Sequence record: OR539219.1
Source of the DNA: Escherichia phage vB-Eco-KMB39
Direction: 5' to 3' (one strand)
Length of the DNA: 64,000 nucleotides
In this document: positions 1 to 64,000 of the stretch, piece after piece
How positions within the stretch are numbered: position 1 is the stretch's first letter
Layout of the letters: every line of letters begins with the position of its first letter
Made by a program: the position numbers and the translations under genes
Notes under the pieces: model-generated
The model's database searches: none
The model's input: the letters and a program-made list of their open reading frames with translations, nothing else
What the model was told of the DNA's origin: nothing

Positions 1-1030
1 AGGTGGTTCAGAATATATTTTTGCAACTGCACAAAACTGGCCAGAAGGCTTCTCTGGAATTTTAACTCTGTCTGGTGGATTATCATCAAATGCTGAAGTA
101 ACAGCAGGAGATTTGATGGAAGCCTGGGACTTCTTTGCTGACCGTGAATCTGTTGACGTTCAACTGTTTATTGCGGGTTCTTGTGCTGGTGAATCTTTAG
201 AAACAGCATCTACTGTCCAAAAACACGTCGTTTCAATTGGTGATGCTCGCCAGGATTGCTTAGTATTGTGCTCACCACCGCGTGAAACTGTAGTTGGAAT
301 TCCTGTAACCCGTGCTGTTGATAACTTAGTCAATTGGAGAACTGCAGCAGGTTCATACACTGATAATAACTTTAATATCAGTTCAACCTACGCAGCAATT
401 GATGGCAACTACAAATATCAGTATGACAAATATAATGATGTGAATCGTTGGGTCCCATTAGCAGCTGATATTGCTGGATTGTGTGCAAGAACTGATAACG
501 TATCTCAGACTTGGATGTCTCCAGCTGGTTATAATCGTGGCCAGATTCTTAACGTTATTAAACTTGCTATTGAAACTCGCCAGGCTCAGCGCGACCGTTT
601 ATACCAAGAAGCTATCAACCCGGTAACTGGTACAGGTGGTGATGGTTACGTATTGTATGGTGATAAAACAGCTACTTCTGTTCCTTCTCCATTTGATCGT
701 ATTAACGTTCGTCGTCTGTTTAATATGTTGAAAACGAATATCGGACGTAGTTCAAAATATCGTTTGTTCGAATTAAACAATGCGTTTACTCGTTCATCAT
801 TCCGCACAGAAACTGCCCAGTACTTACAGGGAATTAAAGCTCTCGGTGGAATTTATGAATATCGTGTAGTTTGCGATACAACAAATAACACTCCGTCAGT
901 AATTGATAGAAATGAGTTTGTTGCAACATTCTACATCCAACCGGCTCGTAGTATAAATTATATCCAACTTAATTTCGTCGCAACTGCTACTGGTGCAGAT
1001 TTCGATGAGTTAACTGGTCTTGCAGGTTAA
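1..1030 (+). CDS. 18: tail sheath protein gp18, C-terminal part (5' end lies outside window)
   Basis: Frame open from window edge (first full codon at nt 2) to TAA 1028-1030; C-terminal sequence ...FVATATGADFDELTGLAG; followed by GC hairpin; synteny with 19/20. Confidence 0.85.
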   Translation, partial: GGSEYIFATAQNWPEGFSGILTLSGGLSSNAEVTAGDLMEAWDFFADRESVDVQLFIAGSCAGESLETASTVQKHVVSIGDARQDCLVLCSPPRETVVGIPVTRAVDNLVNWRTAAGSYTDNNFNISSTYAAIDGNYKYQYDKYNDVNRWVPLAADIAGLCARTDNVSQTWMSPAGYNRGQILNVIKLAIETRQAQRDRLYQEAINPVTGTGGDGYVLYGDKTATSVPSPFDRINVRRLFNMLKTNIGRSSKYRLFELNNAFTRSSFRTETAQYLQGIKALGGIYEYRVVCDTTNNTPSVIDRNEFVATFYIQPARSINYIQLNFVATATGADFDELTGLAG

Positions 1031-1038
1031 TTGATTGT

Positions 1039-1052
1039 GGGGCTTCGGCCCC
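1039..1052 (+). terminator. GC stem with UUCG tetraloop after gene 18
   Basis: GGGGC-TTCG-GCCCC 9 bp after stop. Confidence 0.5.
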
Positions 1053-1117
1053 TATTCTCGAGGAAACAAGTGATTATTTCTAAGTTTGTTACAATAAAAC
1101 CAAGAAATCATTCAAAA

Positions 1118-1675
1118 ATGTGGTCGGCAATTCTAGGATATGAAGTATCATATCATGATACAGTATCTGTTCCAATAGAATTAATGCCAAAGAATAGTAA
1201 TAAAATAGTTGACGCTAAATGTGATTTGTGCGGTATTAAATTTAGTAGAAGCATTCAGCTTTTAAATAGAACACCCACACATGCGTGTAGAAAATGCAGT
1301 ATTAAACAAGTTGCTATTAAAAATTCGGAAGTTCAATCCGGAATAAGCAGACCATGGCAAAGAGGCGATAAACATCCTCGATGGACTGGTAAAAGAAAAG
1401 AGTTTGCATTATATGCTAGTAGAGTTCATTCTATAACTAAGTCAGCTAAAATAAGAAAAATTTGGTCAAAATGGCCGAATGCTGATAAAATAGGAGTGTG
1501 CGGTGTAGAAGGTGCTTATCAACTCGATCATAAAGTATCTATCAAATATGGATTTGATAATTTAATTCCGCCGGAAATTATAGCAAGCGTAAAAAATTTA
1601 GAAATAATCACTTGGGAATCTAACCGAGAAAAGTCAAAAAGAAATAGCGTAGATCTTTGGGATTTACTAGAATGA
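1118..1675 (+). CDS. HNH-like nuclease (putative free-standing homing endonuclease) inserted between genes 18 and 19
   Basis: ORF track frame 1031-1675; first ATG at 1118 (MWSAILG...); two CxxC pairs (CDLCG, CRKCS) and C-terminal DH..N..N motif (QLDHKVSIKYGFDNL...NLEIITWESNREK); flanked by hairpins. Confidence 0.5.
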   Translation: MWSAILGYEVSYHDTVSVPIELMPKNSNKIVDAKCDLCGIKFSRSIQLLNRTPTHACRKCSIKQVAIKNSEVQSGISRPWQRGDKHPRWTGKRKEFALYASRVHSITKSAKIRKIWSKWPNADKIGVCGVEGAYQLDHKVSIKYGFDNLIPPEIIASVKNLEIITWESNREKSKRNSVDLWDLLE

Positions 1676-1682
1676 TTCTAAA

Positions 1683-1700
1683 GGCCTGTTTCGGCAGGCC
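1683..1700 (+). terminator. hairpin after HNH-like ORF
   Basis: GGCCTG-TTTCGG-CAGGCC. Confidence 0.45.
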
Positions 1701-1701
1701 A

Positions 1702-1709
1702 TATAAATA
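1702..1709 (+). promoter_or_regulatory. late promoter core TATAAATA (gene 19, distal)
   Basis: Exact TATAAATA in 18-19 intergenic region. Confidence 0.6.
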
Positions 1710-1760
1710 CACTATATCCTTAATTCTTTAATTCTATATGCCCTAGGTTAAACATAGGGA

Positions 1761-1768
1761 TATAAATA
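1761..1768 (+). promoter_or_regulatory. late promoter core TATAAATA (gene 19, proximal)
   Basis: Exact TATAAATA 15 bp upstream of gene 19 ATG. Confidence 0.7.
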
Positions 1769-1782
1769 CTACAGAGGCTAAT

Positions 1783-2274
1783 ATGTTTGTAGATGATGTA
1801 ACACGAGCGTTTGAATCTGGTGATTTTGCTCGACCTAACTTATTCCAAGTAGAAATTTCTTATCTTGGACAAAATTTTACGTTCCAATGTAAAGCCACTG
1901 CTTTACCAGCTGGTATTGTAGAAAAAATTCCAGTCGGATTTATGAACCGTAAAATTAACGTGGCAGGCGATCGTACATTCGATGACTGGACTGTTACAGT
2001 AATGAACGATGAAGCTCATGATGCTCGCCAGAAGTTTGTTGATTGGCAAAGCATTGCTGCTGGTCAAGGAAACGAAATTACTGGTGGAAAACCTGCAGAG
2101 TATAAAAAGAGCGCTATTGTTCGTCAATATGCTCGTGATGCTAAAACAGTAACAAAAGAAATTGAAATTAAAGGTCTGTGGCCTACTAACGTGGGTGAAC
2201 TTCAATTAGATTGGGATTCAAACAATGAAATCCAAACCTTTGAAGTAACTCTTGCTCTCGATTATTGGGAATAA
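1783..2274 (+). CDS. 19: tail tube protein gp19
   Basis: 163 aa, MFVDDVTRAFESGDFARPNLFQVEISYLG...; two TATAAATA late promoters upstream. Confidence 0.9.
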   Translation: MFVDDVTRAFESGDFARPNLFQVEISYLGQNFTFQCKATALPAGIVEKIPVGFMNRKINVAGDRTFDDWTVTVMNDEAHDARQKFVDWQSIAAGQGNEITGGKPAEYKKSAIVRQYARDAKTVTKEIEIKGLWPTNVGELQLDWDSNNEIQTFEVTLALDYWE

Positions 2275-2281
2275 AATGAAT

Positions 2282-2295
2282 GGGGAGAAATCCCC
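2282..2295 (+). terminator. GNRA-loop hairpin after gene 19
   Basis: GGGGA-GAAA-TCCCC. Confidence 0.45.
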
Positions 2296-2306
2296 ATCCT
2301 GCTTAA

Positions 2307-3931
<1,625 letters not shown>

Positions 3932-3932
<1 letters not shown>

Positions 3933-4177
3933 TGGAAGGTTTAATTGAAGCTATTAAATCAAACGACCTCGTAGCCGCTCGTAAATTATTTGCTGAAGCC
4001 ATGGCTGCAAGAACGATTGATTTAATTAAAGAAGAAAAAATCGCTATCGCTCGTAATTTCTTAATCGAAGGTGAAGAACCTGAAGACGAGGATGATGAAG
4101 ACGAAGATAGTGATGATAAAGAAGACAAAAAAGACAAAGACTCTGATGAAGATGACGAAGACGAGGATGATGAATAA
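3932..4177 (+). CDS. 67: prohead core protein gp67 (acidic C-terminus)
   Basis: 81 aa, ATGA overlap with gene 20 stop; poly-acidic tail [30 protein letters not shown]; position between 20 and 68. Confidence 0.75.
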
Positions 4178-4602
4178 TGCTTCTGATCCCTGAAACTCAT
4201 GAATTAGTTCTCGAGAATGTCGAAGCACTTATTCCTGAAGCACAGGGTCGCTTTGACGAATTGTCTTCTGCTTTAAATAAAGACGATATAAATACAATTA
4301 TCGAGAATATGCTTGATGATGAAACTGATTTAGCAGTTGCATTAGCTTCTATTAATGAAAATATGCCGTTAAATGAATTCATTGTTAAGCATGTTTCAGC
4401 TCGTGGTGAAATTACACGTACTAAAGACCGCAAAACACGCGAACGTAATGCATTTCAAACCACTGGGCTGTCTAAAGCAAAACGTAGACAAATTGCTCGC
4501 AAAGCTACCAAAACGAAGATTGCCAATCCAGCAGGTCAATCTCGTGCTCAGCGTAAGCGTAAAAAAGCTCTTAAACGCCGTAAAGCATTAGGATTAAGCT
4601 AA
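4177..4602 (+). CDS. 68: prohead core protein gp68
   Basis: 141 aa; basic C-terminus; translationally coupled between 67 and 21. Confidence 0.7.
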
Positions 4603-5240
4603 TGAATGAACCCCAATTACTAATTGAAACTTGGGGTCAACCTGGCGAAATTATTGATGGTGTGCCAATGCTTGAATCCCACGATGGAAAAGACTTAGGT
4701 TTAAAACCTGGTTTATACATCGAAGGAATATTCATGCAAGCAGAAGTCGTCAATAGAAATAAACGTCTTTATCCAAAACGCATATTAGAAAAAGCGGTAA
4801 AAGACTATATTAATGAGCAAGTTTTAACTAAACAAGCTCTCGGAGAATTAAATCATCCTCCACGCGCTAATGTTGACCCGATGCAAGCCGCTATCATTAT
4901 AGAAGATATGTGGTGGAAAGGAAATGACGTATACGGACGAGCTCGTGTTATTGAAGGTGACCATGGTCCTGGAGATAAATTAGCAGCTAATATTCGTGCC
5001 GGATGGATTCCAGGAGTTTCTTCTCGTGGATTAGGTTCATTGACTGACACAAATAAAGGTTATCGTATCGTAAACGAAGGATTCAAATTAACTGTAGGTG
5101 TTGATGCAGTATGGGGTCCAAGTGCTCCAGATGCATGGGTAACTCCTAAGGAAATTACCGAATCACAGACGGCGGAAGCCGATACAAGTGCCGATGACGC
5201 CTATATGGCTCTCGCAGAGGCCATGAAAAAAGCGTTATAA
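4602..5240 (+). CDS. 21: prohead core scaffold/protease gp21
   Basis: 212 aa, [34 protein letters not shown]...; synteny. Confidence 0.9.
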   Translation: MNEPQLLIETWGQPGEIIDGVPMLESHDGKDLGLKPGLYIEGIFMQAEVVNRNKRLYPKRILEKAVKDYINEQVLTKQALGELNHPPRANVDPMQAAIIIEDMWWKGNDVYGRARVIEGDHGPGDKLAANIRAGWIPGVSSRGLGSLTDTNKGYRIVNEGFKLTVGVDAVWGPSAPDAWVTPKEITESQTAEADTSADDAYMALAEAMKKAL

Positions 5241-5243
5241 ATA
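5236..5243 (+). promoter_or_regulatory. late promoter core TATAAATA (gene 22)
   Basis: Overlaps gene 21 stop codon, 27 bp upstream of gene 22 ATG. Confidence 0.7.
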
Positions 5244-5270
5244 TTATTATCTAAACAACAGGACTACAAA

Positions 5271-6080
5271 ATGCTTAAAGAACAACTGATTGCCGAAGCG
5301 CAGAAAATTGATGCTTCCGTTGCTCTTGATAGTATTTTCGAATCAGTTAATATTTCTCCGGAAGCAAAAGAAACTTTCGGCACTGTATTCGAAGCTACCG
5401 TCAAGCAGCACGCCGTTAAATTAGCTGAATCTCATATCGCTAAAATTGCTGAAAAAGCAGAAGAAGAAGTAGAAAAAAATAAAGAAGAAGCCGAAGAAAA
5501 AGCTGAGAAGAAAATCGCTGAGCAAGCTTCTAAATTCATTGACCATCTTGCAAAAGAATGGCTCGCTGAAAATAAATTAGCAGTTGATAAAGGCATCAAA
5601 GCCGAACTGTTTGAATCCATGCTTGGTGGATTAAAAGAGCTCTTTGTTGAACACAACGTTGTTGTTCCAGAAGAATCAGTTGATGTTGTAGCTGAAATGG
5701 AAGAAGAGCTGCAAGAACATAAAGAAGAATCAGCTCGTCTGTTCGAAGAACTCAATATGCGCGACGCATATATCAATTATGTGCAGCGTGAAGTGGCATT
5801 GAGCGAAAGTACTAAAGATCTGACTGAGTCTCAAAAAGAAAAAGTCTCTGCTCTGGTCGAAGGTATGGATTATTCAGATGAATTCTCAAATAAATTGAGT
5901 GCCATCGTAGAAATGGTGAAGAAGTCTAATAAAGATGAAAGCACTATTACTGAGGGTATAAATACTCCTGATACTGAAGCAGCCGGACTGAATTTCGTCA
6001 CTGAAGCTGTAGAAGATAAAGCTGCACAGGGTGCAGAAGATATTGTAAGTGTATATGCGAAAGTCGCATCTCGTTTCTAA
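5271..6080 (+). CDS. 22: prohead scaffolding core protein gp22
   Basis: 269 aa, highly charged coiled-coil-like (E/K rich); late promoter TATAAATA at 5236. Confidence 0.9.
   Translation: MLKEQLIAEAQKIDASVALDSIFESVNISPEAKETFGTVFEATVKQHAVKLAESHIAKIAEKAEEEVEKNKEEAEEKAEKKIAEQASKFIDHLAKEWLAENKLAVDKGIKAELFESMLGGLKELFVEHNVVVPEESVDVVAEMEEELQEHKEESARLFEELNMRDAYINYVQREVALSESTKDLTESQKEKVSALVEGMDYSDEFSNKLSAIVEMVKKSNKDESTITEGINTPDTEAAGLNFVTEAVEDKAAQGAEDIVSVYAKVASRF
5957..5964 (+). promoter_or_regulatory. late promoter core TATAAATA inside gene 22 (gene 23 promoter)
   Basis: Exact match about 135 bp upstream of gene 23; a P23 promoter inside gene 22 is known for T4. Confidence 0.65.
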
Positions 6081-6098
6081 TTTTAAAGGTTAACACAA

Positions 6099-7664
6099 AT
6101 GACTATCAAAACTAAAGCTGAACTTTTGAACAAATGGAAGCCATTACTGGAAGGTGAAGGTTTACCGGAAATTGCTAATAGCAAACAAGCGATTATCGCT
6201 AAAATCTTTGAAAACCAGGAAAAAGATTTCCAGACAGCTCCGGAATATAAAGACGAAAAAATTGCTCAGGCATTCGGTTCTTTCTTAACAGAAGCTGAAA
6301 TCGGTGGTGACCACGGTTACAATGCTACCAACATCGCTGCAGGTCAGACTTCTGGCGCAGTAACTCAGATTGGCCCAGCTGTTATGGGTATGGTACGTCG
6401 TGCTATTCCTAACCTGATTGCTTTCGATATTTGCGGTGTTCAGCCGATGAACAGCCCAACTGGTCAGGTATTCGCACTGCGCGCAGTATATGGTAAAGAC
6501 CCAATCGCTGCCGGCGCTAAAGAAGCATTCCACCCAATGTATGGTCCAGATGCAATGTTCTCTGGTCAGGGTGCTGCTAAGAAATTCCCAGCTCTGGCTG
6601 CTAGCACACAAACCGTTGTAGGTGATATCTATACTCACTTCTTCCAGGAAACTGGTACTGTGTATCTGCAGGCTTCTGCTGTAGTAACAATCGATGCTGG
6701 TGCATCTGACGCAGCTAAATTAGATGCAGAAATTAAGAAACAAATGGAAGCTGGTGTACTGGTAGAAATCGCTGAAGGTATGGCTACTTCTATCGCTGAA
6801 CTCCAGGAAGGTTTCAACGGTTCTACCGATAACCCATGGAATGAAATGGGCTTCCGTATCGATAAACAAGTTATCGAAGCTAAATCTCGCCAGCTGAAAG
6901 CTGCTTACTCTATCGAATTAGCACAAGACCTCCGCGCTGTTCACGGTATGGATGCTGATGCTGAACTGTCTGGTATTCTGGCTACCGAAATCATGCTGGA
7001 AATCAACCGTGAAGTTGTTGATTGGATTAACTACTCAGCTCAGGTTGGTAAATCTGGTATGACCCTGACTCCAGGTTCTAAAGCTGGTGTATTTGACTTC
7101 CAGGATCCGATTGATATTCGTGGTGCTCGCTGGGCGGGTGAATCCTTTAAAGCTCTGTTGTTCCAGATTGACAAAGAAGCAGTTGAAATTGCTCGTCAGA
7201 CCGGTCGTGGTGAAGGTAACTTCATTATCGCTTCCCGTAACGTAGTTAACGTTCTGGCTTCAGTTGATACCGGCATTTCTTATGCTGCACAGGGTCTGGC
7301 TACCGGCTTTAACACTGATACTACCAAGTCAGTATTTGCTGGTGTTCTGGGTGGTAAATACCGTGTATATATCGACCAGTATGCTAAACAGGATTATTTC
7401 ACTGTAGGTTATAAAGGTCCGAACGAAATGGATGCTGGTATTTACTATGCTCCATATGTAGCTCTGACTCCGCTGCGTGGTTCCGATCCGAAGAACTTCC
7501 AACCAGTAATGGGATTCAAAACTCGTTACGGTATCGGTATCAACCCATTTGCAGAATCCGCTGCTCAGGCTCCGGCTTCTCGCATCCAGAGCGGTATGCC
7601 TTCTATTCTGAATAGCCTTGGTAAAAACGCTTACTTCCGCCGTGTATATGTTAAAGGTATCTAA
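6099..7664 (+). CDS. 23: major capsid protein gp23
   Basis: 521 aa, MTIKTKAELLNKWKPLLEGEGLPEIANSKQAII...; late promoter inside gene 22; strong terminator after stop. Confidence 0.95.
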   Translation: MTIKTKAELLNKWKPLLEGEGLPEIANSKQAIIAKIFENQEKDFQTAPEYKDEKIAQAFGSFLTEAEIGGDHGYNATNIAAGQTSGAVTQIGPAVMGMVRRAIPNLIAFDICGVQPMNSPTGQVFALRAVYGKDPIAAGAKEAFHPMYGPDAMFSGQGAAKKFPALAASTQTVVGDIYTHFFQETGTVYLQASAVVTIDAGASDAAKLDAEIKKQMEAGVLVEIAEGMATSIAELQEGFNGSTDNPWNEMGFRIDKQVIEAKSRQLKAAYSIELAQDLRAVHGMDADAELSGILATEIMLEINREVVDWINYSAQVGKSGMTLTPGSKAGVFDFQDPIDIRGARWAGESFKALLFQIDKEAVEIARQTGRGEGNFIIASRNVVNVLASVDTGISYAAQGLATGFNTDTTKSVFAGVLGGKYRVYIDQYAKQDYFTVGYKGPNEMDAGIYYAPYVALTPLRGSDPKNFQPVMGFKTRYGIGINPFAESAAQAPASRIQSGMPSILNSLGKNAYFRRVYVKGI

Positions 7665-7679
7665 TCTTTGACGATTTAA

Positions 7680-7708
7680 GGGACCTTCGGGTCCCTTTAG
7701 TTGTTTTT
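7680..7708 (+). terminator. rho-independent terminator after gene 23
   Basis: GGGACC-TTCG-GGTCCC followed by TTTAGTTGTTTTT. Confidence 0.75.
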
Positions 7709-7712
7709 ATGG

Positions 7713-7720
7713 TATAAATA
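7713..7720 (+). promoter_or_regulatory. late promoter core TATAAATA (gene 24)
   Basis: Exact match 27 bp upstream of gene 24 ATG, downstream of gene 23 terminator. Confidence 0.7.
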
Positions 7721-7747
7721 AATCATATAAACCAAAAGGAAAGCGCA

Positions 7748-9031
7748 ATGGCTAAAATCAACGAACTTCTGCGCGAATCAACCACAACGAATAGCAACTC
7801 AATCGGTCGCCCAAATCTCGTTGCTTTGACTCGCGCTACCACTAAATTAATATATTCTGACATTGTAGCAACGCAAAGAACTAATCAACCTGTTGCTGCT
7901 TTTTATGGTATTAAATACCTTAACCCAGATAACGAATTTACATTTAAAACTGGTGCTACTTACGCTGGCGAAGCTGGGTATGTAGACCGAGAACAAATCA
8001 CAGAATTAACAGAAGAGTCTAAATTAACTCTCAATAAAGGCGATTTATTCAAATATAATAATATCGTTTATAAAGTATTAGAAGATACACCATTTGATAC
8101 CATTGAAGAAAGCGATTTAGAATTAGCTCTTCAGATTGCAATTGTTCTTTTAAAGGTTCGTCTATTTTCTGACGCAGCGTCAACGAGCAAATTTGAAAGC
8201 TCTGATAGTGAAATTGCGGATGCTAGATTCCAGATTAATAAATGGCAAACTGCAGTTAAATCTCGTAAACTTAAAACTGGCATCACAGTTGAATTAGCAC
8301 AAGATTTAGAAGCAAATGGATTCGATGCTCCTAATTTCCTGGAAGATTTGCTTGCAACTGAAATGGCGGATGAAATCAATAAAGATATTTTACAGTCTTT
8401 GATTACAGTATCAAAACGCTATAAAGTTACAGGAATTACTGATACTGGATTCATTGATTTGAGTTATGCATCTGCACCTGAAGCTGGTCGTTCATTATAC
8501 CGAATGGTATGTGAAATGGTTTCACATATCCAAAAAGAATCAACTTATACAGCAACGTTCTGCGTTGCTTCAGCTCGTGCCGCTGCGATTCTTGCTGCAT
8601 CAGGTTGGTTAAAACATAAACCAGAAGATGACAAATATCTTTCACAAAATGCCTACGGGTTCTTAGCTAATGGTTTACCACTTTATTGTGATACTAACAG
8701 CCCATTAGATTATGTAATCGTTGGTGTGGTAGAAAATATTGGCGAAAAAGAAATTGTTGGATCAATTTTCTATGCTCCGTATACAGAAGGTCTTGATTTA
8801 GATGACCCTGAACATGTAGGTGCATTTAAAGTTGTAGTTGATCCAGAAAGTTTGCAGCCATCTATCGGTTTATTGGTTAGATATGCTTTATCTGCAAATC
8901 CTTACACTGTAGCAAAAGATGAAAAAGAAGCAAGAATAATTGATGGTGGAGACATGGATAAAATGGCGGGTCGTTCAGATTTGTCTGTTTTATTAGGTGT
9001 TAAGCTACCAAAAATTATCGTTGATGAATAA
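7748..9031 (+). CDS. 24: capsid vertex protein gp24 (gp23 paralog)
   Basis: 427 aa; own late promoter at 7713; gp23-like fold motifs (ELAQDL...). Confidence 0.9.
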   Translation: MAKINELLRESTTTNSNSIGRPNLVALTRATTKLIYSDIVATQRTNQPVAAFYGIKYLNPDNEFTFKTGATYAGEAGYVDREQITELTEESKLTLNKGDLFKYNNIVYKVLEDTPFDTIEESDLELALQIAIVLLKVRLFSDAASTSKFESSDSEIADARFQINKWQTAVKSRKLKTGITVELAQDLEANGFDAPNFLEDLLATEMADEINKDILQSLITVSKRYKVTGITDTGFIDLSYASAPEAGRSLYRMVCEMVSHIQKESTYTATFCVASARAAAILAASGWLKHKPEDDKYLSQNAYGFLANGLPLYCDTNSPLDYVIVGVVENIGEKEIVGSIFYAPYTEGLDLDDPEHVGAFKVVVDPESLQPSIGLLVRYALSANPYTVAKDEKEARIIDGGDMDKMAGRSDLSVLLGVKLPKIIVDE

Positions 9032-9037
9032 AACAAA

Positions 9038-9058
9038 GGGACCGAAAGGTCCCTTTTT
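9038..9058. terminator. bidirectional terminator between gene 24 and rnlB
   Basis: GGGACC-GAAA-GGTCCC then TTTTT; convergent genes. Confidence 0.7.
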
Positions 9059-9060
9059 AT

Positions 9061-10065
9061 TTAGCTTACCAATTCAATCCAAGCCGGACGAAGTACATCT
9101 TGTACCATTTTAACTAATTCCTTTTTAATCAAAGAAGGATTATCCGCTTGAGTTAGAGTAATACCTTCACGAGAAGTTTCTTCCAAAATATCTTGAACAG
9201 TTAGTCCCATCACTTTTCCAAAATCCTTCGGACCAATTTCGCCAATTTTAGAAATAACGTTATTTACTCGGTTCAGTGTAACGTAACAAGCTAAAATTCC
9301 CAGCAATTTATTATCAGCTTCTGACAGTTCAACTTTAGCTTTAATAGGCTTATCAGACTTTTTCTTTTCACTAAATTTAGAGTTCTTGCATTTAATCGCT
9401 ACGCGATTGCCATTAGGCATCCAAGAAGGATAACAAGGTTTCAATACATATCCTTCAGCAGTAAATACTTCGCCTTTTGCTTCGGCATTCCAAACGCATT
9501 TATTTGCATCAACTAATCCAGCATGGTCTACTGTAAAATTATAATCTTGAACGACAGAATCTAAATCGTTTGGCAATTTAATAAGCTCTTCAAATTTACC
9601 GCGACCCAAAAGTGGAGCCATTTTAAATTTAAATGTATTACAGAATGATTCCATCATATAATCATCGACATAAGTCACATCACCACTTTCGGTAGTAACA
9701 ATAATGTCAAATACATAAAAATCTTTATCACCATAATCGACATTCTTCTGAATGCCAGGTCCAGCAAATTCGCCAAAGACTTGATAAGATACAACTGCCG
9801 AAGTTTCCATAATATCTTGTACTGCTTTAATGGAATCAGCGTAATTTTTTAGAATAATTTCATACCCAAAGAAATCTTCAGCAGGAAGAATAGGACCAGT
9901 ACGTTTAGCACAAGTTGCTTTATCGCGTTCAATAATCAGTGAGAAATTTGTGCCATGAATCTTTTCACGAGCTACCCATTCGCCGCCAGTCAATCCTAAA
10001 CTGTAAAGTTTTTCAATGAATTTAGAATTGTAATGATTTTCAAGACTGCTATACTTTTTAAACAT
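9061..10065 (-). CDS. rnlB: RNA ligase 2
   Basis: 334 aa; nucleotidyltransferase lysine motif KIHGTN ([11 protein letters not shown]); convergent with gene 24 across bidirectional terminator. Confidence 0.85.
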
Positions 10066-10074
10066 AATTAATCC

Positions 10075-10353
10075 TCAAAATGTAATTTCTAACCAATCAC
10101 CATCACGCTGGTCACTATTGACTTTAAAGCTAAATCCTTCTTTTCTCAGCCAATCACCAATTTCTTCAGTAATCAATTTATCGCGAGCAGTGCAATAATA
10201 ACTAAAATATGTTTTACCTTGTTCAGCTGCTTTATTAGCAAGTTCCGAAAAATCTTTAATAAAACACTCTAGCTTAAACTGTTTGCTTTTAAGTGCTTTT
10301 TCGCGTAATTGATTAGCAAAAGATTCATTTTCATAAAGATCATACTGTTCCAT
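10075..10353 (-). CDS. hypothetical protein (24.2-like)
   Basis: 92-aa ORF translationally coupled upstream of rnlB. Confidence 0.55.
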   Translation of the reverse strand: MEQYDLYENESFANQLREKALKSKQFKLECFIKDFSELANKAAEQGKTYFSYYCTARDKLITEEIGDWLRKEGFSFKVNSDQRDGDWLEITF

Positions 10354-10555
10354 TTTTCACCTTCTTATTAATATGTCTTTTTCTATAGACAACTTTTTCT
10401 CGAGTCTCAAATTTATTCTTAGCAGTCATAGCTCGAGCCCATAATACAGCCACTTCCTTTGCCTGTAAGTTCAATTCACGAGCAATTTCAATGAATGACT
10501 TTCCAGACTCATGGAGTGTAAACACCACAACCTCAGTTCTCATAATCAATCTCAT
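10340..10555 (-). CDS. hypothetical small protein with helix-turn-helix-like segment (24.3-like)
   Basis: 71-aa ORF; SFIEIARELNLQAKEV resembles an HTH; TATAAT-like -10 upstream. Confidence 0.5.
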   Translation of the reverse strand: MRLIMRTEVVVFTLHESGKSFIEIARELNLQAKEVAVLWARAMTAKNKFETREKVVYRKRHINKKVKNGTV

Positions 10556-10624
10556 GTTATCGAGTTGGTGCCATTATATACATCGTTTTCTGATTGTGTT
10601 TTGTGTGCTTTCAAAATGAAGAAA

Positions 10625-10638
10625 GGGGCCGAAGCCCC
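10625..10638 (-). terminator. UUCG hairpin after hoc
   Basis: - strand GGGGC-TTCG-GCCCC 5 bp after hoc stop. Confidence 0.55.
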
Positions 10639-10643
10639 TGAGA

Positions 10644-12062
10644 TTATGGATAGGTATAGATGATACCAGTTTCTAAAGCAGTTTTATGAATGATGTATCC
10701 ATTACGCGATTCTTGAACATCAACTTCTGGATAGTCTTTCATCATCTTCTGAAGAGTGTAACGATGCAAGTAGTACTTACTATCTGGATCGTCAGTTTTC
10801 CAATCTTTACCTTCTTCAGTCATTTTTTGGATTTCATCCATAACCCACCAACCGCACCAGATATAAGCTGAAGTACGATGTGGAAGAGGATGAACATAAG
10901 GCAATTCACCTTCTGGTTCCGGAGCAACTTTATCAGTTACCTGAACTTGACCAGTCGCTTTAACTGTTTTACTATCATAGTCAGTTGCTGTAACGACAGC
11001 AGTAACTTCAATAGTTTGGCTTCCAATAGATGAGGTATCAACAGTATATACGTTAGTTGACCCTTCTACAGGAGAAGAATCTTTCTTCCATGAATACGTA
11101 ATTTGTGCTTCTTCCGGAGCATCCGTAACATTAGCGGTAAATGTAGCCGAAGCATCTTGCTGAACATTAATAGAAGGAGGAGTCAATGTAACCTGTGGAT
11201 TCATTGTCTTCTTATTAACCGTTAATGATACTTCATTAGAAGTAACTGTTTTTGCGTCGTAATCCGTTGCTGTTACTTGGGCTATGCATTTAATTTTTTT
11301 AACTCCAGCCACAGTTGGAGTATAGTTAAATGTAGAGTTAGTTTCTCCATCAACTTGTGAATCATCTACATACCACTGATACGTGGCAGACGCTCCATCA
11401 GGTTGAGAAGCTAAGGCAGCAGTAAATTGAACCGGGGTTCCAATTACTCCAGCAGCAGGACTATCAGGAGTTACTGCCAAGGTAGTTGTCTGCGTCTTTT
11501 TATTAACAGTCAGTGACACTTCATTAGAAGTAACTTCCTTTGTATCATAATCTGCCGCGGTTACTTGAGCTACACACTTAATTGTTTTAACTCCGCTTGT
11601 GGAAGGAGTGTAATTAAATGTAGCAGAAGTTGCTTCGCCCACAGGAGAACCGTCAACGTACCATTGATATGTAGCAGTTGCGCCCGATGGCTGCGAAGCT
11701 AAAGCAGCAGTAAATTCAACAGCTGTTCCAATTACTCCTTCTGGAGGACTATTAGGAGTTACAGCTAAAGTAGTTGTCTGTGTCTTATTTTGAACTGTGA
11801 TAGTTGTAGTAGCTTCTGCTGTTTCAGCATCAGTATCTGGAACTGGGTTTGTTGCAACTACTTTAATAGTTTTTTGACCGGCAGGTCCTTTTAATACATA
11901 ACTAAAAGTTGCAGATGTTTCTTCCTGTGGAACATCATCTACAGTCCAAGCATATGTAATAGGTCCATCTCCAGTTTGACCACTGGGTGTAGCAGTAAAC
12001 TGCTGAGTCTGATCTATAACTCCAGTAGGTGTTTTAGGAGTTATATCAACTGTAAAAGCCAT
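10644..12062 (-). CDS. hoc: highly immunogenic outer capsid protein Hoc with four Ig-like domains
   Basis: 472 aa; N-terminal tandem Ig-like domains and conserved C-terminal capsid-binding region (...WCGWWVMDEIQKM...); terminator hairpin after stop. Confidence 0.85.
   Translation of the reverse strand: MAFTVDITPKTPTGVIDQTQQFTATPSGQTGDGPITYAWTVDDVPQEETSATFSYVLKGPAGQKTIKVVATNPVPDTDAETAEATTTITVQNKTQTTTLAVTPNSPPEGVIGTAVEFTAALASQPSGATATYQWYVDGSPVGEATSATFNYTPSTSGVKTIKCVAQVTAADYDTKEVTSNEVSLTVNKKTQTTTLAVTPDSPAAGVIGTPVQFTAALASQPDGASATYQWYVDDSQVDGETNSTFNYTPTVAGVKKIKCIAQVTATDYDAKTVTSNEVSLTVNKKTMNPQVTLTPPSINVQQDASATFTANVTDAPEEAQITYSWKKDSSPVEGSTNVYTVDTSSIGSQTIEVTAVVTATDYDSKTVKATGQVQVTDKVAPEPEGELPYVHPLPHRTSAYIWCGWWVMDEIQKMTEEGKDWKTDDPDSKYYLHRYTLQKMMKDYPEVDVQESRNGYIIHKTALETGIIYTYP
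11211..11786 (-). repeat. tandem duplication (2 x 288 bp) encoding two near-identical Ig-like domains within hoc
   Basis: Protein residues 93-188 and 189-284 are about 80% identical (KTQTTTLAVTP...SLTVNK twice); DNA copies visibly similar. Confidence 0.8.
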
Positions 12063-12071
12063 AAGTTATCC

Positions 12072-12752
12072 TTATTTTAATGTTACGAAAGAAGAGTTGC
12101 GTGTTTCACGAATTAAAACTGATCCGTCACGGTTAATGTAGTAAATTAAGCTAAATAAAGTTTGGTGTGCCGACGCGTGTTCAAAACTAGTTGGGTGAGA
12201 TTTCCAATCCGGAGTTTCAGCGATCCATTGATAAATCCACCAAGGAACCGTGCAAAATCCTGGATTTTTTCCAATCAGCTGAAGATTCGGACTAAAGTTT
12301 TCCGGAAGAGTAAATACAGACGGCTTTTCAGATTCAATAATCTCAGCTACAGCCTGTTCGAATTTTTCTTCAACAAAAGGAGTATCTTCAATCAAAACGT
12401 CAGTATTTTCGGGAATTTTATCCGTTTCTACTACTTCAATTTTAATGTCAGATTTAACCGGAGAATCAATCAGAAGTGCTGCTTCTGGATTGACTTCTTC
12501 ATCGTCATATTTTAACCCCTCTGCGGCATCAGCAGCATTGATTAAGTCTTTAATAGATAACCCATCAGTCTCTGGCATAGGTTCACTAGCGAGCTTCTGG
12601 AGGGCTTCTTCAATATCAATAACGATATTATCAAAAGATTTATTCTTTTTGACCTTTATACCAAACTGTTCAGCATATTCAGCTAATTTAGCTTTAGCTT
12701 CTTTATTATCATCAAGAGCCTTCAGCTCTGCAATATAATCTTTATCTATCAT
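12072..12752 (-). CDS. inh: inhibitor of prohead protease Inh
   Basis: 226 aa ORF immediately upstream of hoc; synteny with T4 inh. Confidence 0.65.
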   Translation of the reverse strand: MIDKDYIAELKALDDNKEAKAKLAEYAEQFGIKVKKNKSFDNIVIDIEEALQKLASEPMPETDGLSIKDLINAADAAEGLKYDDEEVNPEAALLIDSPVKSDIKIEVVETDKIPENTDVLIEDTPFVEEKFEQAVAEIIESEKPSVFTLPENFSPNLQLIGKNPGFCTVPWWIYQWIAETPDWKSHPTSFEHASAHQTLFSLIYYINRDGSVLIRETRNSSFVTLK

Positions 12753-12765
12753 AATATTTCCTCAG

Positions 12766-12773
12766 TATAAATA
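12766..12773 (+). promoter_or_regulatory. late promoter core TATAAATA (seg-like gene / uvsW)
   Basis: Exact match 28 bp upstream of ATG 12802. Confidence 0.55.
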
Positions 12774-12801
12774 TAGATATATTTATTACTCGGAAAATAG
12801 T

Positions 12802-13419
12802 ATGTACCACTTTGTATATGAAACAACAAATCTAATAAACGGTAAAAAGTATATAGGAAAACACTCTACTGATGACTTGAATGATGGTTACCTTGGTTCC
12901 GGTAAGGCAATTCAGCAGGCTATAAAGAAATATGGTGAAAACAATTTCTCTAGAACAATACTAAAAGAGTTTAAAACTTCCGAAGAAGCGTACATGTATG
13001 AAGAAGAAATTATAACTCCTGAAATAATAAAAAGCAAAAATTATTATAATATGAAACCTGGTGGAATTGGTGGAATTGTTATGACTACAGAGGTTATAGC
13101 AAAGATGAAAGAATCTTCCGCTAAGAGATTTGAAAACTCACCGGGCACGGTATTAGGTACAACTTGTTACACCAATGGAACTAAAAATATTTTTATTAAA
13201 CCTGGAGAACTTGTTCCAGAAGGATTTGTAAAAGGGATGGTTCATCCTAATAGAAAGTCCAGAAAAGGATGTAAAGTCAAACCGACTACCACAGGAACTT
13301 TTTGGGTCAATAATGGCGCAATAAATAAATTAATACAACCAGACGGTATTATTCCCGACGGATTTATTAAAGGTCGTCTCATGAAAAGAGATTCTAAAGG
13401 CAAATTTAGTAAGGCATAA
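12802..13419 (+). CDS. segE: GIY-YIG homing endonuclease (SegE-like)
   Basis: 205 aa; N-terminal GIY-YIG module YHFVYETTNLINGKKYIGKHS; sits between hoc/inh block and uvsW as segE does in T4. Confidence 0.65.
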   Translation: MYHFVYETTNLINGKKYIGKHSTDDLNDGYLGSGKAIQQAIKKYGENNFSRTILKEFKTSEEAYMYEEEIITPEIIKSKNYYNMKPGGIGGIVMTTEVIAKMKESSAKRFENSPGTVLGTTCYTNGTKNIFIKPGELVPEGFVKGMVHPNRKSRKGCKVKPTTTGTFWVNNGAINKLIQPDGIIPDGFIKGRLMKRDSKGKFSKA

Positions 13420-13421
13420 TT

Positions 13422-14930
13422 ATGGATATTAAAGTACATTTTCACGACTTCAGTCATGTACGCATCGATTGTGAAGAGAGCACGTTCCACGAATTAAGAG
13501 ATTTCTTTTCGTTTGAGGCAGATGGATATAGGTTTAATCCTCGCTTCAGATATGGCAACTGGGATGGACGAATCCGTCTTTTAGATTATAATCGTCTTCT
13601 TCCGTTCGGCTTAGTCGGGCAAATTAAAAAGTTCTGCGATAACTTTGGCTATAAAGCCTGGATTGACCCTCAAATTAATGAAAAAGAAGAATTATCAAGA
13701 AAAGATTTTGATGAATGGCTTTCTAAATTAGAAATCTATTCAGGAAATAAAAGAATTGAACCACACTGGTATCAAAAAGATGCAGTGTTCGAAGGATTAG
13801 TTAATCGTCGCAGAATTCTTAATCTTCCAACATCCGCAGGTAAATCTTTAATTCAAGCTTTGCTTGCACGTTATTATTTGGAAAATTATGAAGGTAAAAT
13901 TCTTATCATTGTTCCAACAACTGCTCTGACAACTCAGATGGCTGATGACTTTGTTGACTATCGTTTATTCAGTCATGCAATGATAAAGAAAATCGGCGGC
14001 GGAGCATCAAAAGATGATAAATATAAAAATGATGCACCAGTCGTCGTTGGTACATGGCAAACTGTAGTTAAACAACCGAAAGAATGGTTCTCACAGTTTG
14101 GAATGATGATGAATGATGAATGTCATCTTGCTACAGGAAAAAGTATTTCATCTATCATATCAGGATTAAATAACTGTATGTTTAAATTTGGTCTATCAGG
14201 TTCATTACGTGATGGCAAAGCCAATATCATGCAGTATGTTGGAATGTTTGGTGAAATATTTAAACCAGTAACGACTTCTAAATTAATGGAAGATGGACAA
14301 GTAACTGAGCTAAAAATTAATAGTATTTTTCTTCGCTATCCCGATGAGTTCACTACTAAATTAAAGGGAAAAACTTACCAAGAAGAAATAAAAATTATTA
14401 CTGGACTCAGTAAAAGAAATAAATGGATTGCTAAATTAGCTATTAAACTTGCACAAAAAGATGAAAACGCTTTTGTCATGTTTAAGCATGTATCACATGG
14501 TAAAGCTATTTTCGATTTAATTAAAAATGAATACGATAAAGTTTATTACGTATCAGGGGAAGTTGATACCGAAACACGCAACGTAATGAAAACCCTAGCT
14601 GAAAACGGTAAAGGAATAATTATAGTAGCTAGTTATGGTGTATTTTCTACTGGTATTTCAGTTAAAAATCTGCATCACGTTGTTTTAGCGCACGGTGTTA
14701 AATCAAAAATCATTGTATTACAAACAATCGGTCGTGTATTACGTAAGCATGGTTCTAAGACAATAGCAACAGTCTGGGATCTTATAGATGACGCGGGCGT
14801 AGTTTCTAAATCAAAAACATCTTCTAAAAAATACTCGCATTTAAACTATCTTTTAAAACATGGACTTGATCGTATTCAGCGTTATGCTGATGAAAAGTTT
14901 AATTATGTGATGAAAGAGGTTAAACTTTGA
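13422..14930 (+). CDS. uvsW: UvsW RNA-DNA / DNA helicase
   Basis: 502 aa; Walker A LPTSAGKS and helicase motifs; MDIKVHFHDFSHVRIDCEE... Confidence 0.9.
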   Translation: MDIKVHFHDFSHVRIDCEESTFHELRDFFSFEADGYRFNPRFRYGNWDGRIRLLDYNRLLPFGLVGQIKKFCDNFGYKAWIDPQINEKEELSRKDFDEWLSKLEIYSGNKRIEPHWYQKDAVFEGLVNRRRILNLPTSAGKSLIQALLARYYLENYEGKILIIVPTTALTTQMADDFVDYRLFSHAMIKKIGGGASKDDKYKNDAPVVVGTWQTVVKQPKEWFSQFGMMMNDECHLATGKSISSIISGLNNCMFKFGLSGSLRDGKANIMQYVGMFGEIFKPVTTSKLMEDGQVTELKINSIFLRYPDEFTTKLKGKTYQEEIKIITGLSKRNKWIAKLAIKLAQKDENAFVMFKHVSHGKAIFDLIKNEYDKVYYVSGEVDTETRNVMKTLAENGKGIIIVASYGVFSTGISVKNLHHVVLAHGVKSKIIVLQTIGRVLRKHGSKTIATVWDLIDDAGVVSKSKTSSKKYSHLNYLLKHGLDRIQRYADEKFNYVMKEVKL

Positions 14931-15619
14931 ATTATAAATTAATATATGATAATTTAATTAATAGAGCCCAGAATCGGGCTCGCCTTAATGGATACACTGA
15001 AACACATCATATAATTCCTAGATGTATGGGTGGTACAAATGATAAGTGTAATTTAGTAGAACTAACGGCTGAAGAACATTTTATAGCCCATAAACTTTTA
15101 GCTAAAATTCATCCAAACCATTACGGTATAATTAAAGCTGTTATATGTATGGGGATGAATTCAAATACTCATGAAAGACACGTCAATAAATCTTACGCAT
15201 GGGAACGTCGTAAAATGGCAGAACTTCAATCCGGCGAAGGTAATCCATTTTACGGAAAACACCATACGGAAGAACATAAACAATATATGTCAAAACTCAT
15301 GAAAAGTCGTCCAATTACATGGGGAAATAAAATTAGTAAAACTAAAAGAATGAACCCAACGAAATGGACTGAAGAAGCTAAAAGATTACATTCAATCAAT
15401 CAATCGGGTAAAAATAACGGCATGTATGGAAGGAAACATTCCGCTAAATCTATTCAGAAAATTAAAGATAACATGCCAGATAATTCAGGAGCTAATAACC
15501 CAGCTGCTAAACCTATAGAAGTAAATGGTGTTAAGTATAAATGTATGAAAGATGCTTCTAAAGCTACTGGATTATCAATGTACAAACTAAGAATACTTAG
15601 AAAAACAGTTAATTTATAA
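14927..15619 (+). CDS. HNH homing endonuclease (Mob-like), TTG-initiated
   Basis: 230 aa; N-terminus near-identical to the mobE product at 42495-43226 (MNY.IY.DLI.RAQ...ETHHI.P.CMGG); starts at TTG 14927 overlapping uvsW TGA; GAGG 7 nt upstream. Confidence 0.75.
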   Translation: MNYKLIYDNLINRAQNRARLNGYTETHHIIPRCMGGTNDKCNLVELTAEEHFIAHKLLAKIHPNHYGIIKAVICMGMNSNTHERHVNKSYAWERRKMAELQSGEGNPFYGKHHTEEHKQYMSKLMKSRPITWGNKISKTKRMNPTKWTEEAKRLHSINQSGKNNGMYGRKHSAKSIQKIKDNMPDNSGANNPAAKPIEVNGVKYKCMKDASKATGLSMYKLRILRKTVNL

Positions 15620-15631
15620 GGGCTTCGGCCC
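15620..15631 (+). terminator. UUCG hairpin between Mob-like gene and downstream small ORF
   Basis: GGGC-TTCG-GCCC immediately before GGAG RBS; may be RNA stabiliser rather than terminator. Confidence 0.4.
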
Positions 15632-15632
15632 T

Positions 15633-15875
15633 TTGGAGAAAAAGATGTTACTAGAATTTAAACAATTTCTTTATGAAGCTTCTATTGATGAATTTATGGG
15701 TAAAATTGCCTCTTGTCAAACATTAGAAGGTTTAGAAGAACTTGAAGCTTATTATAAGAAAAGAGTTAAAGAAACTGAATTAAAAGATACTGATGACATC
15801 TCTGTGAGAGATGCTTTGGCAGGAAAAAGAGCTGAATTAGAAGATTCAGATGATGAAGTAGAAGAAAGCTTTTAA
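15633..15875 (+). CDS. small acidic protein (UvsW.1-like)
   Basis: 80 aa ORF with GGAG RBS after UUCG hairpin; position downstream of uvsW. Confidence 0.55.
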   Translation: MEKKMLLEFKQFLYEASIDEFMGKIASCQTLEGLEELEAYYKKRVKETELKDTDDISVRDALAGKRAELEDSDDEVEESF

Positions 15876-15930
15876 ATTAAAAAAGGCCCAACCAAAAAGG
15901 AAGGGCCAAAACTATAGACTAAAGGTCACA

Positions 15931-16098
15931 CTATAGCAAAAGTTGTGTTTCATTTAATTGTTCTTCCGAACTTTCTGAAACTGGTAGTTCTTTAATGTAA
16001 TTATAACAAGGCCCAGGATGTACAGGACCTTTGTCTGTTTCAACAACCAATGCAGAATCGATTGGAGTTTTACAGACAACACAAATCTTATCTGACAT
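15931..16098 (-). CDS. hypothetical small protein (uvsY.-2-like), 55 aa
   Basis: Hand-translated: MSDKICVVCKTPIDSALVVETDKGPVHPGPCYNY...; GAGGAG RBS; not in ORF track because under 60 aa. Confidence 0.45.
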   Translation of the reverse strand: MSDKICVVCKTPIDSALVVETDKGPVHPGPCYNYIKELPVSESSEEQLNETQLLL

Positions 16099-16126
16099 GA
16101 TTGTCTCCTCTAAATTATATATCTAT

Positions 16127-16351
16127 TTATATAACTCTCATATGCATATCAATACCCATATCTTTAGAATAAAAATATTCATCAAGATATCCAGCAAATT
16201 TTCCTTTAATATAAAGGACATCTTCACCACACGGGTGGTCGGCCAGGATACGAATATCCTGACGCTTAAGATTATACTTTTTCATTAAGAATTGAATCTC
16301 AGTTTCAAATTCTTCTTCATAATTAAAAGCATCATCAATGCTATATCTCAT
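16127..16351 (-). CDS. hypothetical protein (uvsY.-1-like)
   Basis: 74 aa; start overlaps uvsY stop. Confidence 0.55.
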   Translation of the reverse strand: MRYSIDDAFNYEEEFETEIQFLMKKYNLKRQDIRILADHPCGEDVLYIKGKFAGYLDEYFYSKDMGIDMHMRVI

Positions 16352-16764
16352 TATTTTCCAGCCTCAAATGCTCGCATGTCTTGAATGTGCTTAATAGCAA
16401 ATCCACGTGATTTAATAGCATCAAGAGCTCCGCTACAGAAATCTAATAAAATCCCCCAATACTGTAACGAGGTATCAACCTTTAAAACATCCTTATCAGC
16501 TGATAGAACTGTCTTCATTTCTGATTTCTCGTAACGATCCATACTAAATTCATCACCATCTCCTCGTCCCGAGTAGTAGTCTAATTTAGCTTTAAGAGCA
16601 ACTTTCTTTTGCGCGTCAATTCTAAGCATTTCCTTTTTAATACTTGAATGCTTATTAAGCCATTTACTATATAACATCACATTATTAGCTGCTTCATACT
16701 GTAATTTAGTCGAATCTATAAACACATCTTTCTTCAATTCTTCTTGAAGATCTTCTAATCTCAT
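16351..16764 (-). CDS. uvsY: recombination mediator UvsY
   Basis: 137 aa, MRLEDLQEELKKDVFIDSTKLQYEAANNV...; MotA-box middle promoter upstream. Confidence 0.9.
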   Translation of the reverse strand: MRLEDLQEELKKDVFIDSTKLQYEAANNVMLYSKWLNKHSSIKKEMLRIDAQKKVALKAKLDYYSGRGDGDEFSMDRYEKSEMKTVLSADKDVLKVDTSLQYWGILLDFCSGALDAIKSRGFAIKHIQDMRAFEAGK

Positions 16765-16804
16765 ATTGTTCTCTATTCAATTGTTATTGGATGGACTTAG
16801 ATTC

Positions 16805-16830
16805 ATTATACCACGTTTTAACGTGAAGCA
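16805..16830 (-). promoter_or_regulatory. MotA-box middle promoter upstream of uvsY (candidate ori(uvsY) promoter)
   Basis: - strand TGCTTCA, 13-bp spacer, TATAAT; begins directly after gene 25 stop. Confidence 0.55.
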
Positions 16831-17229
16831 TTATACTCTATTACTAGAAGCCAGTTGCAGTTTTATCTGCTCAATATCATCAGGGTTATCGATGACCGAA
16901 AAACGTATTTCTACTATCAGAGTATAATCATCATAAACGGGTATCACATTAACTGCTAATTTATCAATACGTGGCTCATAGTTTCTTACTGCGCTTTCGA
17001 TATTACGCTCAACTGTGTCAGCAGTAAGAGGAGTCATATTTTCAAAAAGCTGGTCTGATAAATCACATCCAAATTCAGGGTCAAACGGTCTTGAACCTTT
17101 TCTTGTTGTAATAATTCCCAAAAGACTGTTTTTAATTGACCTTAATCCAAGTGATCTGGAAACGTCTTTGTTCCAATCCATTTTCATTTCCGGGTCAATG
17201 TCAGAATAAAGCTTATTAATATTTGACAT
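16831..17229 (-). CDS. 25: baseplate wedge protein gp25
   Basis: 132 aa; coupled to gene 26; synteny. Confidence 0.8.
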   Translation of the reverse strand: MSNINKLYSDIDPEMKMDWNKDVSRSLGLRSIKNSLLGIITTRKGSRPFDPEFGCDLSDQLFENMTPLTADTVERNIESAVRNYEPRIDKLAVNVIPVYDDYTLIVEIRFSVIDNPDDIEQIKLQLASSNRV

Positions 17230-17855
17230 TATAGTAACTCAAAGAACTCTTTGAGGCCTCTTATTACGTGAGCATGGGTTTTTCCACACTCTGGACACTT
17301 AATTGGAACAGCCAAATAAACAGTAGGCTTTAAAAGCATATCTTTTATAGCTACAATATCTGACTCTGTGATGATAGAATATAAATCTTCCAGTTCTTTT
17401 TCATTTAAGTCTTCAACTGGAATGCTTTCCCCGTTAGCATGAATCGTTTCTATACATGATACTATCATGTGGGCTATATTTTTATCATCAAAAATTTTAG
17501 GGTATCGGAATTTAATTTTAATGTCACCCAGTGTATACCAGAGGTCTTCTGGTGCATCTATTTGTGTATGTAATAGATTTATATGGGTTGGTATTTCAGT
17601 TCCACAGGTGCACTTCCAGGAGTTTTCGTGATTAACTTCACCGAGAGAATGTGCCCATAAATGAATCAACAATAGTTCTGATTCTTGGCGGTTTAAATCT
17701 TTTGCATTTGTGCAGTCTTTGATTAGCTTTTTAACAATTACTTCTACGGAACCATTATTTTTGGCAGTAATAAGTTCTAGATATTCTTTAAGCGTGAATG
17801 CGCGACAATTGATTATTTTAGAACCAACTCTCACATCAAATTTGTATTCATACAT
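17229..17855 (-). CDS. 26: baseplate hub protein gp26
   Basis: 208 aa; divergent from gene 51 across a bidirectional late promoter. Confidence 0.75.
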
Positions 17856-17876
17856 ATTTAGCTCCTTTATTTATCA

Positions 17877-17884
17877 TATTTATA
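17877..17884 (-). promoter_or_regulatory. late promoter core TATAAATA (gene 26), overlapping the gene 51 promoter
   Basis: Reverse complement of TATTTATA; palindrome TATTTATAAATA gives two divergent cores. Confidence 0.6.
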
Positions 17885-17888
17885 AATA
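17881..17888 (+). promoter_or_regulatory. late promoter core TATAAATA (gene 51)
   Basis: Exact match 17 bp upstream of gene 51 ATG. Confidence 0.7.
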
Positions 17889-17905
17889 GAATAAAAGGAG
17901 CATCT

Positions 17906-18655
17906 ATGGCAAACATTATTCGTTGTAAATTACCAGATGGTGTTCATCGTTTTAAACCATTTACGGTAGAAGATTATCGAGATTTTTTGTTAGTTCGAAA
18001 CGATATAGAACATCGGTCACCACAAGAACAGAAAGAAATAATTACTGATTTAATTGATGATTATTTTGGAGACTATCCGAAGACTTGGCAACCATTTATA
18101 TTTTTGCAGGTATTTGTAGGGTCAATAGGTAAAACAAAAGTACCGGTCACATTTGTATGTCCAAAATGTAAAAAAGAAAAGACAGTTCCATTTGAAATAT
18201 ATCAAAAAGAATTAAAGGAACCTGTTTTTGATGTAGCTAATGTTAAAATTAAATTAAAGTTTCCTTCTGAGTTTTATGAAAATAAAGCAAAGATGATTAC
18301 TGAAAATATTCATTCTGTTCAAGTAGATGAAATATGGTATGATTGGAAGGAAATTAGTGAATCCAGTCAAATAGAACTTGTTGATGCCATCGAGATAGAA
18401 ACATTAGAAAAAATTCTCGATGCAATGAATCCTATTAATTTAACTCTACATATGTCATGCTGTAATAAGTACATTAAAAAATACACTGATATAGTAGACG
18501 TGTTTAAGCTATTAGTTAACCCAGATGAGATATTTACTTTTTATCAAATTAATCACACACTCGTAAAAAGTAATTATAGCTTAAATTCAATAATGAAAAT
18601 GATTCCTGCCGAGCGCGGATTCGTATTAAAACTGATTGAGAAGGATAAACAATAA
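17906..18655 (+). CDS. 51: baseplate hub assembly protein gp51
   Basis: 249 aa; late promoter TATAAATA at 17881; CxxC pairs. Confidence 0.75.
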
Positions 18656-19827
18656 TGAGTATGTTGCAACGCCCCGGATATCCAAATCTCAGCGTTAAAT
18701 TATTTGATAGCTACGACGCTTGGAGTAATAATAGATTTGTTGAATTAGCTGCTACTATTACTACATTAACTATGCGGGATTCTCTTTATGGCCGAAATGA
18801 AGGAATGCTGCAGTTTTATGATTCTAAAAACATCCATACAAAAATGGATGGAAATGAAATAATTCAGATTTCTGTAGCTAATGCAAATGATATTAATAAT
18901 GTTAAAACACGAATTTATGGATGTAAGCATTTTTCCGTGTCAGTAGATTCAAAAGGTGATAACATCATTGCTATTGAATTGGGAACTATTCATTCTATAG
19001 AAAATCTTAAATTTGGTAGACCATTTTTCCCTGATGCGGGTGAATCAATAAAAGAAATGCTTGGTGTCATTTATCAAGACCGTACACTATTAACTCCAGC
19101 AATAAATGCTATAAATGCTTATGTTCCTGATATTCCATGGACTAGCACATTTGAAAACTATTTGTCATATGTAAGAGAAGTTGCTCTAGCTGTAGGAAGT
19201 GACAAATTTGTATTTGTGTGGCAAGACATCATGGGAGTTAACATGATGGACTATGATATGATGATAAACCAAGAACCATATCCAATGATTGTCGGCGAGC
19301 CATCTTTAATAGGTCAATTCATCCAAGAATTAAAATACCCATTAGCATATGATTTCGTTTGGTTGACTAAATCGAATCCTCACAAACGTGACCCAATGAA
19401 AAATGCTACTATCTATGCTCATTCATTTTTAGATTCTTCATTGCCAATGATTACTACGGGAAAGGGCGAAAACTCTATTGTAGTGTCAAGGTCAGGTGCT
19501 TATTCTGAAATGACTTATAGGAATGGTTATGAAGAAGCTATTCGTCTTCAAACTATGGCACAATATGACGGCTATGCTAAATGTTCTACTGTTGGTAATT
19601 TTAACTTGACTCCTGGTGTTAAAATTATTTTTAATGATAGTAAAAACCAATTTAAAACAGAATTTTACGTTGATGAAGTTATCCATGAATTATCCAATAA
19701 TAACTCAGTAACTCATCTATATATGTTCACTAATGCAACGAAACTGGAAACAATAGACCCAGTTAAGGTTAAAAATGAATTTAAATCTGATACTACCACT
19801 GAAGAAAGTAGTTCTTCCAATAAGTAA
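18655..19827 (+). CDS. 27: baseplate hub protein gp27
   Basis: 390 aa; ATGA coupling with gene 51. Confidence 0.8.
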
Positions 19828-20308
19828 TAAAGAAGTTTCTATTCCTAAAATGGGTCTTAAACATTATAACATTTTAAAAGATGTTAAAGGCCCTGATGAA
19901 AATTTAAAACTTCTTATTGATTCTATTTGTCCGAATTTGTCACCAGCAGAAGTTGATTTCGTTTCTATTCATTTATTGGAATTTAATGGAAAGATTAAAT
20001 CTCGTAAAGAAATAGATGGTTATACTTATGACATTAATGATGTTTATGTGTGCCAAAGATTAGAATTTCAATACCAAGGAAATACATTTTATTTTAGACC
20101 TCCTGGAAAATTTGAACAATTTTTAACGGTGAGCGATATGTTATCTAAATGCTTACTTAAGGTCAACGATGAAGTTAAAGAAATTAATTTTCTTGAGATG
20201 CCAGCATTCGTTTTAAAATGGGCAAATGATATTTTTACAACTTTAGCAATTCCTGGCCCTAATGGTCCAATAACTGGAATTGGCAATATTATTGGATTAT
20301 TTGAATGA
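19775..20308 (+). CDS. 28: baseplate hub distal protein gp28
   Basis: 177 aa; ATG 19775 with AAGG RBS; overlaps 3' end of gene 27. Confidence 0.7.
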
Positions 20309-22077
20309 AAAAGCCACAAGAAATGCAAACGATGCGTAGAAAAGTTATTTCAGATAATAAACCAACACAGGAAGCGGCTAAATCCGCTTCTAACACTTTA
20401 TCTGGACTTAATGATATATCTACGAAATTGGATGATGCTCAAGCTGCTTCTGAATTAATAGCTCAAACTGTCGAAGAAAAATCGAATGAAATAGTTGGAG
20501 CAATTGGTAACGTAGAAAGCGCAGTGAGTGATACTACTGCCGGTTCTGAGTTAATTGCTGAAACTGTCGAAATTGGCAACAATATTAATAAAGAAATCGG
20601 TGAATCACTCGGAAGCAAATTAGATAAATTAACAAGTTTACTGGAACAAAAAATTCAGACAGCTGGAATTCAGCAAACTGGAACGAGTTTAGCTACGGTT
20701 GAAAGCGCTATTCCCGTTAAAGTCGTTGAGGATGGTACTGCTGAATCTGTGGGTCCTTTATTACCAGCTCCTGAAGCAGTTAATAATGATCCTGACGCTG
20801 ATTTTTTCCCTACCCCTCAGCCAGTTGAGCCAAAGCAAGAATCACCAGAAGAAAAACAGAAAAAAGAAGCATTTAACTTAAAATTATCTCAAGCTTTAGA
20901 TAAATTAACAAAGACAGTTGATTTTGGATTTAAGAAATCCATTTCAATTACTGATAAAATATCAAGCATGCTATTTAAGTATACCGTCAGTGCTGCTATT
21001 GAAGCTGCTAAAATGACTGCAATGATATTGGCTGTTGTTGTTGGAATAGACCTGTTGATGGTTCATTTTAAATACTGGTCAGATAAATTTTCAAAAGCCT
21101 GGGATTTATTTAATACTGACTTTACTAAATTCTCTAGCGAAACCGGAACATGGGGTCCTTTATTACAGAGCATCTTTGATTCTATTGATAAAATTAAACA
21201 ACTTTGGGAAGCGGGAGATTGGGGTGGATTGACAGCAGCTATTGTTGAAGGACTCGGAAGTGTTCTTTTTAATTTAGGTGAACTTATTCAATTAGGTATG
21301 GCTAAATTATCTGCAGCAATTCTTCGAGTCATTCCTGGTATGAAGGATACTGCTGATGAAGTAGAAGGAAGAGCATTAGAAAATTTCCAAAATTCTACTG
21401 GAGCATCTCTCAATAAAGAAGACCAGGAAAAAGTTGCAAATTATCAAGATAAACGAATGAATGGAGACCTTGGTCCGATAGCAAAAGGATTAGATAAAAT
21501 TGCTAATTGGAAAACTCGTGCATCTAATTGGATTCGTGGGGTTGATAATAAAGAAGCACTAACTACCGACGAAGAACGCGCAGCAGAAGAAGAAAAATTA
21601 AAGCAACTTTCACCTGAAGAAAGAAAAAATGCTTTAATGAAGGCTAATGAAGCCCGTGCCGCAATGATTCGCTTTGAAAAATATGCTGATTCAGCTGATA
21701 TGAGTAAAGACTCAACGGTTAAATCAGTTGAAGCTGCCTATGAAGACCTTAAAAAACGGATGGATGACCCGGATTTAAATAATTCGCCGGCAGTTAAAAA
21801 AGAACTTGCTGCTAGATTTTCTAAAATTGATGCTACTTATCAAGAGCTCAAGAAAAATCAGCCTAATGCCAAACCTGAAACTTCTGCTAAATCGCCAGAA
21901 GCAAAACAAGTCCAGGTAATAGAAAAGAACAAAGCACAGCAAGCTCCTGTTCAACAAGCATCTCCTTCAATCAATAATACTAATAATGTTATTAAGAAAA
22001 ATACTGTCGTTCATAATATGACACCCGTAACGAGCACGACTGCTCCTGGTGTATTTGATGCGACTGGAGTTAATTAA
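20305..22077 (+). CDS. 29: baseplate hub / tail length determinator gp29
   Basis: 590 aa, extended alpha-helical low-complexity protein; synteny. Confidence 0.8.
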   Translation: MKKPQEMQTMRRKVISDNKPTQEAAKSASNTLSGLNDISTKLDDAQAASELIAQTVEEKSNEIVGAIGNVESAVSDTTAGSELIAETVEIGNNINKEIGESLGSKLDKLTSLLEQKIQTAGIQQTGTSLATVESAIPVKVVEDGTAESVGPLLPAPEAVNNDPDADFFPTPQPVEPKQESPEEKQKKEAFNLKLSQALDKLTKTVDFGFKKSISITDKISSMLFKYTVSAAIEAAKMTAMILAVVVGIDLLMVHFKYWSDKFSKAWDLFNTDFTKFSSETGTWGPLLQSIFDSIDKIKQLWEAGDWGGLTAAIVEGLGSVLFNLGELIQLGMAKLSAAILRVIPGMKDTADEVEGRALENFQNSTGASLNKEDQEKVANYQDKRMNGDLGPIAKGLDKIANWKTRASNWIRGVDNKEALTTDEERAAEEEKLKQLSPEERKNALMKANEARAAMIRFEKYADSADMSKDSTVKSVEAAYEDLKKRMDDPDLNNSPAVKKELAARFSKIDATYQELKKNQPNAKPETSAKSPEAKQVQVIEKNKAQQAPVQQASPSINNTNNVIKKNTVVHNMTPVTSTTAPGVFDATGVN

Positions 22078-22085
22078 GGAATAAT

Positions 22086-23180
22086 ATGGCAATTGTTAAA
22101 GAAATAACTGCTGATTTAATTAAAAAGTCCGGTGAGAAAATTTCAGCCGGACAGAGTACTAAATCAGAAGTAGGAACTAAAACATACACTGCCCAGTTTC
22201 CAACTGGGCGTGCTAGTGGTAATGACACTACAGGGGACTTCCAGGTAACAGATCTATATAAGAATGGATTATTATTTACTGCATACAATATGTCATCTAG
22301 GGATTCTGGAAGTCTTAGATCGATGAGATCTAACTACTCTTCTTCATCTTCGAGTATTTTACGTACAGCCAGAAACACTATTAGTAGTACAGTATCAAAA
22401 CTATCAAATGGATTAATATCAGATAATAATTCAGGAACAATAAGTAAAGCTCCTATCGCAAACATTCTTTTACCGAGATCTAAATCTGATGTTGATACAT
22501 CATCACACAGATTTAATGATGTTCAAGAAAGCCTTATCAGTAGAGGCGGAGGTACTGCTACTGGTGTGCTAAGTAATATTGCTTCAACCGCAGTATTTGG
22601 GGCGCTGGAAAGTATAACACAAGGTATAATGGCTGATAATAATGAACAGATTTATACGACAGCCAGAAGTATGTATGGTGGTGCTGAAAATAGAACTAAA
22701 GTGTTTACATGGGATTTGACTCCACGTTCAACAGAAGATTTAATGGCTATTATTAATATCTATCAATATTTTAACTATTTTTCTTATGGTGAAACGGGTA
22801 AATCTCAATATGCTGCTGAAATAAAGGGGTATTTAGATGATTGGTATCGTTCTACGTTAATTGAACCTTTATCTCCGGAAGACGCAGCTAAAAATAAAAC
22901 ACTATTTGAGAAAATGACATCGAGTTTAACTAACGTTCTAGTGGTTTCAAACCCGACAATTTGGATGGTGAAAAACTTTGGTGCAACATCTAAGTTTGAT
23001 GGAAAAACGGAAATATTTGGTCCATGTCAAATACAGAGTATCAGATTTGATAAAACACCTAATGGTAACTTTAACGGATTAGCTATTGCTCCAAACCTCC
23101 CTAGTACATTTACTCTTGAGATTACTATGAGAGAAATTATCACGTTAAACCGTGCTTCTTTATATGCGGGGACTTTTTAA
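22086..23180 (+). CDS. 48: baseplate tail tube cap gp48
   Basis: 364 aa; synteny. Confidence 0.8.
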   Translation: MAIVKEITADLIKKSGEKISAGQSTKSEVGTKTYTAQFPTGRASGNDTTGDFQVTDLYKNGLLFTAYNMSSRDSGSLRSMRSNYSSSSSSILRTARNTISSTVSKLSNGLISDNNSGTISKAPIANILLPRSKSDVDTSSHRFNDVQESLISRGGGTATGVLSNIASTAVFGALESITQGIMADNNEQIYTTARSMYGGAENRTKVFTWDLTPRSTEDLMAIINIYQYFNYFSYGETGKSQYAAEIKGYLDDWYRSTLIEPLSPEDAAKNKTLFEKMTSSLTNVLVVSNPTIWMVKNFGATSKFDGKTEIFGPCQIQSIRFDKTPNGNFNGLAIAPNLPSTFTLEITMREIITLNRASLYAGTF

Positions 23181-24145
23181 TGTATTCTTTAGAGGAATTT
23201 AATAATCAAGCAATAAACGCAGATTTCCAACGTAATAATATGTTTAGCTGCGTTTTTGCGACAACTCCATCAACTAAAAGCTCTTCGTTGATAAGTTCAA
23301 TTAGCAACTTTTCTTATAATAACTTGGGTCTAAATTCAGATTGGTTAGGATTGACTCAAGGCGATATTAATCAGGGAATTACCGCGCTAATTACAGCTGG
23401 CACACAAAAACTGATAAGAAAATCAGGAGTTAGTAAATATCTTATTGGTGCCATGAGTCAACGTACAGTTCAAAGTTTATTAGGCTCATTTACAGTTGGT
23501 ACATATTTAATTGACTTCTTTAACATGGCATATAACTCATCTGGATTGATGATATATTCTGTAAAAATGCCAGAGAATAGATTATCCTATGAAACTGACT
23601 GGAACTATAATTCTCCTAATATTCGTATAACTGGGAGAGAATTAGACCCTTTGGTTATTTCATTTAGAATGGATTCAGAAGCTTGTAACTATCGTGCAAT
23701 GCAAGACTGGGTTAACGCTGTTCAAGACCCAGTAACTGGACTGCGTGCTTTGCCACAAGATGTCGAGGCAGATATTCAGGTTAATCTTCATTCTCGCAAT
23801 GGATTACCTCATACTGCGGTAATGTTCACCGGATGCATTCCAATGTCAGTGAGCGCTCCTGAATTATCATATGATGGAGATAACCAAATAACTACATTTG
23901 ATGTTACTTTTGCGTATAGAGTCATGCAGGCTGGAGCAGTTGATAGGCAAGCTGCGCTTGAATGGCTTGAATCTGCTGCTATAAATGGTATTCAAAGCGT
24001 TCTCGGAAATAGTGGAGGTGTTACTGGACTATCTAATTCGCTTTCACGACTCAGTAGATTAGGTGGAACTGCAGGAAGCATTTCAAACATTAATACTATG
24101 ACAGGAATTGTCAATTCGCAAAGTAAAATATTAGGAGCAATATAA
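23180..24145 (+). CDS. 54: baseplate tail tube initiator gp54
   Basis: 321 aa; ATGA coupling with 48; bidirectional terminator after stop. Confidence 0.8.
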   Translation: MYSLEEFNNQAINADFQRNNMFSCVFATTPSTKSSSLISSISNFSYNNLGLNSDWLGLTQGDINQGITALITAGTQKLIRKSGVSKYLIGAMSQRTVQSLLGSFTVGTYLIDFFNMAYNSSGLMIYSVKMPENRLSYETDWNYNSPNIRITGRELDPLVISFRMDSEACNYRAMQDWVNAVQDPVTGLRALPQDVEADIQVNLHSRNGLPHTAVMFTGCIPMSVSAPELSYDGDNQITTFDVTFAYRVMQAGAVDRQAALEWLESAAINGIQSVLGNSGGVTGLSNSLSRLSRLGGTAGSISNINTMTGIVNSQSKILGAI

Positions 24146-24149
24146 CAAT

Positions 24150-24175
24150 GGGGACCTTTCGGTCCCCATATTTTT
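24150..24175. terminator. bidirectional terminator after gene 54 / 96-aa ORF
   Basis: GGGGACC-TTTC-GGTCCCC then TATTTTTATTT. Confidence 0.7.
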
Positions 24176-24464
24176 ATTTACGGAATGAAATGAAAGCAGC
24201 AACTGAAGCAACTAAACTGTCTTCAATATAAACTTCAATTTTTACCGGAGCTTCTGACTCAAATTTACCTGTTACTACACCCTGAAAAATACTTTCAGTC
24301 TGTTTTGGCTTTGAAAAATTTTCAGAAGGAAAAATTCCGAACTTTTTATCTGTTCCAAAAATTTTGATAAATTCATCGTAAACTGCTTCATTAAAAGCGT
24401 TATCAGCAGGAATAACGCCTTCAACTACAAGTTCTTGACCTAAAAAGCGCAAAGAAGATTTCAT
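24174..24464 (-). CDS. hypothetical protein downstream of alt
   Basis: 96 aa; own early-type promoter (GTTTAC / TATAGT) and GAGGAA RBS. Confidence 0.5.
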   Translation of the reverse strand: MKSSLRFLGQELVVEGVIPADNAFNEAVYDEFIKIFGTDKKFGIFPSENFSKPKQTESIFQGVVTGKFESEAPVKIEVYIEDSLVASVAAFISFRK

Positions 24465-24495
24465 TTTGTGTTCCTCATGTTATGTCAGTAAGACT

Positions 24496-24525
24496 ACTAT
24501 AACACAACATAAGGAACTTGTAAAC
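24496..24525 (-). promoter_or_regulatory. T4-type early promoter (GTTTAC -35, TATAGT -10)
   Basis: GTTTAC-N18-TATAGT on - strand, upstream of ORF 24174-24464. Confidence 0.55.
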
Positions 24526-26582
24526 TACATTTTGAACTTTTTAGACATTCCGTTGATGTTAACCAAAGAAGCCAAGATTTGAGAAACTTCGTTTTCCTCT
24601 TCTTTTGATTCTTCTACAAGAAATTGATTAAATCCAGCCATTGGACGAACTTCACCAGTTTCCATTAGATGGTCTCCATCATATACTGATTCTTCTAATT
24701 GTTCAGAAGGAGGAACGATTGTACCTTCAATTAGATACTTGTTATAAGCAGTTTCTTTCATAAAGTACGTACTTACTTTATTAATCTTCAGTAAAATTCC
24801 ACGCGGTAGAATAACTTCAGCTTCTGATGGAAATCCTGATAAATGACCTGGAACGATAACTTTGATTCGCTCAGCTCCTTTAATTACCATACCCACGCTA
24901 GTTTCAGCATCTTCATTAGCATATGTAGAATGACTACCCATATGCATCAAATCTTCTGCATCAACGGAATCTTCTCCTTCACCGGAAAATACTGCGCCGG
25001 AATCATCTAGAGCCATATAGTTTTTACCATGCTCACCGAAGATATTTGGTTTAAGCGATGTGGATACGAAGTTCTTGAAATAAAACATTTTATTTTCAAT
25101 GTTATGACGCAAAGTTTTAAAGGTAACTTCTTGTCCACGGTAAAGCGTAGTTCCTGGAGGAAGAACTGAACCTTTAGCGAATGCAGAATCCAACGTCTCG
25201 ATGTGCTTAATAGCACGTTCCATATATTCTTCACGGGTAGAATCTGGTTTACCCAAAAGGAACGAGTTCATTTCAACATATGAATCTGCACAATAATCTT
25301 CAATTACATCAGACTCAGCCTGAGTCAGTCCTTTTGGAGTTACTTCAGTGCTTGCGTATTCATATGCCTGAGCAGCAGATTCATTAATCAATTTATAAAT
25401 GCCATTCATGACAAATTGAATAATAGCTGTCTTTTCATCTGGCGTAGCTTTAGAACCTTTAACCAAATCATTGATAATTTTCTTAATAACATCAAAGCTA
25501 TTAGAAATATTAATGTCAGCAAGATCGCTTAAAATTTTATCGGTTTTATAATCAAAGAATTCTTTATTCTTTAAATATTCTTGAGAACCTTGATATGTTA
25601 TATCGCTCTGCAGCTTGATAGATGGATCACGTAAACGCGCATGGGCCAATGCGATATGATTTCGGAAGTTTTCTAGTTCATAATCGCTAGATTTAAAACG
25701 AGAAGCACTCCTCATACCACCAATAGCTCCTTTGCTGAAGTTTGAACCAATCTGGATAACGCCAGAGTTCATTGGTCCTTCTGCTTTATATACCGGAACT
25801 TTAGATTCAAACTCTTGATATTTCTTGGCAGCGAAGCTATCACCCTGAAGTGAAGCATCAACAGTAGAATATTGAGCTTGTGCTGCTAATCGACGACTGA
25901 TTTTAGTTTTCTGAATAACAGCTTGGTCCGTGCGTTTATCATTTTCTAAAGCAATAGAAGCAGCAACAGCGACAGCTTTAGGAACAGCATTTCCTGTTTT
26001 AACGTCTACATAAACATCACCGACCTTTGATTCAACTTTTGTGAATAACTCAGTTGAAATAGGAGGTACACCTGGAATGTCTTCTAAATTGGCATTTTTA
26101 CGGTAAACCATAATATATGCATACTTTTTATCATAGTCCCAGATTTCCTTTAAAAGAACATATCGACCTGCTCCTTTAGTACGTACTAAACGGTCAGCAA
26201 TAACTTGCATTTGACGAGCTGCGCCATTTGTTTTACTCTTTAGTACACGGAATAAGCACGCGTCAATTTTGTACTGCTTCATTGTTTGAAGAGCAGTATC
26301 AAAAACAGCATTAATGACGCCAATTGGATTTCCACCCAAGTTTCTAAGCTTAACCAGCGATAATTTCTCGTTGACACCTATCATTACGATATGCATCATT
26401 TTATCGCCTAGTTTAACGTTTTTATTTGTATCACCACCAGAGGTGTATGTACAAAATCTAAATCCAGGAAGCACGCTTTCTTCGCCGGCTTGGATAGCAA
26501 AAATTTGAGGTATTTTATGCTTAGGATTTAAGTTAACAACCGGCGCCGAAGCGCCGTCAAATAATTCTGTAATAAGTTCCAT
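24525..26582 (-). CDS. alt: Alt-family ADP-ribosyltransferase (copy 1, 685 aa)
   Basis: C-terminal ART signature: R (LYRGQ), S-T-S (FVSTSL), E-x-E (SEAEVILPRG); N-terminus MELITELFD... Confidence 0.8.
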   Translation of the reverse strand: MELITELFDGASAPVVNLNPKHKIPQIFAIQAGEESVLPGFRFCTYTSGGDTNKNVKLGDKMMHIVMIGVNEKLSLVKLRNLGGNPIGVINAVFDTALQTMKQYKIDACLFRVLKSKTNGAARQMQVIADRLVRTKGAGRYVLLKEIWDYDKKYAYIMVYRKNANLEDIPGVPPISTELFTKVESKVGDVYVDVKTGNAVPKAVAVAASIALENDKRTDQAVIQKTKISRRLAAQAQYSTVDASLQGDSFAAKKYQEFESKVPVYKAEGPMNSGVIQIGSNFSKGAIGGMRSASRFKSSDYELENFRNHIALAHARLRDPSIKLQSDITYQGSQEYLKNKEFFDYKTDKILSDLADINISNSFDVIKKIINDLVKGSKATPDEKTAIIQFVMNGIYKLINESAAQAYEYASTEVTPKGLTQAESDVIEDYCADSYVEMNSFLLGKPDSTREEYMERAIKHIETLDSAFAKGSVLPPGTTLYRGQEVTFKTLRHNIENKMFYFKNFVSTSLKPNIFGEHGKNYMALDDSGAVFSGEGEDSVDAEDLMHMGSHSTYANEDAETSVGMVIKGAERIKVIVPGHLSGFPSEAEVILPRGILLKINKVSTYFMKETAYNKYLIEGTIVPPSEQLEESVYDGDHLMETGEVRPMAGFNQFLVEESKEEENEVSQILASLVNINGMSKKFKM

Positions 26583-26585
26583 GAT

Positions 26586-28679
26586 TTATCCTTGAACGAA
26601 CTTGTAAGGCATGTTTGTAATATCTATGCAAGACGCAATAATTCCAAGAGATGATTCTACTTTCTGTTTAACATTTGATGAAACAAATGATGCAAAGTCA
26701 ACTTTGTCTTCTATTTCAATATCACCTGTCATTGCAACTACTTCGCCGGTTTCCATTAAACGGTCACCGTCATAAATTACCGATTCGGTGAGTTCTTCTG
26801 TGGTCATAACTTCAGCTTGAATGAGTTTTGTATTATTAGACGTGATTCCGTCATTATTAGAAGCATCAGTTATTTTATTAACTTTGACCATCAATCCACG
26901 CGGTAGAATAACTTCAGCTTCTGTTGCTATTCCGAGACTTCCTGGATATACAACATTAACTTTATGAGCTCCATCAATTGCCCATCCTATTTGAACTTTA
27001 ACGTATTCAGGATTTTCTTTATACGCTCTTATTTCGTTTGGATTAATAGTTATTCCTTCTTCATTTTTATCAACTGTTAATTCATTGCGAGCTTCTGGTT
27101 CTAAAAGACCAATACCAGCATGTGTAATTCCAAAACGTCCAAAAATGATAGGAGTTAAAGAAGTAGATACAAAATTTCTGAAATAGAACACTTTATTTTT
27201 AACTAGTGCTTCGTATATAGGAGCAGTCATACTTTGAGCACGATAAACTGTAATGCCTTCTGGTATACGGTCACCATTTTCAAAAGCTGAATCTAAATTA
27301 TTTATAGCAGATTCAATTTCTTTTTCACTCATTATATCATATCGTTCTGGATTGTAACGACCTAAAAGAAGATTATTGATGTCTGTATATCCTGAACCAC
27401 AATACTCTCTAATGCCGCGCTTTTGTGATGGAGTATATTTAGAACCATCACGGGCAATAGTAATATCAATCATTGGACCTGCACCAATTCCGGAAAAGCT
27501 ATAAATCATTCGTTTGAGGAATTTAGTTTTTGCTGCATTCCAGGCATTTTTAGTTATTTCTCCCCAGACTTCATCTGGCTGCCCTTTACGAGTTTTATTA
27601 TGTTTATCAAGCCAATTATCTTTATATTCTTCAAATAATTGATTAACAGCTGCTGCGTATTTCTCTAAACATTTTATTGAAGTAGTTGGTTCATTTTTAA
27701 TCGCATTAAGAATTACATCTTTAATTTTTTCTGAAACTTCACCGACTTGACTCATTGGAAAGAATTTATAATCATAGTGAAGTTCATCTGCCGTTCCTTC
27801 AGCAATAATTTTTGCTGCCTTAGTTTTAGAAGCTAATGAATTAATTCCAAGCTTCATTTCTTCTGCTTCGGGAATTAAAGGTGCAGTAGCAGGTTTATTG
27901 AAATTAGCTGCGGTAGATTCATACTTCTGGAATAATTCACTTTCAAATCTAGAAGATTCCAATGACTGACTTTGTGCAATTGCTCTACGGGAAATTTTAA
28001 CTTTAACGATTACGGCTTGGTCAGAACGTTTATCGTTTTCTTGTGCAATAGATGCAGCAATTGCCTCATTTTTGGTTACTTGAGCTCCAGTATCTTTATT
28101 AATATAAACATCACCGACCTTCGATTCAACTTTAGTAAAGAGCTCGGTACTAATTTCCGGAACTCCTGGAATGTCTTCTAGTGATACATTTTTGCGATGT
28201 ATAAGAATATATGCATACTTTTTATCATAATCCCAGAGTTCCTTAAGAAGGACGTATCTGCCACCTGAACGACTACGGATAAGTCTATCAGCAATAACTT
28301 GAATTTGTCGAGCTTGGCCAGCAGTTTTAGACTTAAGAATACGAAGCATACAAGCATCAATTTTATACTGACGCATTGTTTGCATTGCAACAGTAAAAAC
28401 TGAATTGATATAATTAATTGGGCTTGGACCAAGACCTTTTAATTTAGCAATTGAACCTTTAGCAGTTAATGTAAAAGGAACAATATGCATCATTTTGTCG
28501 CCCATTTTTAAATCGCGATTAGTATCACCTCCAGATGTATAGGTACATAAACGAAAGCCTGGTTGTTCAATTGCATCATCAACATGAACTGAAAAAATTT
28601 GTGGTATTTTCTTCTTTGGATTTAAGTTTGTAATCGGAAGAGTAGTATCTTCGTCAAATAATTCTGTAATAAGTTCCAT
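26586..28679 (-). CDS. alt: Alt-family ADP-ribosyltransferase (copy 2, 697 aa)
   Basis: Same N-terminus and ART motifs (VYRAQ, FVSTSL, TEAEVILPRG); central region diverged; late promoter TATAAATA upstream. Confidence 0.8.
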   Translation of the reverse strand: MELITELFDEDTTLPITNLNPKKKIPQIFSVHVDDAIEQPGFRLCTYTSGGDTNRDLKMGDKMMHIVPFTLTAKGSIAKLKGLGPSPINYINSVFTVAMQTMRQYKIDACMLRILKSKTAGQARQIQVIADRLIRSRSGGRYVLLKELWDYDKKYAYILIHRKNVSLEDIPGVPEISTELFTKVESKVGDVYINKDTGAQVTKNEAIAASIAQENDKRSDQAVIVKVKISRRAIAQSQSLESSRFESELFQKYESTAANFNKPATAPLIPEAEEMKLGINSLASKTKAAKIIAEGTADELHYDYKFFPMSQVGEVSEKIKDVILNAIKNEPTTSIKCLEKYAAAVNQLFEEYKDNWLDKHNKTRKGQPDEVWGEITKNAWNAAKTKFLKRMIYSFSGIGAGPMIDITIARDGSKYTPSQKRGIREYCGSGYTDINNLLLGRYNPERYDIMSEKEIESAINNLDSAFENGDRIPEGITVYRAQSMTAPIYEALVKNKVFYFRNFVSTSLTPIIFGRFGITHAGIGLLEPEARNELTVDKNEEGITINPNEIRAYKENPEYVKVQIGWAIDGAHKVNVVYPGSLGIATEAEVILPRGLMVKVNKITDASNNDGITSNNTKLIQAEVMTTEELTESVIYDGDRLMETGEVVAMTGDIEIEDKVDFASFVSSNVKQKVESSLGIIASCIDITNMPYKFVQG

Positions 28680-28702
28680 GTTATCCTCTCTAGTGTTTAT
28701 TC

Positions 28703-28710
28703 TATTTATA
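28703..28710 (-). promoter_or_regulatory. late promoter core TATAAATA (Alt copy 2)
   Basis: Reverse-strand exact match 23 bp upstream of ATG 28679. Confidence 0.65.
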
Positions 28711-28715
28711 AAATT

Positions 28716-28733
28716 AAAGGCCCGAAGGCCTTT
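28716..28733 (-). terminator. hairpin upstream of Alt copy 2 late promoter
   Basis: AAAGGCC-CGAA-GGCCTTT (UUCG loop on - strand). Confidence 0.5.
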
Positions 28734-28735
28734 AA

Positions 28736-28921
28736 TTAATAGAGAGCTAAAAGAGTACGATATACTTCAAACTTTGGACCTTTTTCATATGGATCAAATC
28801 TTTCCATGAATTCATCATATGCTAGTTTATCTGGGAATTCAAGAATAACCTGCGATACCGCAGTGGAAACATCTCCACCTTCTTTTTGAGCCACGACAAT
28901 TGTTTCTAAGTAAGCTTTCAT
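28736..28921 (-). CDS. hypothetical small protein
   Basis: 61 aa; ATGA-coupled to gene 30 stop; terminator hairpin downstream. Confidence 0.45.
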   Translation of the reverse strand: MKAYLETIVVAQKEGGDVSTAVSQVILEFPDKLAYDEFMERFDPYEKGPKFEVYRTLLALY

Positions 28922-30381
28922 AAACCAGTTACCTCATGAAAATCGCCAAATACATCTTCGAACGTATTAGCTTTAGTTTTATCTTCACGTAAACGAATTG
29001 CAATTGGAAGAAATAGCTTAACGTAATCAGTACGTCCATCTAATTTTACCCAGCCGTTGCATTCGCACTCTAGAATTTTTCCAATATAATAATTTTGGTT
29101 TTCCATAATGCGAGTACGATCAAGTTCATGCGATTTTATACCGGCTTTATCTTTTAAGCCTGAACCAGCATTTACTTTAATTTTTCCACACTCTGATTCA
29201 AGAATGAAACCACCTGCTTTAGTAGGGTCTTTACGGTGAGGATAAATTCCTACAATTTTTAAATCAACATCAATTACTTCTTTAAATTTATAAAGATTTT
29301 TTGAACGAGCATTTTCCCATAATCCATCGATATTTTTAAGAATAATACCTTCAAGACCTTGGTCAATATACTTTTTATAAATTACCTTAGCTTCATCTAG
29401 GTTATTTACTACTTGGTTTTCAATTAAAATTACTTTATCATAGCCTGATGTCATTTGTTCTAGTTTAGAAAAACGTACATCATATTTTAAACGAAATGCT
29501 GGAAGACCATATATTTCTACTAATGGAACATAGTCCCAGACCTGAAACTTCATGCATTGTGCTTCTTTTTCAGAAATGGTTCCCTTTAAAGATTTATTAG
29601 CGATTCCATTAGAAGTAGTACGTGATTCAGCTACTTCGGCGAATTCTTTAGCTTTACTAATTTCAGGATAAGCATCAAAAAGAAAATCTAGGCCTTCTGG
29701 TTCCTTTTTAACTTGCTCATGGTATACCAATTCGCCATCAATTAACACACCTTCTGGATGAATCTGGCGAGCTTCTGCAGTCATTTTGATTAACTCTTCC
29801 TTGAGAAGATCTAATCCTAGATATTCATTACCAGCTCGTGATAAAAGACGAACATCATCTAATTCATCACCTCTGACTTCAGCAAAACAGCGAGCTCCAT
29901 CAGCTTTTAGCTGTGCAAAGGCTGGAAATTTGATATTCTTATTAATGCCTTTTTCGTCATAAGAACTTGCTAGCATTTGAGGTTGTTCAGGAATTAAACC
30001 TGGCCAAACTTTGTTTGCAATAGATACTGATGCACCGCATTCAAGGTCTCGCATCATCACCCGACGCAAAACTTCAACATCATCTTTTTTACCGTCAGTA
30101 ATATATCCAGTTAATTCCTCAATTGCCGCATTTCCAGTCAATTTCCGAGTAGCTAACGTGAATTCAATGAAGTCAAGCATATCGGTAAGAGTCAACATTC
30201 CAAAACTCTGGGTAGTAATACCCGGTTTAGGCCATTTCTTGATATAATACTGTAACCCACGAGAATAAGTCAGACGATATACTCGTTTAAGCAATTCATT
30301 ATCTTTATTCTTTTCAAGAATTGCTTGCTTCTGCTTAGTTGAACCAATAGATGCTATTTCGTTCAGAATTTTAAGAATCAT
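28918..30381 (-). CDS. 30: ATP-dependent DNA ligase gp30
   Basis: 487 aa; adenylation lysine motif region (...KADGARC...); MILKILNEIASIGSTKQKQAILEKN... Confidence 0.95.
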   Translation of the reverse strand: MILKILNEIASIGSTKQKQAILEKNKDNELLKRVYRLTYSRGLQYYIKKWPKPGITTQSFGMLTLTDMLDFIEFTLATRKLTGNAAIEELTGYITDGKKDDVEVLRRVMMRDLECGASVSIANKVWPGLIPEQPQMLASSYDEKGINKNIKFPAFAQLKADGARCFAEVRGDELDDVRLLSRAGNEYLGLDLLKEELIKMTAEARQIHPEGVLIDGELVYHEQVKKEPEGLDFLFDAYPEISKAKEFAEVAESRTTSNGIANKSLKGTISEKEAQCMKFQVWDYVPLVEIYGLPAFRLKYDVRFSKLEQMTSGYDKVILIENQVVNNLDEAKVIYKKYIDQGLEGIILKNIDGLWENARSKNLYKFKEVIDVDLKIVGIYPHRKDPTKAGGFILESECGKIKVNAGSGLKDKAGIKSHELDRTRIMENQNYYIGKILECECNGWVKLDGRTDYVKLFLPIAIRLREDKTKANTFEDVFGDFHEVTGL

Positions 30382-30647
30382 TGTTCATCCTTTAGAGTTT
30401 GGTTTACAGCTCTATTATAAATCAATTCATCATTAAGCTCAGTCAAAGACCTGTGATACGTGGTTCTAACTTTATTTCCTTGCATCCAGTGCTTGACATA
30501 AATGAAACCTTGCTCTACACATTTTTTAAAAATTCGTTCGTCTTTTTGAGCTCGGAATTCTGGATTGCATCTAAAAAATTGATTTACGTGACCGTAATCA
30601 CGTGTAGTATTACCTTCATTTTCATAAATAGTGTGAACGACAAACAT
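30378..30647 (-). CDS. hypothetical protein (30.1-like)
   Basis: 89 aa, coupled in early operon. Confidence 0.5.
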   Translation of the reverse strand: MFVVHTIYENEGNTTRDYGHVNQFFRCNPEFRAQKDERIFKKCVEQGFIYVKHWMQGNKVRTTYHRSLTELNDELIYNRAVNQTLKDEQ

Positions 30648-31483
30648 TAGAATGCTCCTTGGAAAATATTATCACCACTAGTAGGTCTATTATACAAATA
30701 CTCTATGCCACCGGGTTTAATATAGTTCCATGTCTGAAACGGATGCGTCTGATATGGATGATATAGATTATAAGGATTAAATCCAGGAGTTCTCCAGGTA
30801 GTGTTCCAAGGAAAAGAATCGTTTTTAATCATCTTTTCAATTACATCTTTTATAGCTTTTTCACTATCAAAACTTTCTTTATTTTCATTCGATGGAAAAA
30901 GCTTATTCTCTACATCATTCCATGTATAAACTCGCTGTGCAGCTTTTGGAATATTGTCACGCTCTCCTCGAGCCATCCAATAAACAGGAACATTTAATAT
31001 TTCACTCGCATGATCGCAGTGGTGAGCGAGATCGTCAATATAACAAATTACGTTATATTTCTCTTTTGCCTTTTTGAACAACTCTTCTTTTGAAGAATCA
31101 TGACCACACATCAATACTTCTGAGAAGGCATCAGGAAAAAGAGCATTCAAATTAAATTGACGATTCAGCAGAGCGTCAATAGAATCACCCAGTGCTGTAA
31201 CAGCTACAAAATTATAATCTTCTTTTAATTTGTTAATTACACACAGGGCATCTTTATATGGAGACAAATAGCGAATAAAATCTGAACGATTATACTTTTC
31301 GATTAATTTAACACCAAGTTCTTCATCGCAATTAAAGAGCTTACCAGGAGAAATAAATTTTTCGTCCTGAATCATTTTTAAAATATGTTCCAACGGAAGA
31401 TTATATTTTTGGGCAAAATAAGGAAGGCCTGATTGCCAGCTTAAACATACTCCATCAATATCAGTTAAAATAGTAGGCTTCAT
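30647..31483 (-). CDS. hypothetical protein with HAD-like N-terminal motif (30.2-like)
   Basis: 278 aa; LTDIDGVC resembles HAD hydrolase motif I (DxDG[TV]). Confidence 0.55.
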   Translation of the reverse strand: MKPTILTDIDGVCLSWQSGLPYFAQKYNLPLEHILKMIQDEKFISPGKLFNCDEELGVKLIEKYNRSDFIRYLSPYKDALCVINKLKEDYNFVAVTALGDSIDALLNRQFNLNALFPDAFSEVLMCGHDSSKEELFKKAKEKYNVICYIDDLAHHCDHASEILNVPVYWMARGERDNIPKAAQRVYTWNDVENKLFPSNENKESFDSEKAIKDVIEKMIKNDSFPWNTTWRTPGFNPYNLYHPYQTHPFQTWNYIKPGGIEYLYNRPTSGDNIFQGAF

Positions 31484-31944
31484 AGAGAGTCTCTTAATAG
31501 GTTTAACACATCAATAAATTCAGCTTCGGTTAGTATTGTATCATCTTTTGTTAGACCACTAGCCATGCTATGCTTCAAAATTTTTCCTTTTGAGGCTTGT
31601 AAGGCATCACGAAACCCCTTGTTTTGGATCGCTGCTTCAAAATATGCATTTGTATACAATTCTTTCCACGCTGGAGAGTATCTTGAAAACGGAACTCCAA
31701 GCCAGAAGAGGGTCCCACGGTCTTGAGCTCTAGCATAAGACCTTCCAGCTTGTTGGGCGGCAAGCCCGGATAACCCAAATATACGACGTTGTTGTTCAGC
31801 ATTTTTCACCTTACATCCTTGAAGGAATCCTTCGAGACCTCCAAATTGGATACCATCCATAACGAAAGGCCATTGGGCGAAATTGCTTAATGCACATGAT
31901 GGCCATCTAAAATTGCTTCTTATTTCTAGCTCAGACATTTTCAA
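31480..31944 (-). CDS. NADAR / YbiA-like domain protein (30.3-like)
   Basis: 154 aa; ALSNFAQWPFVMDGIQFGGLEGFLQGCK resembles YbiA motif DFSNFAAWP..VDG...SEHYFQAQK. Confidence 0.6.
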   Translation of the reverse strand: MKMSELEIRSNFRWPSCALSNFAQWPFVMDGIQFGGLEGFLQGCKVKNAEQQRRIFGLSGLAAQQAGRSYARAQDRGTLFWLGVPFSRYSPAWKELYTNAYFEAAIQNKGFRDALQASKGKILKHSMASGLTKDDTILTEAEFIDVLNLLRDSL

Positions 31945-32137
31945 TACTTATAATTTCAACATCAGCCCAATGACCATAGCAAGGAAGACGAAATTCAACT
32001 GGCCAGTTAGGGTCCTTTTCTAATATAATAGACTTAACTTGTGGTTCTTCATGTTCATCGGTATACGGACCTTTATACGTTACTTTATATGTGACCTTAA
32101 TGTACTGAATTCCAAAAATCTTATTAATTATATTCAT
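31931..32137 (-). CDS. hypothetical protein
   Basis: 68 aa, overlapping coupled ORF. Confidence 0.45.
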   Translation of the reverse strand: MNIINKIFGIQYIKVTYKVTYKGPYTDEHEEPQVKSIILEKDPNWPVEFRLPCYGHWADVEIISIENV

Positions 32138-32331
32138 ACTAATTCCTTTAATCCATAGATAGGAGATAATTCATCACCCATACGAAGGTCTTCATTTCCA
32201 TCTACCCAGGAAACAATATAAGCCTCTTTTATTTGAATACCACTCCATTTAAATGGAGGTAGAACCTTAGAAATTAATCCAGGTATACCGACTCCCTTTA
32301 ATTCAACAGTTTGACCCAAAAAGAATTTCAT
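32134..32331 (-). CDS. hypothetical protein
   Basis: 65 aa, coupled ORF. Confidence 0.45.
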   Translation of the reverse strand: MKFFLGQTVELKGVGIPGLISKVLPPFKWSGIQIKEAYIVSWVDGNEDLRMGDELSPIYGLKELV

Positions 32332-32618
32332 TAGAACCTCATCTGAAAACCATGCGATTTAACATTACCGCCGTCAATATCAGAAATGTTAATTTCACGC
32401 GCAATTGAAGGGTCAATGTCAATTTCACGATTGAGTTTAGCGATAGCTAGAGTATCACGCCCATTTACAGTACGGAACTCTAAAGGGCAGACTGCATTAA
32501 CATAGTTTTTAATCGATTCACTGGTAGGCTGCAAATGAGCAGGAAGGTCTTTAGGCGCCTTAGAGAAAACTACTTCGCAAAAATTTTTACGAGTATCAAA
32601 ATAAGTAGTCATAAACAT
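32331..32618 (-). CDS. hypothetical protein
   Basis: 95 aa; GAGGAAAA RBS after UUCG hairpin. Confidence 0.5.
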   Translation of the reverse strand: MFMTTYFDTRKNFCEVVFSKAPKDLPAHLQPTSESIKNYVNAVCPLEFRTVNGRDTLAIAKLNREIDIDPSIAREINISDIDGGNVKSHGFQMRF

Positions 32619-32635
32619 AGTATTTTCCTCAGTAA

Positions 32636-32649
32636 GGGGCCGAAGCCCC
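32636..32649 (-). terminator. UUCG hairpin within early operon
   Basis: - strand GGGGC-TTCG-GCCCC between ORFs 32659-33024 and 32331-32618. Confidence 0.45.
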
Positions 32650-32658
32650 TATTTTATT

Positions 32659-33024
32659 TTAAATATCAAATTCATTAAGAACTACATCAAAGATTGCTTC
32701 AAGATGCTCAGGTTTAGCTCTGTTGCTCAGAATATGACGAATCCAAGTTTTAACCAGAAGCTTGCGATTAACGCCATTCCAACAAGGATGAGTACCTAAA
32801 TCACGTTGACGGAAATCATCATCTAATGCGATTTTAAAGGAAGAACCTTCTTTCGTGATTGAAACCGTGATGCCATTTTCAAATCGCATATAAACGTAGT
32901 TAGGAGTCATATACTGTTCAATTTCGCATACTGATCCATTTTGATGTTTCCAAAGGCAGATAGTATCAATAGAACCTGCAATACCATTAGAAACATATTT
33001 ACGTTCAAAGTTGATGTAGTTCAT
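32659..33024 (-). CDS. hypothetical protein
   Basis: 121 aa; early-type promoter upstream. Confidence 0.5.
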   Translation of the reverse strand: MNYINFERKYVSNGIAGSIDTICLWKHQNGSVCEIEQYMTPNYVYMRFENGITVSITKEGSSFKIALDDDFRQRDLGTHPCWNGVNRKLLVKTWIRHILSNRAKPEHLEAIFDVVLNEFDI

Positions 33025-33061
33025 TTTTATTCTCCGAGATGTTTAATTGCGGTACAGGTAT

Positions 33062-33090
33062 ATAATATCATATCCTGTACCAAAGTAAAC
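33062..33090 (-). promoter_or_regulatory. T4-type early promoter (GTTTAC, TGaTATTAT)
   Basis: GTTTAC-N17-TATTAT with TG extension; -10 sits between 8-bp inverted repeats GGTACAGG / CCTGTACC. Confidence 0.55.
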
Positions 33091-33092
33091 AA

Positions 33093-33425
33093 TTATTTTA
33101 CTACTTTCCAGTGCTGCATGTCAAGTTTGCCAACTTTTTTCATCTTCTCAATTAAGCGTTCGGCACGTTGGCGAGCTGTAACATAATACCATTCACCTAA
33201 TTCATTTTGTTCAATTTTTCCAACGATTACTGTATTCAACTCATAAATCCAACCGGTAAAGAAATTATGAACTTGAATTGTAAAGGTGAAATCTGTTCCC
33301 ATACCTTCTGTTGTTTCTACTTCAATAATATCACCTTCAACTGCCATTAAGAACCACATAGTTTCATCATATTTACCATTGAAGCATTTAGTTTTAACTG
33401 TAGCGTTCAGATTAATCGTTTTCAT
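33093..33425 (-). CDS. hypothetical protein
   Basis: 110 aa; early-type promoter and GGAG RBS upstream. Confidence 0.5.
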   Translation of the reverse strand: MKTINLNATVKTKCFNGKYDETMWFLMAVEGDIIEVETTEGMGTDFTFTIQVHNFFTGWIYELNTVIVGKIEQNELGEWYYVTARQRAERLIEKMKKVGKLDMQHWKVVK

Positions 33426-33452
33426 TTTATTCTCCTTTGTTTGTGTAAGATA

Positions 33453-33482
33453 ATACTATCACAAAGGAACTATACTGTAAAC
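33453..33482 (-). promoter_or_regulatory. T4-type early promoter (GTTTAC, TGaTAGTAT)
   Basis: Motif upstream of ORF 33093-33425, downstream of terminator. Confidence 0.55.
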
Positions 33483-33510
33483 AACTTTGTGCAATCTTTG
33501 GAAAATAAAA

Positions 33511-33532
33511 AAGGACTCCCGAAGGAGTCCTT
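33511..33532 (-). terminator. rho-independent terminator
   Basis: - strand AAGGACTCC-TTCG-GGAGTCCTT followed by T-run. Confidence 0.65.
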
Positions 33533-33535
33533 AAC

Positions 33536-33754
33536 TTATGCTTTCTGCTTACCAAAACGAGAAGCATCATCTCGAAGAACCGCACGTGCTCGGCGCATGA
33601 TCTTCTCAACAGTTTGATTAATACGAGAGTTCGACCCACGCTTGTAACCAGCGCGTTTAGAATCACCAACTTTCTTTTCAACTGCTTTCTTTGCTTTAGC
33701 TTGTTTTGCCATTATAAATTCTCTTTTAAATGAAAATGCAGGACTTATTGGCAT
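33536..33754 (-). CDS. small basic protein (start uncertain; ATG at 33712 gives 58 aa)
   Basis: Lys/Arg-rich ORF MAKQAKAKKAVEKK...; terminator after stop. Confidence 0.4.
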   Translation of the reverse strand: MPISPAFSFKREFIMAKQAKAKKAVEKKVGDSKRAGYKRGSNSRINQTVEKIMRRARAVLRDDASRFGKQKA

Positions 33755-33831
33755 TGCCTGCGCAAGCCCTCAAGGGGAACATAGGTTTTATATATTTACC
33801 GACAGGATAACCATAAACCTCGTCAACATAA

Positions 33832-34080
33832 TTACTTCAGTGTTACCACAAAGTGACGAACTGCTTTTCGTGCAGCAGAAGCCAGAGGCTTAGCATATTT
33901 AAGTTCATCTTTTTCCTGAAGCTCAGCAGCTAATGCAGTTTGAGCAGGATTCAGATGTTTGAAATAACGCAGGATTTCAAGAGCTTCGGCTTCAACATCA
34001 ATAGATGCGCCATAGTTTTCGTGACCATTATTCCATGCGTTTCGTTGCAGTTCAAGAGCGTGTTGTAATTGTTTAATCAT
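33832..34080 (-). CDS. rIII: lysis inhibition accessory protein rIII
   Basis: 82 aa ORF directly downstream of gene 31, matching T4 rIII size and position as I recall them; TATAAATA late promoter upstream. Confidence 0.6.
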   Translation of the reverse strand: MIKQLQHALELQRNAWNNGHENYGASIDVEAEALEILRYFKHLNPAQTALAAELQEKDELKYAKPLASAARKAVRHFVVTLK

Positions 34081-34219
34081 TTAAAAATTCTCGTTAGAGA
34101 TTAAAACTCGGTAGTCACGTTCTTCTGAATTTCATCTTCTTTCGACAGATCTCTCAGTTGTAGACTACCACGTAGAATTGTTCGGTTAACTTATTATTCC
34201 GACACCCAATTCATATTAT

Positions 34220-34227
34220 TATTTATA
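34220..34227 (-). promoter_or_regulatory. late promoter core TATAAATA (rIII)
   Basis: Reverse-strand exact match directly 3' of gene 31 stop. Confidence 0.5.
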
Positions 34228-34563
34228 TCACTTATAAAGACATGGAATAGCTTTATAATGACATGTTACGAATTTTTGTTTAATTTCTTTTGGCTGCTTA
34301 AGACCCAGAGCTACAAAAGGATGCGGAACATTTCGAATTTGACCAACTGGAAGAGAAGTCAAATCACCAACTTCGCAGAAACCTTCAGGAACATCAGGAC
34401 CAACAGAGTGAACTACACACAGTTCAGGAACTTCACCTTGAACACGTTTACCGATAATGAGTCCTGATTCTGTAACTTCTTCATCACCAGCTTGCGCAGG
34501 TTCAGAAACTAAAATAACAAATTCACCGACAGCACGAATTGGTAGCTGTTGTACTTCAGACAT
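34228..34563 (-). CDS. 31: co-chaperonin gp31 (GroES analogue)
   Basis: 111 aa, [30 protein letters not shown]...; MotA-box promoter upstream. Confidence 0.9.
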
Positions 34564-34593
34564 TGTTTTTCCTTTTTGTTAACAGATGAATTA

Positions 34594-34618
34594 ATAATAA
34601 CAAATAATTCTTAAAGCA
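34594..34618 (-). promoter_or_regulatory. MotA-box middle promoter upstream of gene 31
   Basis: - strand AAATGCTTTA, 12-bp spacer, TATTAT. Confidence 0.5.
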
Positions 34619-34619
34619 T

Positions 34620-34928
34620 TTATTTACCAATAAATTGAAGCAAATGCTCAACTTTCATACCATTAACAGAAATCAATTTGTCAATAGAAAAACCTCGCCA
34701 TGCACCGAGTTCAACATCAAATATCGGAATCATATCAGTAGATTCTTTCCGAGTAGATTCAGTCAATTTACCGGTTTGCATAGTTGGCATAAAGTCAGCA
34801 TCACGAGTGCCTTTCATAGTACGAATAGTACCATCAGACTTTTCAAAAACCACGTTTGAAATACCCATGGACAATTTAGTTTTCAAAATTTCACGAATTG
34901 CTACTTTCTGTTCAGTTGTCAATTTCAT
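34620..34928 (-). CDS. hypothetical protein (31.1-like)
   Basis: 102 aa ORF. Confidence 0.5.
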   Translation of the reverse strand: MKLTTEQKVAIREILKTKLSMGISNVVFEKSDGTIRTMKGTRDADFMPTMQTGKLTESTRKESTDMIPIFDVELGAWRGFSIDKLISVNGMKVEHLLQFIGK

Positions 34929-35165
34929 TTATTTACCTATTACAGTTTTAATATGGGTTGTTCCACGTTCTTTAAGAGTGGAAAGCAATTTTTGGCATTT
35001 TTCTAAATCAGATTTCCAACTATACGGTCTATCAATACAAACCCATTCTGACTTATAATACTGCTTCCATTTAGAGAAAAAATATTTCTTATACTCTACA
35101 GCAAATGAAATGTTCTCGTTAGAATAAGAACTAATTGCTGTGAGCTGTACCAAACGAAATTTCAT
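34929..35165 (-). CDS. hypothetical protein (31.2-like)
   Basis: 78 aa ORF coupled to cd. Confidence 0.45.
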   Translation of the reverse strand: MKFRLVQLTAISSYSNENISFAVEYKKYFFSKWKQYYKSEWVCIDRPYSWKSDLEKCQKLLSTLKERGTTHIKTVIGK

Positions 35166-35746
35166 TATTCACCACAGAATTCGTTGATATTTTCCCAATT
35201 TAACTTATTTAAGTTTTTCTTAGGAACATTAAACACTTCAATACCCGCATTTCGCAGAATATCATCCCAGCCAGGTTTATTTTTATCGTATGTTTCGCAA
35301 TAAACCAACTTTTTAATTCCAGATTGAGCTATCGCTTTTGCACAATCTGGGCAAGGAGAAAGTGTTACATACATAGTAGCACCTTCAATTGAAGAACCAT
35401 TTCGCGCAGCAAACAAAATCGCATTTAGTTCAGCATGAATTTCATTTTTAGACGACCATTCAGAGTGAGCGCTACGGTGTTCTTTCGCCAAGACAAAGCG
35501 ATCAGTTGAACCAAATGATACGCATTCAGGCTTATGGCCTTGAATGATAGTGTGTTTAGGCTTATTCAACAACCAACCTTGCTCAGCAGCATAATCACAA
35601 CAGTTCACACCTCCTGCGGGTGAACCATTATATCCGGTAGAAATAATACGTCCATTCTTTTCAATTACTGCTCCTACCTTCCAGGAGCAACATTTTGATT
35701 CTTGTGATACTAAATATGCAATTTGAAGTACTGTACTCGCTTTCAT
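35165..35746 (-). CDS. cd: dCMP deaminase
   Basis: 193 aa; zinc-binding deaminase motifs HAELNA...PCPDCAKAI. Confidence 0.9.
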   Translation of the reverse strand: MKASTVLQIAYLVSQESKCCSWKVGAVIEKNGRIISTGYNGSPAGGVNCCDYAAEQGWLLNKPKHTIIQGHKPECVSFGSTDRFVLAKEHRSAHSEWSSKNEIHAELNAILFAARNGSSIEGATMYVTLSPCPDCAKAIAQSGIKKLVYCETYDKNKPGWDDILRNAGIEVFNVPKKNLNKLNWENINEFCGE

Positions 35747-36081
35747 TTCATAATCACCAGATAAGCAGATTTAGCAGTTTCAACACGATAAATTTCGTGA
35801 CGAAGTTTAGTTATACTTTTAATAACAGAACTAATTATATTCTGCCCATCTTTAAAGCGGTTTTTCTTATCAATAAAAATTGCGCCAACCATCTTTTTGT
35901 GAAGCTCAACTGGATACTTCGTCACAATAATAGCATCATATACAGAAGGATGAATACTATTTACTAGAGTGTCATTCATTAAAGTTATTCTAATGAACTG
36001 TGCTGTTTCAGAGTCAAGCGCTCTATGATCGCCAGTATCATTTTCAAGACAATTATCAATTATATCAGTTAAATTCATCAT
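35743..36081 (-). CDS. hypothetical protein
   Basis: 112 aa coupled ORF. Confidence 0.45.
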   Translation of the reverse strand: MMNLTDIIDNCLENDTGDHRALDSETAQFIRITLMNDTLVNSIHPSVYDAIIVTKYPVELHKKMVGAIFIDKKNRFKDGQNIISSVIKSITKLRHEIYRVETAKSAYLVIMK

Positions 36082-36314
36082 AGTACGCCATACACCCTTT
36101 GTGCTTCAACTAATCCATCAAAATCCAATTTGAGATGTGTTATTTGATCACCATCACCTGGATTCACAATTACTAATACTGAACGAGGAGTTTCGGTAAT
36201 AACACGAACCGATGTTTCAGGAAATCGTTCAGAAACCTTATTTACCAATTCCTGAGCAAATAGTTTAACTTTTTCTTGGAATTCTTTAACAGTAATTGGT
36301 TTTTCACTTAGCAT
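36078..36314 (-). CDS. hypothetical protein
   Basis: 78 aa; early-type promoter upstream. Confidence 0.45.
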   Translation of the reverse strand: MLSEKPITVKEFQEKVKLFAQELVNKVSERFPETSVRVITETPRSVLVIVNPGDGDQITHLKLDFDGLVEAQRVYGVL

Positions 36315-36344
36315 TTCAATTTCCTCATTTGTTTTGGTAGAGCT

Positions 36345-36374
36345 ATAATATCACAACTCTACCAAAAAGTAAAC
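36345..36374 (-). promoter_or_regulatory. T4-type early promoter (GTTTAC, TGaTATTAT)
   Basis: Motif upstream of ORF 36078-36314; -10 flanked by GGTAGAG / CTCTACC. Confidence 0.55.
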
Positions 36375-36376
36375 TA

Positions 36377-36658
36377 TTAAATTGCCTTGAATTCTGATGT
36401 CTGTGATTCAAAGCGAATATCGCCTTTGATGACTAGCTCAGCATCAAGACCAAATACGACAATGATATGCGCGGAACCCGGATACAGCGTAATTGCAATA
36501 GAATCCACCTGGTCTGGAAGCAAAGTATTCAATACATGAGTCACTTGAGCATGAATTCGAAGCTCGGCTGCGTTATCAAGCTTTTCAAACATATTATTAG
36601 CGATAATTTGACTAAACACTACTTCTACGATTTTAGAATAAGTCGGAAACATATTCAC
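36377..36658 (-). CDS. hypothetical protein
   Basis: 93 aa ORF. Confidence 0.45.
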   Translation of the reverse strand: MNMFPTYSKIVEVVFSQIIANNMFEKLDNAAELRIHAQVTHVLNTLLPDQVDSIAITLYPGSAHIIVVFGLDAELVIKGDIRFESQTSEFKAI

Positions 36659-36847
36659 CTCACATAATTTTCTTCAAGCCAATTAATAACATCCAACGCA
36701 TTATCAAAAGTTGAACCATCTACTATTTCTTCTGTTTCATAATCAAGAATATCTAAGTCTACTCTTCCATCAACAATAGGCCATAAACAAAATAGATATT
36801 TCTTTTCTTTTTCAATTTTATCACAAAGTTGATAAATCTTTTCTATG

Positions 36848-36855
<8 letters not shown>
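36655..36855 (-). CDS. hypothetical protein
   Basis: 66 aa ORF. Confidence 0.4.
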
Positions 36856-38266
<1,411 letters not shown>

Positions 38267-38270
<4 letters not shown>

Positions 38271-38497
38271 TTATTTTTCTCAACTAATGATTGAATATAA
38301 TCATGCAGATCTTTAGACGCCTTAGCCCAATTATTTTGATATTCATTTTTAAGATTAGCACGTGATTGAGCTAATAAAACATCATTAGTTGGAGGTAAAG
38401 ATTCTAACCGCTGAATCTGGCGTCCGTAAATCATTGCAGCCATCTCGGATTCATAAATCAATCCTTTGAGATGTTCAAATTGATGCCATGAAATCAT
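38267..38497 (-). CDS. hypothetical protein
   Basis: 76 aa coupled ORF. Confidence 0.45.
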
Positions 38498-38793
38498 TTA
38501 CATTTATCCTCTTTTAACTCTTGACGATAATAACATATCATAGTTTTTTGATCATGTACATATCGTTTTACATCATTAAGCCAAATACGAAATTCCTGGG
38601 AATCTTCAAATGGCATACCGACCCAAGCTTTACCATCAATAACTTTAACTTGCCAAGATAGTTTAGCTTCGTCATATGACTTTATTTGTACAGGCCAATT
38701 AGGATGAACTGTTTCTTTCTTTACTTCTAGAGGCTTTGTCGAACAACCAACTAGAAGACCAATAGATAATATTACTGCTGATAGTTTAATCAT
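38494..38793 (-). CDS. outer-membrane spanin (lipoprotein, o-spanin)
   Basis: 99 aa; signal peptide plus lipobox LLVGC; overlaps end of the upstream i-spanin-like gene. Confidence 0.6.
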   Translation of the reverse strand: MIKLSAVILSIGLLVGCSTKPLEVKKETVHPNWPVQIKSYDEAKLSWQVKVIDGKAWVGMPFEDSQEFRIWLNDVKRYVHDQKTMICYYRQELKEDKCK

Positions 38794-39143
38794 TTAGAAA
38801 GGTCCTGGATGTCTTCTGCGAACTTGTTGAAGGAGCTGTTGATTTGTTTTTCAACCAATCCTGGCTTACGAGCCACCACATCCGCCTTCTTTGCGTCTTT
38901 GCGCAGCTTTTCATTTTCACGCTCAATAGCAGCAATTGCCTCACGATTTTTATTATTCATCGCGTCAATATAATTATACTGAATTCGCAAATTATTTAAT
39001 GCTAAGGCGTTTTCATTGGCCGTTTTTGTAATTTCAGTAACTGATGTTTCTAATCTTTCTACCTTATTTTTTAAAATAATAGATGTTCCGCCTAATGCTA
39101 TTACAATTAATAGCAAACCTGCTGTAGTATTACTTAATTGCAT
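38790..39143 (-). CDS. inner-membrane spanin (i-spanin)
   Basis: 117 aa; N-terminal TM helix (GLLLIVIALGGTSIIL) followed by coiled-coil-like periplasmic segment. Confidence 0.6.
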   Translation of the reverse strand: MQLSNTTAGLLLIVIALGGTSIILKNKVERLETSVTEITKTANENALALNNLRIQYNYIDAMNNKNREAIAAIERENEKLRKDAKKADVVARKPGLVEKQINSSFNKFAEDIQDLSK

Positions 39144-39637
39144 AAAGTTTTAATAACCTCTACAATATCATCTTGAGAAAGACCGTTAATTAAAATATGA
39201 TGTTCAGCCGGAGATTTAGAAATTTTAAAGCATGCCTCAACATCTTCTGCCATATCCGATGCACTACGATTTGGATTACTAATTCCAAGACGATGCTTTC
39301 CAGTCAAAGGATTAACGATGATATAGCATTTACAGCTATTGATATGAACATTGGGCTGAGTCTGATTAATGAACACTTCGCACTCATACTTAGCGAGTTG
39401 ATTTTCTAAAAAGACTTTCATCTCTTCAACCGCATCAGGAAGCATATCGCGGGCTTGCTCAAGACGACGATTTCGATATTCTTTAATGGCAGTTTTCCGC
39501 TTGACTTGCTTAGCTAAATCTTTCTTAAGATCGGTGATATATCCAACTCGACGATTTCCTTTGAATACAGAAATCCCATCTGTAGTATCACCGTATGCTT
39601 CAACGACCATCTCAGTAGTAATAAGCTGCAAATCCAT
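39134..39637 (-). CDS. alc: Alc, inhibitor of host transcription on dC-DNA
   Basis: 167 aa; position between rnlA and spanins; own early promoter. Confidence 0.7.
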   Translation of the reverse strand: MDLQLITTEMVVEAYGDTTDGISVFKGNRRVGYITDLKKDLAKQVKRKTAIKEYRNRRLEQARDMLPDAVEEMKVFLENQLAKYECEVFINQTQPNVHINSCKCYIIVNPLTGKHRLGISNPNRSASDMAEDVEACFKISKSPAEHHILINGLSQDDIVEVIKTLCN

Positions 39638-39668
39638 TATAAAGTCCTCATGTTATGTCAGTAAGATT

Positions 39669-39698
39669 ATTATAACACAACACGAGGGACTTGTAAAC
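39669..39698 (-). promoter_or_regulatory. T4-type early promoter (GTTTAC, TATAAT) for alc
   Basis: About 50-bp block nearly identical to the promoter at 24496-24525. Confidence 0.6.
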
Positions 39699-39701
39699 AG
39701 C

Positions 39702-41289
<1,588 letters not shown>

Positions 41290-41297
41290 AATAAAAT

Positions 41298-41311
41298 GGG
41301 CCTTGCGGCCC
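41298..41311 (-). terminator. hairpin between nrdB and denA
   Basis: - strand GGGCC-GCAA-GGCCC. Confidence 0.45.
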
Positions 41312-41316
41312 ACTCC

Positions 41317-42495
41317 TTAAAAGTATTTTTTAAAACTCATCATAACTTTATCATCAACATCATTATCAATCTGTGCAACAAGATAAGATGACAGTTCTAC
41401 TTCTTGCGGCGCGGATTGAACATTATCAGAATTAAGGTATTCACGAATCCAAGGATATGGATGTTTAACCGGAGCATCGGTAATTGGGCATGGAAGACCA
41501 CACTGTTTCATACGAGATACAGTTAAGTAATCAATAAAGCTCCACATGCTATTTGTATTTAATCCAGGAACATCGCCATCTTTAAATAAATGAACTGCCC
41601 AATCTTTTTCTTGGCGGTTAACTTCCATGAAAATATCAACTGCTTCTTGTTCACACTCTTTGGCAATTTTAACCCATTCATCACCATCAGTGCCAAGTTG
41701 AAGTTGACGAATAATATACTGGGTGCCTTTAAGGTGGAGTTGTTCGTCTCGAGCAATGAATTTCATAATCTTCGCATTACCTTCCATGATTTCCATATTT
41801 TTATGGAAGTTGAAAGTACATGCAAAGGATACATAAAAACGAATAGCTTCCAGGGCATTGATAACATGAAGGCAGAGATAAAGCGACTTCATCAATGCAT
41901 ATTTACATTCTTCCACATGCATAAGACTATTTGAATATGCATCTAAATCATATTCATTTTCGGAAAAACATTTAAAAATTTCTTTTGCATTTTCCCATTC
42001 GCGCGTCTTAACCAGAACATCATCATAATAACGACCAATAGATTCAGCACGTTTCATGATAGCTTTATCTAATACAATCTCATCAAATACCTTTGACGGA
42101 TCAGTATAAAGATTTCGCATAATATGAGTGTATGAACGACTGTGAATAGTTTCACTAAAAGTCCATGTAGCAACCCATGTATCAAGACTTGGGTCTGAAA
42201 TTAACGACATAAGTACAGCAGACGGTGCACGACCCTGAATGCTATCTAGAAGTGATTGATACTTCAGGTTATTAGTAAAAATATCTTGCTGATATTGAGG
42301 AAGCTTGTTAAATTGCGCAGCATCCATCATTAAGTTTACTTCTTCAGGACGCCAGAAAAATGACAACTGCTTTTCGGTTAAATCTTCAAAAACTTTATGA
42401 CGTTGAATATCGTAACGCGCAATACCAAGACCTGAACCGAAGAACATAGGTTCTTTTAAAACATCAACTGGATTTGTATTAAAAACTGTAGACAT
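41317..42495 (-). CDS. nrdB: ribonucleotide reductase small subunit, uninterrupted
   Basis: 392 aa from ATG 42495 (MSTVFNTNP...); continuous reading frame; start overlaps mobE stop (TAATG). Confidence 0.9.
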   Translation of the reverse strand: MSTVFNTNPVDVLKEPMFFGSGLGIARYDIQRHKVFEDLTEKQLSFFWRPEEVNLMMDAAQFNKLPQYQQDIFTNNLKYQSLLDSIQGRAPSAVLMSLISDPSLDTWVATWTFSETIHSRSYTHIMRNLYTDPSKVFDEIVLDKAIMKRAESIGRYYDDVLVKTREWENAKEIFKCFSENEYDLDAYSNSLMHVEECKYALMKSLYLCLHVINALEAIRFYVSFACTFNFHKNMEIMEGNAKIMKFIARDEQLHLKGTQYIIRQLQLGTDGDEWVKIAKECEQEAVDIFMEVNRQEKDWAVHLFKDGDVPGLNTNSMWSFIDYLTVSRMKQCGLPCPITDAPVKHPYPWIREYLNSDNVQSAPQEVELSSYLVAQIDNDVDDKVMMSFKKYF

Positions 42496-43226
42496 TAATT
42501 TTTCCTCTTTAAAATTCTGCCGCGTTTCCAACCTGGCGGTATAATATCATCTTTACCTATAAGCGTGCATTCACTTCCATTATTAATCCATTTCTTACCG
42601 CGGATTCCTTTATAATCTCTTGGTTGTATTTTGTCAAACTTTGCATCAAGTTGATATGCCCATCGAAATCCATAGGCATATTGAAATTTACCCTCAGCAC
42701 AATATTTGATATTTGACCCGTTTCCATTAACTGACCTGGACGCTGCGGCAATAGAGTGAAAGGTTTCTATGAAATCCCCATCTAATGAGAATTTATGTAT
42801 TTCGATAGATGGGCATGCATACCTATTCACGTTTGATACATGTTGTTTAGTTTCGTTTTTATGATGCTTGCCTAACATTCCTCTAGGATGAGGATTATTT
42901 TTCCAATATTTCTTAAAGAAATCAGAATTAGCTTTAGCAAATAATTTTCTGTGCAAGCTATACAATCTGTTATTAATTCTATTACCAGCTTTATCTGTTG
43001 CCATTAACGTTAACGCAGAGGCAAGACCAAAATGGCCTTCATTTATCTTGCATAGTAATAGATGCGCTATAAAATGTTCTCTAGCTGTTAATTCAACTAA
43101 ATTTTCTTTATCATCAGAACCTCCCATGCATTTAGGGACTATATGATGTGTCTCTTTATACTCGGATAAATGTTCCCGAGCCTGAGCTCGGGAAATTAGG
43201 TCATTATAGATTTTTTGATAATTCAT
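42495..43226 (-). CDS. mobE: HNH homing endonuclease MobE
   Basis: 243 aa; HNH core ETHHIVPKCMGGSDDKENLVELTAREH; located between nrdA and nrdB as T4 mobE. Confidence 0.75.
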   Translation of the reverse strand: MNYQKIYNDLISRAQAREHLSEYKETHHIVPKCMGGSDDKENLVELTAREHFIAHLLLCKINEGHFGLASALTLMATDKAGNRINNRLYSLHRKLFAKANSDFFKKYWKNNPHPRGMLGKHHKNETKQHVSNVNRYACPSIEIHKFSLDGDFIETFHSIAAASRSVNGNGSNIKYCAEGKFQYAYGFRWAYQLDAKFDKIQPRDYKGIRGKKWINNGSECTLIGKDDIIPPGWKRGRILKRKN

Positions 43227-45490
43227 TACAATTTACACGCTGCACAATCGTCGGCTTTAGGAGTTTCTATTTCATAATCATCAGTACCAGAACCATCACG
43301 GGTATTATGATAATAGAAATTTTTAATGCCATAATACCATCCGTATAACATGTCATCAATCATTATTGACATTGGAACCTTTCCTTTTGGAAAAATCTGC
43401 GGGTCATAGTATGTATTCGCTGAAGCTGATTGACATACCCATTTCAGCATAATAGCTACCTGCGTAAGATAAGGTTTATTACCTTTCTTAGCTAATTTCC
43501 ACGTATAATCATATAGGTCTATGTTATGCTCAATATTGGGCACGACTTGATTAAAGGAGCCCTCTTTTGATTCTTTAACAGAGACTGGTCCACGTGGAGG
43601 CTCGATACCGTTTGTACTGTTAGAAACTTGGGAAGATGACTCACATGGCATAAGTGCTGATAATGTGCTATTACGGATGCCAAAGAGCTTAAGGTCTTCC
43701 CGCAGCGCCGACCAGTCACAAACGTATTTTGGAGATGCGATTTGGTCAATCTTTTTATTGTACCAGTCGATAGGTAATTCGCCTCGAGACCAACGAGTGT
43801 CTGAATAATATTCGCAAGGTCCTTTTTCTTTGGCGAGCTTAATGGATGCTTTAATGAGTCCATACTGTAATCTCTCAAATAGTTCATGTGTTAAATCATT
43901 AGCATCTTCATAAGAAGCAAAGTTACTTGCCAGCCAAGCTGCATAGTTGGTAACACCTACGCCAAGATTTCGACGCTTTTTAGCTTTTTCTGCTTCAGGA
44001 ACCGGATATCCTTGGTAATCCAAAAGATTATCAAGAGCACGAACTTGAACTTCTGCCAATTCATTAATTTTATCTTGGTCTTGCCAGTCAAAATTATCTA
44101 ATACGAATGCAGAGAGAGTACACAATCCAATTTCAGCATCAGGACTATTCACATCATTTGTTGGAATAGCAATTTCACAGCACAAGTTACTCTGACGAAT
44201 AGGTGCCTTTTCACGAATAAACGGAGTATAGTTATTCGTATTATCAATGAACTGCACATAAATCCTTGCTGTTCCTGAGCGTTCAGTCATGAGTAATTCA
44301 AATAGTTCACGGGCTTTAATACGCTTTTTACGAATATTAGGGTCTTTTTCTGCGGCTTCGTACAATTCACGGAAACGGTCTTGGTCTTTAAAATAAGAAT
44401 AATAAAGCTCGCCACCCATTTCATGCGGACTGAACAAAGTAATGTAGTCGTTCTTTCCAAAACGTTCCATCATCAAATCATTCAGCTGGACGCCATAATC
44501 CATATGACGGATACGGTTTTCTTCTACACCCTTGTTATTTTTTAGAACGAGAAGATTTTCAACTTCCAAATGCCAAATAGGATAATAAGCAGTAGCAGCG
44601 CCGCCACGAATTCCACCCTGTGAGCATGATTTAACAGCAGTCTGAAAATGTTTCCAAAAAGGAATAACACCAGTATGGCGTACTTCACCCATGCCAATCT
44701 TAGAACCTTCGGCACGAATCATACCAACGTTAATACCAATTCCAGCACGTTTGGAGATATATTCAACAATTGAAGTGGAAGCCTTATTGATAGACTTTAA
44801 TGAATCACCTGCCTCAATAACAACACATGAACTAAACTGTCGAGTCGGAGTACGGCAACCAGCCATAATAGGAGTTGGTAATGAAATCTGTCGAGTAGAT
44901 ACTGCTTCATAAAAATGAATAACATGTTTTAATCTATCAATAGGTTCATCTTGATGCAATGCCATTCCAATAGTCATAAATGCAAACTGAGGAGTTTCAT
45001 AAATTTGACCAGTGGTTTTATCTTTAACTAGATATTTTTCTTTTAATTGCATCGCCCCGGAATAAGTAAATTCCATATCCCGCTCGTGCTTAATTTTTGA
45101 TTCTAAAAATGTAATTTCTTCTGCTGAATATTTTGACAATAATTCAGGGTCATATTTACCTTCATTTACACAGTAAGAAATATGGTCAATAAATGAACGT
45201 GGTTCATACTGCCCATAAACATGCTTACGAAGAGCAAACATTAAACAACGTGCAGCTACATATTGATAATCAGGCTCTTCAACTGAAATAGAATTCGCAG
45301 CAGCCTTAATTACAATGGTTTGAATGTCATCAGTGGTCATTCCATCACGGAGATATGATTTAATATTTTCATATAATTCATAAGGATCTACAGATGTTCC
45401 TTCAGCTGCCCAAGATAAAACTTTAATAATTTTTTGCGGGTCAAAGCTTTGAGAAACACCACTACTTTTGATAACATTAATTAATTGCAT
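43226..45490 (-). CDS. nrdA: ribonucleotide reductase large subunit
   Basis: 754 aa; ATP-cone N-terminus and catalytic core. Confidence 0.95.
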   Translation of the reverse strand: MQLINVIKSSGVSQSFDPQKIIKVLSWAAEGTSVDPYELYENIKSYLRDGMTTDDIQTIVIKAAANSISVEEPDYQYVAARCLMFALRKHVYGQYEPRSFIDHISYCVNEGKYDPELLSKYSAEEITFLESKIKHERDMEFTYSGAMQLKEKYLVKDKTTGQIYETPQFAFMTIGMALHQDEPIDRLKHVIHFYEAVSTRQISLPTPIMAGCRTPTRQFSSCVVIEAGDSLKSINKASTSIVEYISKRAGIGINVGMIRAEGSKIGMGEVRHTGVIPFWKHFQTAVKSCSQGGIRGGAATAYYPIWHLEVENLLVLKNNKGVEENRIRHMDYGVQLNDLMMERFGKNDYITLFSPHEMGGELYYSYFKDQDRFRELYEAAEKDPNIRKKRIKARELFELLMTERSGTARIYVQFIDNTNNYTPFIREKAPIRQSNLCCEIAIPTNDVNSPDAEIGLCTLSAFVLDNFDWQDQDKINELAEVQVRALDNLLDYQGYPVPEAEKAKKRRNLGVGVTNYAAWLASNFASYEDANDLTHELFERLQYGLIKASIKLAKEKGPCEYYSDTRWSRGELPIDWYNKKIDQIASPKYVCDWSALREDLKLFGIRNSTLSALMPCESSSQVSNSTNGIEPPRGPVSVKESKEGSFNQVVPNIEHNIDLYDYTWKLAKKGNKPYLTQVAIMLKWVCQSASANTYYDPQIFPKGKVPMSIMIDDMLYGWYYGIKNFYYHNTRDGSGTDDYEIETPKADDCAACKL

Positions 45491-45807
45491 AAGTCCTCAA
45501 CTTGAAAATCGTCTTTAAACAATCGGTTAACTATATGAGCTATTATATCACCATGACACGGCTTTGGTTTACATGTGCATCCTAGCCTCATTCCACGTAA
45601 AGGCTCTAAATGTGCTTTAGTTATTTCTCCGGATTTAATTCGACGTATAAAATCTTTTTTGAATAATTCAATGGCAGCCTCCCGGCTGCCAGCATCTTTA
45701 CCGACGTAATTTCCCCAAAATGTACCACGGTGAATATTAACATCAAAGTCGGATTTATATTTATTCACTACCTGGCATAGACGGCCCGCGCGGTGATAAT
45801 TCGTCAT
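45481..45807 (-). CDS. hypothetical Cys-rich protein
   Basis: 108 aa; [11 protein letters not shown] motif; overlaps upstream ORF by about 47 nt. Confidence 0.45.
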
Positions 45808-46024
45808 ATTGTTTTTCCGTTAAAACAGTAATATCATAGTAACAATCTGAAGAAGTTTTAACTGTAGAAATTTTATTATCAAAATACTCACGAGTCATTT
45901 TATGAGTATAATATTTTTTGCCATAAATGATAATAGGCTGATTTGGTCCTGGAACTTCTAACTCACTTGGGTTAGGAAGTGTAAAAAGAACTACACCAGA
46001 AGTATCTTTAAATCGTAAAATCAT
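45761..46024 (-). CDS. hypothetical protein
   Basis: 87 aa from ATG 46024 with GAGGA RBS. Confidence 0.4.
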
Positions 46025-46047
46025 ATATCCTCGCAATTAATAATTAA

Positions 46048-46359
46048 TTACACCGCCATTTTTCCTTTAATAGGAGGGTGTGATTCGTAACCTTTAAGAA
46101 CGAAATCTTTAGGCCTGAGTTTAAGAACATATTTTAATTGTTCTTTAGTAGAAAGATGACGGAATTTATAAGGCAATCCGCCTATTACCAGTTCACAAAG
46201 CTCTTTAGGTTCACGACGTAAAATTTCTTTACATTGTTCAACGTGATTCATATAGATATGAGTATTACCGCCAGAAAATATCAAATCTCCAGGAATAAGA
46301 TTACACATCTTAGCTACAATATGAATTAACGCAGCATATGATGCAATATTAAACGGTAG
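46048..46359 (-). CDS. td: thymidylate synthase, exon 2
   Basis: Frame begins directly after intron 3' AUG (CUACCGUUUAAU = LPFN...); C-terminal half of thymidylate synthase. Confidence 0.9.
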   Translation of the reverse strand, partial: LPFNIASYAALIHIVAKMCNLIPGDLIFSGGNTHIYMNHVEQCKEILRREPKELCELVIGGLPYKFRHLSTKEQLKYVLKLRPKDFVLKGYESHPPIKGKMAV

Positions 46360-47375
46360 CATTATGTTCAGATAAGGTCGTTAATCTTACCCCGGAATTA
46401 TATCCAGCTGCATGTCACCATGCAGAGCAGACTATATCTCCAACTTGTTAAAGCAAGTTGTCTATCGTTTCGAGTCACTTGACCCTACTCCCAAAAGGGA
46501 TAGTCGTTAGGCATTTATGTAGAACCAATTCCATTTATCAGATTTTACACGATAAGTAACTAATCCAGACGAAATTTTAAAATGTCTAGCTGCATCTGCT
46601 GCACAATCAAAAATAACCCCATCACATGAAATCTTTTTAATATTACTAGGCTTTTTACCTTTCATCTTTTCTGATATTTTAGATTTAGTTATGTCTGAAT
46701 GCTTATGATTAAAGAATGAATTATTTTCACCTGAACGATTTCTGCATTTACTACAAGTATAAGCAGAAGTTTGTATGCGAACACCGCACTTACAAAACTT
46801 ATGGGTTTCTGGATTCCAACGTCCGTTTTTACTTCCGGGTTTACTGTAAAGAGCTTTCCGACCATCAGATCCAAGTTTAAGCATCTTAGCTTTAACAGTT
46901 TCAGAACGTTTCTTAATAATTTCTTCTTTTAATGGATGCGTAGAACATGTATCACCAAACGTTGCATCAGCAATATTGTATCCATTAATTTTAGAATTAA
47001 GCTCTTTAATCCAAAAATTTTCTCGTTCAATAATCAAATCTTTCTCATATGGAATTTCTTCCAAAATAGAACATTCAAACACATTACCATGTTTGTTAAA
47101 AGACCTCTGAAGTTTTATAGAAGAATGGCATCCTTTTTCTAAATCTTTAAAATGCCTCTTCCATCTCTTTTCAAAATCTTTAGCACTTCCTACATATACT
47201 TTATTGTTTAAAGTATTTTTAATCTGATAAATTCCGCTTTTCATAAATACCTCTTTAAATATAGAAGTATTTATTAAAGGGCAGTCCTACAATTTAGCAC
47301 GGGATTGTCTACTAGAGAGGTTCCCCGTTTAGATAGATTACAAGTATAAGTCACCTTATACTCAGGCCTCAATTA
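46360..47375 (-). ncRNA. group I self-splicing intron in td (1016 nt)
   Basis: 5' splice site ...UUGGGU|UAAUUGAGGCCUGAGUAUAAGGUG; 3' end ...AUG|CUACCG; splicing restores a continuous thymidylate synthase frame; carries the I-TevI ORF. Confidence 0.9.
46507..47244 (-). CDS. intron-encoded GIY-YIG homing endonuclease I-TevI
   Basis: 245 aa; GIYQIKNTLNNKVYVGS GIY-YIG module, Zn finger and C-terminal DNA-binding domain; lies wholly inside the td intron. Confidence 0.9.
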   Translation of the reverse strand: MKSGIYQIKNTLNNKVYVGSAKDFEKRWKRHFKDLEKGCHSSIKLQRSFNKHGNVFECSILEEIPYEKDLIIERENFWIKELNSKINGYNIADATFGDTCSTHPLKEEIIKKRSETVKAKMLKLGSDGRKALYSKPGSKNGRWNPETHKFCKCGVRIQTSAYTCSKCRNRSGENNSFFNHKHSDITKSKISEKMKGKKPSNIKKISCDGVIFDCAADAARHFKISSGLVTYRVKSDKWNWFYINA

Positions 47376-47924
47376 ACCCAAGAAAACATCTACTGATCGT
47401 TGATACCACTGCAAATCCAAATAGCCATTACGCACATTAAACTGATAGAACATATGACAAGGCGGTAATGCCATTTGCTTGAGTTCAGCTGGATTCCATG
47501 CTGAAACAACTTGACGTCTATCATTTGGCAGTTTTTTAATACGATCAATAACTTCTACAATTTGGTCTACACCGCCAAAATCACGCCATTGTTTTCCATA
47601 AATTGGACCAAGTTCACCGCTATGGTATCCTAAATCTTTTGCTTGATTTTCGTAATTTTCATCCCAGACTGTTTTGCCTTGAATTAATGAATCATGCTGA
47701 ATTAATCGTAAATCATTTACGTTAGTACTTCCTGACAAAAACCATATTAGCTCAGCAATACAAGCTTTCCAGGCGAGCTTCTTAGTCGTTACTGCAGGAA
47801 AACCTTTAGTTAAATCCCAGCGTAATTTAGTACCGAACAAAGCAATTGTTCCTGTGCCTGTTCGGTCATCGGTTTCATAGCCATTTTCAAAAATGTCTTT
47901 AATTAAATCTTGGTATTGTTTCAT
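47376..47924 (-). CDS. td: thymidylate synthase, exon 1
   Basis: MKQYQDLIKDIFENGYETDDRTGTGT...; frame reaches intron-borne UAA directly after 5' splice site. Confidence 0.9.
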
Positions 47925-47969
47925 TTAGTACCTTATATAAATTATAATACATTTTATGAAGCTAAATAA

Positions 47970-48320
47970 TCAATACGGTTTAGCATCAAATTTTCTTTCA
48001 ATTTCAGGCGTGAAATACAATTCTTTACCGCGTTTGGAAAAGCGACCAATAATATGATAATTATTCTCATCAAACGTAATATTGCCAATATCCATAGCTT
48101 TCAACCAAATATCGATATTTCTATCCAGTTTTATATCAAAATTCCAATACGGAGAACTATTACCGAAAATACTGCAAGCGGATTCAGTGCAATAACTGCT
48201 GCTATAAATCTTGTCTTTGGGAACTACTAATTGATAGACGCCTTTGATAAACTGAGGACCCTGCCATTTTGGTTGTTTCGCGTCTTTTTCTAATAGAATA
48301 GGATAATAATTAAAGTTCAT
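47970..48320 (-). CDS. hypothetical protein inserted between frd and td
   Basis: 116 aa from ATG 48320 (GTG at 48332 gives 120 aa); no recognisable motif; T4 frd and td overlap in my recollection. Confidence 0.5.
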   Translation of the reverse strand: MNFNYYPILLEKDAKQPKWQGPQFIKGVYQLVVPKDKIYSSSYCTESACSIFGNSSPYWNFDIKLDRNIDIWLKAMDIGNITFDENNYHIIGRFSKRGKELYFTPEIERKFDAKPY

Positions 48321-48340
48321 ATTTTCCGCCACGCGTTATT

Positions 48341-48928
<588 letters not shown>

Positions 48929-49171
48929 TCAAAACCCCCTTTCAATAAACCATTCAGTGGCTTTATTAGCGTCAAAGAATAATTCTTCATATGTCTTTTC
49001 TTTGTTTTCAAAGACTGTCACACAAACACGTTGGCATTCTCCACAGTATTCTTCTGACATACGCAAAGCATCAGAAAACATTTCATTAAATTCATTTAAA
49101 TCAGGATTATACAATGCGTTAAAAATTGCATAATCGAATTCATCATTCATAAATTCAAATACAAAAATCAT
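48929..49171 (-). CDS. hypothetical protein
   Basis: 80 aa; CGEC pair. Confidence 0.45.
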   Translation of the reverse strand: MIFVFEFMNDEFDYAIFNALYNPDLNEFNEMFSDALRMSEEYCGECQRVCVTVFENKEKTYEELFFDANKATEWFIERGF

Positions 49172-49181
49172 ATTATTTTCC

Positions 49182-49424
49182 TTAAACAGACTTTTTCACA
49201 ATTTTCCAATCAGCTTTAAACTGTTCAACGTCAGAGTGGTAAATCCAGAATCCTGCGCTTTCTCCATCCTCATAAAGAGGGCATCCATCGCATTCATCTT
49301 CCCATCCCATGTCACGTAAAAGATGTTCAGCTTTTTCAACAAGTTCAGAATCTTTACCTATGATATTAAAATACCATTTACCTCTAACTTCTGAATCTTT
49401 AATGCTCTGGCGTTGTAATCTCAT
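49182..49424 (-). CDS. hypothetical protein
   Basis: 80 aa; early-type promoter upstream. Confidence 0.45.
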   Translation of the reverse strand: MRLQRQSIKDSEVRGKWYFNIIGKDSELVEKAEHLLRDMGWEDECDGCPLYEDGESAGFWIYHSDVEQFKADWKIVKKSV

Positions 49425-49449
49425 TTTATTCTCCTTAGTTGATAGGGTA

Positions 49450-49479
49450 ATAGTATCACACTACTACCCTACTGTAAAC
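49450..49479 (-). promoter_or_regulatory. T4-type early promoter (GTTTAC, TGaTACTAT)
   Basis: Motif upstream of ORF 49182-49424; -10 flanked by TAGGGTA / TACCCTA. Confidence 0.55.
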
Positions 49480-49859
49480 TACTTTTTGAAAGTTTTTCGC
49501 AAAAGTTCAATGATTTCATCTACATTGTTTTCGTCTACAATGCAGTGAATTTTTGTTACGCCAGAAATCTTGTCTTCGACTTCATCTTCTTCAGAAGTCG
49601 GTTCTTTATACTCACGAAAACAATGAAATTCGTCTTCACAAATTTCTAAAAGTCTATCTTTGAGGTAAAAATGCTTTCCATTTGCGCATTCAATGTGTTT
49701 TACTGCTTTATATCCATTAGCGACAGAAACTTCTTTAACTTCAAACCATCCGCCATTATCTCGAATAGCTTTAACTATTGATGAATTAGAACGTGGGCTA
49801 TAATTAATAAATGTATCAATAAGTCTTGGAACAAGTTCATACTTTCTACCAGTATACAT
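49479..49859 (-). CDS. hypothetical protein
   Basis: 126 aa ORF. Confidence 0.45.
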   Translation of the reverse strand: MYTGRKYELVPRLIDTFINYSPRSNSSIVKAIRDNGGWFEVKEVSVANGYKAVKHIECANGKHFYLKDRLLEICEDEFHCFREYKEPTSEEDEVEDKISGVTKIHCIVDENNVDEIIELLRKTFKK

Positions 49860-49878
49860 TGTGTTTTCCTCATTTTAA

Positions 49879-49895
49879 CGGGGCTGTAATAGCCC
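49879..49895 (-). terminator. hairpin after ORF 49904-50134
   Basis: GGGGCT-GTAAT-AGCCCC. Confidence 0.4.
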
Positions 49896-49903
49896 CTTGA
49901 TAA

Positions 49904-50134
49904 TTATTGTTCAATCAGTCCCATATAAAATTCTGCATCTTCAGAATCCATGCCATCACAATATTCATTAGCCATAAAGCGGGTGAGGTCTTCAAGAGGA
50001 CCTTCAATGACAATAGAAAAATTGCAATAATTGGGATCATCATGAATACTTGTGATACTAAGTTCAGGATAACGATTACGAATAATTTCTTCAATATATT
50101 CAAAATCAACGATGTCAATATCAACTTTAGCCAT
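49904..50134 (-). CDS. hypothetical protein
   Basis: 76 aa; early-type promoter upstream, hairpin after stop. Confidence 0.45.
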
Positions 50135-50178
50135 ATTATTTTCCTCTTTTAATCATCAGCAGTATTGCCGATAGTTGT

Positions 50179-50208
50179 ATAGTACCATGGAATGACAAGA
50201 ATGTAAAC
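50179..50208 (-). promoter_or_regulatory. T4-type early promoter (GTTTAC, TGgTACTAT)
   Basis: Motif upstream of ORF 49904-50134, downstream of gene 32 terminator. Confidence 0.55.
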
Positions 50209-50238
50209 TGTTTTGTGAAAAAATTTTAAAATAAAAAA

Positions 50239-50257
50239 GGGGACCTCTAGGGTCCCC
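50239..50257 (-). terminator. rho-independent terminator after gene 32
   Basis: - strand GGGGACC-CTAGA-GGTCCCC followed by TTTTTTATTTT. Confidence 0.7.
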
Positions 50258-50279
50258 AATTAATTAGTAATATAATCTA

Positions 50280-51185
50280 TTAAAGGTCATTCAAAAGGTC
50301 ATCCAGGTCCGTGTCATCAGCACCAGATGAACTGCCAGAGATTGAGCTCATAAAATCATCTTCAGTTTTTGGTTTGAAGTCATCAACATTGAATGCATCC
50401 AAATCATCAGCAACTTTATCAGCTTTCTTAGCAGCAGTTGCAGCGGCACCGCCCATCACAGCAGTTCCCATAACTTGACCGAATTTAGTGCTCAGTTCTT
50501 CAAATGATTTGAATTTATCTTTAGAAGTCATTTCAGAAAGGTCAACCATTTGTTCGAACAGTTCTTTCTGGAAAGATTCATCATCAATGTTTGGAATCGC
50601 AGATTGATTCAGGAATTTAGATTCGTCGTAGTTACTAAAACCAGAAACTTGTTTAACTTTCAGTACAAAGTTAGCACCTTCCCACGGACAAGTTACATCA
50701 ACCGGAGTTTCACCCATTTCAACATCAACTGCAATCATTGCATTGATTTTATCCCAGATTTTCTTACCGAAACGGTATTTAAATACTTTACCTTCATTTT
50801 CTGGAGCAGCTGGGTCTTTTACTACAAGAATGTTAGCCCAGTAAGAAGTTTTACGTTTAACAAGACCGTACTCTTTATTGTCAGTGTTATACAAATCATT
50901 TTTACTGATGTATTGACATACTGGGCAAGAATCGTAATCACCGTGGGTAGATGAACATGTTTCAATATACCATTTACCATTTTTCTTGAAACCGTGATTT
51001 ACAAGAATTGCGAATGGTGCTTGTTCATCATTTTTAGACGGAAGAAAACGAATTACTGCTTGACCGTTACCCGCATTATCGAGTTTCAGTTTCCACTCGC
51101 CTTTATCTTCAGAAGAAAAACCTTTATTGCCATTCAGTTTAGCCATTTGTGCAGCAAGTTCAGCAGTAGATTTACGTTTAAACAT
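50280..51185 (-). CDS. 32: single-stranded DNA-binding protein gp32
   Basis: 301 aa, [50 protein letters not shown]...; acidic C-terminus; classic UUAAA-repeat operator upstream. Confidence 0.95.
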
Positions 51186-51250
51186 TTTATTTCCTTTTTA
51201 ATTTAATTTAATTAACAGTTGGTGCTATGACACTTTACCTCATAGCTGGC
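51186..51250 (-). promoter_or_regulatory. gene 32 translational operator (UUAAA repeats plus upstream pseudoknot region)
   Basis: - strand ...GCCAGCUAUGAGGUAAAGUGUCAUAGCACCAACUGUUAAUUAAAUUAAAUUAAAAGGAAAUAAAAUG, matching the gp32 autoregulatory site as I recall it. Confidence 0.75.
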
Positions 51251-51872
51251 ATAATTCGCAATACTCTGGGTCTTCGAGAGGTATCCAACCTGAGTTGAAA
51301 TACTTTACCATCGATTTAGCAGTTGTATCAGTTATATTTATATTACCTTTAACTCTTCGCCATCCAGGAGTTTTACCGTACAGATTAGAGGATAATAATA
51401 ACACATAATTCTCGTAAGCAATATGAGATAATTTCCAAGACTCTATATTAGCTCGTGATGTTTTCCAAGGTCTAAAATCGTCACGGTTCATATAATTAGC
51501 CAATCTCATATGCTCTCTAACTTCCGGGTCTTTAGCTGGATGAGTTTCACCACTCACACCAAATCCACCACCAGCATATACCAGATTAAAATAGTCTGGA
51601 TTATCTCTGGCATTTACTTCAAGTTGGTATTTTCGTTCTGCTTCAATAACATCCAAGTCATCATCAATTTGAATTATTTTAACGCTCGGTTTTTGAAGCA
51701 TTACCGCATTCAAAAATCTTTTTTGTTTACATGAGCTCCAGTATTCCTTTCCGGAAGAGTCATATATTATTCCGTTCTCAAATGAGCAATTTAATTTACT
51801 ACCGATATAGTAGTATGGCGGAGTCTTATTTTTGACACGGTCTTCAAATGTAAACCAATATACTATATTCAT
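51240..51872 (-). CDS. segG: GIY-YIG homing endonuclease SegG-like
   Basis: 210 aa; N-terminal IVYWFTF...PPYYYIGSK; located between 59 and 32. Confidence 0.65.
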   Translation of the reverse strand: MNIVYWFTFEDRVKNKTPPYYYIGSKLNCSFENGIIYDSSGKEYWSSCKQKRFLNAVMLQKPSVKIIQIDDDLDVIEAERKYQLEVNARDNPDYFNLVYAGGGFGVSGETHPAKDPEVREHMRLANYMNRDDFRPWKTSRANIESWKLSHIAYENYVLLLSSNLYGKTPGWRRVKGNINITDTTAKSMVKYFNSGWIPLEDPEYCELCQL

Positions 51873-51873
51873 A

Positions 51874-52527
51874 TCAATACTTGCAAGATTTCACAGTTTC
51901 AATGAAAACATTTTTAGCTTTCTGTGAATCAATATTTAAAATTTTTCTATAAGCCTTTAACTTTATAGAATAATTATTCCAGACTAAATTATCAGTCTGT
52001 TCATCGTGTTTATCAATTATATTTAAAAACGAATCAAGCAAGATAAACGTCTCAAACGAAATTATGTTCGATTGCAGAAGTTTAAAAATATAACTTGACT
52101 GAACCTTTGGATTATATTCAAAGATTTCTTTAAAAGCAGAAACTTCAACTTTTTTACTAAAATAGTAAATATTGCGAATATCTTCTTCAAACTTAAACTT
52201 AATTTGCTTTAAGCGTCCGATATATTCACGATAAAACACAAGTGCATCAGCGTCAGAGATGTCGCCAATCCAAGCATCTTGGTTAGCAACCAAATTACTT
52301 ATAAAGATTAAAGCGAGTTCCTTTAATTTATATTTTTCTGATAACTTCTGGAAAAAATACTTATCCCTTCGCTTTTGATAAGCGGCATCAGACACCCGCA
52401 TGCACCAATTATACTTAATAACATCATACTTTCCATTCATATGTTGTTTTATCATTAAGTATAATTTATAAACTGATTTACCATCAATGTATCTTTCACC
52501 ACCAGCAGGCATGCGGAGTTTAATCAT
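51874..52527 (-). CDS. 59: helicase loader gp59
   Basis: 217 aa; synteny 33-59-32. Confidence 0.75.
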   Translation of the reverse strand: MIKLRMPAGGERYIDGKSVYKLYLMIKQHMNGKYDVIKYNWCMRVSDAAYQKRRDKYFFQKLSEKYKLKELALIFISNLVANQDAWIGDISDADALVFYREYIGRLKQIKFKFEEDIRNIYYFSKKVEVSAFKEIFEYNPKVQSSYIFKLLQSNIISFETFILLDSFLNIIDKHDEQTDNLVWNNYSIKLKAYRKILNIDSQKAKNVFIETVKSCKY

Positions 52528-52862
52528 AGCAGAAAATCTAATGTATTAGTTTTTTCACAACGAACAACAGAAGGACGTAAAAGATTTTCGTCAATAGCTT
52601 CCGACTGAATTTTTTCAATTATACCCGAAGGAATAAATTTAGCAAATTGAGTTTCAGGAATAGAGTTTTCTTCCAAGAATGCTGTCGTAGCTTCAAGATA
52701 ACTCATTCCAAACTCTTCTACCATTTTTTCAATAATAAATCCATTTTCTTGACGATCAAGAAGCTTTGCTATTTCATCCTTTTCTTTCTTGATTGAAAGT
52801 TCTTTTTCTGAAAGACCGGTCTCATCGACCGGACGAATATCATTTAGAGAAAACTGTGTCAT
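52524..52862 (-). CDS. 33: late transcription co-activator gp33
   Basis: 112 aa from ATG 52862; coupled to gene 59. Confidence 0.65.
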   Translation of the reverse strand: MTQFSLNDIRPVDETGLSEKELSIKKEKDEIAKLLDRQENGFIIEKMVEEFGMSYLEATTAFLEENSIPETQFAKFIPSGIIEKIQSEAIDENLLRPSVVRCEKTNTLDFLL

Positions 52863-53109
52863 AAAGTTCAACTACCTCTTCAGTTTCAGCTTCAAACACA
52901 TCACGGTTATCTTTATGATACAAAGCTAATAGACGATTAAACATCTTACCATCAACGCCAAGTTCATCTTTGGCACGAATTCGAATATCTTTAATCAGTT
53001 CATTATAACCGGAAATTTTCAGTTTATGATCAGATGCTTCTTTAATAAATTTAGCCAAGTCTTCGCCATGGATAGCTTCATCAAATTCAACCATTTCTTT
53101 TTTAGCCAT
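52840..53109 (-). CDS. dsbA: dsDNA-binding protein DsbA
   Basis: 89 aa; synteny between rnh and 33. Confidence 0.65.
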   Translation of the reverse strand: MAKKEMVEFDEAIHGEDLAKFIKEASDHKLKISGYNELIKDIRIRAKDELGVDGKMFNRLLALYHKDNRDVFEAETEEVVELYDTVFSK

Positions 53110-53117
53110 TATTCACC

Positions 53118-54035
53118 TCAAAATTCATTAATGCTGTTAGTTAATTTAGAAAGACCCGCTTTTACAAAATATGAATAAATTTTGCCACGCGGTGGTAATT
53201 TATATGAATTATAGTAATTCACAATGTTTGAAGCAATATTATCAGGAATATAATCAAAATCAATTAGAACTAAATTTTCTTTATAACGATTATATTCAGA
53301 TTCTGTGAGAAGCACCTTAGCTTGCTCACGGTCATTAGCAATAGCTTCAACGATTGAAGTTTTCATTGAAGGAGTTCGTTCACCTTCAACTCTGGTAAAC
53401 CAAAAGTCAGATCGTACTTTAACTGAAGCAACGTTATCCTTTTTGTCGCCTTTAAGGATTTTAGTCATACAGTCAATTTCAGCAGAACCGCTTTTAATTT
53501 TAACCCATTTCTTATGCATCGGTGACCATTGCTTAACATTTGGGTATTTGTGAAGCTGTGTAAAGTCACCATCCGACGAAATGATTAAAATTTTATGTCC
53601 TTCTAAAGAGAACTTTTTAACAAGAACAGCAATGTGGTCATCTGCTTCATACTTATCAATATCCATAACAATGTATGGCATATAAGCTTTCAATTCATCT
53701 ATAACTTTATGGCTGGATTCAAAATAACCTTCCCAGTCCCAAGTAGATTCTTCTCGTGCTTTTCCGCGGTTTTTCTTGTAATAGTAAGCAAAATCACGAC
53801 GCCAATATCCAGATTTCGCATTATCAATACACAGTACAATTTTAGTGTATCCAAGCGTTTTTGCTTTTTTGACATTAAACTTAATTGAGTTCAATATCAA
53901 ATGACGAACCATTGATAAATTAATTTTTTCTTTATCTGGGAAGTTTACCAAAGCAGTTGAAAGCGCAATTTGACTAAAGTCAATAAAGCAAATTCCTTCT
54001 TTGTAATCTTCATCCAACATCATTTCTAAATCCAT
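53118..54035 (-). CDS. rnh: RNase H (5'-3' exonuclease, FEN family)
   Basis: 305 aa from ATG 54035 (MDLEMMLDEDYKEG...) with GAGG RBS; ORF track frame extends to TTG at 54050. Confidence 0.85.
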   Translation of the reverse strand: MDLEMMLDEDYKEGICFIDFSQIALSTALVNFPDKEKINLSMVRHLILNSIKFNVKKAKTLGYTKIVLCIDNAKSGYWRRDFAYYYKKNRGKAREESTWDWEGYFESSHKVIDELKAYMPYIVMDIDKYEADDHIAVLVKKFSLEGHKILIISSDGDFTQLHKYPNVKQWSPMHKKWVKIKSGSAEIDCMTKILKGDKKDNVASVKVRSDFWFTRVEGERTPSMKTSIVEAIANDREQAKVLLTESEYNRYKENLVLIDFDYIPDNIASNIVNYYNSYKLPPRGKIYSYFVKAGLSKLTNSINEF

Positions 54036-54064
54036 ATGAACCTCGTTCAATTAGTGAGATTTAT

Positions 54065-54094
54065 ATTATATACCATCCAAATCTTAAAGTAAAC
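54065..54094 (-). promoter_or_regulatory. T4-type early promoter (GTTTAC, TATAAT) for rnh
   Basis: GTTTAC-N18-TATAAT in rnh / 34 divergent region. Confidence 0.5.
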
Positions 54095-54097
54095 AAG

Positions 54098-54105
54098 TAT
54101 AAATA
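54098..54105 (+). promoter_or_regulatory. late promoter core TATAAATA (gene 34)
   Basis: Exact match 34 bp upstream of gene 34 ATG. Confidence 0.7.
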
Positions 54106-54139
54106 CTTATTATTGAAAACACAATAGGAGCCCGGGAGA

Positions 54140-57100
54140 ATGGCCGAGATTAAAAGAAAGTTCAGAGCAGAAGATGGTCTGGACGCAGGTGGTGATAAAA
54201 TAATCAACGTAGCTTTAGCTGATCGTGCCGTAGGAACTGACGGCGTTAACGTTGATTACTTAATTCAAGAAAACACAGTTCAACAATATGATCCAACTCG
54301 TGGATATTTAAAAGATTTTGTAATCATTTATGATAACCGCTTTTGGGCTGCTATAAATGATATTCCAAAACCAGCAGGAGCTTTTAATAGCGTACGATGG
54401 AGAGCGTTACGTACTGATGCAAACTGGACAACTGTTTCATCAGGACCTTATCAATTAAAATCGGGCGAATCAATTTCAGTTGATACTGCAGCTGGTAATG
54501 ACATTACATTTACTTTACCATCTTCTCCAATTGATGGTGATACCATCGTTCTCCAAGATATTGGAGGAAAACCTGGAGTTAATCAAGTTTTAATTACAGC
54601 TCCGGTACAAAGCATTGTAAATTTTAGAGGTCAGCAAGTACGTTCAGTACTAATGACTCATCCAAAATCACAGATAGTTTTAATTTTTAGTAATCGTCTG
54701 TGGCAAATGTATGTTGCTGATTATAGTAGAGAAGCTGTAGTTGTAACTCCTGCGAGTCTCTATCAGGCACAATCAAACGATTTTATCGTACGTAGATTTA
54801 CTTCTGCTTCAGCAATTAATATTAAACTTCCAAGATTTGCCAATCATGGCGATATTATTAATTTCGTTGATTTGGATAAATTAAATCCTCTTTATCACAC
54901 AATTGTTACTACATATGATGAAACAACTTCAGTACAAGAAGTTGGAACTCATTCCATTGAAGGCCGTACATCGATTGACGGTTTCTTGATGTTTGATGAT
55001 AATGAGAAATTGTGGAGATTGTTTGACGGGGATAGTAAAGCACGTTTACGCATTATAACAACTAATTCTAATATTCGTCCAAACGAAGAAGTCATGGTAT
55101 TTGGCGCGAATAATGGAACAACCCAAACAATTGAACTTCAGCTTCCGACTGATATTTCTGTTGGTGATACTGTTAAAATTTCCATGAATTATATGAGAAA
55201 AGGACAAACAGTTAAAATCAAAGCTGCCGGTGAAGATAAAATTGCTTCTTCAGTTCAATTGCTGCAATTCCCAAAACGTTCAGAATATCCACCTGAAGCT
55301 GAATGGGTGACTGTTCAAGAATTAGTTTTTAACGGCGAAACTAATTATGTTCCAGTTTTACAGCTTGCTTATATAGAAGATTCTGATGGAAAATACTGGG
55401 TGGTACAACAAAACGTTCCAACAGTTGAAAGAGTTGATTCTTTAAATGATTCTACTAGAGCAAGATTAGGCGTAATTGCTTTAGCTACACAAGCTCAAGC
55501 AAATGCTGATTTAGAAAATTCTCCGCAAAAAGAATTAGCAATTACACCAGAAACATTAGCTAACCGTACTGCTACAGAAACTCGTAGAGGTATCGCAAGA
55601 ATAGCAACTACTGCCCAAGTGAACCAGGATACTACATTCTCTTTTGCAGATGACCTTATCATTACTCCTAAAAAGCTGAATGAAAGAACTGCTACAGAAA
55701 CTCGTAGAGGTGTCGCAGAAATTGCTACGCAGCAAGAAACTAATGCAGGAACCGATGATACTACAATCATCACTCCTAAAAAGCTTCAAGCTCGCCAAGG
55801 TTCTGAATCATTATCTGGTATTGTAACCTTTGTATCTACTGCAGGTGCTACTCCAGCTTCTAGCCGTGAATTAAATGGTACGAATGTTTATAATAAAAAC
55901 ACTAATAATTTAGTTGTTTCACCTAAAGCTTTGGATCAGTATAAAGCTACTCCAACACAACAAGGTGCGGTAATTTTAGCAGTTGAAAGTGAAGTAATTG
56001 CTGGACAAAGTCAGGAAGGATGGGCAAATGCTGTTGTAACGCCAGAAACGTTACATAAAAAGACATCAACTGATGGAAGAATTGGTTTAATTGAAATTGC
56101 TACGCAAAGTGAAGTTAATACAGGAACTGATTATACTCGTGCAGTCACTCCTAAAACTTTAAATGACCGTAGAGCAACTGAAAGTTTAAGTGGTATAGCT
56201 GAAATTGCTACACAGGTTGAATTCGACGCAGGCGTCGACGATACTCGTATCTCTACACCATTAAAAATTAAAACCAGATTTAATAGTACTGATCGTACTT
56301 CTGTTGTTGCTCTATCTGGATTAGTTGAATCAGGAACTCTCTGGGACCATTATACCCTTGATATTCTTGAAGCAAATGAGACACAGCGTGGTACACTTCG
56401 TGTAGCTACACAGGTCGAAGCTGCTGCAGGAACATTAGATAATGTTTTAATAACTCCTAAAAAGCTTTTAGGTACTAAATCTACTGAAGCACAAGAAGGT
56501 GTTATTAAAGTTGCAACTCAGTCTGAAACTGTGGCTGGAACGTCAGCAAATACTGCTGTATCTCCAAAAAATTTAAAATGGATTGTGCAGAGTGAACCTA
56601 CCTGGGCAGCTACTACTACAGTAAGAGGCTTTGTTAAAACTTCATCTGGTTCAATTACATTTGTCGGTAATGATACGGTAGGTTCAACACAGCCATTAGA
56701 ATCATATGAGAAAAATGGTTATGCAGTATCACCATATGAATTAAACCGTGTATTAGCAAATTATTTGCCATTAAAAGCAAAAGCTGTAGATAGTAATTTA
56801 TTGGATGGTCTAGATTCATCTCAGTTCATTCGTAGGGACATTGCGCAGACAGTTAATGGTTCACTAACCTTAACCCAACAAACGAATCTGAGTGCCCCTC
56901 TTGTATCATCTAGTACTGCTACGTTTGGTGGTTCAGTTTCGGCAAATAGTGTACTAACTATTTCTAATACTGGAACAGAAACTCATCTGATTTTTGAGAA
57001 AGGACCTCAAACTGGAACTAACCAAGCGCAGACGGTGACTATTAGAGTGTGGGGTAATCAATTTAGTGGGGAATCAGACACAACACGTTCTACTGTATTT

Positions 57101-58009
57101 GAAGTTGGTGATGAAACGTCTAATCATTTTTATTCTCAGCGCAATAAAGCCGGAAATATAACATTTAATATCAACGGTACAGTAACACCGATAAATGTTA
57201 ATGCTTCAGGAACATTGAATGCAAATGGCGTAGCAACATTTGGTAATTCAGTCACTGCAACTGGTGAAATTATTTCTCGAAGCGCAAATGCTTTCCGTGC
57301 TATTAGCGGAAATTATGGTTTCATTGTTCGCAATGACGGGTCAGTAACGAATTTTATGCTTACTGCATCGGGTGATCAGACTGGCGGATTTAATGGATTG
57401 CGTCCTTTAGCTATCAATAATGCATCTGGTCAAGTAACGATTGGCGAAAGCTTAATCATTGCCAAAGGTGCTACTATAAATTCAGGCGGTTTGACTGTTA
57501 ACTCGAGAATTCGTTCTCAGGGTACTAAAACATCTGATTTATATACCCGCGCACCAACAACTGATACTGTAGGATTCTGGTCAATTGATATTAACGATTC
57601 AGCCACTTATAATCAGTTCCCGGGTTATTTTAAAATGGTTGAAAAAACTAATGAAGTGACTGGACTTCCATACTTAGAACGTGGTGAAGAGGTTAAATCT
57701 CCTGGTACATTGACTCAGTTTGGTAACACACTTGATTCGCTTTACCAAGATTGGATTACTTATCCAACAACACCAGAAGCGCGTACCACTCGTTGGACAC
57801 GCACATGGCAGAAAACCAAAAACTCTTGGTCAAGTTTTGTTCAGGTATTTGACGGAGGTAACCCTCCTCAACCGTCTGATATTGGTGCTTTACCATCTGA
57901 TAATGCTATAATGGGTAATCTTACTATTCGTGATTTCTTACGAATTGGTAATGTTCGCATTGTTCCTGACCCAGTGAATAAAACGGTTAAATTTGAATGG
58001 GTTGAATAA
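54140..58009 (+). CDS. 34: long tail fibre proximal subunit gp34
   Basis: 1289 aa; repeated ATQxE.N.GT...TPK beta-repeat motifs; late promoter at 54098. Confidence 0.9.
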   Translation: MAEIKRKFRAEDGLDAGGDKIINVALADRAVGTDGVNVDYLIQENTVQQYDPTRGYLKDFVIIYDNRFWAAINDIPKPAGAFNSVRWRALRTDANWTTVSSGPYQLKSGESISVDTAAGNDITFTLPSSPIDGDTIVLQDIGGKPGVNQVLITAPVQSIVNFRGQQVRSVLMTHPKSQIVLIFSNRLWQMYVADYSREAVVVTPASLYQAQSNDFIVRRFTSASAINIKLPRFANHGDIINFVDLDKLNPLYHTIVTTYDETTSVQEVGTHSIEGRTSIDGFLMFDDNEKLWRLFDGDSKARLRIITTNSNIRPNEEVMVFGANNGTTQTIELQLPTDISVGDTVKISMNYMRKGQTVKIKAAGEDKIASSVQLLQFPKRSEYPPEAEWVTVQELVFNGETNYVPVLQLAYIEDSDGKYWVVQQNVPTVERVDSLNDSTRARLGVIALATQAQANADLENSPQKELAITPETLANRTATETRRGIARIATTAQVNQDTTFSFADDLIITPKKLNERTATETRRGVAEIATQQETNAGTDDTTIITPKKLQARQGSESLSGIVTFVSTAGATPASSRELNGTNVYNKNTNNLVVSPKALDQYKATPTQQGAVILAVESEVIAGQSQEGWANAVVTPETLHKKTSTDGRIGLIEIATQSEVNTGTDYTRAVTPKTLNDRRATESLSGIAEIATQVEFDAGVDDTRISTPLKIKTRFNSTDRTSVVALSGLVESGTLWDHYTLDILEANETQRGTLRVATQVEAAAGTLDNVLITPKKLLGTKSTEAQEGVIKVATQSETVAGTSANTAVSPKNLKWIVQSEPTWAATTTVRGFVKTSSGSITFVGNDTVGSTQPLESYEKNGYAVSPYELNRVLANYLPLKAKAVDSNLLDGLDSSQFIRRDIAQTVNGSLTLTQQTNLSAPLVSSSTATFGGSVSANSVLTISNTGTETHLIFEKGPQTGTNQAQTVTIRVWGNQFSGESDTTRSTVFEVGDETSNHFYSQRNKAGNITFNINGTVTPINVNASGTLNANGVATFGNSVTATGEIISRSANAFRAISGNYGFIVRNDGSVTNFMLTASGDQTGGFNGLRPLAINNASGQVTIGESLIIAKGATINSGGLTVNSRIRSQGTKTSDLYTRAPTTDTVGFWSIDINDSATYNQFPGYFKMVEKTNEVTGLPYLERGEEVKSPGTLTQFGNTLDSLYQDWITYPTTPEARTTRWTRTWQKTKNSWSSFVQVFDGGNPPQPSDIGALPSDNAIMGNLTIRDFLRIGNVRIVPDPVNKTVKFEWVE
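54805..54828 (+). promoter_or_regulatory. MotA-box middle-promoter-like element inside gene 34 (candidate ori(34))
   Basis: TGCTTCA, 11-bp spacer, TAAACT on + strand, 665 bp into gene 34. Confidence 0.35.
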
Positions 58010-58017
58010 GAGGTATT

Positions 58018-59133
58018 ATGGAAAAATTTATGGCAGAGTTTGGACAAGGATACGTCCAAACGCCATTTTTATCGGAAAGCAATTCAGTAAGATATAAAAT
58101 AAGTATAGCGGGTTCTTGCCCGCTTTCTACAGCAGGACCATACGTTAAATTTCAGGATAATCCTGTAGGAAATCAAACATTTAGCGCAGGTCTTCATTTA
58201 AGAGTTTTTGATCCTTCTACAGGAGCATTAGTTGATAGTAAGTCATATGCTTTTTCTACTTCAAATGATACTACATCAGCTGCTTTTGTTAGTTTCATGA
58301 ATTCTTTGACGAATAATAGAATTGTTGCTATATTAACTAGCGGAAAGGTTAATTTTCCTCCTGAAGTAGTATCTTGGTTAAGAACCGCCGGAACGTCTGC
58401 TTTTCCATCTGACTCTATATTGTCAAGATTTGATGTATCATATGCTGCTTTTTATACTTCTTCTAAAAGAGCTATTGCATTAGAGCATGTTAAATTAAGT
58501 AATAGAAAAAGCACAGATGATTATCAAACTATTTTAGATGTTGTATTTGACAGTTTAGAAGACGTTGGAGCTACCGGGTTTCCAAGAAGAACATATGAAA
58601 GCGTTGAGCAGTTTATGTCAGCGGTTGGTGGAACTAATAACGAAATTGCACGTCTACCAACTTCATCCGCGATAAGTAAACTTTCTGACTACAATTTAAT
58701 TCCTGGCGATGTTCTTTATCTTAAAGCACAACTATATGCTGATGCCGATTTACTTGCTCTTGGAACTACGAATATATCCATTAGATTTTATAATGAATCG
58801 GATGGATATATTTCTTCAACACATGCTGAGTTTACTGGTCAAGCTGGGTCATGGGAATTAAAGGAAGACTATGTAGTTGTTCCTGAAAATGCGGTAGGAT
58901 TTACGATATATGCACAAAGAACTGCCCAAGCAGGTCAAGGAGGCATGAGAAATTTAAGCTTTTCTGAAGTATCAAGAAATGGCGGCATTTCAAAACCTGC
59001 TGAATTCGGCGTCAATGGTATTCGTGTTAATTATATCTGTGAATCTGCTTCACCTCCGGATATAATGGTACTTCCTACACAAGCATCGTCTAAAACTGGT
59101 AAAGTGTTTGGGCAAGAATTTAGAGAAGTTTAA
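58018..59133 (+). CDS. 35: long tail fibre hinge protein gp35
   Basis: 371 aa; synteny. Confidence 0.8.
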   Translation: MEKFMAEFGQGYVQTPFLSESNSVRYKISIAGSCPLSTAGPYVKFQDNPVGNQTFSAGLHLRVFDPSTGALVDSKSYAFSTSNDTTSAAFVSFMNSLTNNRIVAILTSGKVNFPPEVVSWLRTAGTSAFPSDSILSRFDVSYAAFYTSSKRAIALEHVKLSNRKSTDDYQTILDVVFDSLEDVGATGFPRRTYESVEQFMSAVGGTNNEIARLPTSSAISKLSDYNLIPGDVLYLKAQLYADADLLALGTTNISIRFYNESDGYISSTHAEFTGQAGSWELKEDYVVVPENAVGFTIYAQRTAQAGQGGMRNLSFSEVSRNGGISKPAEFGVNGIRVNYICESASPPDIMVLPTQASSKTGKVFGQEFREV

Positions 59134-59138
59134 ATTGA

Positions 59139-59160
59139 GGGAGCCTTCGGGTTCCCTTTT
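59139..59160 (+). terminator. UUCG hairpin terminator after gene 35
   Basis: GGGAGCC-TTCG-GGTTCCC then TTTTTCTTT. Confidence 0.6.
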
Positions 59161-59164
59161 TCTT

Positions 59165-59172
59165 TATAAATA
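59165..59172 (+). promoter_or_regulatory. late promoter core TATAAATA (gene 36)
   Basis: Exact match 23 bp upstream of gene 36 ATG, after UUCG hairpin. Confidence 0.65.
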
Positions 59173-59195
59173 CTATTAAAATAAAGGGGCATACA

Positions 59196-59852
59196 ATGGC
59201 TGATTTAAAAGTAGGTTCAACAACCGGAGGCTCTGTCATTTGGCATCAAGGAAATTTTCCATTGAATCCAGCCGGTGACGATGTACTCTATAAATCATTT
59301 AAAATATATTCAGAATATAATAAACCACAAGCTGCTGATAACGATTTCGTTTCTAAAGCTAATGGCGGTACTTATTTAAATAAAGTAATTTTTAATAAAG
59401 GAATGACTGTTCCTGGCGCAGGGTCAGGTGATAATGGTATTTTTGCTGGTCCTGGTGATAGTGCCACGTATGATACTACAAATATGGATATTGTTTCATG
59501 GTATGGTATTGGTTTTAAATCATCACAAGGAACAGCAGGTAGAACTGTAGTAATTAACACACGAAATGGAGATATTAGCTCAAAGGGCGTAATTGAAGCA
59601 TCACAAATCCGTGTAACTTCGTTATCACCAGTAAATAATTATGACCTTACGCGGAAAGATTATGTTGATGGAGCAATAAATATTGTTACAGCAAACGCAA
59701 ACTCTAGGGTATTACGCTCTGGAGACACTATGACAGGAAATTTAACTGCGCCAAACCTTTTTTCACAGAATCCTGCATCTCAACCCTCGCATGTTCCACG
59801 ATTTGACCAAATTGTTATTAAGGATTCTGTTCAAGATTTCGGCTATTATTAA
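59196..59852 (+). CDS. 36: long tail fibre proximal part of distal half gp36
   Basis: 218 aa; late promoter at 59165. Confidence 0.8.
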   Translation: MADLKVGSTTGGSVIWHQGNFPLNPAGDDVLYKSFKIYSEYNKPQAADNDFVSKANGGTYLNKVIFNKGMTVPGAGSGDNGIFAGPGDSATYDTTNMDIVSWYGIGFKSSQGTAGRTVVINTRNGDISSKGVIEASQIRVTSLSPVNNYDLTRKDYVDGAINIVTANANSRVLRSGDTMTGNLTAPNLFSQNPASQPSHVPRFDQIVIKDSVQDFGYY

Positions 59853-59860
59853 GAGGACTT

Positions 59861-62800
59861 ATGGCTACTTTAAAACAAATACAATTTAAAAGAAGCAAAA
59901 CTGCAGGAGCACGTCCTGCCGCTTCAGTATTAGCCGAAGGTGAATTGGCTATAAACTTAAAAGACCGTGTACTTTTTACTAAAGATGACCAAGGAAATAT
60001 TATTGATCTGGGTTTTGCTAAAGGCGGTAGTATTGACGGGAATGTTATTCATACAGGCAATTATAACCAAACTGGCGATTATACTTTAAATGGCGTCTTC
60101 ACTCAGACTGGTAATTTTAATTTAACTGGTATTGCTCGAGTAACTCGCGATATTATTGCCGCTGGGCAGATTATGACTGAAGGCGGAGAACTTATTACAA
60201 AAAGTTCAGGTACAGCGCATGTTCGTTTTTTCGATAACAATAGTCGCGAACGCGGAATCATTTATGCCCCGGCTAATGATGGTTTAACTACACAAGTACT
60301 TAATATCAGGGTTCAAGACTACGCCGCTGGTAGCGAAAGCACTTATGCATTTTCAGGCAGTGGACTATTTACTTCACCTGAAGTATCAGCATGGAAATCT
60401 ATTTCGTCTCCACAAATTCTGACCAACAAAGTCATTACTAATAATAAATCTACGGGTGATTATGACATCTATTCGATGGCAGACAATGTTCCATTGTCTG
60501 AAAGCACTACTGCTATTAATCATCTTCGTGTCATGCGTAATGCCGTTGGTTCTGGTATTTTCCATGAAGTTAAAGATAATGATGGAATAACTTGGTATGC
60601 AGGTGATGGACTTGACACCTATCTTTGGTCATTTACTTGGAGCGGCGGAATTAAATCAAGTCACTCAATTTCTATTGGTTTAACACCTGGTAATAAAGAT
60701 TATTCAATATTAGGACCATCTAGTATTGCTTTAGGAGATAATGATACTGGATTTAAATGGCATCAAGATGGATATTATTTTAGCGTTAATAATGGAACAA
60801 AAACGTTTTTATTTAGTCCTAGCGAAACAACTAGCCTAAGAAAATTTGTAGCTGGATATTCTACTAACGGAACCGATTTAACTACTCCTCCAACTGAAAA
60901 TTATGCTCTTGCTACTGTCGTGACATACCACGATAATAACGCGTTTGGAGATGGTCAGACTCTTTTAGGATATTATCAAGGCGGTAACTATCATCACTAT
61001 TTCCGCGGCAAGGGTACTACAAACATTAATACTCACGGCGGTTTGTTAGTTACTCCTGGTAATATTGACGTTATTGGTGGTTCTGTTAATATCGATGGTA
61101 GAAATAATGCTTCTACACTGATGTTTAGAGGTAACACAACTGGTAGCAGTTCAGTTGATAATATGACAATTTCCGTGTGGGGTAATACCTTTACTAATCC
61201 TAGCGAAGGCACCCGTAAAAATGTCATGGAAATTTCTGACGCAACTAGTTGGATGAGCTATATTCAACGAACAACTGCAGGTAAAGTCGAATCGGTTATA
61301 AATGGCACCCAGATTGTTAATGAAAACTTGACAGTAGTAAAAAATGCTACATTTGACGGTACAATCAGCGCAGCCGGTGAAATCGCGACAAATGCTGTAA
61401 ATGGTCTTCGCATTTGGAACGCAGATTATGGAGCTATTTTTAGACGTTCAGAAGGAAGTCTTCATATTATTCCAACTGCTTACGGTGAAGGTAAATATGG
61501 CGATATCGGTCCACTTCGCCCGTTTAGTATGGCTTTAGATACTGGTAAAGTTACTATTCCAGATTTACAATCAAGTTACAATACGTTCGCTGCTAACGGT
61601 TATATTAAATTTGTTGGTCATGGAGCGGGTGCCGGCGGTTATGACATTCAATATGCTCAAGCGGCTCCTATTTTCCAGGAAATTGATGATGATGCTGTAA
61701 GCAAATATTATCCTATTGTTAAACAGAAGTTTTTAAATGGTAAAGCCGTTTGGTCTTTAGGTACTGAAATTAATTCGGGTACATTCGTTATTCATCATCT
61801 GAAAGAAGATGGTTCACAAGGCCATACGTCTCGTTTTAATCAAGACGGTACTGTTAACTTCCCAGATAACGTTTCTGTCGGCGGCGGTGAAGCTACTATT
61901 GCTCGTAATGGTAACATCTGGTCTGATATCTGGAAAACGTTTACTTCAGCAGGCGACGTAACTAATATTCACGATGCTATTGCTACTCGCGTTGCCAAAG
62001 AAGGCGACACGATGACCGGCACTCTTTGGATTAATAAAGATGCTGCTGGAATAGTTCTTAATCCTCCTTTGACCAGTGATTCATCATTTATTCGTTCTGA
62101 TACGGCCGGGGCCAATAATTGGTATATTGGTAAAGGCGGTGCCGACAATGGTCTAGGTTTTTACAGTTACATTACACAAGGCGGTGTATACATAACAAAT
62201 AACGGTGAAATATCGCTTTCTCCTCAAGGACAAGGAACATTTAATTTTAATAGAGACCGCCTTTATATAAATGCTAGTCAATGGGTTGCACATAAATCTG
62301 GCGCTTGGGGCGACCAATGGGGCTTAGAAGCTCCTGTATTTGTGGATTTTGGTAGCGTTGGTAATGATAGTTATTATCCTATTATCAAAGGAAAATCTGG
62401 TATTACTAACGAAGGATACGTATCCGGTGTAGATTTTGGTATGCGCCGCATCACTAATACATGGGCCCAAGGTATTATTCGTGTAGGTAACCAGGAAAAT
62501 GGCTCCGACCCGCAAGCTATCTATGAATTCCACTCTAATGGTACTTTTTATGCTCCGAGCTTACTTAAGAGCAACAGAGTATCGGCTGGTGGTGGAGACC
62601 CTGTATGGACTGGACCATGTATTGTTATCGGCGATAACGACACCGGATTGGTATGGGAAGCAGACGGTATTTTCAACGCATATGCAAACGGTCAAGGTGT
62701 GTTTAGTTTCCGCGCTGGTCTTGCTCAGACATTTGGCAACGTGTCCCTTAACGTTAACGCCGGTATGTACGTTCGTGATAACATTGATGTTAACGACGTT

Positions 62801-63130
62801 TATATTCGTTCTGATATTCGTTGTAAGTCAGAAATTAAGCTTATTAAGAACGCTCAAGAGAAATCTAAACTCTTAGGTGGTTATACTTATCTGCTTAAAA
62901 ACTCTGTCACAGACGAAGTTAAACCGTCTGCAGGTTTAATTGCTCAGGAAGTTCAAGAAGTATTGCCTGAACTTGTTTCTGAAGATAAAGAGACCGGCTT
63001 ACTTCGTTTAAACTATAACGGTATTATCGGTTTAAATACTGCTACTATCAACGAGCATACTGACGAAATCAAGGAATTGAAATCTGAAATTGCTGAATTG
63101 AAAGCATTAATTAAATCATTGATAAAATAA
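59861..63130 (+). CDS. 37: long tail fibre distal subunit gp37 with C-terminal intramolecular-chaperone-like domain
   Basis: 1089 aa; N-terminus MATLKQIQFKRSKTAGARPAAS...; C-terminal about 106 aa with SDIRCK and coiled coil. Confidence 0.9.
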   Translation: MATLKQIQFKRSKTAGARPAASVLAEGELAINLKDRVLFTKDDQGNIIDLGFAKGGSIDGNVIHTGNYNQTGDYTLNGVFTQTGNFNLTGIARVTRDIIAAGQIMTEGGELITKSSGTAHVRFFDNNSRERGIIYAPANDGLTTQVLNIRVQDYAAGSESTYAFSGSGLFTSPEVSAWKSISSPQILTNKVITNNKSTGDYDIYSMADNVPLSESTTAINHLRVMRNAVGSGIFHEVKDNDGITWYAGDGLDTYLWSFTWSGGIKSSHSISIGLTPGNKDYSILGPSSIALGDNDTGFKWHQDGYYFSVNNGTKTFLFSPSETTSLRKFVAGYSTNGTDLTTPPTENYALATVVTYHDNNAFGDGQTLLGYYQGGNYHHYFRGKGTTNINTHGGLLVTPGNIDVIGGSVNIDGRNNASTLMFRGNTTGSSSVDNMTISVWGNTFTNPSEGTRKNVMEISDATSWMSYIQRTTAGKVESVINGTQIVNENLTVVKNATFDGTISAAGEIATNAVNGLRIWNADYGAIFRRSEGSLHIIPTAYGEGKYGDIGPLRPFSMALDTGKVTIPDLQSSYNTFAANGYIKFVGHGAGAGGYDIQYAQAAPIFQEIDDDAVSKYYPIVKQKFLNGKAVWSLGTEINSGTFVIHHLKEDGSQGHTSRFNQDGTVNFPDNVSVGGGEATIARNGNIWSDIWKTFTSAGDVTNIHDAIATRVAKEGDTMTGTLWINKDAAGIVLNPPLTSDSSFIRSDTAGANNWYIGKGGADNGLGFYSYITQGGVYITNNGEISLSPQGQGTFNFNRDRLYINASQWVAHKSGAWGDQWGLEAPVFVDFGSVGNDSYYPIIKGKSGITNEGYVSGVDFGMRRITNTWAQGIIRVGNQENGSDPQAIYEFHSNGTFYAPSLLKSNRVSAGGGDPVWTGPCIVIGDNDTGLVWEADGIFNAYANGQGVFSFRAGLAQTFGNVSLNVNAGMYVRDNIDVNDVYIRSDIRCKSEIKLIKNAQEKSKLLGGYTYLLKNSVTDEVKPSAGLIAQEVQEVLPELVSEDKETGLLRLNYNGIIGLNTATINEHTDEIKELKSEIAELKALIKSLIK

Positions 63131-63133
63131 TAA

Positions 63134-63943
<810 letters not shown>

Positions 63944-63973
63944 TTTGAATAAATATCCTTAAAAGGAGGGTCT

Positions 63974-64000
63974 ATGGCAGCACCTAGAATATCATTTTCG
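63974..64000 (+). CDS. t: holin t, first 9 codons (3' end outside window)
   Basis: AAAAGGAGGG RBS then ATG; MAAPRISFS matches holin T N-terminus as I recall it. Confidence 0.6.

Follow-up and report, generated by a model that had tools for sequence, protein, structure and literature searches.

A pair of tandem Alt-family ADP-ribosyltransferase genes in Escherichia phage vB-Eco-KMB39

The window analyzed here is a 64,000 nucleotide stretch of Escherichia phage vB-Eco-KMB39 (OR539219.1). Two adjacent genes of the alt locus are encoded on its minus strand. The upstream gene, altA (26586-28679, 697 aa), is the positional orthologue of T4 alt and carries an allele designated A-type. The downstream gene, altB (24525-26582, 685 aa), is a second Alt paralogue and corresponds to alt.-2 of RB32. 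Only 3 nt separate the genes, and the altB Shine-Dalgarno sequence, AAGGA, overlaps the altA stop codon. Both proteins matched Pfam family PF03496 (ADPrib_exo_Tox) above the curated cut-off of 23.4 bits, AltA with 129.3 bits (E = 1.5e-37) and AltB with 72 bits (E = 5.4e-20). The profile phrog_802, 'Alt-like RNA polymerase ADP-ribosyltransferase', matched residues 1-696 of AltA (E = 9e-272) and residues 1-685 of AltB (E = 6e-256). BLASTP aligned the two proteins with each other at 40% identity over their full length (E = 8e-158). Database records assign the N-terminal Alt domain, PF26846 (Tevenvirinae_ADPRT), to P0001, a protein of 98% identity, and to chimeras that join the AltA N-terminus to AltB. 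altA and altB are both intact, full-length members of the Alt family of ADP-ribosyltransferases.

The locus lies where the Alt family is usually found, behind a late promoter and between gene 30/alt.1 and alt.-3/gene 54. As in T4, alt.1 (28736..28921, minus strand, 61 aa; Pfam PF24647 Phage_blade, E = 4e-28) sits between the DNA ligase gene 30 (28918-30381) and alt. Immediately past the stop codon of alt.1 the sequence reads as a hairpin, AAAGGCC-TTCG-GGCCTTT, followed by AATTTT (28716..28733, minus strand). This terminator-like end for the gene 30/alt.1 transcript was not among the sites given by a consensus scan. The T4-type late promoter motif TATAAATA follows at 28703..28710 (minus strand), 24 nt upstream of the altA start codon, and is found at the same place in T4, RB32, T4_ev240 and JoYop. 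On the far side, an early-type (sigma-70-like) motif, TTTACA-17-TATAGT (24496..24524, minus strand, with GTTTAC at 24525), lies between altB and alt.-3. The last gene of the minus-strand unit is alt.-3 (24174..24464, 96 aa, DUF5498); in T4, mutants with a C-terminal extension of alt.-3 evade the CmdTAC defence (PMC11618068). A bidirectional terminator hairpin (24148..24169, both strands), with a 9-bp stem containing 6 G-C pairs, separates alt.-3 from gene 54 on the plus strand.

The region directly upstream of altB contained no late, MotA-type or early-type motif. A promoter belonging to altB was rejected, since the interval from the altA start to the altB start held no MotA box, early -35 element or late motif save one internal TATAAATA. 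This second motif lies within altA on the coding strand (27299..27306, minus strand), 717 nt upstream of altB. It is kept in RB32 and T4_ev240; T4 and JoYop, whose alleles are T4-type, lack it. Shuffled sequences contained 9 TATAAATA matches per 64 kb on both strands, or about 0.3 expected on this strand over this length, so a chance match is plausible. It is also possible that the internal motif acts as a late promoter giving altB some transcription of its own. Scanning with the sigma-70 consensus yielded 19 sites against 17.9 in shuffles, which is no excess. An initial annotation of this DNA had placed a late promoter at the upstream copy only. The motif at 28703-28710 and the lack of one directly before altB bear this out, while the internal match at 27299-27306 qualifies it.

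The catalytic residues of the family were located in both proteins, all encoded on the minus strand. AltA contains R480 (27240-27242), S505-T506-S507 (27159-27167) and the E-x-E motif E587-A-E589 (26913-26921). The AltB counterparts are R482 (25137-25139), S507-T508-S509 (25056-25064) and E587-A-E589 (24816-24824). These R / S-T-S / E-x-E columns were invariant in an alignment of 53 Alt family sequences. T4 Alt loses its activity when the second Glu of E-x-E is mutated (PMC11404850). That mutation is named E577A in the publication, and the E-x-E of RefSeq T4 Alt is E574/E576; we take these to be the same motif.

Cleavage motifs of the type recognized by the prohead protease gp21 were present near both ends of each protein, again on the minus strand: ITE6 (28662-28670) and LTE632 (26784-26792) in AltA, and ITE6 (26565-26573) and LEE631 (24690-24698) in AltB. 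They are homologous in position to those of T4 Alt, which mass spectrometry showed to be cut after ITE-6 and LTE-619 (PMC5694885), and the C-terminal L-x-E lies some 55-65 residues from the end. Conservation of E6 and E631 is 90% or higher among the 53 diverse family members. The L/I-x-E motif is short and recurs elsewhere within both AltA and AltB, so it is only position and conservation that point to cleavage at these sites.

The initial annotation had described adjacent ORFs of 685 and 697 aa, both of the Alt family and both with the complete R / S-T-S / E-x-E set. The coordinates proved exact, the motif set is kept by both proteins in columns that the family holds invariant, and the PF03496 and phrog_802 matches, the mutual BLASTP alignment and the catalytic residues all agree on the family.

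An AF2 model of AltB had a mean pLDDT of 81.7. Its ART domain matched Vis, C3, Certhrax, CDTa and VIP2 with a Foldseek probability of 1.0. Model confidence was low (pLDDT 40-60) in the loops between S-T-S and E-x-E. A search by sequence for a solved Alt structure gave only weak matches (E ~1e-3), to CDTa and iota toxin. The C2/C3-like R-S-E toxins (Vis, C3bot, Certhrax, CDTa, iota Ia, VIP2, C2-I) share the ART fold and catalytic motif with Alt. They differ in being secreted or delivered by a binding component, and the N-domain, helical middle domain and protease-removed propeptides of Alt have no counterpart in them; identity is 14-21%. The N-domain of Alt showed only weak, GNAT-like structural similarity. 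This conserved 'packaging' domain might conceivably carry a second activity.

AltA and AltB differ most in the middle domain and in the loops between S-T-S and E-x-E. By domain, the N-terminal domains are ~67% identical, the helical middle domains cannot be aligned and the ART domains are 37% identical. In windows, identity was 50-80% over residues 1-238, 15-35% over residues 239-430 and 36-57% around the ART motifs. The central regions are thus divergent, as had been noted at the outset. The near-identical N-terminus claimed at the same time applies to the first nine residues (MELITELFD) and not to the whole domain. Between S-T-S and E-x-E identity falls to 9-23%, and the ARTT turn that precedes E-x-E has the sequence G-I-A-T in AltA, G-F-P-S in AltB and A-P-S-N in T4 Alt. 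In related toxins the loops between S-T-S and E-x-E recognize the substrate. The suggestion in the initial annotation that the two copies may act on different host proteins agrees with the sites of difference, the middle domain and these loops, and is plausible.

A redundant pair is the alternative: both enzymes would act on one set of targets, RNA polymerase alpha among them, and having two copies would only raise or buffer the dose of injected enzyme. The two proteins do belong to one family and share the arginine-type E-x-E motif, the processing motifs and the operon, and there are natural phages that have lost one copy or the other. Copies kept for dosage should remain alike, however, whereas here the middle domains cannot be aligned, the ART domains have drifted to the identity given above and the substrate-recognition turns are unlike. 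Each Alt type is nonetheless kept, at >94% DNA identity and with low dN/dS, over hundreds of phages. We consider redundancy unlikely.

T4 Alt (gpAlt, NP_049811, 682 aa) resembles AltA in locus, late promoter, domain order, catalytic residues and the ITE-6 and L-x-E motifs. The ends of the two proteins are nearly identical, over ~245 N-terminal and ~90 C-terminal residues. They differ in length (697 vs 682 aa) and in residues ~247-588, where AltA has another allele. AltB is 41-42% identical to T4 Alt overall and its middle domain cannot be aligned. It is equivalent to RB32 alt.-2 and to the second Alt-like gene of T2, T6, RB27 and other phages, which encode 685 aa at the same position with 95-98% DNA identity.

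How many copies T4 has, a point the initial annotation left open, is now clear: a single full alt (682 aa) is accompanied by two short remnants of the second copy, alt.-1 and alt.-2 (61 and 67 aa), corresponding to altB residues 1 to ~117. In the T4 second copy the frame is disrupted past residue ~54, and the deletion has removed altB codons ~117-680. The missing segment spans 24545..26234 of the window (minus strand, 1.69 kb), with imperfect 9-nt repeats, CTAAA(A/G)AGT, joined by the deletion. phrog_23015 and phrog_15247 fit AltB better than AltA. The RB32 record describes an 'apparent insertion in alt.-2', which takes T4 as the reference; the junction analysis shows a deletion in T4. Because T4 keeps one full alt and only remnants after deletion and frame disruption, the tandem pair is not the standard T4 state, as the initial annotation had allowed it might be. 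For the genus as a whole it is the norm.

The altB segment absent from T4 was found in 406 phage records, 401 of them with coverage of at least 80%. The two-gene locus was present in 349/543 matching records and the T4 deletion junction in 91/485. Holders of a full second copy, ~400 Tequatrovirus records, include T2, T6 and RB32. Judged by these comparisons, T4 is the derived exception in Tequatrovirus, and the two-copy state is the common and probably the ancestral one. T4 holds a minority, reduced locus, and most of its relatives encode a well-conserved altB.

The loss of most of altB from T4 and ~90 other records, which stay viable, and the non-essential nature of Alt in T4 (PMC9026906) could suggest that altB is a decaying duplicate, a pseudogene in the making without a function of its own. 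Estimates of dN/dS contradict decay. For altB they were 0.018-0.048 (0.02-0.05 across all four regions), at dS up to 0.26. For the alt alleles they were 0.046-0.083, the upper value being that of altA against RB32. In these comparisons dS was 0.10-0.26; the near-identical T4_ev240 pair (3 differences) was uninformative. All full-length altB copies that were read, those of the window, RB32, T4_ev240, JoYop and NiC89, have an unbroken 685-aa ORF, and the wide occurrence of the T4-absent segment also argues against decay. Every catalytic and cleavage residue is kept, and altB forms the body of the only alt gene in PST and ECML-134. On the dN/dS values and the intact ORFs in the copies examined, we reject the pseudogene reading as most improbable. 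altA and altB are under strong purifying selection.

Comparison with T4 by blastn delimited an allelic cassette in altA (26915..27941, minus strand; residues ~247-588), which takes in the middle domain and continues through the ART domain as far as E-x-E. The DNA on both sides is 91-94% identical to T4 alt. At the protein level AltA and T4 Alt share ~100% of the N-domain, 30-32% of the middle domain, 61% of the ART domain and 90-96% of the C-terminus. A-type cassettes were found in 355 phage records and T4-type cassettes in 176. Many T4 relatives carry another catalytic cassette in alt itself.

In some isolates, such as Yersinia phage PST and ECML-134, a chimera of the altA N-terminus and altB is the sole alt gene. 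Four chimeras (P0003-P0006) showed clean A-to-B crossovers at four different points, and lie as single genes between alt.1 and alt.-3. These four come from metagenome and Logan assemblies. Assembly artefacts were ruled out by the cultured isolates ECML-134, SCS4 and PST, which have the same single-gene architecture in one continuous alignment. As the chimeric genes show, altB can serve as the sole Alt body. An apparent third copy in phage NiC89 was rejected: altB begins only 1,572 nt from the record end. The linear record must therefore cut through the upstream alt, leaving a part at either end, and we take this to explain the extra place.

Homologous and microhomology-mediated recombination has probably reshaped the locus in three ways. 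The 1.69-kb deletion accounts for the loss of altB from T4, the upstream gene occurs as two exchangeable cassette alleles, A-type and T4-type, and unequal crossover within the N-domains has given the single chimeric genes.

Taken as a whole, the locus is probably a two-gene late unit for two paralogous Alt enzymes that are packaged in the head and injected. In T4, ~40 copies of Alt are present in the mature head and are injected with the DNA (PMC9026906, PMC9958956). T4 Alt is cited as ADP-ribosylating host proteins, the alpha subunit of RNA polymerase among them (in PMC9503650 and PMC5512222). By this model both genes would be transcribed from the late promoter at 28703-28710, altB by read-through. 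The products, arginine-specific mono-ADP-ribosyltransferases, would be incorporated into the prohead core and trimmed by gp21; they would then stay in the mature head until injection together with the DNA. Head entry of both would depend on the shared N-terminal module, that is the propeptide MELITE and a conserved ~235-aa domain, together with the C-terminal propeptide, which is also conserved. Each enzyme would then modify its own set of host proteins, in keeping with the differing middle domains and S-T-S/E-x-E loops. AltA and AltB thus probably share a packaging route and differ in host targets.

The searchable literature, which covers few subscription journals and makes for a weak absence, returned no virion proteomics for AltB and no direct evidence of AltB in virions or of its injection. 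AltB might instead act late in the producing cell, or on RNA, DNA or in RNAylation like ModB, with only AltA injected. T4 ModB shows that phage ARTs of the R-S-E type are able to act on unusual substrates (bioRxiv 10.1101/2021.06.04.446905). Yet AltB shares with packaged T4 Alt its N-terminal propeptide and N-domain, as well as the LxE site near the C-terminus and the YDGDxLMETGE block, isolates exist whose only Alt has the altB body, and altB has no early or middle promoter. An unpackaged AltB is accordingly improbable.

A precedent for several injected paralogues coexisting is offered by Ip1, Ip2 and Ip3 of the T-even phages, each of which blocks a different GmrSD variant (PMC12373910). Like Alt, these proteins are packaged in the head, processed by gp21, injected, non-essential and variable among T-even phages. 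They are small stoichiometric inhibitors without an enzymatic domain, unlike Alt, so the analogy is functional only. By that analogy we tentatively suggest that the A-type, T4-type and B-type cassettes may form a small repertoire of injected ADP-ribosyltransferases with distinct sets of host targets, mixed by exchange, deletion and unequal crossover. At least one of the enzymes would then have a substrate other than RNA polymerase alpha, such as a toxin or defence protein of the host.

Alt is the textbook case of a phage-injected enzyme that reprograms the host, and nearly all knowledge of it comes from T4. For AltB and the A-type allele the searchable literature held duplication reports only, and no data on activity or targets. 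As both are uncharacterized there, T2, T6 and RB32 are better suited than T4 to questions about injected ADP-ribosyltransferases.

The gene pair is in itself ordinary. RefSeq already labels it 'Alt-like RNA polymerase ADP-ribosyltransferase (x2)', and tandem alt duplications were published in 2006 and 2014. Other genera of T4-like phages have tandem Alt paralogues beside alt, namely 44RR (ORF187c), Acinetobacter phages ZZ1 and Ac42, JS98 and Bp7 (PMC1524935, PMC4177764), with sequences more divergent than those described here. Using tblastn, the Alt N-domain was found at 1818 places in 1201 Straboviridae records.

The initial annotation placed two Alt-family ADP-ribosyltransferases in tandem in the window; this feature is real and its interpretation was correct. 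The window is a Tequatrovirus. The phage collection contained no exact genome match to it, the best match over 24 kb being 96.6% identical and the best over the alt locus being T4_ev240 (98.0%). DNA ligase, gene 30 (28918-30381), alt.1 (28736-28921) and both alt genes lie on the minus strand. The upstream gene, altA (26586-28679, 697 aa), is the positional orthologue of T4 alt. It is separated by 3 nt from its paralogue altB (24525-26582, 685 aa), which corresponds to alt.-2 of RB32. Downstream on the same strand lies alt.-3 (24174-24464, DUF5498), which has its own early-type promoter motif at 24496-24524 (minus), between altB and alt.-3. A bidirectional terminator (24148-24169) faces gene 54.

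altA and altB are 40% identical over a full-length alignment (E 8e-158). Both score above the Pfam threshold for the ADP-ribosyltransferase (ART) exoenzyme domain, and the PHROG family of Alt-like enzymes covers each protein along its entire length. The complete R / S-T-S / E-x-E catalytic set was read in altA (R480, S505-T-S507, E587-A-E589) and altB (R482, S507-T-S509, E587-A-E589), as had been proposed, and these positions are invariant in an alignment of 53 diverse Alt family members. Changing the second E-x-E glutamate abolishes the activity of T4 Alt (PMC11404850). The numbering does not agree, however: the E-x-E glutamates are E574 and E576 in the RefSeq T4 Alt translation (T4 alt, L001 6455-8503), whereas the inactivating mutation is named E577A in PMC11404850. 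The N-termini had been described as near-identical, which is true of the first nine residues only; identity across aa 1-238 is 50-80%. The central regions are divergent as claimed, with aa 239-430 only 15-35% identical and effectively unalignable. Identity is 36-57% in the ART motifs, 9-23% between S-T-S and E-x-E, and 71% in the YDGDxLMETGE block near the C-terminus.

Whether T4 itself has one or two copies had been left uncertain. The two-copy arrangement is not the T4 state, which is one full alt (682 aa) followed by the remnants alt.-1 (61 aa) and alt.-2 (67 aa) and then alt.-3, whereas the window has altA, a full altB and alt.-3. T4 alt.-1 and alt.-2 together represent altB residues 1 to ~117 in a broken frame, and DNA alignment shows that window segment 24545-26234 is missing from T4. 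In the GenBank entry for T4 the remnants are described as an old partial duplication, and in the RB32 record the full second gene is described as an 'apparent insertion'. The T4 junction falls within an imperfect 9-nt direct repeat (left CTAAAGAGT, right CTAAAAAGT), which favours a deletion in T4 over an insertion elsewhere and makes T4 a deletion derivative of the two-gene state rather than the reverse.

The tandem pair is the ordinary, already annotated state of T-even phages. Among 50,697 phage records the segment deleted from T4 was found in 406, nearly complete in 401. The altA plus altB locus was present at ≥80% query coverage in 349/543 matching records, including T2, T6, RB32, RB27 and RB33, and the T4 deletion junction in 91/485. 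In RefSeq both genes carry the label 'Alt-like RNA polymerase ADP-ribosyltransferase'. Alt duplications were reported in 2006 for T4 alt.-1/alt.-2 and 44RR (PMC1524935), then again in 2014 for ZZ1, Ac42, JS98 and Bp7 (PMC4177764). The Alt N-domain was located by tblastn at 1818 places in 1201 Straboviridae records; among the matches listed, genomes have one in some genera and two in others. The additions made here are small, namely the exact T4 deletion junction, an allelic cassette in alt, recombinant single-gene loci and selection data for altB.

altB is a maintained gene. Its pairwise dN/dS is 0.018-0.048 (dS 0.10-0.26) and is low in each of four regions taken separately; alt alleles gave 0.046-0.083. 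The T4_ev240 alt pair is near-identical (3 differing sites) and uninformative for dN/dS. An AlphaFold2 model of altB (pLDDT 81.7, pTM 0.71) comprises an alpha/beta N-domain (~15-225), an all-helical middle domain (~230-415), an ART domain (~420-622), a disordered linker (631-659) and a terminal helix (661-672). A sequence search found no Alt structure in the PDB, and Foldseek matched the model there to ART toxins only (Vis, C3, Certhrax, CDTa, VIP2, C2-I).

altA and T4 Alt are nearly identical over the first ~246 residues and from E-x-E onward. Within 26915-27941 their middle domains share only 30-32% identity and their ART domains 61%. The two alleles of this cassette, A-type (355 records) and T4-type (176 records), assort freely with either form of the second gene: A-type with altB (this window), T4-type with altB (JoYop, PYps35T), T4-type with the remnant (T4) and A-type with the remnant (VEc20).

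A late promoter had been assigned to the upstream copy only. The motif TATAAATA was confirmed upstream of altA (28703-28710, minus), and no early or MotA-type motif was found ahead of altB, but a second TATAAATA lies inside altA on the coding strand (27299-27306, minus), within the A-type cassette. It is kept in RB32 and T4_ev240 and missing from T4-type alleles. The motif may have arisen by chance or may serve altB as an internal promoter. A sigma-70-like site, GTTACA-16-TATAAT (27331-27358, minus), lies just upstream of this second TATAAATA.

Four Alt proteins from metagenome and Logan assemblies (P0003-P0006) begin as altA-like and change sharply to altB-like sequence, each at its own point in the N-domain (four points in all). 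Their contigs carry one alt gene only, flanked by alt.1 and alt.-3; genes with an altA-type N-terminus and altB body lie at 5001-7055 in contig L006 and 5001-7061 in L007. The cultured phages ECML-134 (NC_025449), SCS4 (ON506924) and Yersinia phage PST (NC_027404) have the same single-gene locus. These chimeras are unequal crossover products of the tandem paralogues, and their existence shows that a phage with the altB body as its sole Alt can be viable. Because of its chimeric locus, the PST gene annotated 'alt' is mostly the second paralogue.

T4 Alt is a prohead core component of ~40 copies that is injected with the DNA (PMC9026906; PMC9958956), and the prohead protease gp21 cuts it after ITE-6 and LTE-619 (PMC5694885). 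Motifs occur at homologous positions in altA (ITE6, LTE632) and altB (ITE6, LEE631), and conservation of E6 and E631 within the Alt family is 90% or higher. From the T4 facts and the conserved cleavage motifs, we infer that altA and altB would be produced late from a single transcript, would enter the prohead via their shared N-terminal and C-terminal modules, and would each be trimmed, then injected. The two differ in the middle domain and in the loops between S-T-S and E-x-E, including the turn just before E-x-E (G-I-A-T in altA, G-F-P-S in altB, A-P-S-N in T4 Alt). In C3 and iota-like toxins the corresponding parts recognise the substrate, so different target sets for altA and altB would be the most likely reason that both copies are kept. 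For altB we infer packaging and targets alike; a search of the searchable literature found no modification targets of altB or the A-type cassette.

Two observations concern the flanking genes. alt.1 (61 aa; Pfam PF24647 'Phage_blade', E 4e-28), between ligase and alt, overlaps the ligase stop by 4 nt; directly 3' of it are a hairpin (minus), which precedes the late-promoter motif, and the alt late promoter itself. alt.-3 differs from T4 Alt.-3 by a single residue, K54 here for E54 in T4. T4 escapes the CmdTAC defence system via C-terminal extension mutants of this DUF5498 gene (PMC11618068).

Follow-up and report, generated by a model that had tools for sequence, protein, structure and literature searches.

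An orthologue of the T4 anti-DarT factor AdfN (gene 30.3) in Escherichia phage vB-Eco-KMB39

Introduction

The resistance of T-even phages to DarTG1 was mapped by phage crosses to gene 30.3 of T4, which has since been renamed adfN (Johannesman, Awasthi, Carlson, LeRoux; bioRxiv 2024, PMC11257639; Nat Commun 2025;16:1598, PMC11825919). The same work established several features of its product, the 'anti-DarT factor NADAR': it is both necessary and sufficient against DarTG1 in T-even infection; its function is abolished in the E36A and K43A variants; the purified T4 protein strips ADP-ribose from DarT1-modified DNA; and a two-hybrid assay detects no interaction between AdfN and DarT1 (PMC11257639, PMC11825919). 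Independent studies have found that, in vitro, T4 gp30.3 hydrolyzes guanosine-ADP-ribose and does not act on thymidine-ADP-ribose (PMC11125620; PMC12945103). Further, in a transposon screen of T4, adfN emerged as conditionally essential, the loss of insertions in it being specific to a DarTG1 host (10.1101/2025.11.20.689424). T4 AdfN gives no rescue of uninfected E. coli from DarT1 (also PMC11125620) and barely rescues non-T-even phages; hence, its description as a simple free-standing antitoxin is incomplete. DNA hypermodification is not the reason for this restriction to T-even phages, and the authors of that work suggest that AdfN may depend on a further protein of T-even phages. On a minor point, the methods of the Toxins 2024 study (PMC11125620) give the T4 gp30.3 construct as 'residues 1-208', yet the T4 protein has 152 residues.

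The relatives and functional counterparts of AdfN differ from it in distinct ways. DarG1 (the BC4488 family; e.g., the Geobacter lovleyi NADAR, PDB 8bat) is encoded by a gene that adjoins the DarT1 toxin gene, whereas AdfN is an orphan. It also possesses extra N-terminal elements (219 aa in 8bat), as against the 152-aa core that is all of AdfN, and T4 AdfN is unable to replace it in uninfected cells. YbiA of E. coli (PDB 2b3w; PF08719), which shares only 18–19% identity with AdfN, is the product of a bacterial housekeeping gene tied to riboflavin metabolism and offers no protection against DarT1 in vivo (PMC11125620). A residue of the last strand sets these proteins apart: Glu marks YbiA, Asp the DarT-associated BC4488/DarG1 and His (His123 of AdfN) phage gp30.3 (Schuller et al. 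2023, Suskiewicz et al.; PMC11125620, PMC11543638). Phages also encode other anti-DarT factors. AdfA (the T4 61.2 homologue), which is likewise T-even and directed against DarTG1, and AdfB (ICP1) are small unrelated proteins without an enzymatic domain that appear to neutralize DarT through binding, whereas AdfN reverses the DNA mark. AdfM (T4 tk.4), an anti-DarTG2 factor, follows the same strategy as AdfN, in that the phage carries an orphan homologue of the hydrolase that serves as antitoxin (10.1101/2025.11.20.689424); in contrast to AdfN, it displays a macrodomain fold, acts on thymine ADP-ribosylation by DarT2 and resides at another locus.

Results and Discussion

The window encodes an orthologue of T4 gene 30.3

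The window, i.e., the entire 64,000-nucleotide stretch of phage vB-Eco-KMB39 DNA analyzed here, is 96–97% identical to several Tequatrovirus isolates. Its collinearity with T4 holds from 99.5 kb up to 139.7 kb at the least, the latter being the end of the T4 stretch compared. On its minus strand, a 154-codon ORF extends from a TTG at 31944 to a stop at 31480, and its product contains the string ALSNFAQWPFVMDGIQFGGLEGFLQGCK. The T4 annotation places the start of adfN at an ATG two codons inside this ORF (window position 31938), resulting in a protein of 152 rather than 154 aa. We favor this ATG (31936..31938) and have dropped the TTG at 31944 as the start, since the former is the start used by the T4 annotation and the only one compatible with the numbering of E36 and K43 in the literature. 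The first-pass annotation had delineated, without giving the strand, a 154-aa ORF with this motif at 31480–31944; the ORF and the motif are indeed present, while the start has to be moved inwards. The features of the locus are as follows.

31480..31938, minus strand: adfN (gene 30.3) CDS, 152 aa plus stop, coding for a predicted orphan NADAR-type DNA ADP-ribosylglycohydrolase
31942..31944, minus strand: in-frame TTG at which the mechanically called 154-aa ORF begins, unlikely to be the real start (ORF list)
31931..31938, minus strand: ATGTCTGA, the adfN start codon overlapping the gene 30.4 stop (sequence, ORF ends)
31810..31893, minus strand: codons of the NADAR core motif, residues A16–K43, ALSNFAQWPFVMDGIQFGGLEGFLQGCK (HMMER alignment to YbiA 2b3w)
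31831..31833, minus strand: GAA, catalytic Glu36, equivalent to E43 of the Phytophthora NADAR (invariant, 50 homologues)
31810..31812, minus strand: AAG, catalytic Lys43 (shared by 90% or more of the homologues)
31570..31572, minus strand: CAT, His123, which defines the phage gp30.3 branch (invariant, 50 homologues)
31486..31527, minus strand: codons of the C-terminal helix, residues 138–151, intact and the same as in T4 (DNA alignment and model)
31480..31483, minus strand: ATGA, the adfN stop overlapping the gene 30.2 start (ORF coordinates; T4 is arranged likewise)

The product is identical to T4 gp30.3 (NP_049816) at 149 of 152 positions (98%) and equal to it in length. It matches the Pfam family PF08010 (Phage_30_3, 'Bacteriophage protein GP30.3') over the whole of the model (positions 1–138 of 138) with E = 1.2e-69 and 232.9 bits, the curated cut-off of the family being 36 bits; it also matches PHROG 652. 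The neighborhood follows the T4 order, namely DNA ligase 30, 30.1, 30.2, 30.3, 30.4, 30.5, 30.6, 30.7, 30.8, 30.9 and rIII. The likeness to T4 AdfN thus takes in the neighbors, the overlaps with 30.4 and 30.2, the residues E36, K43 and H123 and the C-terminal helix, whereas the two differ by three conservative substitutions in the protein and 23 nucleotides in the gene; the activity of the window allele is a prediction from this likeness. At the codon level, 20 of the differences are synonymous and 3 are non-synonymous, indicating that adfN is under purifying selection.

The window gene is the orthologue of T4 gene 30.3 (adfN). The question raised by the first-pass annotation, namely whether this ORF is the described T-even anti-DarT factor, can hence be answered in the affirmative: it is AdfN, and not AdfA (gene 61.2), the T-even factor described before it. 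As such, the finding is already known: the T4 orthologue has been characterized and published, and bears the UniProt name 'Anti-DarT factor NADAR' (NADAR_BPT4). An identical protein is present in GenBank (WPJ71379.1, phage vB-Eco-KMB39), and tblastn searches recover adfN from 1510 phage records, mostly of T4-like phages of enterobacteria, Aeromonas, Acinetobacter and Vibrio. The value of the present analysis lies in the correct annotation of a gene for which nearly all GenBank records still read 'hypothetical protein', as opposed to any new biology. An intact adfN, unlike a frameshifted copy of the RB69 type, predicts infection of DarTG1 hosts, and its status is accordingly of use in host-range prediction and the choice of therapeutic phages.

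The T4 annotation also features an internal out-of-frame ORF, 30.3' (75 aa; window 31575..31802, minus strand), which we considered and rejected as a second product of the locus. It is open in the window too, but evolves like a non-coding frame, with about 10 of its 75 residues differing from T4, as against the 20 synonymous and 3 non-synonymous changes of the 30.3 frame; in RB69 it runs into a stop after 34 codons and in PSD2002 its ATG is absent. ORF 30.3' is probably not a gene.

Membership of the NADAR superfamily

A search of PDB sequences with the single AdfN sequence returned YbiA as the sole match, with E = 1.3, which is non-significant by itself. The protein likewise has no direct match to the Pfam NADAR model PF08719 at E <= 1, nor any match in NCBIfam. 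Given that the single-sequence match to YbiA is too weak, we turned to a profile of the family and to a search by fold, and it is on these two lines of evidence that the membership of the NADAR superfamily rests. On the profile side, 17 of the 50 family members match PF08719 (best E = 1.5e-7), and a profile of the 50 homologues (alignment A1) recovers YbiA with E = 0.0036. On the side of structure, an AlphaFold2 model generated with alignment A1 (pLDDT 93.4, pTM 0.88) is predicted to adopt the YbiA/NADAR fold, with a helical core and small flanking sheets; the three structures at the top of the Foldseek search form part of the structural evidence for NADAR.

Across the 50 homologues, no variation is seen at P13, A16, L17, S18, N19, F20, F25, E36, G37, F38, Q40 and H123, and 90% or more of them share K43. 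Both catalytic residues of the E..F.Q..K motif, Glu and Lys, are present, with E36 and K43 of AdfN aligning with E48 and K55 of YbiA. The first-pass annotation had made its proposal hinge on a NADAR fold and on the catalytic residues: the former is predicted by AlphaFold2 and Foldseek, and the latter are present. In the AlphaFold2 model, His123 is located where the last strand (residues 120–122) ends. Its presence in that strand places AdfN in the phage gp30.3 branch (PF08010), rather than with YbiA proper or DarG1. Thus, the initial description of a NADAR/YbiA-like protein is borne out by the fold and profile evidence as far as NADAR is concerned, but has to be amended in that the protein does not belong to the YbiA family proper.

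Proposed mechanism of action

The enzymatic activity and the anti-DarTG1 phenotype come from the literature on the 98%-identical T4 protein, to which the present analysis adds, for the window gene, the orthology, the predicted fold, the presence of the catalytic residues, the intact C-terminus and the purifying selection. Taken together, we consider it very likely that this orthologue of T4 30.3 is a 152-aa enzyme of the NADAR superfamily that removes ADP-ribose from guanine and counters DarTG1, with this allele predicted to behave in the same way as its T4 counterpart. The earlier proposal of a counter-defense factor that removes ADP-ribose from guanine in DNA is, by the same token, supported via the published AdfN of T4. 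Briefly, the mechanism would be as follows. Phage infection activates the DarT1 toxin in bacteria carrying DarTG1, which then ADP-ribosylates guanine bases of the phage DNA, with a resultant block in replication. AdfN would act like the host antitoxin DarG1, but, being encoded alone in the phage, it would do so as an orphan antitoxin. Using Glu36, Lys43 and the phage-branch His123, it would hydrolyze the bond between guanine and ADP-ribose, thereby restoring unmodified DNA and allowing replication to proceed. It would neither bind the toxin nor act on the thymine ADP-ribosylation catalyzed by DarT2.

Integrity of the allele and alternative interpretations

That a small lesion can inactivate adfN is known from RB69, where the insertion of a T at nucleotide 411 cuts off the last 15 residues and results in a non-functional allele and sensitivity to DarTG1 (PMC11257639, PMC11825919). 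In a DNA alignment of the window, T4, RB69 and PSD2002, this 1-nt insertion is visible in RB69, at about window position 31527/31528, with the loss of the C-terminal helix; the same four-sequence alignment reveals no frameshift of the RB69 type in the window gene, the last 27 residues of which are identical to those of T4. The differences from T4 AdfN are V47A, V120I and I125M, and as V120I and I125M flank the catalytic His123 at a distance of three residues or less, these might conceivably render the allele inactive or alter its specificity. We see this as most improbable for several reasons: all three substitutions are conservative; I120 and M125 occur naturally in RB69, whose defect is ascribed to the 3' frameshift; position 47 is a variable, non-conserved column among the homologues, with His in PSD2002; the exact protein is deposited in GenBank for an isolated phage, vB-Eco-KMB39 (WPJ71379.1); and the 20:3 ratio of synonymous to non-synonymous changes points to ongoing constraint. 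With the substitutions being conservative or shared, we infer with high confidence that this allele encodes a functional AdfN.

A functional AdfN could still have as its main targets, either besides or instead of DarT1-modified DNA, other ADP-ribosylated nucleic acids, such as guanosine-ADP-ribose in RNA, the marks of other host toxins or the collateral marks of phage ADP-ribosyltransferases. Consistent with this, all NADAR families tested, including that of T4, reportedly clear guanosine-ADP-ribose from both DNA and RNA (PMC12945103), AdfN removes the mark regardless of the toxin that wrote it, and two full-length paralogues of the Alt ADP-ribosyltransferase are encoded 3–7 kb downstream of adfN on the same strand. 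Nevertheless, we regard it as unlikely, because the sole phenotype so far is specific to DarTG1: a phage deleted for adfN is unaffected on E. coli K-12, whereas on DarTG1 the deletion is lethal. Further, Alt acts on protein arginine (T4 record annotation), which is no NADAR substrate class, and the T4 NADAR falls in the subfamilies reported to remove guanosine-ADP-ribose only, and not cytidine-ADP-ribose (PMC12945103). Alternatively, the protein might be a YbiA-like housekeeping N-glycosidase acting on reactive intermediates of the riboflavin pathway, with no relation to defense. This is barely credible: the last-strand Glu that defines the YbiA family is replaced by His in AdfN and all 50 homologues; adfN is confined to phages, mostly T4-like ones (1510 phage records); and the experimentally determined role of the T4 orthologue is anti-DarTG1. 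Hence, we favor the removal of the DarT1 mark from guanine as the function of this gene.

Neighboring genes and the downstream gene 30.2

No ADP-ribosyltransferase or DarT1 toxin gene is found beside adfN, the neighbors of which are the T4 genes 30.4 and 30.2 (HAD-fold), and AdfM is not found at the adfN locus. On the upstream side, the arrangement of the 30.4/adfN overlap, ATGTCTGA, suggests translational coupling of the two genes.

On the downstream side, adfN and gene 30.2 share an ATGA, in which the stop of the former overlaps the start of the latter; this raises the possibility that gp30.2 is the additional T-even partner for the function of AdfN. While gp30.2 has no Pfam match, four HAD motifs are invariant in its family (D8-x-D10-G11, T96, K132 and D150-D151), and its fold together with these four catalytic motifs identifies it as a HAD-fold phosphatase. 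It is encoded in 1439 phage records, as compared to 1510 for AdfN, and the host distributions of the two are close. The two genes are still neighbors in a phage as distant as Acinetobacter phage Acj61, but no longer so in the one Vibrio phage and the one Rhizobium phage examined; their co-occurrence is compatible with shared ancestry alone. The text of the T4 transposon screen (10.1101/2025.11.20.689424) names adfN alone for DarTG1 and nowhere mentions 30.2, and a literature search on 'gp30.2' found nothing. As there is no supporting link past synteny, we set gp30.2 aside as a functional partner of AdfN, a role that we deem highly unlikely.

The two proteins are also brought together in a database cluster at 90% identity: the cluster that holds the 152-aa AdfN has a 279-aa gp30.2 as its representative and mixes both proteins among its 1386 members. 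This is presumably a database artefact, bridged by fused 30.3–30.2 gene calls across the ATGA overlap.

Promoters and expression

A consensus scan provided a candidate promoter relevant to the expression of this region.

33095..33124, minus strand: candidate sigma-70 (T4 early-type) promoter, TTGACA-18-TAAAAT (consensus scan, 11/12 matches; a pattern match only)

This candidate is situated upstream of 30.7 and is the nearest promoter-like site on the same strand upstream of the string of genes from 30.7 to 30; a terminator-like hairpin (33532..33511) is located a short way upstream of it. In a scan for middle promoters of the MotA type, 30.3 had none immediately in front of it; the nearest on this strand is at 34594..34618, upstream of gene 31. 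Going by these pattern matches, adfN is probably expressed within an early or middle minus-strand string from 30.7 to 30.

Within the same region (window 33030..33124, minus strand), the near-consensus promoter is followed by a perfect hairpin with an 8-bp stem, GGTACAGG...CCTGTACC, in the 5' leader of gene 30.7. This hairpin may be a regulatory or RNA-stability element.

Other features of the window

The window also differs from T4 in its complement of mobile elements. Those of T4 that are absent from it are segD, between genes 23 and 24, and the group I intron of nrdB with I-TevIII, the corresponding positions in the window being about 7675..7736 and 41819..41822. Conversely, a 230-aa ORF at 14927..15619 (plus strand), immediately after uvsW, is absent from T4; it displays an HNH-like motif and NUMOD3 repeats (PF07460, E = 8e-14) and is probably a free-standing homing endonuclease. 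A further ORF, coding for 214 aa at 1031..1675 (plus strand), takes up an insertion of about 640 bp relative to T4, between the tail sheath gene 18 and the tail tube gene 19. It has no Pfam match, and displays a Cys-rich N-terminus and a DHK...N motif reminiscent of HNH endonucleases.

Finally, the window encodes tandem full-length paralogues of the Alt-type ADP-ribosyltransferase, at 24525..26582 and 26586..28679 (minus strand), with products of 685 and 697 aa, respectively, both matching PF03496. T4 has one alt along with the remnants alt.-1 and alt.-2, and other Tequatrovirus records also list two Alt genes.

Follow-up and report, generated by a model that had tools for sequence, protein, structure and literature searches.

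Putative read-through-specific stem-loops around early promoters of the T4-like Escherichia phage vB-Eco-KMB39

Introduction

Six early promoters in a 64,000-nt stretch of Escherichia phage vB-Eco-KMB39 DNA (OR539219.1; hereafter the window) probably lie within stem-loops that can form only on RNA reading through from upstream, and so distinguish long transcripts from locally started ones. The 5' arm of each predicted stem falls in the promoter spacer. In three promoters, which we call class A (33062, 36345 and 49450, named by the lower coordinate of the -10), the 3' arm lies over the predicted transcription start; in the other three (class B; 24496, 39669 and 33453) it lies over the Shine-Dalgarno (SD) sequence, which the stem would hide. 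The evidence comes from promoter motifs, folding, comparison with relatives and a survey of T4 early promoters. Both the formation of these hairpins in living cells and their function are inferred.

Early promoters of the window

The window is T4-like phage DNA, about 95-97% identical to T4. The 7 kb around the 33062 promoter share 95-98% identity with several hundred Tequatrovirus genomes, and T4 positions 118000-150000 are colinear with window positions 19427-53331. A sequence-only reading had proposed at least eight minus-strand early promoters with GTTTAC and an extended -10, and the eight it listed proved to be the window's best matches. The consensus GTTTAC-N16-19-TANNAT matched nine times over the whole window where 1.0 was expected, and seven of the nine are among those eight; the remaining site, 24496-24525 (minus strand), has TATAGT as its -10. 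The stricter GTTTAC...TGnTAnTAT gave five matches against 0.01 expected, with variants of it at 39669 (TGTTATAAT), 24496 (TGTTATAGT) and 54065 (GGTATATAAT). Ranked by a simple -35/-10/TG score, the top eight matches (score of at least 11) are exactly the eight sites, and all lower-scoring matches are intragenic with ordinary folds. GTTTAC and TAnnnT are present in all eight and TGn in seven; by eye, the 40 nt 5' of each site are A/T-rich, with UP-like A- or T-tracts. The enriched signal is a phage-specific consensus, since a generic sigma-70 scan of 32-40 kb was not enriched (21 matches, 30.4 expected). Two plus-strand motif matches, at 55044 and 61939, were rejected as chance, being inside late tail-fibre genes, without TGn and with ordinary folds.

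All eight sites are on the early strand, 26-45 nt ahead of an SD-led gene, and are orthologous to T4 Pe sites. Their intergenic counterparts in T4 are those upstream of alt.-3 (24496), 30.7 (33062), 30.8 (33453), cd.2 (36345), alc (39669), frd.1 (49450), frd.3 (50179) and rnh (54065), and the T4 record names one early promoter, Pe133295, between cd.2 and cd.3, the orthologue of 36345. The promoters were also said usually to abut the upstream stop codon; for five of them the distance is 0-5 nt. An intrinsic terminator precedes 33453 and 50179, and 54065 stands at the head of a divergent region. T4 early promoters form an 'UP/-35/TGn/-10' class with extra conserved positions (PMC2988021). The window copies follow the same consensus (GTTTAC, TGn and TAnnnT, with a spacer of 17 bp when counting starts at TTTACn, and upstream DNA rich in A/T) and are orthologues with few substitutions, with no difference at the promoter level. 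On motif and position, the eight elements are predicted sigma-70 'UP/-35/TGn/-10' early promoters of the known T4 type.

The promoters and arms are given below. PeSLs are the cassettes of early promoter plus stem-loop described in phi1/RB49 (Arbiol et al. 2010, PMC2839356).

33085-33090, minus strand: -35 (GTTTAC) of the gp30.7 promoter, the focal site; T4 orthologue at about 129.9 kb, between 30.8 and 30.7
33062-33070, minus strand: extended -10 of the focal promoter, TGATATTAT; hexamer 33062-33067; predicted +1 is the G at 33055
33074-33082, minus strand: focal 5' arm, (T)GGTACAGG, within the promoter spacer
33050-33058, minus strand: focal 3' arm, CCTGTACC(G), covering -3 to +6 of the predicted start
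36332-36374, minus strand: cd.2 promoter (T4 Pe133295); -35 36369-36374, -10 36345-36350
36352-36367 and 36332-36347, minus strand: cd.2 5' arm TTTTGGTAGAGTTGTG and 3' arm TATAGCTCTACCAAAA; predicted +1 is the A at 36338, in the 3' arm
49442-49479, minus strand: frd.1 promoter; -35 49474-49479, -10 49450-49455
49459-49472 and 49442-49455, minus strand: frd.1 5' arm GTAGGGTAGTAGTG and 3' arm TACTATTACCCTAT
39646-39698, minus strand: alc promoter; -35 39693-39698, -10 39669-39674
39673-39687 and 39646-39660, minus strand: alc 5' arm and 3' arm (TGACATAACATGAGG), the latter over the SD
24470-24525, minus strand: alt.-3 promoter; -35 24520-24525, -10 TATAGT 24496-24501
24500-24517 and 24470-24487, minus strand: alt.-3 5' and 3' arms, the latter over the SD GAGG (24473-24476)
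33432-33482, minus strand: gp30.8 promoter; -35 33477-33482, -10 33453-33458
33461-33469 and 33432-33440, minus strand: gp30.8 5' arm TTCCTTTGT and 3' arm ACAAAGGAG, the latter over the SD
33511-33532, minus strand: canonical intrinsic terminator (UUCG-loop stem and T-run) 5' of the 30.8 promoter, a PeSL-type upstream stem-loop
50179-50208, minus strand: frd.3 promoter, with the gene 32 terminator (about 50239-50257) ahead of it
54057-54094, minus strand: rnh promoter, first in a leftward early unit divergent from gene 34

Stems across the promoters

Perfect inverted repeats of 7-8 bp had been reported around the -10 of three promoters. All three are present, GGTACAGG/CCTGTACC at 33074-33081/33051-33058, GGTAGAG/CTCTACC at 36357-36363/36336-36342 and TAGGGTA/TACCCTA at 49465-49471/49443-49449 (1-2 nt from the approximate position reported), yet the description understated them. 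When G.U pairs are allowed, the repeats are the cores of larger sense-strand stems, and 24496, 39669 and 33453 likewise pair their spacer with sequence farther downstream, so that six of the eight promoters have predicted RNA stems of 9-18 bp with z-scores of -3 to -7.6. Energies were computed on 54-nt segments from the spacer to +30, and z-scores against dinucleotide shuffles.

Among the class A stems, the focal one has 8-9 bp around a 15-nt loop that contains the -10 (-16.1 kcal/mol, z -3.7) and leaves the SD GGAG (33032-33035) unmasked. The cd.2 stem has 11 Watson-Crick pairs, or 16 bp with G.U (-19.8 kcal/mol, z -6.2), and that of frd.1 has 14 bp with G.U (-17.8 kcal/mol, z -4.5). The class B stems have 15 bp in alc (-22.3 kcal/mol, z -7.6), 18 bp in alt.-3 (-25.7 kcal/mol, z -6.9) and 9 bp in gp30.8 (-12.1 kcal/mol, z -3.0). 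The alt.-3 cassette is a paralogous copy of the alc cassette, identical at 49 of 54 positions, much as the sequence-only reading had described it (one nearly identical block of about 50 bp). No stem straddles the -10 of the frd.3 promoter (-8.9 kcal/mol, z -1.5), and the rnh promoter has just a weak 7-bp repeat, AGATTTG/TAAATCT (-6.3 kcal/mol, z -0.3). Folding every 54-nt window on the early strand from 24000 to 54500 (30.5 kb) placed five of these promoters among the eleven most stable; the others fall at terminators, in the td intron region or at a few sites within coding sequence. Rfam at its gathering threshold gave no family anywhere in the window.

The PeSL literature suggests one account of such stems, namely that they primarily attenuate or terminate transcription arriving from upstream and leave each gene dependent on its own promoter. 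Arbiol et al. 2010 (PMC2839356) report that a phi1 PeSL stem-loop lowered expression of lacZ to the same degree as rrnB T1, and that overlap with the -10 defines a common PeSL subclass; the window stems directly follow upstream stop codons. Against this, none of the six stems was called by a terminator scan or is followed by a T-run; a G+C-rich stem with a U-run was found only at 33511-33532 and upstream of 50179. T4 early units also read through into delayed-early genes (PMC2988021), and the stems of class B reach no farther than the SD, which leaves 8-12 nt to the start codon. Because the stems lack T-tails, we disfavour termination as their main function, and we regard attenuation as their primary role as unlikely. 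Class A stems begin 6-10 nt past the upstream stop codon, likewise without a T-tail. As for the read-through reading itself, it predicted that promoters shielded by a terminator upstream would lack the stem; the trend in that direction was weak and not significant (-8.5 vs -12.7 kcal/mol on average, p = 0.23), and 33453 carries both.

Which transcripts can fold

With the start placed at the usual distance, the seventh nucleotide after the -10, transcription is predicted to begin inside the 3' arm at 33062, 36345 and 49450, and 2-6 nt ahead of the 3' arm at 24496, 39669 and 33453. The position in the T4 name Pe133295 is exactly that of the predicted +1, the A within CTCTACC, inside the 3' arm. 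A promoter's own transcript would thus lack the 5' arm, and the stem is therefore possible only on read-through RNA from upstream. Such RNA is to be expected in T4, where reading through from early units into downstream (delayed-early) genes is a central feature of prereplicative transcription (PMC2988021).

The sequence-only reading had offered a 5' UTR hairpin as one meaning of the symmetry. The 3' arm is indeed transcribed from the promoter, but all plausible starts are downstream of the 5' arm, which occupies -30 to -12 within the -35/-10 spacer, and Pe133295, at its predicted +1, is already within the 3' arm. A structure in the promoter's own leader is thus barely credible.

The T4 record also flags 14 nt as 'inverted complement of previously reported sequence; corrects the early promoter Pe133295'. 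These nucleotides (window 36343-36356, T4 133300-133313, L001 15301-15314) are exactly the loop that GGTAGAG and CTCTACC enclose. In the earlier sequence the hairpin loop was therefore flipped, whether because the arms had truly inverted the DNA between them or through an artefact of sequencing or cloning.

Evidence favouring an RNA helix

A symmetric element in DNA and a helix in RNA differ in the mismatches they tolerate. We searched for stems in a strand-symmetric way, with G.T and A.C mismatches allowed equally, and the 18 strong T4 stems held 20 G.T and 2 A.C (binomial p = 1e-4). Sense folds were more stable than antisense folds in T4 (Wilcoxon p = 1.5e-4). The four largest stems in the window contain 12 G.U and no A.C, and folding the opposite strand costs them 6-10 kcal/mol. 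These asymmetries point to selection acting on the sense-strand RNA.

The reading had made its claim depend on the repeats being conserved in relatives, and across four genera the arms are indeed kept or compensated. At 30.7 the comparison took in 19 orthologous loci from Tequatro-, Mosig-, Dhaka- and Gaprivervirus, 14 of them from IMG/VR and five from GenBank genomes; all keep the arms GGTACAGG/CCTGTACC invariant, the sole arm change observed being G-C to G.U, while the loop, the 5'-UTR and the flanking coding sequence diverge. The focal arms are thus conserved without covariation, and may have a sequence-specific role. Elsewhere the arms covary, on the evidence of few independent lineages. 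The cd.2 stem GGTAGAGTT/AGCTCTACC becomes GGTAGGACT/AGTCCTACC in relatives, with both sides changed in three pairs, and over 8 distinct orthologues 92% of its positions pair, against 21-53% with the partners slid. Relatives have AGGCTAT/ATAGCCT in place of the frd.1 repeat TAGGGTA/TACCCTA, at the same spot and with -15.6 kcal/mol, and in the Dhakavirus 30.8 promoter TCTCCGGT/ACTGGAGA replaces the spacer/SD pairing CCTTTGT/ACAAAGG. At a C.A mismatch of T4 alt.-3, the window copy reads GTTCC...GGAAC, and two compensatory changes separate the paralogous T4 promoters at 20583 and 57961.

These comparisons bear on two explanations at the level of DNA. The inverted repeat could be an operator for a dimeric protein bound across the -10, such as a factor that shuts off early promoters; the dyads are perfect over 7-14 bp and centred on the -10, the 33062 arms are invariant across genera, and reviews state the early shut-off mechanism to be unknown. 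However, the arm sequences differ wholly between promoters and no shared dyad consensus at a fixed position was found across the sites, so a common operator is unlikely. The dyad centre also varies, with loops of 3 to 20 nt, and the class B 3' arm is the SD, 20 or more nt past the -10. Since the arms share no sequence, keep G.T over A.C, and covary or are replaced with pairing retained, we read them as an RNA helix rather than a DNA-binding site, and an operator, which the reading had also proposed, is highly improbable.

Alternatively, the repeats could be a by-product of DNA processes without RNA function, that is, hairpin or cruciform sites, recombination scars of mobile promoter cassettes or products of quasi-palindrome templated mutation. 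The promoters do behave like cassettes: the alc and alt.-3 blocks are near-copies, the frd.1 cassette is missing in two relatives with its junction at the SD, adjacent NC-G promoters have near-identical leaders, and PeSL-mediated recombination is documented (PMC2839356, PMC4122927). A by-product predicts that G.T and A.C are equally frequent and that sense and antisense folds are equally stable, and neither was observed; moreover, only cognate arms show the complementarity, which is kept through substitutions, and the enrichment is specific to promoter junctions. We therefore hold a by-product to be very unlikely and retain the RNA helix as the preferred reading.

Stems at early promoters across T4

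The early strand of T4 was scanned for strong promoter matches in 1-78 kb and 118-169 kb. Eighteen of 41 such matches have z-scores of -3 or lower, typically with 9-18 pairs between the spacer and downstream sequence. We compared each spacer plus its own downstream region with chimeras in which the spacer and -10 of one promoter were joined to the downstream region of another. Folds of -15 kcal/mol or lower were reached by 40% of cognate combinations and 2.2% of chimeras (permutation p < 1/5000), and for 15 of 40 promoters the cognate partner ranked best of 40. Because cognate pairs outfold chimeras, the complementarity is promoter-specific rather than something that the common consensus brings about. 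Among T4 gene junctions, the same energy was reached by 36% of those with an early promoter and 4.8% of those without (p = 0.003).

Two further kinds of promoter were noticed. Stemless promoters at T4 27051, 55355, 70667, 163644 and 167057 and at window 50179 share a conserved -10/leader block, GGTACTAT-ACAACTATCAACTACTGATAC, which constitutes a second repeated promoter-leader family. Other promoters, at T4 2429 and 50944 and in L008/L013-L015, have a small hairpin wholly within the spacer and extended -10 (CCACA-AGGA-TGTGG or CACCA-nGGA-TGGTG), resembling the PeSL subclass located between -35 and -10.

Shine-Dalgarno accessibility and a proposed mechanism

The probability that the SD is unpaired was obtained by partition-function folding of the read-through RNA and of the promoter's own transcript, as follows.

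39669, minus strand: read-through 0.01, own transcript 0.84
33453, minus strand: read-through 0.04, own transcript 0.87
24496, minus strand: read-through 0.00, own transcript 0.09
36345, minus strand: read-through 0.38, own transcript 0.77
33062, minus strand: read-through 0.75, own transcript 0.34
49450, minus strand: read-through 0.79, own transcript 0.77

On the predicted read-through RNA, the SD is masked at 24496, 39669 and 33453, part-masked at 36345, and free at 33062 and 49450. The alt.-3 SD (24496) is mostly paired on its own transcript too. Over T4 as a whole, mean SD accessibility is 0.36 on read-through RNA against 0.52 on own transcripts (p = 0.013), and the SD is masked essentially in full at about a dozen promoters, those of regB, alc, modB and denV among them. 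Masking is predicted for only about one in three hairpins and was rejected as a universal function of the stems, as class A stems leave the SD free.

We propose the following mechanism. The promoter spacer would serve as the 5' arm, with the 3' arm just past the -10, across the start in class A or the SD in class B. RNA begun at an upstream promoter would read through the cassette, and the hairpin would fold on that RNA only, so that it would distinguish read-through (delayed-early or middle) RNA from locally started (immediate-early) RNA. In class B the SD of the read-through RNA would be buried; the gene would then be translated solely from transcripts of its own promoter, and its GGAG/GAGG would be open to RegB solely on those transcripts. 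RNA structure stops RegB, and most middle transcripts escape it; masking would therefore shield RegB sites on long RNAs. Since class A stems leave the SD free, their function can be proposed by analogy only; by comparison with PeSLs, the intercistronic stem-loop would most likely be a 3' stabiliser, an attenuator or an insulator. Ribosomes translating the upstream gene may affect the folding in either class.

A broader form of this proposal, which we offer tentatively and consider doubtful, is that early-promoter spacers are anti-leader or anti-SD elements, with immediate-early genes translated and exposed to RegB only on transcripts from their own promoters, whereas on read-through (delayed-early or middle) RNA they would be masked, not translated and resistant to RegB. 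If true, this would mean that the sudden halt in immediate-early protein synthesis after early promoters are shut off is encoded in cis, and would explain both why RegB cuts early and spares most middle transcripts and why the spacers of T4 early promoters have conserved sequences.

Cassette mobility and neighbouring genes

Two relatives (loci L027 and L029, at about 5925-6000 of each, upstream of frd.1) lack the whole frd.1 promoter cassette, and other upstream sequence joins at CTAAGGAG, directly before the SD; the junction suggests recombination at the cassette edge. In NC-G (L022) and LQ5 (L021), the adjacent promoters of 30.8 and 30.7 have near-identical leaders of about 45 nt, AGAC[A/C]TGTACCAAATAATAC[G/T]AAAACAAACTGGAGAATAAAATG, which suggests gene conversion or duplication between neighbouring cassettes.

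Several neighbouring genes differ from those of T4. Two tandem full-length genes for Alt-like ADP-ribosyltransferases lie on the minus strand at 24525-26582 and 26586-28679 (685 and 697 aa, 40% identical, PF03496), where T4 has one alt and the truncated remnants alt.-1 and alt.-2. At 41819-41822 the nrdB intron with I-TevIII (about 600 bp in T4) appears absent, and between nrdB and nrdA (42495-43226) a 243-aa NUMOD1-domain ORF with a sub-threshold HNH match occupies the place of T4 nrdB.1 and mobE. ORFs of 106 and 120 aa on the minus strand (37950-38270 and 47970-48332) lie in segments without a T4 counterpart and had no Pfam match. In the td region (46048-47924), a 245-aa ORF (46507-47244) stands at the position of T4 td I-TevI, so a td group I intron is probably present; Rfam at its gathering threshold gives no family there.

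Comparison with known systems

The promoters themselves are known, and the hairpin embedded through the spacer looks like a new form within a known kind of composite element, although the stems may have been described earlier in T4 proper. If the hairpins are as proposed, selection for an RNA function on passing transcripts acts on a strong promoter's 'non-informational' spacer, and the logic of a promoter inside a hairpin, so far catalogued for late T4 genes only, extends to roughly 40% of early promoters. The hairpins also give testable handles on two questions of T4 reviews, the immediate-early cut-off and the sparing of middle transcripts by RegB. Where T4 early promoters are used as reusable parts, or T4-like genomes are annotated, the cassette would bring a context-dependent RNA structure with it.

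The closest relatives in layout are the PeSLs. In phi1/RB49 five subclasses are told apart by position, of which location between -35 and -10 or overlap with the -10 is the most frequent, and their stems are drawn with G-T pairs, had terminator activity in a reporter and are given a role in modular recombination (PMC2839356). The window shares with them a strong early promoter together with a stem-loop in a single intergenic cassette of about 100 bp between the stop codon and the SD-ATG, a layout found at six of the eight sites, and its six stems match the subclass 'overlapping the -10' in position. As with PeSLs, whose cassettes are repeated and tied to indels and gene shuffling, the window cassettes show duplicated blocks, presence and absence, and shared leaders. 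However, the window stems lack the G-tract/C-tract and T-tails of PeSL stems, and those of class B pair with the SD. In PST/T4 the PeSL stem-loops lie just 5' of the promoter (Comeau et al. 2014, PMC4122927; also nt-1/KVP40), which is the position of the 33511-33532 terminator, unlike that of the stems straddling the -10; stems from spacer to +1 or from spacer to SD are undescribed there.

The second comparison is with e, soc, 49 and I-TevI (also segB and Aeh1 mobE), in which a hairpin that sequesters the ribosome binding site contains an internal promoter (PMC3014915, PMC2988022). There, as here, the 5' strand of the inhibitory helix lies upstream of or within the promoter, so that long transcripts mask the SD and transcripts from the internal promoter, lacking the 5' strand, are translatable. 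A 2010 review stated that the genes with a promoter in such a hairpin 'are all late genes' (PMC2988022). Their internal promoter is late (or middle), whereas those of the window are early and supply the 5' strand from their own spacer, and half of the window stems (class A) miss the SD. Because the promoters are early sigma-70 promoters, the window cassettes are a variant of the e/soc/49/I-TevI type rather than members of it, and class B is the early-gene mirror image of that arrangement.

Follow-up and report, generated by a model that had tools for sequence, protein, structure and literature searches.

The biology of mobE and of the nrdB intron has already been published. The nrdB genes of phages T4 and RB3 carry a group I intron with I-TevIII, reportedly described by Eddy and Gold in 1991, and the endonuclease genes mobE and hef, including Hef of phage U5, are said to have been reported by Sandegren et al. 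in 2005. The I-TevIII of T4 is inactive and the T4 nrdB intron is mobilised in trans via nicking by MobE (PMC2790892). This nicking was mapped at nt 122–126 of T2 nrdB and is strand-specific, affecting the recipient's nrdB on its non-coding strand (PMC2790892). For I-TevIII, cleavage occurs 14/16 bp upstream of the point where the intron inserts (PMC1865063, Robbins et al. 2007), and Hef of U5 also targets nrdB (PMC2988022).

Here we describe the corresponding locus of Escherichia phage vB-Eco-KMB39 (OR539219.1), analyzed within a stretch of 64,000 nt that we refer to as the window. We consider it very probable that an RB3-type mobE homing endonuclease gene lies between nrdA and an intron-less nrdB in this phage, in a locus that is mosaic but known and ordinary.

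Organization of the nrdA–nrdB locus

The source phage belongs to the genus Tequatrovirus (T4-like), and its nrdA shares 96.9% nucleotide identity with nrdA of T4. The td gene of this phage holds an intron with I-TevI; the phage is thus not intron-free. The locus comprises the following features:

45490..43226, minus strand: nrdA, large subunit of the aerobic ribonucleotide reductase, 754 aa (ORF list and sequence)
43226..42495, minus strand: HNH homing-endonuclease gene, RB3-type mobE allele, a free-standing ORF of 732 nt (243 aa)
42495..41317, minus strand: nrdB, ribonucleotide reductase small subunit, 1179 nt (392 codons and the stop), uninterrupted
42504..42507, minus strand: GAGG, putative Shine-Dalgarno sequence of nrdB, 8 nt upstream of the nrdB start and still inside the final codons of the HNH ORF

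The gene order is nrdA, HNH gene, nrdB. A preliminary description of this DNA had placed the HNH gene between the two reductase genes with one-base overlaps on both sides, and this is what we read in the sequence: both junctions contain TAATG, in which stop and start share one base, the final A of TAA being the first letter of the following ATG. The junction of nrdA and the HNH gene reads ...AAATTGTAATGAATTAT..., that of the HNH gene and nrdB reads ...AAAAATTAATGTCTACA... The start of the HNH gene overlaps the nrdA stop (UAAUG, 43224–43230) and an own ribosome binding site (RBS) is absent; from its sequence and position we infer that the GAGG serves nrdB as Shine-Dalgarno sequence.

Several of these properties are shared with T4 mobE (PMC2790892), namely an HNH gene standing free between the two reductase genes, the lack of an own promoter or RBS, the UAAUG start, a hairpin and residues 1–57 of the protein. 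However, the overlap with nrdB is ATGA in T4 and TAATG in the window. The mobE gene of RB3 (NC_025419, RB3_226) has the same length of 732 nt and both TAATG overlaps. In contrast to the window, in which nrdB is intron-less and of the ECP52/SfPhi01 type, RB3 pairs its mobE with an intron-containing nrdB encoding an active I-TevIII.

The hairpin is located in the 5′ coding region of the HNH gene:

43173..43194, minus strand: hairpin with a 9-bp stem, UUCCCGAGC/GCUCGGGAA, and the loop UCAG

This 22-nt stem-loop folds at −16.7 kcal/mol (ViennaRNA), and the window, T4, T6, RB3, SYGD1 and G50 all carry exactly this sequence. In T4 mobE the same hairpin has been mapped as a weak intrinsic terminator, a function demonstrated in T4 alone (PMC2790892); being identical, the window hairpin is a candidate weak terminator. 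A generic scan for promoters and terminators yielded matches no more frequent than in shuffled sequence, and it missed the known hairpin due to the short U-tract. A crude motif search for a MotA-type middle promoter of nrdB found the T4 and T6 site at −190; it did not find one in the RB3-type allele and also missed the one expected in T2.

nrdB is uninterrupted and retains an empty intron site

The following features of nrdB relate to the intron and its surroundings:

41820/41819, minus strand: empty group I intron insertion site, nrdB nt 676/677 (T4 and RB3 alignments)
About 41834–41836, minus strand: predicted I-TevIII cut position (distance from PMC1865063)
41853..42015, minus strand: hypervariable nrdB cassette, nt 481–643, roughly aa 165–205

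According to the preliminary description, nrdB is continuous over 392 codons from the ATG at 42495 and lacks the group I intron of T4 nrdB, and an alignment with T4 nrdB was suggested as a check. The ORF itself, an end-to-end match to Pfam Ribonuc_red_sm (E 1.9e-36) and the collinear alignment of NrdB residues 3–388 with E. coli R2 structures (E 1e-124) bore out the first statement. The second was borne out by the alignments: between the positions matching nt 676 and 677 of the window nrdB, T4 carries an insertion of 598 nt and RB3 one of 1091 nt. The window sequence runs unbroken through this site, TTTGCAT/GTACTTTC (the slash marks the insertion point). In the T4/RB3 type the intron point follows the T of a Cys codon, TTTGC(A/G)T/GTAC, and the window is continuous there.

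An Rfam scan of the window returned no group I intron. However, the scan also missed both T4 control introns (td and nrdB) as well as the td intron within the window itself, so that the absence of an intron from nrdB rests on the alignments and not on Rfam. The possibility that nrdB hides an intron or a frame break is next to nil in view of the continuous ORF, the collinearity with E. coli R2, the precise single point at which the T4 and RB3 insertions fall, and the 100% identity of the protein to NrdB of ECP52, a mobE-less phage annotated as intron-less (10 nt differences in 1179). Hence nrdB contains neither a hidden intron nor a frame break. The absence of the intron is a matter of gene content, and chance is therefore not at issue.

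Compared with the intron-minus T4 substrate on which cleavage was tested, the window shows no change over at least −32 to −9, a stretch that takes in the cleavage positions, and differs at −8, −2, +5, +8, +20 and +23, all six differences being synonymous. The window lacks the intron of T4 and RB3, and its insertion site, intact and unoccupied, is a possible target of I-TevIII. The hypervariable cassette of the window is the allele of ECP52, SfPhi01 and JY01 and is 90–93% identical to Mosigvirus nrdB; its counterpart in the alignment with E. coli R2 is a surface hairpin region.

The HNH gene is an RB3-type allele of mobE

Comparison with T4 divides the HNH gene into two modules:

43056..43226, minus strand: module common to T4 and T6 mobE, codons 1–57, with the HNH catalytic motif
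42498..43055, minus strand: RB3-type C-terminal region, 186 codons, presumed DNA-binding part; NUMOD1 at about 42696..42788

Homology to T4 mobE as detected by blastn is confined to the first 170 nt (57 codons), with 96.9% nucleotide identity, and in a protein alignment residues 1–57 are ∼93% identical to T4 MobE. In the family alignment, all 23 relatives keep the HNH motif residues (HH at 27–28, N42, H51 and H55) unchanged. Pfam located HNH at aa 18–44 and NUMOD1 at aa 147–177 of the protein. The HNH score of 20.4 bits lies slightly below the curated cut-off of 21.4, and the catalytic assignment is therefore based mainly on the identity to residues 1–57 of T4 MobE. The protein also matched phrog_655, 'homing endonuclease' (E 2.4e-57). 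The RB3-type C-terminal 186 codons, on the other hand, showed no similarity to T4 MobE/NrdB.1 by either blastn or blastp: the tail of T4 MobE is composed of NUMOD3 repeats and a zinc-finger-like CPHC...H..C motif, whereas the window gene is devoid of these beyond residue ∼60. The name mobE used in the preliminary description is thus appropriate for the family, by the first 57 codons, but the gene is not the T4 allele, as its tail is RB3-type with NUMOD1.

The position between nrdA and nrdB is also that of Hef (AY262133), which replaces mobE in U5. Apart from sharing this locus, Hef (544 aa) is unrelated to the window protein and lacks HNH similarity, and BLASTP against U5 Hef gave an insignificant E value of 1.2. 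We rejected an identity of the HNH gene with Hef, to which we assign virtually no probability.

The AlphaFold model of the protein (pLDDT 86.7, pTM 0.46) shows loosely arranged domains. Its top match in the PDB is I-HmuI of Bacillus phage SPO1 (1u3e; probability 0.96), a match that is weak (E 4.9e-3, TM 0.21–0.29) because of the loose domain arrangement expressed in the pTM. Both proteins combine an N-terminal HNH with an extended, modular DNA-binding region containing NUMOD-type elements. However, I-HmuI is intron-encoded, the window gene is free-standing, and the two share only 10% sequence identity. A sequence search of the PDB gave a marginal HNH match to a group II intron maturase (E 0.13) as the sole result.

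All 11 carriers examined have an unbroken ORF, and its dN/dS is ∼0.1 over the full length (0.05–0.11 against 8 alleles). These values, together with the invariance of the catalytic H/N/H across the 23 relatives and a patchy distribution with near-identity that fits recent horizontal spread (see below), make it very unlikely that the gene is decaying or has been domesticated, an immobile remnant kept for nrdB expression signals alone. Such a role would be in line with the nrdB Shine-Dalgarno sequence embedded in its final codons and with the situation in T4, where deletion of mobE is selected against because the gene contains the nrdB middle promoter (PMC2790892). Taken together, the sequence comparisons showed the HNH gene to be an intact, selectively maintained RB3-type allele of the mobE family.

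The T4 MobE nick site and the specificity of the RB3-type allele

42370..42374, minus strand: equivalent of the T4 MobE nick sites, nrdB nt 122–126, codon 42 (AAG)

The window nrdB is identical to T2 nrdB over nt 85–398, nick site included. Being T2-identical there, it is predicted to be a substrate for the T4 MobE nicking route. The intron-less nrdB had been described before as a homing target in mixed infection with an intron-plus phage. This is plausible in view of the identity to T2 but not in the form stated: the I-TevIII of T4 is defective, and the route would instead be that via MobE.

The nrdB genes of T4 and T6 are heavily substituted at about nt 100–140. Wilson and Edgell take these substitutions in the nick region as self-protection (PMC2790892), and T6-type nrdB substitutions accompany T6-type mobE in about 40 records. 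We compared the region in a panel of 20 phages taken from GenBank phage records (close relatives were scarce among IMG/VR viral contigs). In this panel alignment no protective nrdB substitutions were found in carriers of the RB3-type allele, and the exact or near-exact susceptible T2 sequence is present at the nick site in 5 of 11 RB3-type carriers, the window included. We found no paper that maps the cut site of the RB3-type protein.

These data bear on the question of whether the HNH gene could be a plain T4 mobE orthologue with the same specificity, nicking the non-coding strand at nrdB nt 122–126. With T4 specificity, the five carriers that keep a T2-like nick site would nick themselves, whereas T4 and T6 carry substitutions there that are read as self-protection. 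Moreover, the C-terminal 186 residues, presumed to bind DNA, are unrelated to those of T4, with NUMOD1 instead of NUMOD3 and the zinc-finger-like motif. We therefore regard a common specificity as rather unlikely, although the shared position, the first 57 codons, the hairpin and the UAAUG coupling to nrdA, as well as the designation of the RB3 copy as mobE in GenBank, would agree with it. It is possible, though still doubtful, that RB3-type MobE targets a site other than that of T4 MobE; we propose this because of the different DNA-binding module and because the T2-like, susceptible nt 122–126 are kept in carriers.

Mosaic structure and substitutions tracking mobE

The 3′ end of nrdA, the mobE gene and nt 1–53 of nrdB in the window are identical to SYGD1, and the remainder of nrdB is nearly identical to mobE-less ECP52 and SfPhi01. 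The exact combination of RB3-type mobE and ECP52/SfPhi01-type nrdB was absent from the collection, the best match over the locus reaching 96.9%. Judged by these comparisons, the locus is a mosaic whose component alleles had been deposited before.

Compared with SYGD1 and SfPhi01 alone, the window looked like a homing product whose crossover fell on the site nicked by T4 MobE. We rejected this idea because in a larger panel two further phages proved identical to the window across this zone, mobE-less ECP52 starting at nrdB nt 7 and ph0021, a mobE carrier, over nrdB nt 1 to 260. The crossover can be placed only between nrdB nt 7 and 53, a marker-free stretch. Five differences between the window and ECP52 cluster around the intron site (nrdB nt 669–699). 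We also set aside the idea that this cluster marks a micro-conversion around the I-TevIII site, as a longer SfPhi01-like tract, starting within nrdB nt 133–368 and ending within nt 700–791, explains it equally well.

The panel alignment revealed substitutions at the following positions that separate carriers from phages without the gene:

42490..42492, minus strand: nrdB codon 2 (TCT)
43227..43351, minus strand: last 125 nt of nrdA, with two substitution clusters tracking the presence of a mobE-family gene

Codon 2 of nrdB is TCT in all 11 RB3-type carriers and AGC in all 7 mobE-less phages, and it is the only nrdB position in the panel separating these two groups. The last 33 nt of nrdA encode ...DDCAACKL in 13/13 carriers and ...EDCSSCKL in 7/7 non-carriers; the second nrdA cluster tracking a mobE-family gene is located at −125..−99. 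If RB3-type MobE has a target of its own, the nrdA 3′ end or the nrdA–nrdB junction may be a candidate, as the only substitutions tracking mobE presence are found there (codons of the NrdA CxxC tail and nrdB codon 2). A target at the junction would be destroyed by insertion of the gene itself. Alternatively, the RB3-type enzyme may cut its own genome, as has been reported for SegH and Hef.

Distribution among related phages

At least 40 Tequatrovirus genomes are colinear over the whole 4.8-kb nrdA–mobE–nrdB–denA stretch. SYGD1 and ESh29 carry HNH genes 100% identical to that of the window, and the C-terminal 560 nt of the window gene are 98.9% identical to RB3 mobE (98.9–100% across close carriers). 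The RB3-type C-terminal allele occurs in 54 phage records at 95–100% identity; carriers include RB3, RB5, RB7, RB10, EC121 and G28, and the copies of RB3, RB5, RB7 and RB10 are annotated as mobE. Full-length relatives at 48–77% identity are found in T4-like phages of Yersinia, Citrobacter, Salmonella and Vibrio, with L016, L017 and L021 holding such relatives at the same nrdA/nrdB position; orthologues at this position in other T4-like genera show 59–66% identity. The distribution of the RB3-type allele is patchy, 54 of more than 600 related records, across genomes that are otherwise ∼96% identical. Together with the 95–100% identity of the alleles, this pattern fits recent horizontal spread and is consistent with super-Mendelian, HNH-dependent inheritance in mixed infection.

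The nrdB intron was detected at a coverage of at least 80% in 118 records, compared with 619 records containing at least 80% of the nrdA–nrdB query. Intron-less nrdB is thus the majority state, and the intron is present in only about one in five T4-like records. The arrangement in the window is not unusual; the gene, its position and an intron-less nrdB have already been deposited repeatedly in GenBank, and as a whole they are known and ordinary.

Discussion

In analogy to T4 MobE and I-HmuI, translation of the HNH protein would be coupled to that of nrdA, and its yield would be low. Its C-terminal module would bind DNA, and the protein would nick or cut a nearby conserved site in phages lacking the gene. 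Recombinational repair in mixed infection would then copy the gene and flanking markers into recipient genomes. As to nrdB, the gene has either never gained the group I intron of T4 and RB3 or lost it.

The value of these results is modest: they refine the picture of mobE alleles and add little as a discovery. At least three alleles (T4, T6 and RB3 types) are annotated as 'mobE'; all they share is the 57-codon HNH module and the hairpin, their DNA-binding tails being different, and a mapped target exists for T4-type mobE only. If the RB3-type allele is retargeted, two kinds of selfish element, the T4/T6-type and the RB3-type allele, would compete for this locus, and T4 MobE could evict the RB3-type allele, bringing the intron in. 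Phages such as this one, in which an RB3-type mobE is combined with a T2-like nrdB, are natural material for questions of retargeting by tail swap and of allele displacement.

Gene layout and the empty intron site in nrdB

According to the ORF list and the underlying sequence, this T4-like genome has an HNH ORF directly between nrdA and nrdB, followed by denA and then rnlA; the nearby td gene is interrupted by a group I intron.

47924..47373, minus strand: td exon 1
47244..46507, minus strand: I-TevI in the td intron, intact, 245 aa
46362..46048, minus strand: td exon 2
45490..43226, minus strand: nrdA, 754 aa
43226..42495, minus strand: HNH ORF, 243 aa
42495..41317, minus strand: nrdB, 392 aa
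41313..40879, minus strand: denA, 144 aa

As the preliminary description had stated, TAATG is found at both borders of the HNH ORF, where stop and start codons share one base. The ORF lacks its own Shine-Dalgarno sequence, and its start overlaps the nrdA stop; in the T4 literature this arrangement is interpreted as a translational coupling by which expression stays low (PMC2988022). The same description had reported nrdB as continuous over 392 codons, which was borne out: the frame is unbroken, matches Pfam Ribonuc_red_sm, and NrdB residues 3–388 align to E. coli R2 structures. It had also proposed locating the insertion site by alignment with T4 nrdB. The window is colinear with T4 save for an insertion specific to T4, and a multiple alignment of window, T4 and RB3 sizes the insertion at 598 nt in T4 and 1091 nt in RB3. 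The empty intron site lies at nrdB nt 676/677 (41820/41819, TTTGCAT/GTACTTTC), within a Cys codon. No hidden intron or frame break, the one finding named as speaking against an intron-less gene, appeared in the alignment with T4 and RB3.

Scanning the window with Rfam gave zero matches for group I introns. However, the scan also gave zero matches in a 13-kb T4 control locus that includes the td and nrdB introns, and Rfam is therefore uninformative here: the absence of the intron rests on the alignment. At the gathering thresholds of Rfam 15 no group I intron was called in T4 td, T4 nrdB or the window td; negative Rfam results carry no information on T-even phage introns into which large ORFs are inserted. 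The window td region (46048..47924) is colinear with T4 (96.8%). The phage is thus intron-plus at td, with I-TevI, and intron-minus at nrdB, and therefore not intron-free. Between td and frd we observed a 120-aa ORF (47970..48332, minus strand); T4 has no counterpart, as frd overlaps td there, whereas T2 and RB3 carry a hypothetical gene at this position.

A mobE-family gene with a C-terminus unlike that of T4

The HNH gene had been called mobE. Sequence comparison places it in the mobE family, but not as the T4 allele: homology to T4 continues across nrdA into the HNH gene, where it ends after 170 nt (96.9%). Residues 1–57 are ∼93% identical to T4 MobE and the remainder is unrelated. Pfam detects HNH (aa 18–44) and NUMOD1 (aa 147–177) in the window protein, whereas T4 has NUMOD3 and a zinc-finger-like motif, located within the reference-annotated NrdB.1. 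T6 represents a third allele, sharing the HNH module and the last ∼250 nt with T4 but differing in the middle. The shared 5′ module contains a hairpin with a 9-bp stem and the loop UCAG, identical in window, T4, T6, RB3, SYGD1 and G50; in T4 this hairpin terminates 30–50% of transcripts (PMC2790892). Hef, the phage U5 endonuclease at the same site, is unrelated to the window protein and was ruled out. In the T4 reference (NC_000866, control locus 6717..7417) mobE (141 aa) and nrdB.1 (83 aa) are separate and in different frames. T4T (HM137666, locus 431..1129), RB59 and further T4 records are shorter by 2 nt in this stretch and carry a single 232-aa mobE ORF, the tail of which is NrdB.1 with NUMOD3 and the zinc-finger-like motif; judged from these records, the split looks like a 2-nt sequence discrepancy.

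Several results bear on whether the gene is functional. The ORF is intact in 11/11 carriers of the RB3-type allele (the 57-codon HNH module plus 186 codons of its own), with dN/dS values of 0.05–0.11 against the window. PHROGs assigns it to phrog_655 ‘homing endonuclease’ (E 2.4e-57), and a large protein collection holds 823 relatives. Full-length relatives (48–77% identity) occur in T4-like phages of Yersinia, Citrobacter, Salmonella and Vibrio; three more distant T4-like contigs also carry an orthologue at the nrdA-nrdB junction. An AlphaFold model built from 23 sequences had pLDDT 86.7 and pTM 0.46. Its best PDB match, at a probability of 0.96 but with low TM and E 4.9e-3, was the nicking homing endonuclease I-HmuI, which fits a predicted extended architecture of HNH and DNA-binding modules.

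Distribution of the arrangement

At least 40 Tequatrovirus genomes match a 4.8-kb nrdA-to-denA query end to end in a single piece (94.5–96.9% identity), all with the HNH gene present and nrdB uninterrupted. At ≥80% coverage, 118 phage records contain the T4 intron sequence as against 619 matching the nrdA-nrdB query, which indicates that nrdB without intron is the usual state. The C-terminal part of the HNH gene occurs in 54 records (95–100% identity), including RB3, RB5, RB7 and RB10, where the gene is annotated mobE; RB3, in contrast to the window, pairs it with an intron-containing nrdB. SYGD1 and ESh29 carry an HNH gene 100% identical to that of the window, and ECP52 encodes a NrdB protein that is likewise 100% identical. 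The arrangement is ordinary and has been sequenced many times already; the whole genome has no match above about 96–97% identity in the phage collection. One IMG/VR relative (IMGVR_UViG_2974742932_000001, ∼1889..3501) has an intron-containing nrdB and a nrdA-nrdB gap of ∼1.6 kb, larger than any mobE allele seen in this analysis.

Mosaic structure around the HNH gene

We compared 20 loci: 11 RB3-type, T4, T6 and 7 without a gene between nrdA and nrdB. The window equals SYGD1 from ∼275 nt before the nrdA end, across the HNH gene, up to nrdB nt 53. From nt 7 onward, its nrdB has only seven differences to that of mobE-less ECP52 (nt 369, five near the intron site, nt 1008). A window crossover exactly at the T4 MobE nick site was considered and dropped, as the larger panel gave no support. 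Codon 2 is the only nrdB position that splits RB3-type carriers (TCT, 11/11) from non-carriers (AGC, 7/7). In nrdA, the C-terminal redox tail tracks mobE status across the panel (window 43227..43351): the last 33 nt encode ...DDCAACKL (CAAC) in 13/13 carriers of any mobE allele and ...EDCSSCKL (CSSC) in 7/7 non-carriers. A second cluster at −125..−99 changes four residues (DDMLYGWYYGIKN vs DDLLYFWYFGEKN) in 6/7 non-carriers, T2 being the exception.

Within nrdB, a cassette at nt 481–643 (window 41853..42015, ∼aa 165–205) is hypervariable while the rest of NrdB is almost invariant; all 29 of the 29 amino-acid differences between window and T2 fall within residues 160–215. The nine panel members typed across the cassette yield six variants (∼5 clearly distinct alleles), with lengths varying by 3–4 codons. 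The window allele is common to mobE-less ECP52, SfPhi01 and JY01 and is 90–93% identical to Mosigvirus nrdB. The cassette aligns with the surface hairpin region of E. coli R2; its variability may reflect recombination together with a loop that tolerates change, or else selection.

nrdB as a proposed homing target and the target of RB3-type MobE

The intron-less nrdB had been proposed as a homing target in mixed infection. The observation itself was confirmed and the interpretation was partly right, but neither the allele nor the endonuclease on which it relied was the correct one. T4 I-TevIII is inactive, and T4 spreads its nrdB intron in trans via MobE (PMC2790892). T4 MobE nicks T2 nrdB at nt 122–126 (PMC2790892). 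The window equals T2 across nrdB nt 85–398, and its nrdB should therefore be a substrate for T4 MobE nicking. The intron site follows 550 nt downstream of the nick position, inside a co-conversion range published as up to 2 kb. Six synonymous differences (−8, −2, +5, +8, +20 and +23 from the insertion site) separate the window from the T4 intron-minus substrate tested with I-TevIII. By the T4 MobE route the homing-target prediction is reasonable.

T4 nrdB is heavily substituted at the nick site, a feature interpreted by the authors as self-protection (PMC2790892). T6 nrdB is likewise substituted, and T6-type nrdB sequence goes with T6-type mobE in ∼40 records, with few exceptions such as Aplg8. 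This pattern was absent in the 11 RB3-type carriers of the panel; at the nick site, window, ph0021, G28, T4ev151 and Jbel match T2 or depart from it by a single change. Because the nick site is T2-like and the C-terminal module unrelated, the RB3-type enzyme probably either has a target other than nrdB nt 122–126 or tolerates self-cutting. The question of the RB3-type MobE target concerns all 54 carrier records and not the window alone.

Follow-up and report, generated by a model that had tools for sequence, protein, structure and literature searches.

A T4-type td group I intron with the I-TevI gene, predicted to be mobile, in a T4-like Escherichia phage

The gene for thymidylate synthase (td) in the T4-like Escherichia phage vB-Eco-KMB39 (OR539219.1) almost certainly carries a mobile group I intron of the T4 td type, subgroup IA2, that encodes the homing endonuclease I-TevI. 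Coordinates below refer to the window, which is the whole 64,000-nt stretch of DNA that we analyzed. In the window, td is split on the minus strand into exon 1 (47924 to 47376), a 1,016-nt intron (47375 to 46360), and exon 2 (46359 to 46048).

47376..47924 (-): td (thymidylate synthase) exon 1; 549 nt, 183 codons; Pfam PF00303 model positions 1-175, E=2.8e-64
46360..47375 (-): td group I intron, assigned to subgroup IA2; 1016 nt; 3 differences from T4T; 100% identical to Paracelsus
46507..47244 (-): I-TevI homing endonuclease ORF; 245 aa, looped out of P6a
46048..46359 (-): td exon 2; 312 nt with its stop codon; Pfam PF00303 model positions 176-266, E=1.2e-24

Anatomy of td and identity of its intron

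Exon 1 ends in ...TTCTTGGGT at 47376, the intron opens with TAATTGAGGCCTGAGTATAAGGTG at 47375 and closes with ...ACATAATG at 46360, and exon 2 begins with CTACCGTTTAAT at 46359. The boundary strings and coordinates that an earlier note on this DNA had given, among them an exon 1 ending in ...UUGGGU at 47376, all match the sequence. Joining the exons of 549 nt and 312 nt yielded an 861-nt open reading frame (286 aa plus stop) with no internal stop, as expected from the claim in the same note that splicing restores a continuous thymidylate synthase frame. The PF00303 model, which is broken precisely at the exon junction (positions 1 to 175 and 176 to 266), is contiguous after joining, and the joined protein is identical to T4 Td at 276 of 286 residues. 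The first three bases of the intron form an in-frame TAA directly after TTGGGT, so that the unspliced exon-1 frame stops there. The apparent ATG start of exon 2 consists of the last three bases of the intron (AUG, with the terminal G) and is in frame with exon 2.

The annotated joined td CDS of T4T spans 1,877 nt, exactly as td does in the window, and when cut into 549, 1,016, and 312 nt it gave the same junction sequences. Alignment with T4 td, which had been proposed as a check, placed both introns at the same codon junction and found 1,013 of 1,016 intron positions identical, with three substitutions. The length, the identity to T4, and the fold described below thus agree with the proposal of a 1,016-nt td group I intron at 46360-47375. 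The two introns have in common the host gene, the codon junction, the length, the position of the open reading frame in P6a, and the regulatory region. They differ by a substitution at intron position 507 that causes a P126S change in the I-TevI linker, one at position 554 that falls on the third position of I-TevI codon 141 and leaves the protein unchanged, and one at position 883 that converts the P7.1 loop from UUUG in T4 to UUUU in the window. The exons differ from those of T4 at 53 of 861 positions (27 of 549 in exon 1 and 26 of 312 in exon 2), which changes 10 aa. In Escherichia phage Paracelsus (MZ501096; L011), the intron, with its I-TevI gene, is 100% identical over 1,016 nt, whereas the exons differ at 120 of 861 positions and exon 2 starts with CTTCCA instead of the CTACCG of the window. 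At least 80% of the intron is present in 198 phage records, 170 of them at 99% identity or more, and a resemblance of this extent is therefore far beyond chance. In sequence, the intron of the window equals a copy deposited earlier and adds neither a member nor a variant to its kind, and the T4 td intron with I-TevI is already known as a model system studied for decades.

The genes around td follow the T4 order: frd, td, nrdA.2, nrdA.1, nrdA, and nrdB. Over the 24 kb around td, the best phage records reach an identity of only about 96% (none exceeds about 96.6%) and are mostly Tequatrovirus, namely, RB3 and its relatives. In a difference from T4, the window has an additional 120-aa ORF without a Pfam match between frd and td (47970-48332, minus strand). 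T4T, in which frd and td overlap, does not have this ORF; RB3, OES_C-2, and SP1 have an ORF at the equivalent position. Between nrdA and nrdB lies a 243-aa ORF with HNH and NUMOD1 domains (42495-43226, minus strand), the ATG of which shares one base with the stop codon of nrdA (TAATG). Its position and overlap match the description of the free-standing homing endonuclease gene mobE in T4, and we take it to be longer than T4 MobE. The nrdB gene (41317-42531, minus strand) is a single uninterrupted ORF (Pfam Ribonuc_red_sm), and the phage therefore has no counterpart of the group I intron in T4 nrdB, which both PMC1865063 and PMC2988022 mention.

Fold of the ribozyme and its detection

The elements of the ribozyme lie in two segments on either side of the endonuclease ORF.

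47287..47375 (-): 5' ribozyme segment (intron 1-89); P1 3' strand, P2, P3 5' strand, P4, P5, and the 5' strands of P6 and P6a
47362..47367 (-): internal guide sequence GCCUGA (intron 9-14); forms P1 with exon-1 UUGGGU
46360..46522 (-): 3' ribozyme segment (intron 854-1016); P6a and P6 3' strands, P7, P7.1, P7.2, P3 3' strand, P8, P7 3' strand, P9, P9.1, P9.2, and omega-G; RF00028 40.2 bits, E=1.5e-8

We wrote the fold on the ORF-deleted intron, composed of intron positions 1-84 and 859-1016 plus a few exon bases. As first proposed, P1 to P10 comprised 70 pairs, of which 68 are standard in the window sequence; one P6 pair has since been renumbered from the minimum-energy fold. That fold, computed with ViennaRNA on the ORF-deleted intron, independently gave P2, P3, P4, P5, P6, P7.1, P7.2, P8, P9, and P9.1. 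P1 consists of six pairs between UUGGGU and GCCUGA, with U(-1)·G9 as the wobble pair of the 5' splice site. The third pair of P10 (G6/A+3) is nonstandard in the window and is unpaired in T4 as well, which leaves P10 with two standard pairs only. The intron ends in ...AUAAUG, with the terminal guanosine (omega-G), G1016, at window position 46360. In the core from P3 to P9, with the P3/P7 pseudoknot and the P4-P6 domain, every helix can be formed from standard pairs. Two hairpins characteristic of IA2 introns, P7.1 (UCCC/GGGA) and P7.2 (GGGUC/GACUC), are present between P7 and the 3' strand of P3, and the intron is therefore assigned to subgroup IA2.

We evaluated covariation in 10 distinct, closely related td introns from Tequatrovirus, Mosigvirus, Gelderlandvirus, and Karamvirus. 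Across this set, 99.7% of the pair cells were paired, compared with 28 to 46% in slid controls, in which the 3' partners were moved by 1 to 3 columns. Compensatory double changes occurred at five pairs and in none of the slid controls: one in P8 (A-U to U-A), one in P7.2 (U-A to C-G, in STP4-a), two in P9.2 (G·U to C-G and A-U to G-C), and one in P10 (G·U to U-A). P1 was standard in all 10 sequences, with two pairs that vary on one side only and remain paired. P3, P4, P5, P6, and P7 are invariant in the set, and the support from covariation is confined to P7.2, P8, P9.2, and P10. Together, these results support the presence of a group I fold in the intron, with covariation for those four elements.

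The Rfam group I model RF00028, which had also been suggested as a check, did not find the intron in the whole window, either at the gathering threshold or at an E value of ≤0.01. A local scan gave 40.2 bits (E=1.5e-8) on the 3' core, below the gathering score of 50, and only the 3' half of this match is meaningful since the model took ORF sequence for P1 to P6. The 5' part alone produced a weak, truncated match of 16 bits. The score stays below the threshold because the 738-nt ORF in P6a splits the core. In contrast, the model recognized natural td introns that have lost I-TevI, with orthologues scoring 64 to 73 bits. For an ORF-bearing copy such as that of the window, the suggested check would first require removal of the ORF.

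L004 701-1020: HP3, ORF-less td intron with I-TevI deleted; 320 nt, 70.3 bits
L006 701-963: BYEP01, ORF-less td intron with I-TevI deleted; 263 nt, 64.1 bits
L005 701-954: HMD-9, ORF-less td intron with I-TevI deleted; 254 nt, 72.7 bits

These three introns occupy the same insertion site as the intron of the window and have a nearly identical ribozyme core; unlike it, they lack the I-TevI ORF and have P6a rebuilt as a short hairpin. At the Rfam gathering threshold, the scan likewise missed the intron that five IMG/VR contigs have at the td site, which probably reflects the same problem of an ORF within the core. At its default threshold, the model misses ORF-bearing phage introns, and a negative scan does not exclude an intron.

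We also used the 3' core (P7 to P9.2, window 46360-46520, minus strand) as a 161-nt nucleotide query. It matched many unrelated phages at 69 to 77% identity and 63 to 95% coverage, including phages of Salmonella, Pseudomonas, Yersinia, Staphylococcus, Pectobacterium, and Acinetobacter, and the matches often lie beside genes for HNH or other endonucleases. This spread fits a broad family of phage IA2 introns.

I-TevI, its control region, and the proposed splicing and homing

The 245-aa ORF at 46507-47244, which the earlier note had described as a full-length GIY-YIG endonuclease, matches the Pfam models GIY-YIG, I-TevI_ZnF, and I-TevI_DNA-bd (PF01541, PF22635, and PF20987) with E values of 2e-18 to 3e-32. 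It is identical to T4 I-TevI at 244 of 245 residues, P126S being the sole difference, and the description is thereby confirmed. Residues 1-97 equal those of PDB 1MK0 and 1LN0 apart from engineered mutations (E75A in 1MK0), residues 130-245 show no difference from PDB 1I3J, and R27, E75, and the four zinc-finger cysteines are intact. Position 126 falls in the linker between the two solved domains. Because this position is P, S, or V in natural homologues, the substitution is probably neutral for I-TevI. The ORF overlaps the ribozyme: the 3' strands of P6a and P6, together with part of J6/7, come from its final five codons and its stop codon, and in P6a the UGUAG at intron 85-89 pairs with the CUACA of the ORF end.

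47243..47291 (-): I-TevI control region (intron 85-133); operator-like stretch, late-promoter-like motif, and hairpin
47398..47402 (-): I-TevI cleavage motif CAACG (5'-CNNNG-3'); exon-1 positions -27 to -23

Upstream of the ORF, AUAAAUACUUCU pairs with AGAGGUAUUUAU in a 12-bp hairpin of about -11.6 kcal/mol that buries GAGG, the ribosome-binding site, together with the first two bases (AU) of the start codon. The 5' arm of this hairpin contains the late-promoter-like motif AATAAATA at intron 101-108, and directly upstream of that motif is an operator-like stretch with 14 of 20 positions identical to the homing site. Intron positions 1-131 are identical to T4. In T4, the hairpin keeps I-TevI from being translated from early and middle transcripts, the start of late transcripts lies within the hairpin, and I-TevI acts as an autorepressor that binds the operator; mistimed translation impairs splicing (PMC2988022). 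By analogy with T4, we infer the same functions for these control elements in the window phage. On early and middle read-through transcripts, the hairpin would hide the ribosome-binding site of I-TevI. Transcription from the putative late promoter inside the hairpin would yield late transcripts that lack the 5' strand of the hairpin and leave the ribosome-binding site free, and the homing-site-like operator would let I-TevI repress its own late promoter.

The T4 td intron self-splices (PMC2988022), and the fold together with 99.7% identity to that intron points to self-splicing with guanosine in the window phage. The intron RNA would fold into the P1-P10 ribozyme, guanosine would attack after U(-1) of the U·G wobble in P1, and the freed 3'-OH of exon 1 would then attack after the terminal G1016, so that ...UUGGGU is ligated to CUACCG... 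The spliced product would be the mRNA for the 286-aa thymidylate synthase. On unspliced RNA, translation would stop immediately at the TAA that opens the intron.

The near-identity to T4 likewise leads us to infer that I-TevI cleaves intron-less alleles and that the intron homes by double-strand-break repair with co-conversion. The cleavage motif of I-TevI is CNNNG, at a distance of 23/25 nt from the insertion site (PMC5009752, PMC2988022). CAACG is found at -27 to -23 in the window allele; of the seven intron-less alleles that we aligned, six have it as well, the motif region of the seventh, AR1, lying outside the 60-nt comparison. During a mixed infection, I-TevI would bind intron-less td around the insertion site and cut at CAACG, 23/25 nt upstream, and double-strand-break repair would give the recipient a copy of the intron along with short tracts of the flanking exons. 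The window allele retains CAACG and would be protected from its own I-TevI because the intron splits the binding site of the enzyme.

Exon mosaic, recent homing, and competing readings

A query of 500 nt, built from the exons as predicted after ligation, aligned in one piece to many intron-less td genes. The closest are the intron-less alleles of SP1 (vB_EcoM_SP1; L010) and phage 132 (L020), which are identical to the spliced CDS of the window at 854 of 861 positions (99.2%). The intron-less td genes of T2, AR1, ESh29, Killian, and KIT06 are also colinear with the spliced CDS, and all seven alleles run through the predicted junction, as would be expected if the earlier note had placed it correctly. 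The alleles of SP1, phage 132, and T2 would represent homing sites of I-TevI: they have no intron, their Leu codon upstream of the junction is CTC or CTT instead of TTG, and their exon 2 starts with CTTCCA.

Intron and exons have diverged to very different extents. From T4, the intron differs by 0.3% and the exons by 4.9% and 8.3%; from Paracelsus, the intron differs by 0% and the exons by 14%. Furthermore, four of the seven exon differences between the window and SP1 or phage 132 lie within 6 nt of the junction (-6, -4, +3, and +6; binomial P of about 1e-6). As the intron has diverged much less than the exons, which correspond to those of an intron-less lineage, these comparisons suggest that the intron recently homed into an intron-less allele of the SP1/phage-132 type, with a short co-conversion tract. 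We found no single donor for this event, since the intron matches Paracelsus while positions +3 and +6 of exon 2 agree with T4 and differ from Paracelsus.

Within the last six bases of exon 1 (window 47376-47381, positions -6 to -1), the Leu codon is TTG in all 16 intron-bearing T4-like alleles (13 from GenBank and 3 from IMG/VR) and CTC or CTT in all 14 intron-less ones (7 from each source), counts that are not independent because the samples are phylogenetically related. The loci compared were L001-L020, L117, L210, L232, L233, and L235. TTG completes P1; a CTN codon would break two of its six pairs. As TTG is the P1-compatible codon, its distribution suggests that it was co-converted with the intron and that no sampled intron-less allele arose by precise deletion of the intron. 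The codon table was clean only after restriction to T4-like exons. Extended over all of IMG/VR, where it counted 94 and 114 stretches that lack an intron and 6 and 1 that have one, it was uninformative, since unrelated viruses also have the FLGLPFN motif of thymidylate synthase. For the combined scenario, in which an intron of the Paracelsus/T4 type homed very recently with an unusually short tract, the P1-compatible codon travels with the intron, and the sampled intron-less alleles never stem from precise deletion, we consider the chances to be about even.

Four IMG/VR sequences outside the T4-like set deserve mention: L229 (6614-6633, minus strand), L230 (5917-5936, minus strand), L231, and L234. 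The 150 nt upstream are unrelated to T4 td (about 28% identity), and ...GGT is followed by TAATT.AGGCC, which resembles the start of the td intron. They may contain a related intron at the equivalent codon junction of thymidylate synthase; in L229 and L230, a scan at the Rfam gathering threshold returned no intron.

We weighed three other readings of the locus. The intron might splice yet be immobile in this phage, because P126S impairs I-TevI or because local targets are resistant, with the ORF persisting as a decaying passenger. Loss of the ORF does occur naturally, as in HP3 (320 nt), BYEP01 (263 nt), and HMD-9 (254 nt), P126S is nonconservative, and the intron-less alleles differ at -6, -4, +3, and +6, inside the I-TevI binding region. 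However, the ORF is full length and identical to the solved catalytic and DNA-binding domains, natural homologues have P, S, or V at position 126, and I-TevI tolerates substitutions in its homing site, T2 being a classic recipient (PMC2988022). The low divergence of the intron relative to exons that match an intron-less lineage also points to recent mobility, and we consider immobility very unlikely. That same contrast could be produced by an assembly chimera of two co-occurring T4-like phages, with SP1-like exons and a Paracelsus-like intron: the intron is 100% identical to that of a phage whose exons differ at 120 of 861 positions, the exons are 99.2% identical to those of intron-less SP1, and no phage in the database exceeds about 96.6% over the 24 kb around td. 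Against a mis-join, the exon bases that fit the intron (TTG, -6 to -4) are of the intron-bearing type, as expected from homing with co-conversion, and the mosaic of conserved intron and diverged exons recurs across many independent complete genomes. This makes a chimera extremely improbable.

Finally, td could be a truly split gene that yields two polypeptides with no RNA splicing. Both exons contain a separate ORF that includes an ATG, and several GenBank records annotate two thymidylate synthase CDSs (td-A and td-B). Nevertheless, the two ORFs divide PF00303 at model position 175/176, within one fold, and the ATG of exon 2 is made of the last three intron bases. The intervening sequence moreover has a complete group I fold with covariation support and is 99.7% identical to a T4 intron that self-splices (PMC2988022), and we give the split-gene reading virtually no credence. 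The preferred reading is that of a T4-type mobile td intron with I-TevI. Accordingly, td is best annotated as one joined CDS and not as the two "thymidylate synthase" genes found in many deposited genomes, and the intron endonuclease should carry the name I-TevI. Conceptually, the td locus adds nothing new on homing; the contrast in divergence between intron and exons and the split between TTG and CTN codons would serve as small, clean population-level illustrations of homing with co-conversion.
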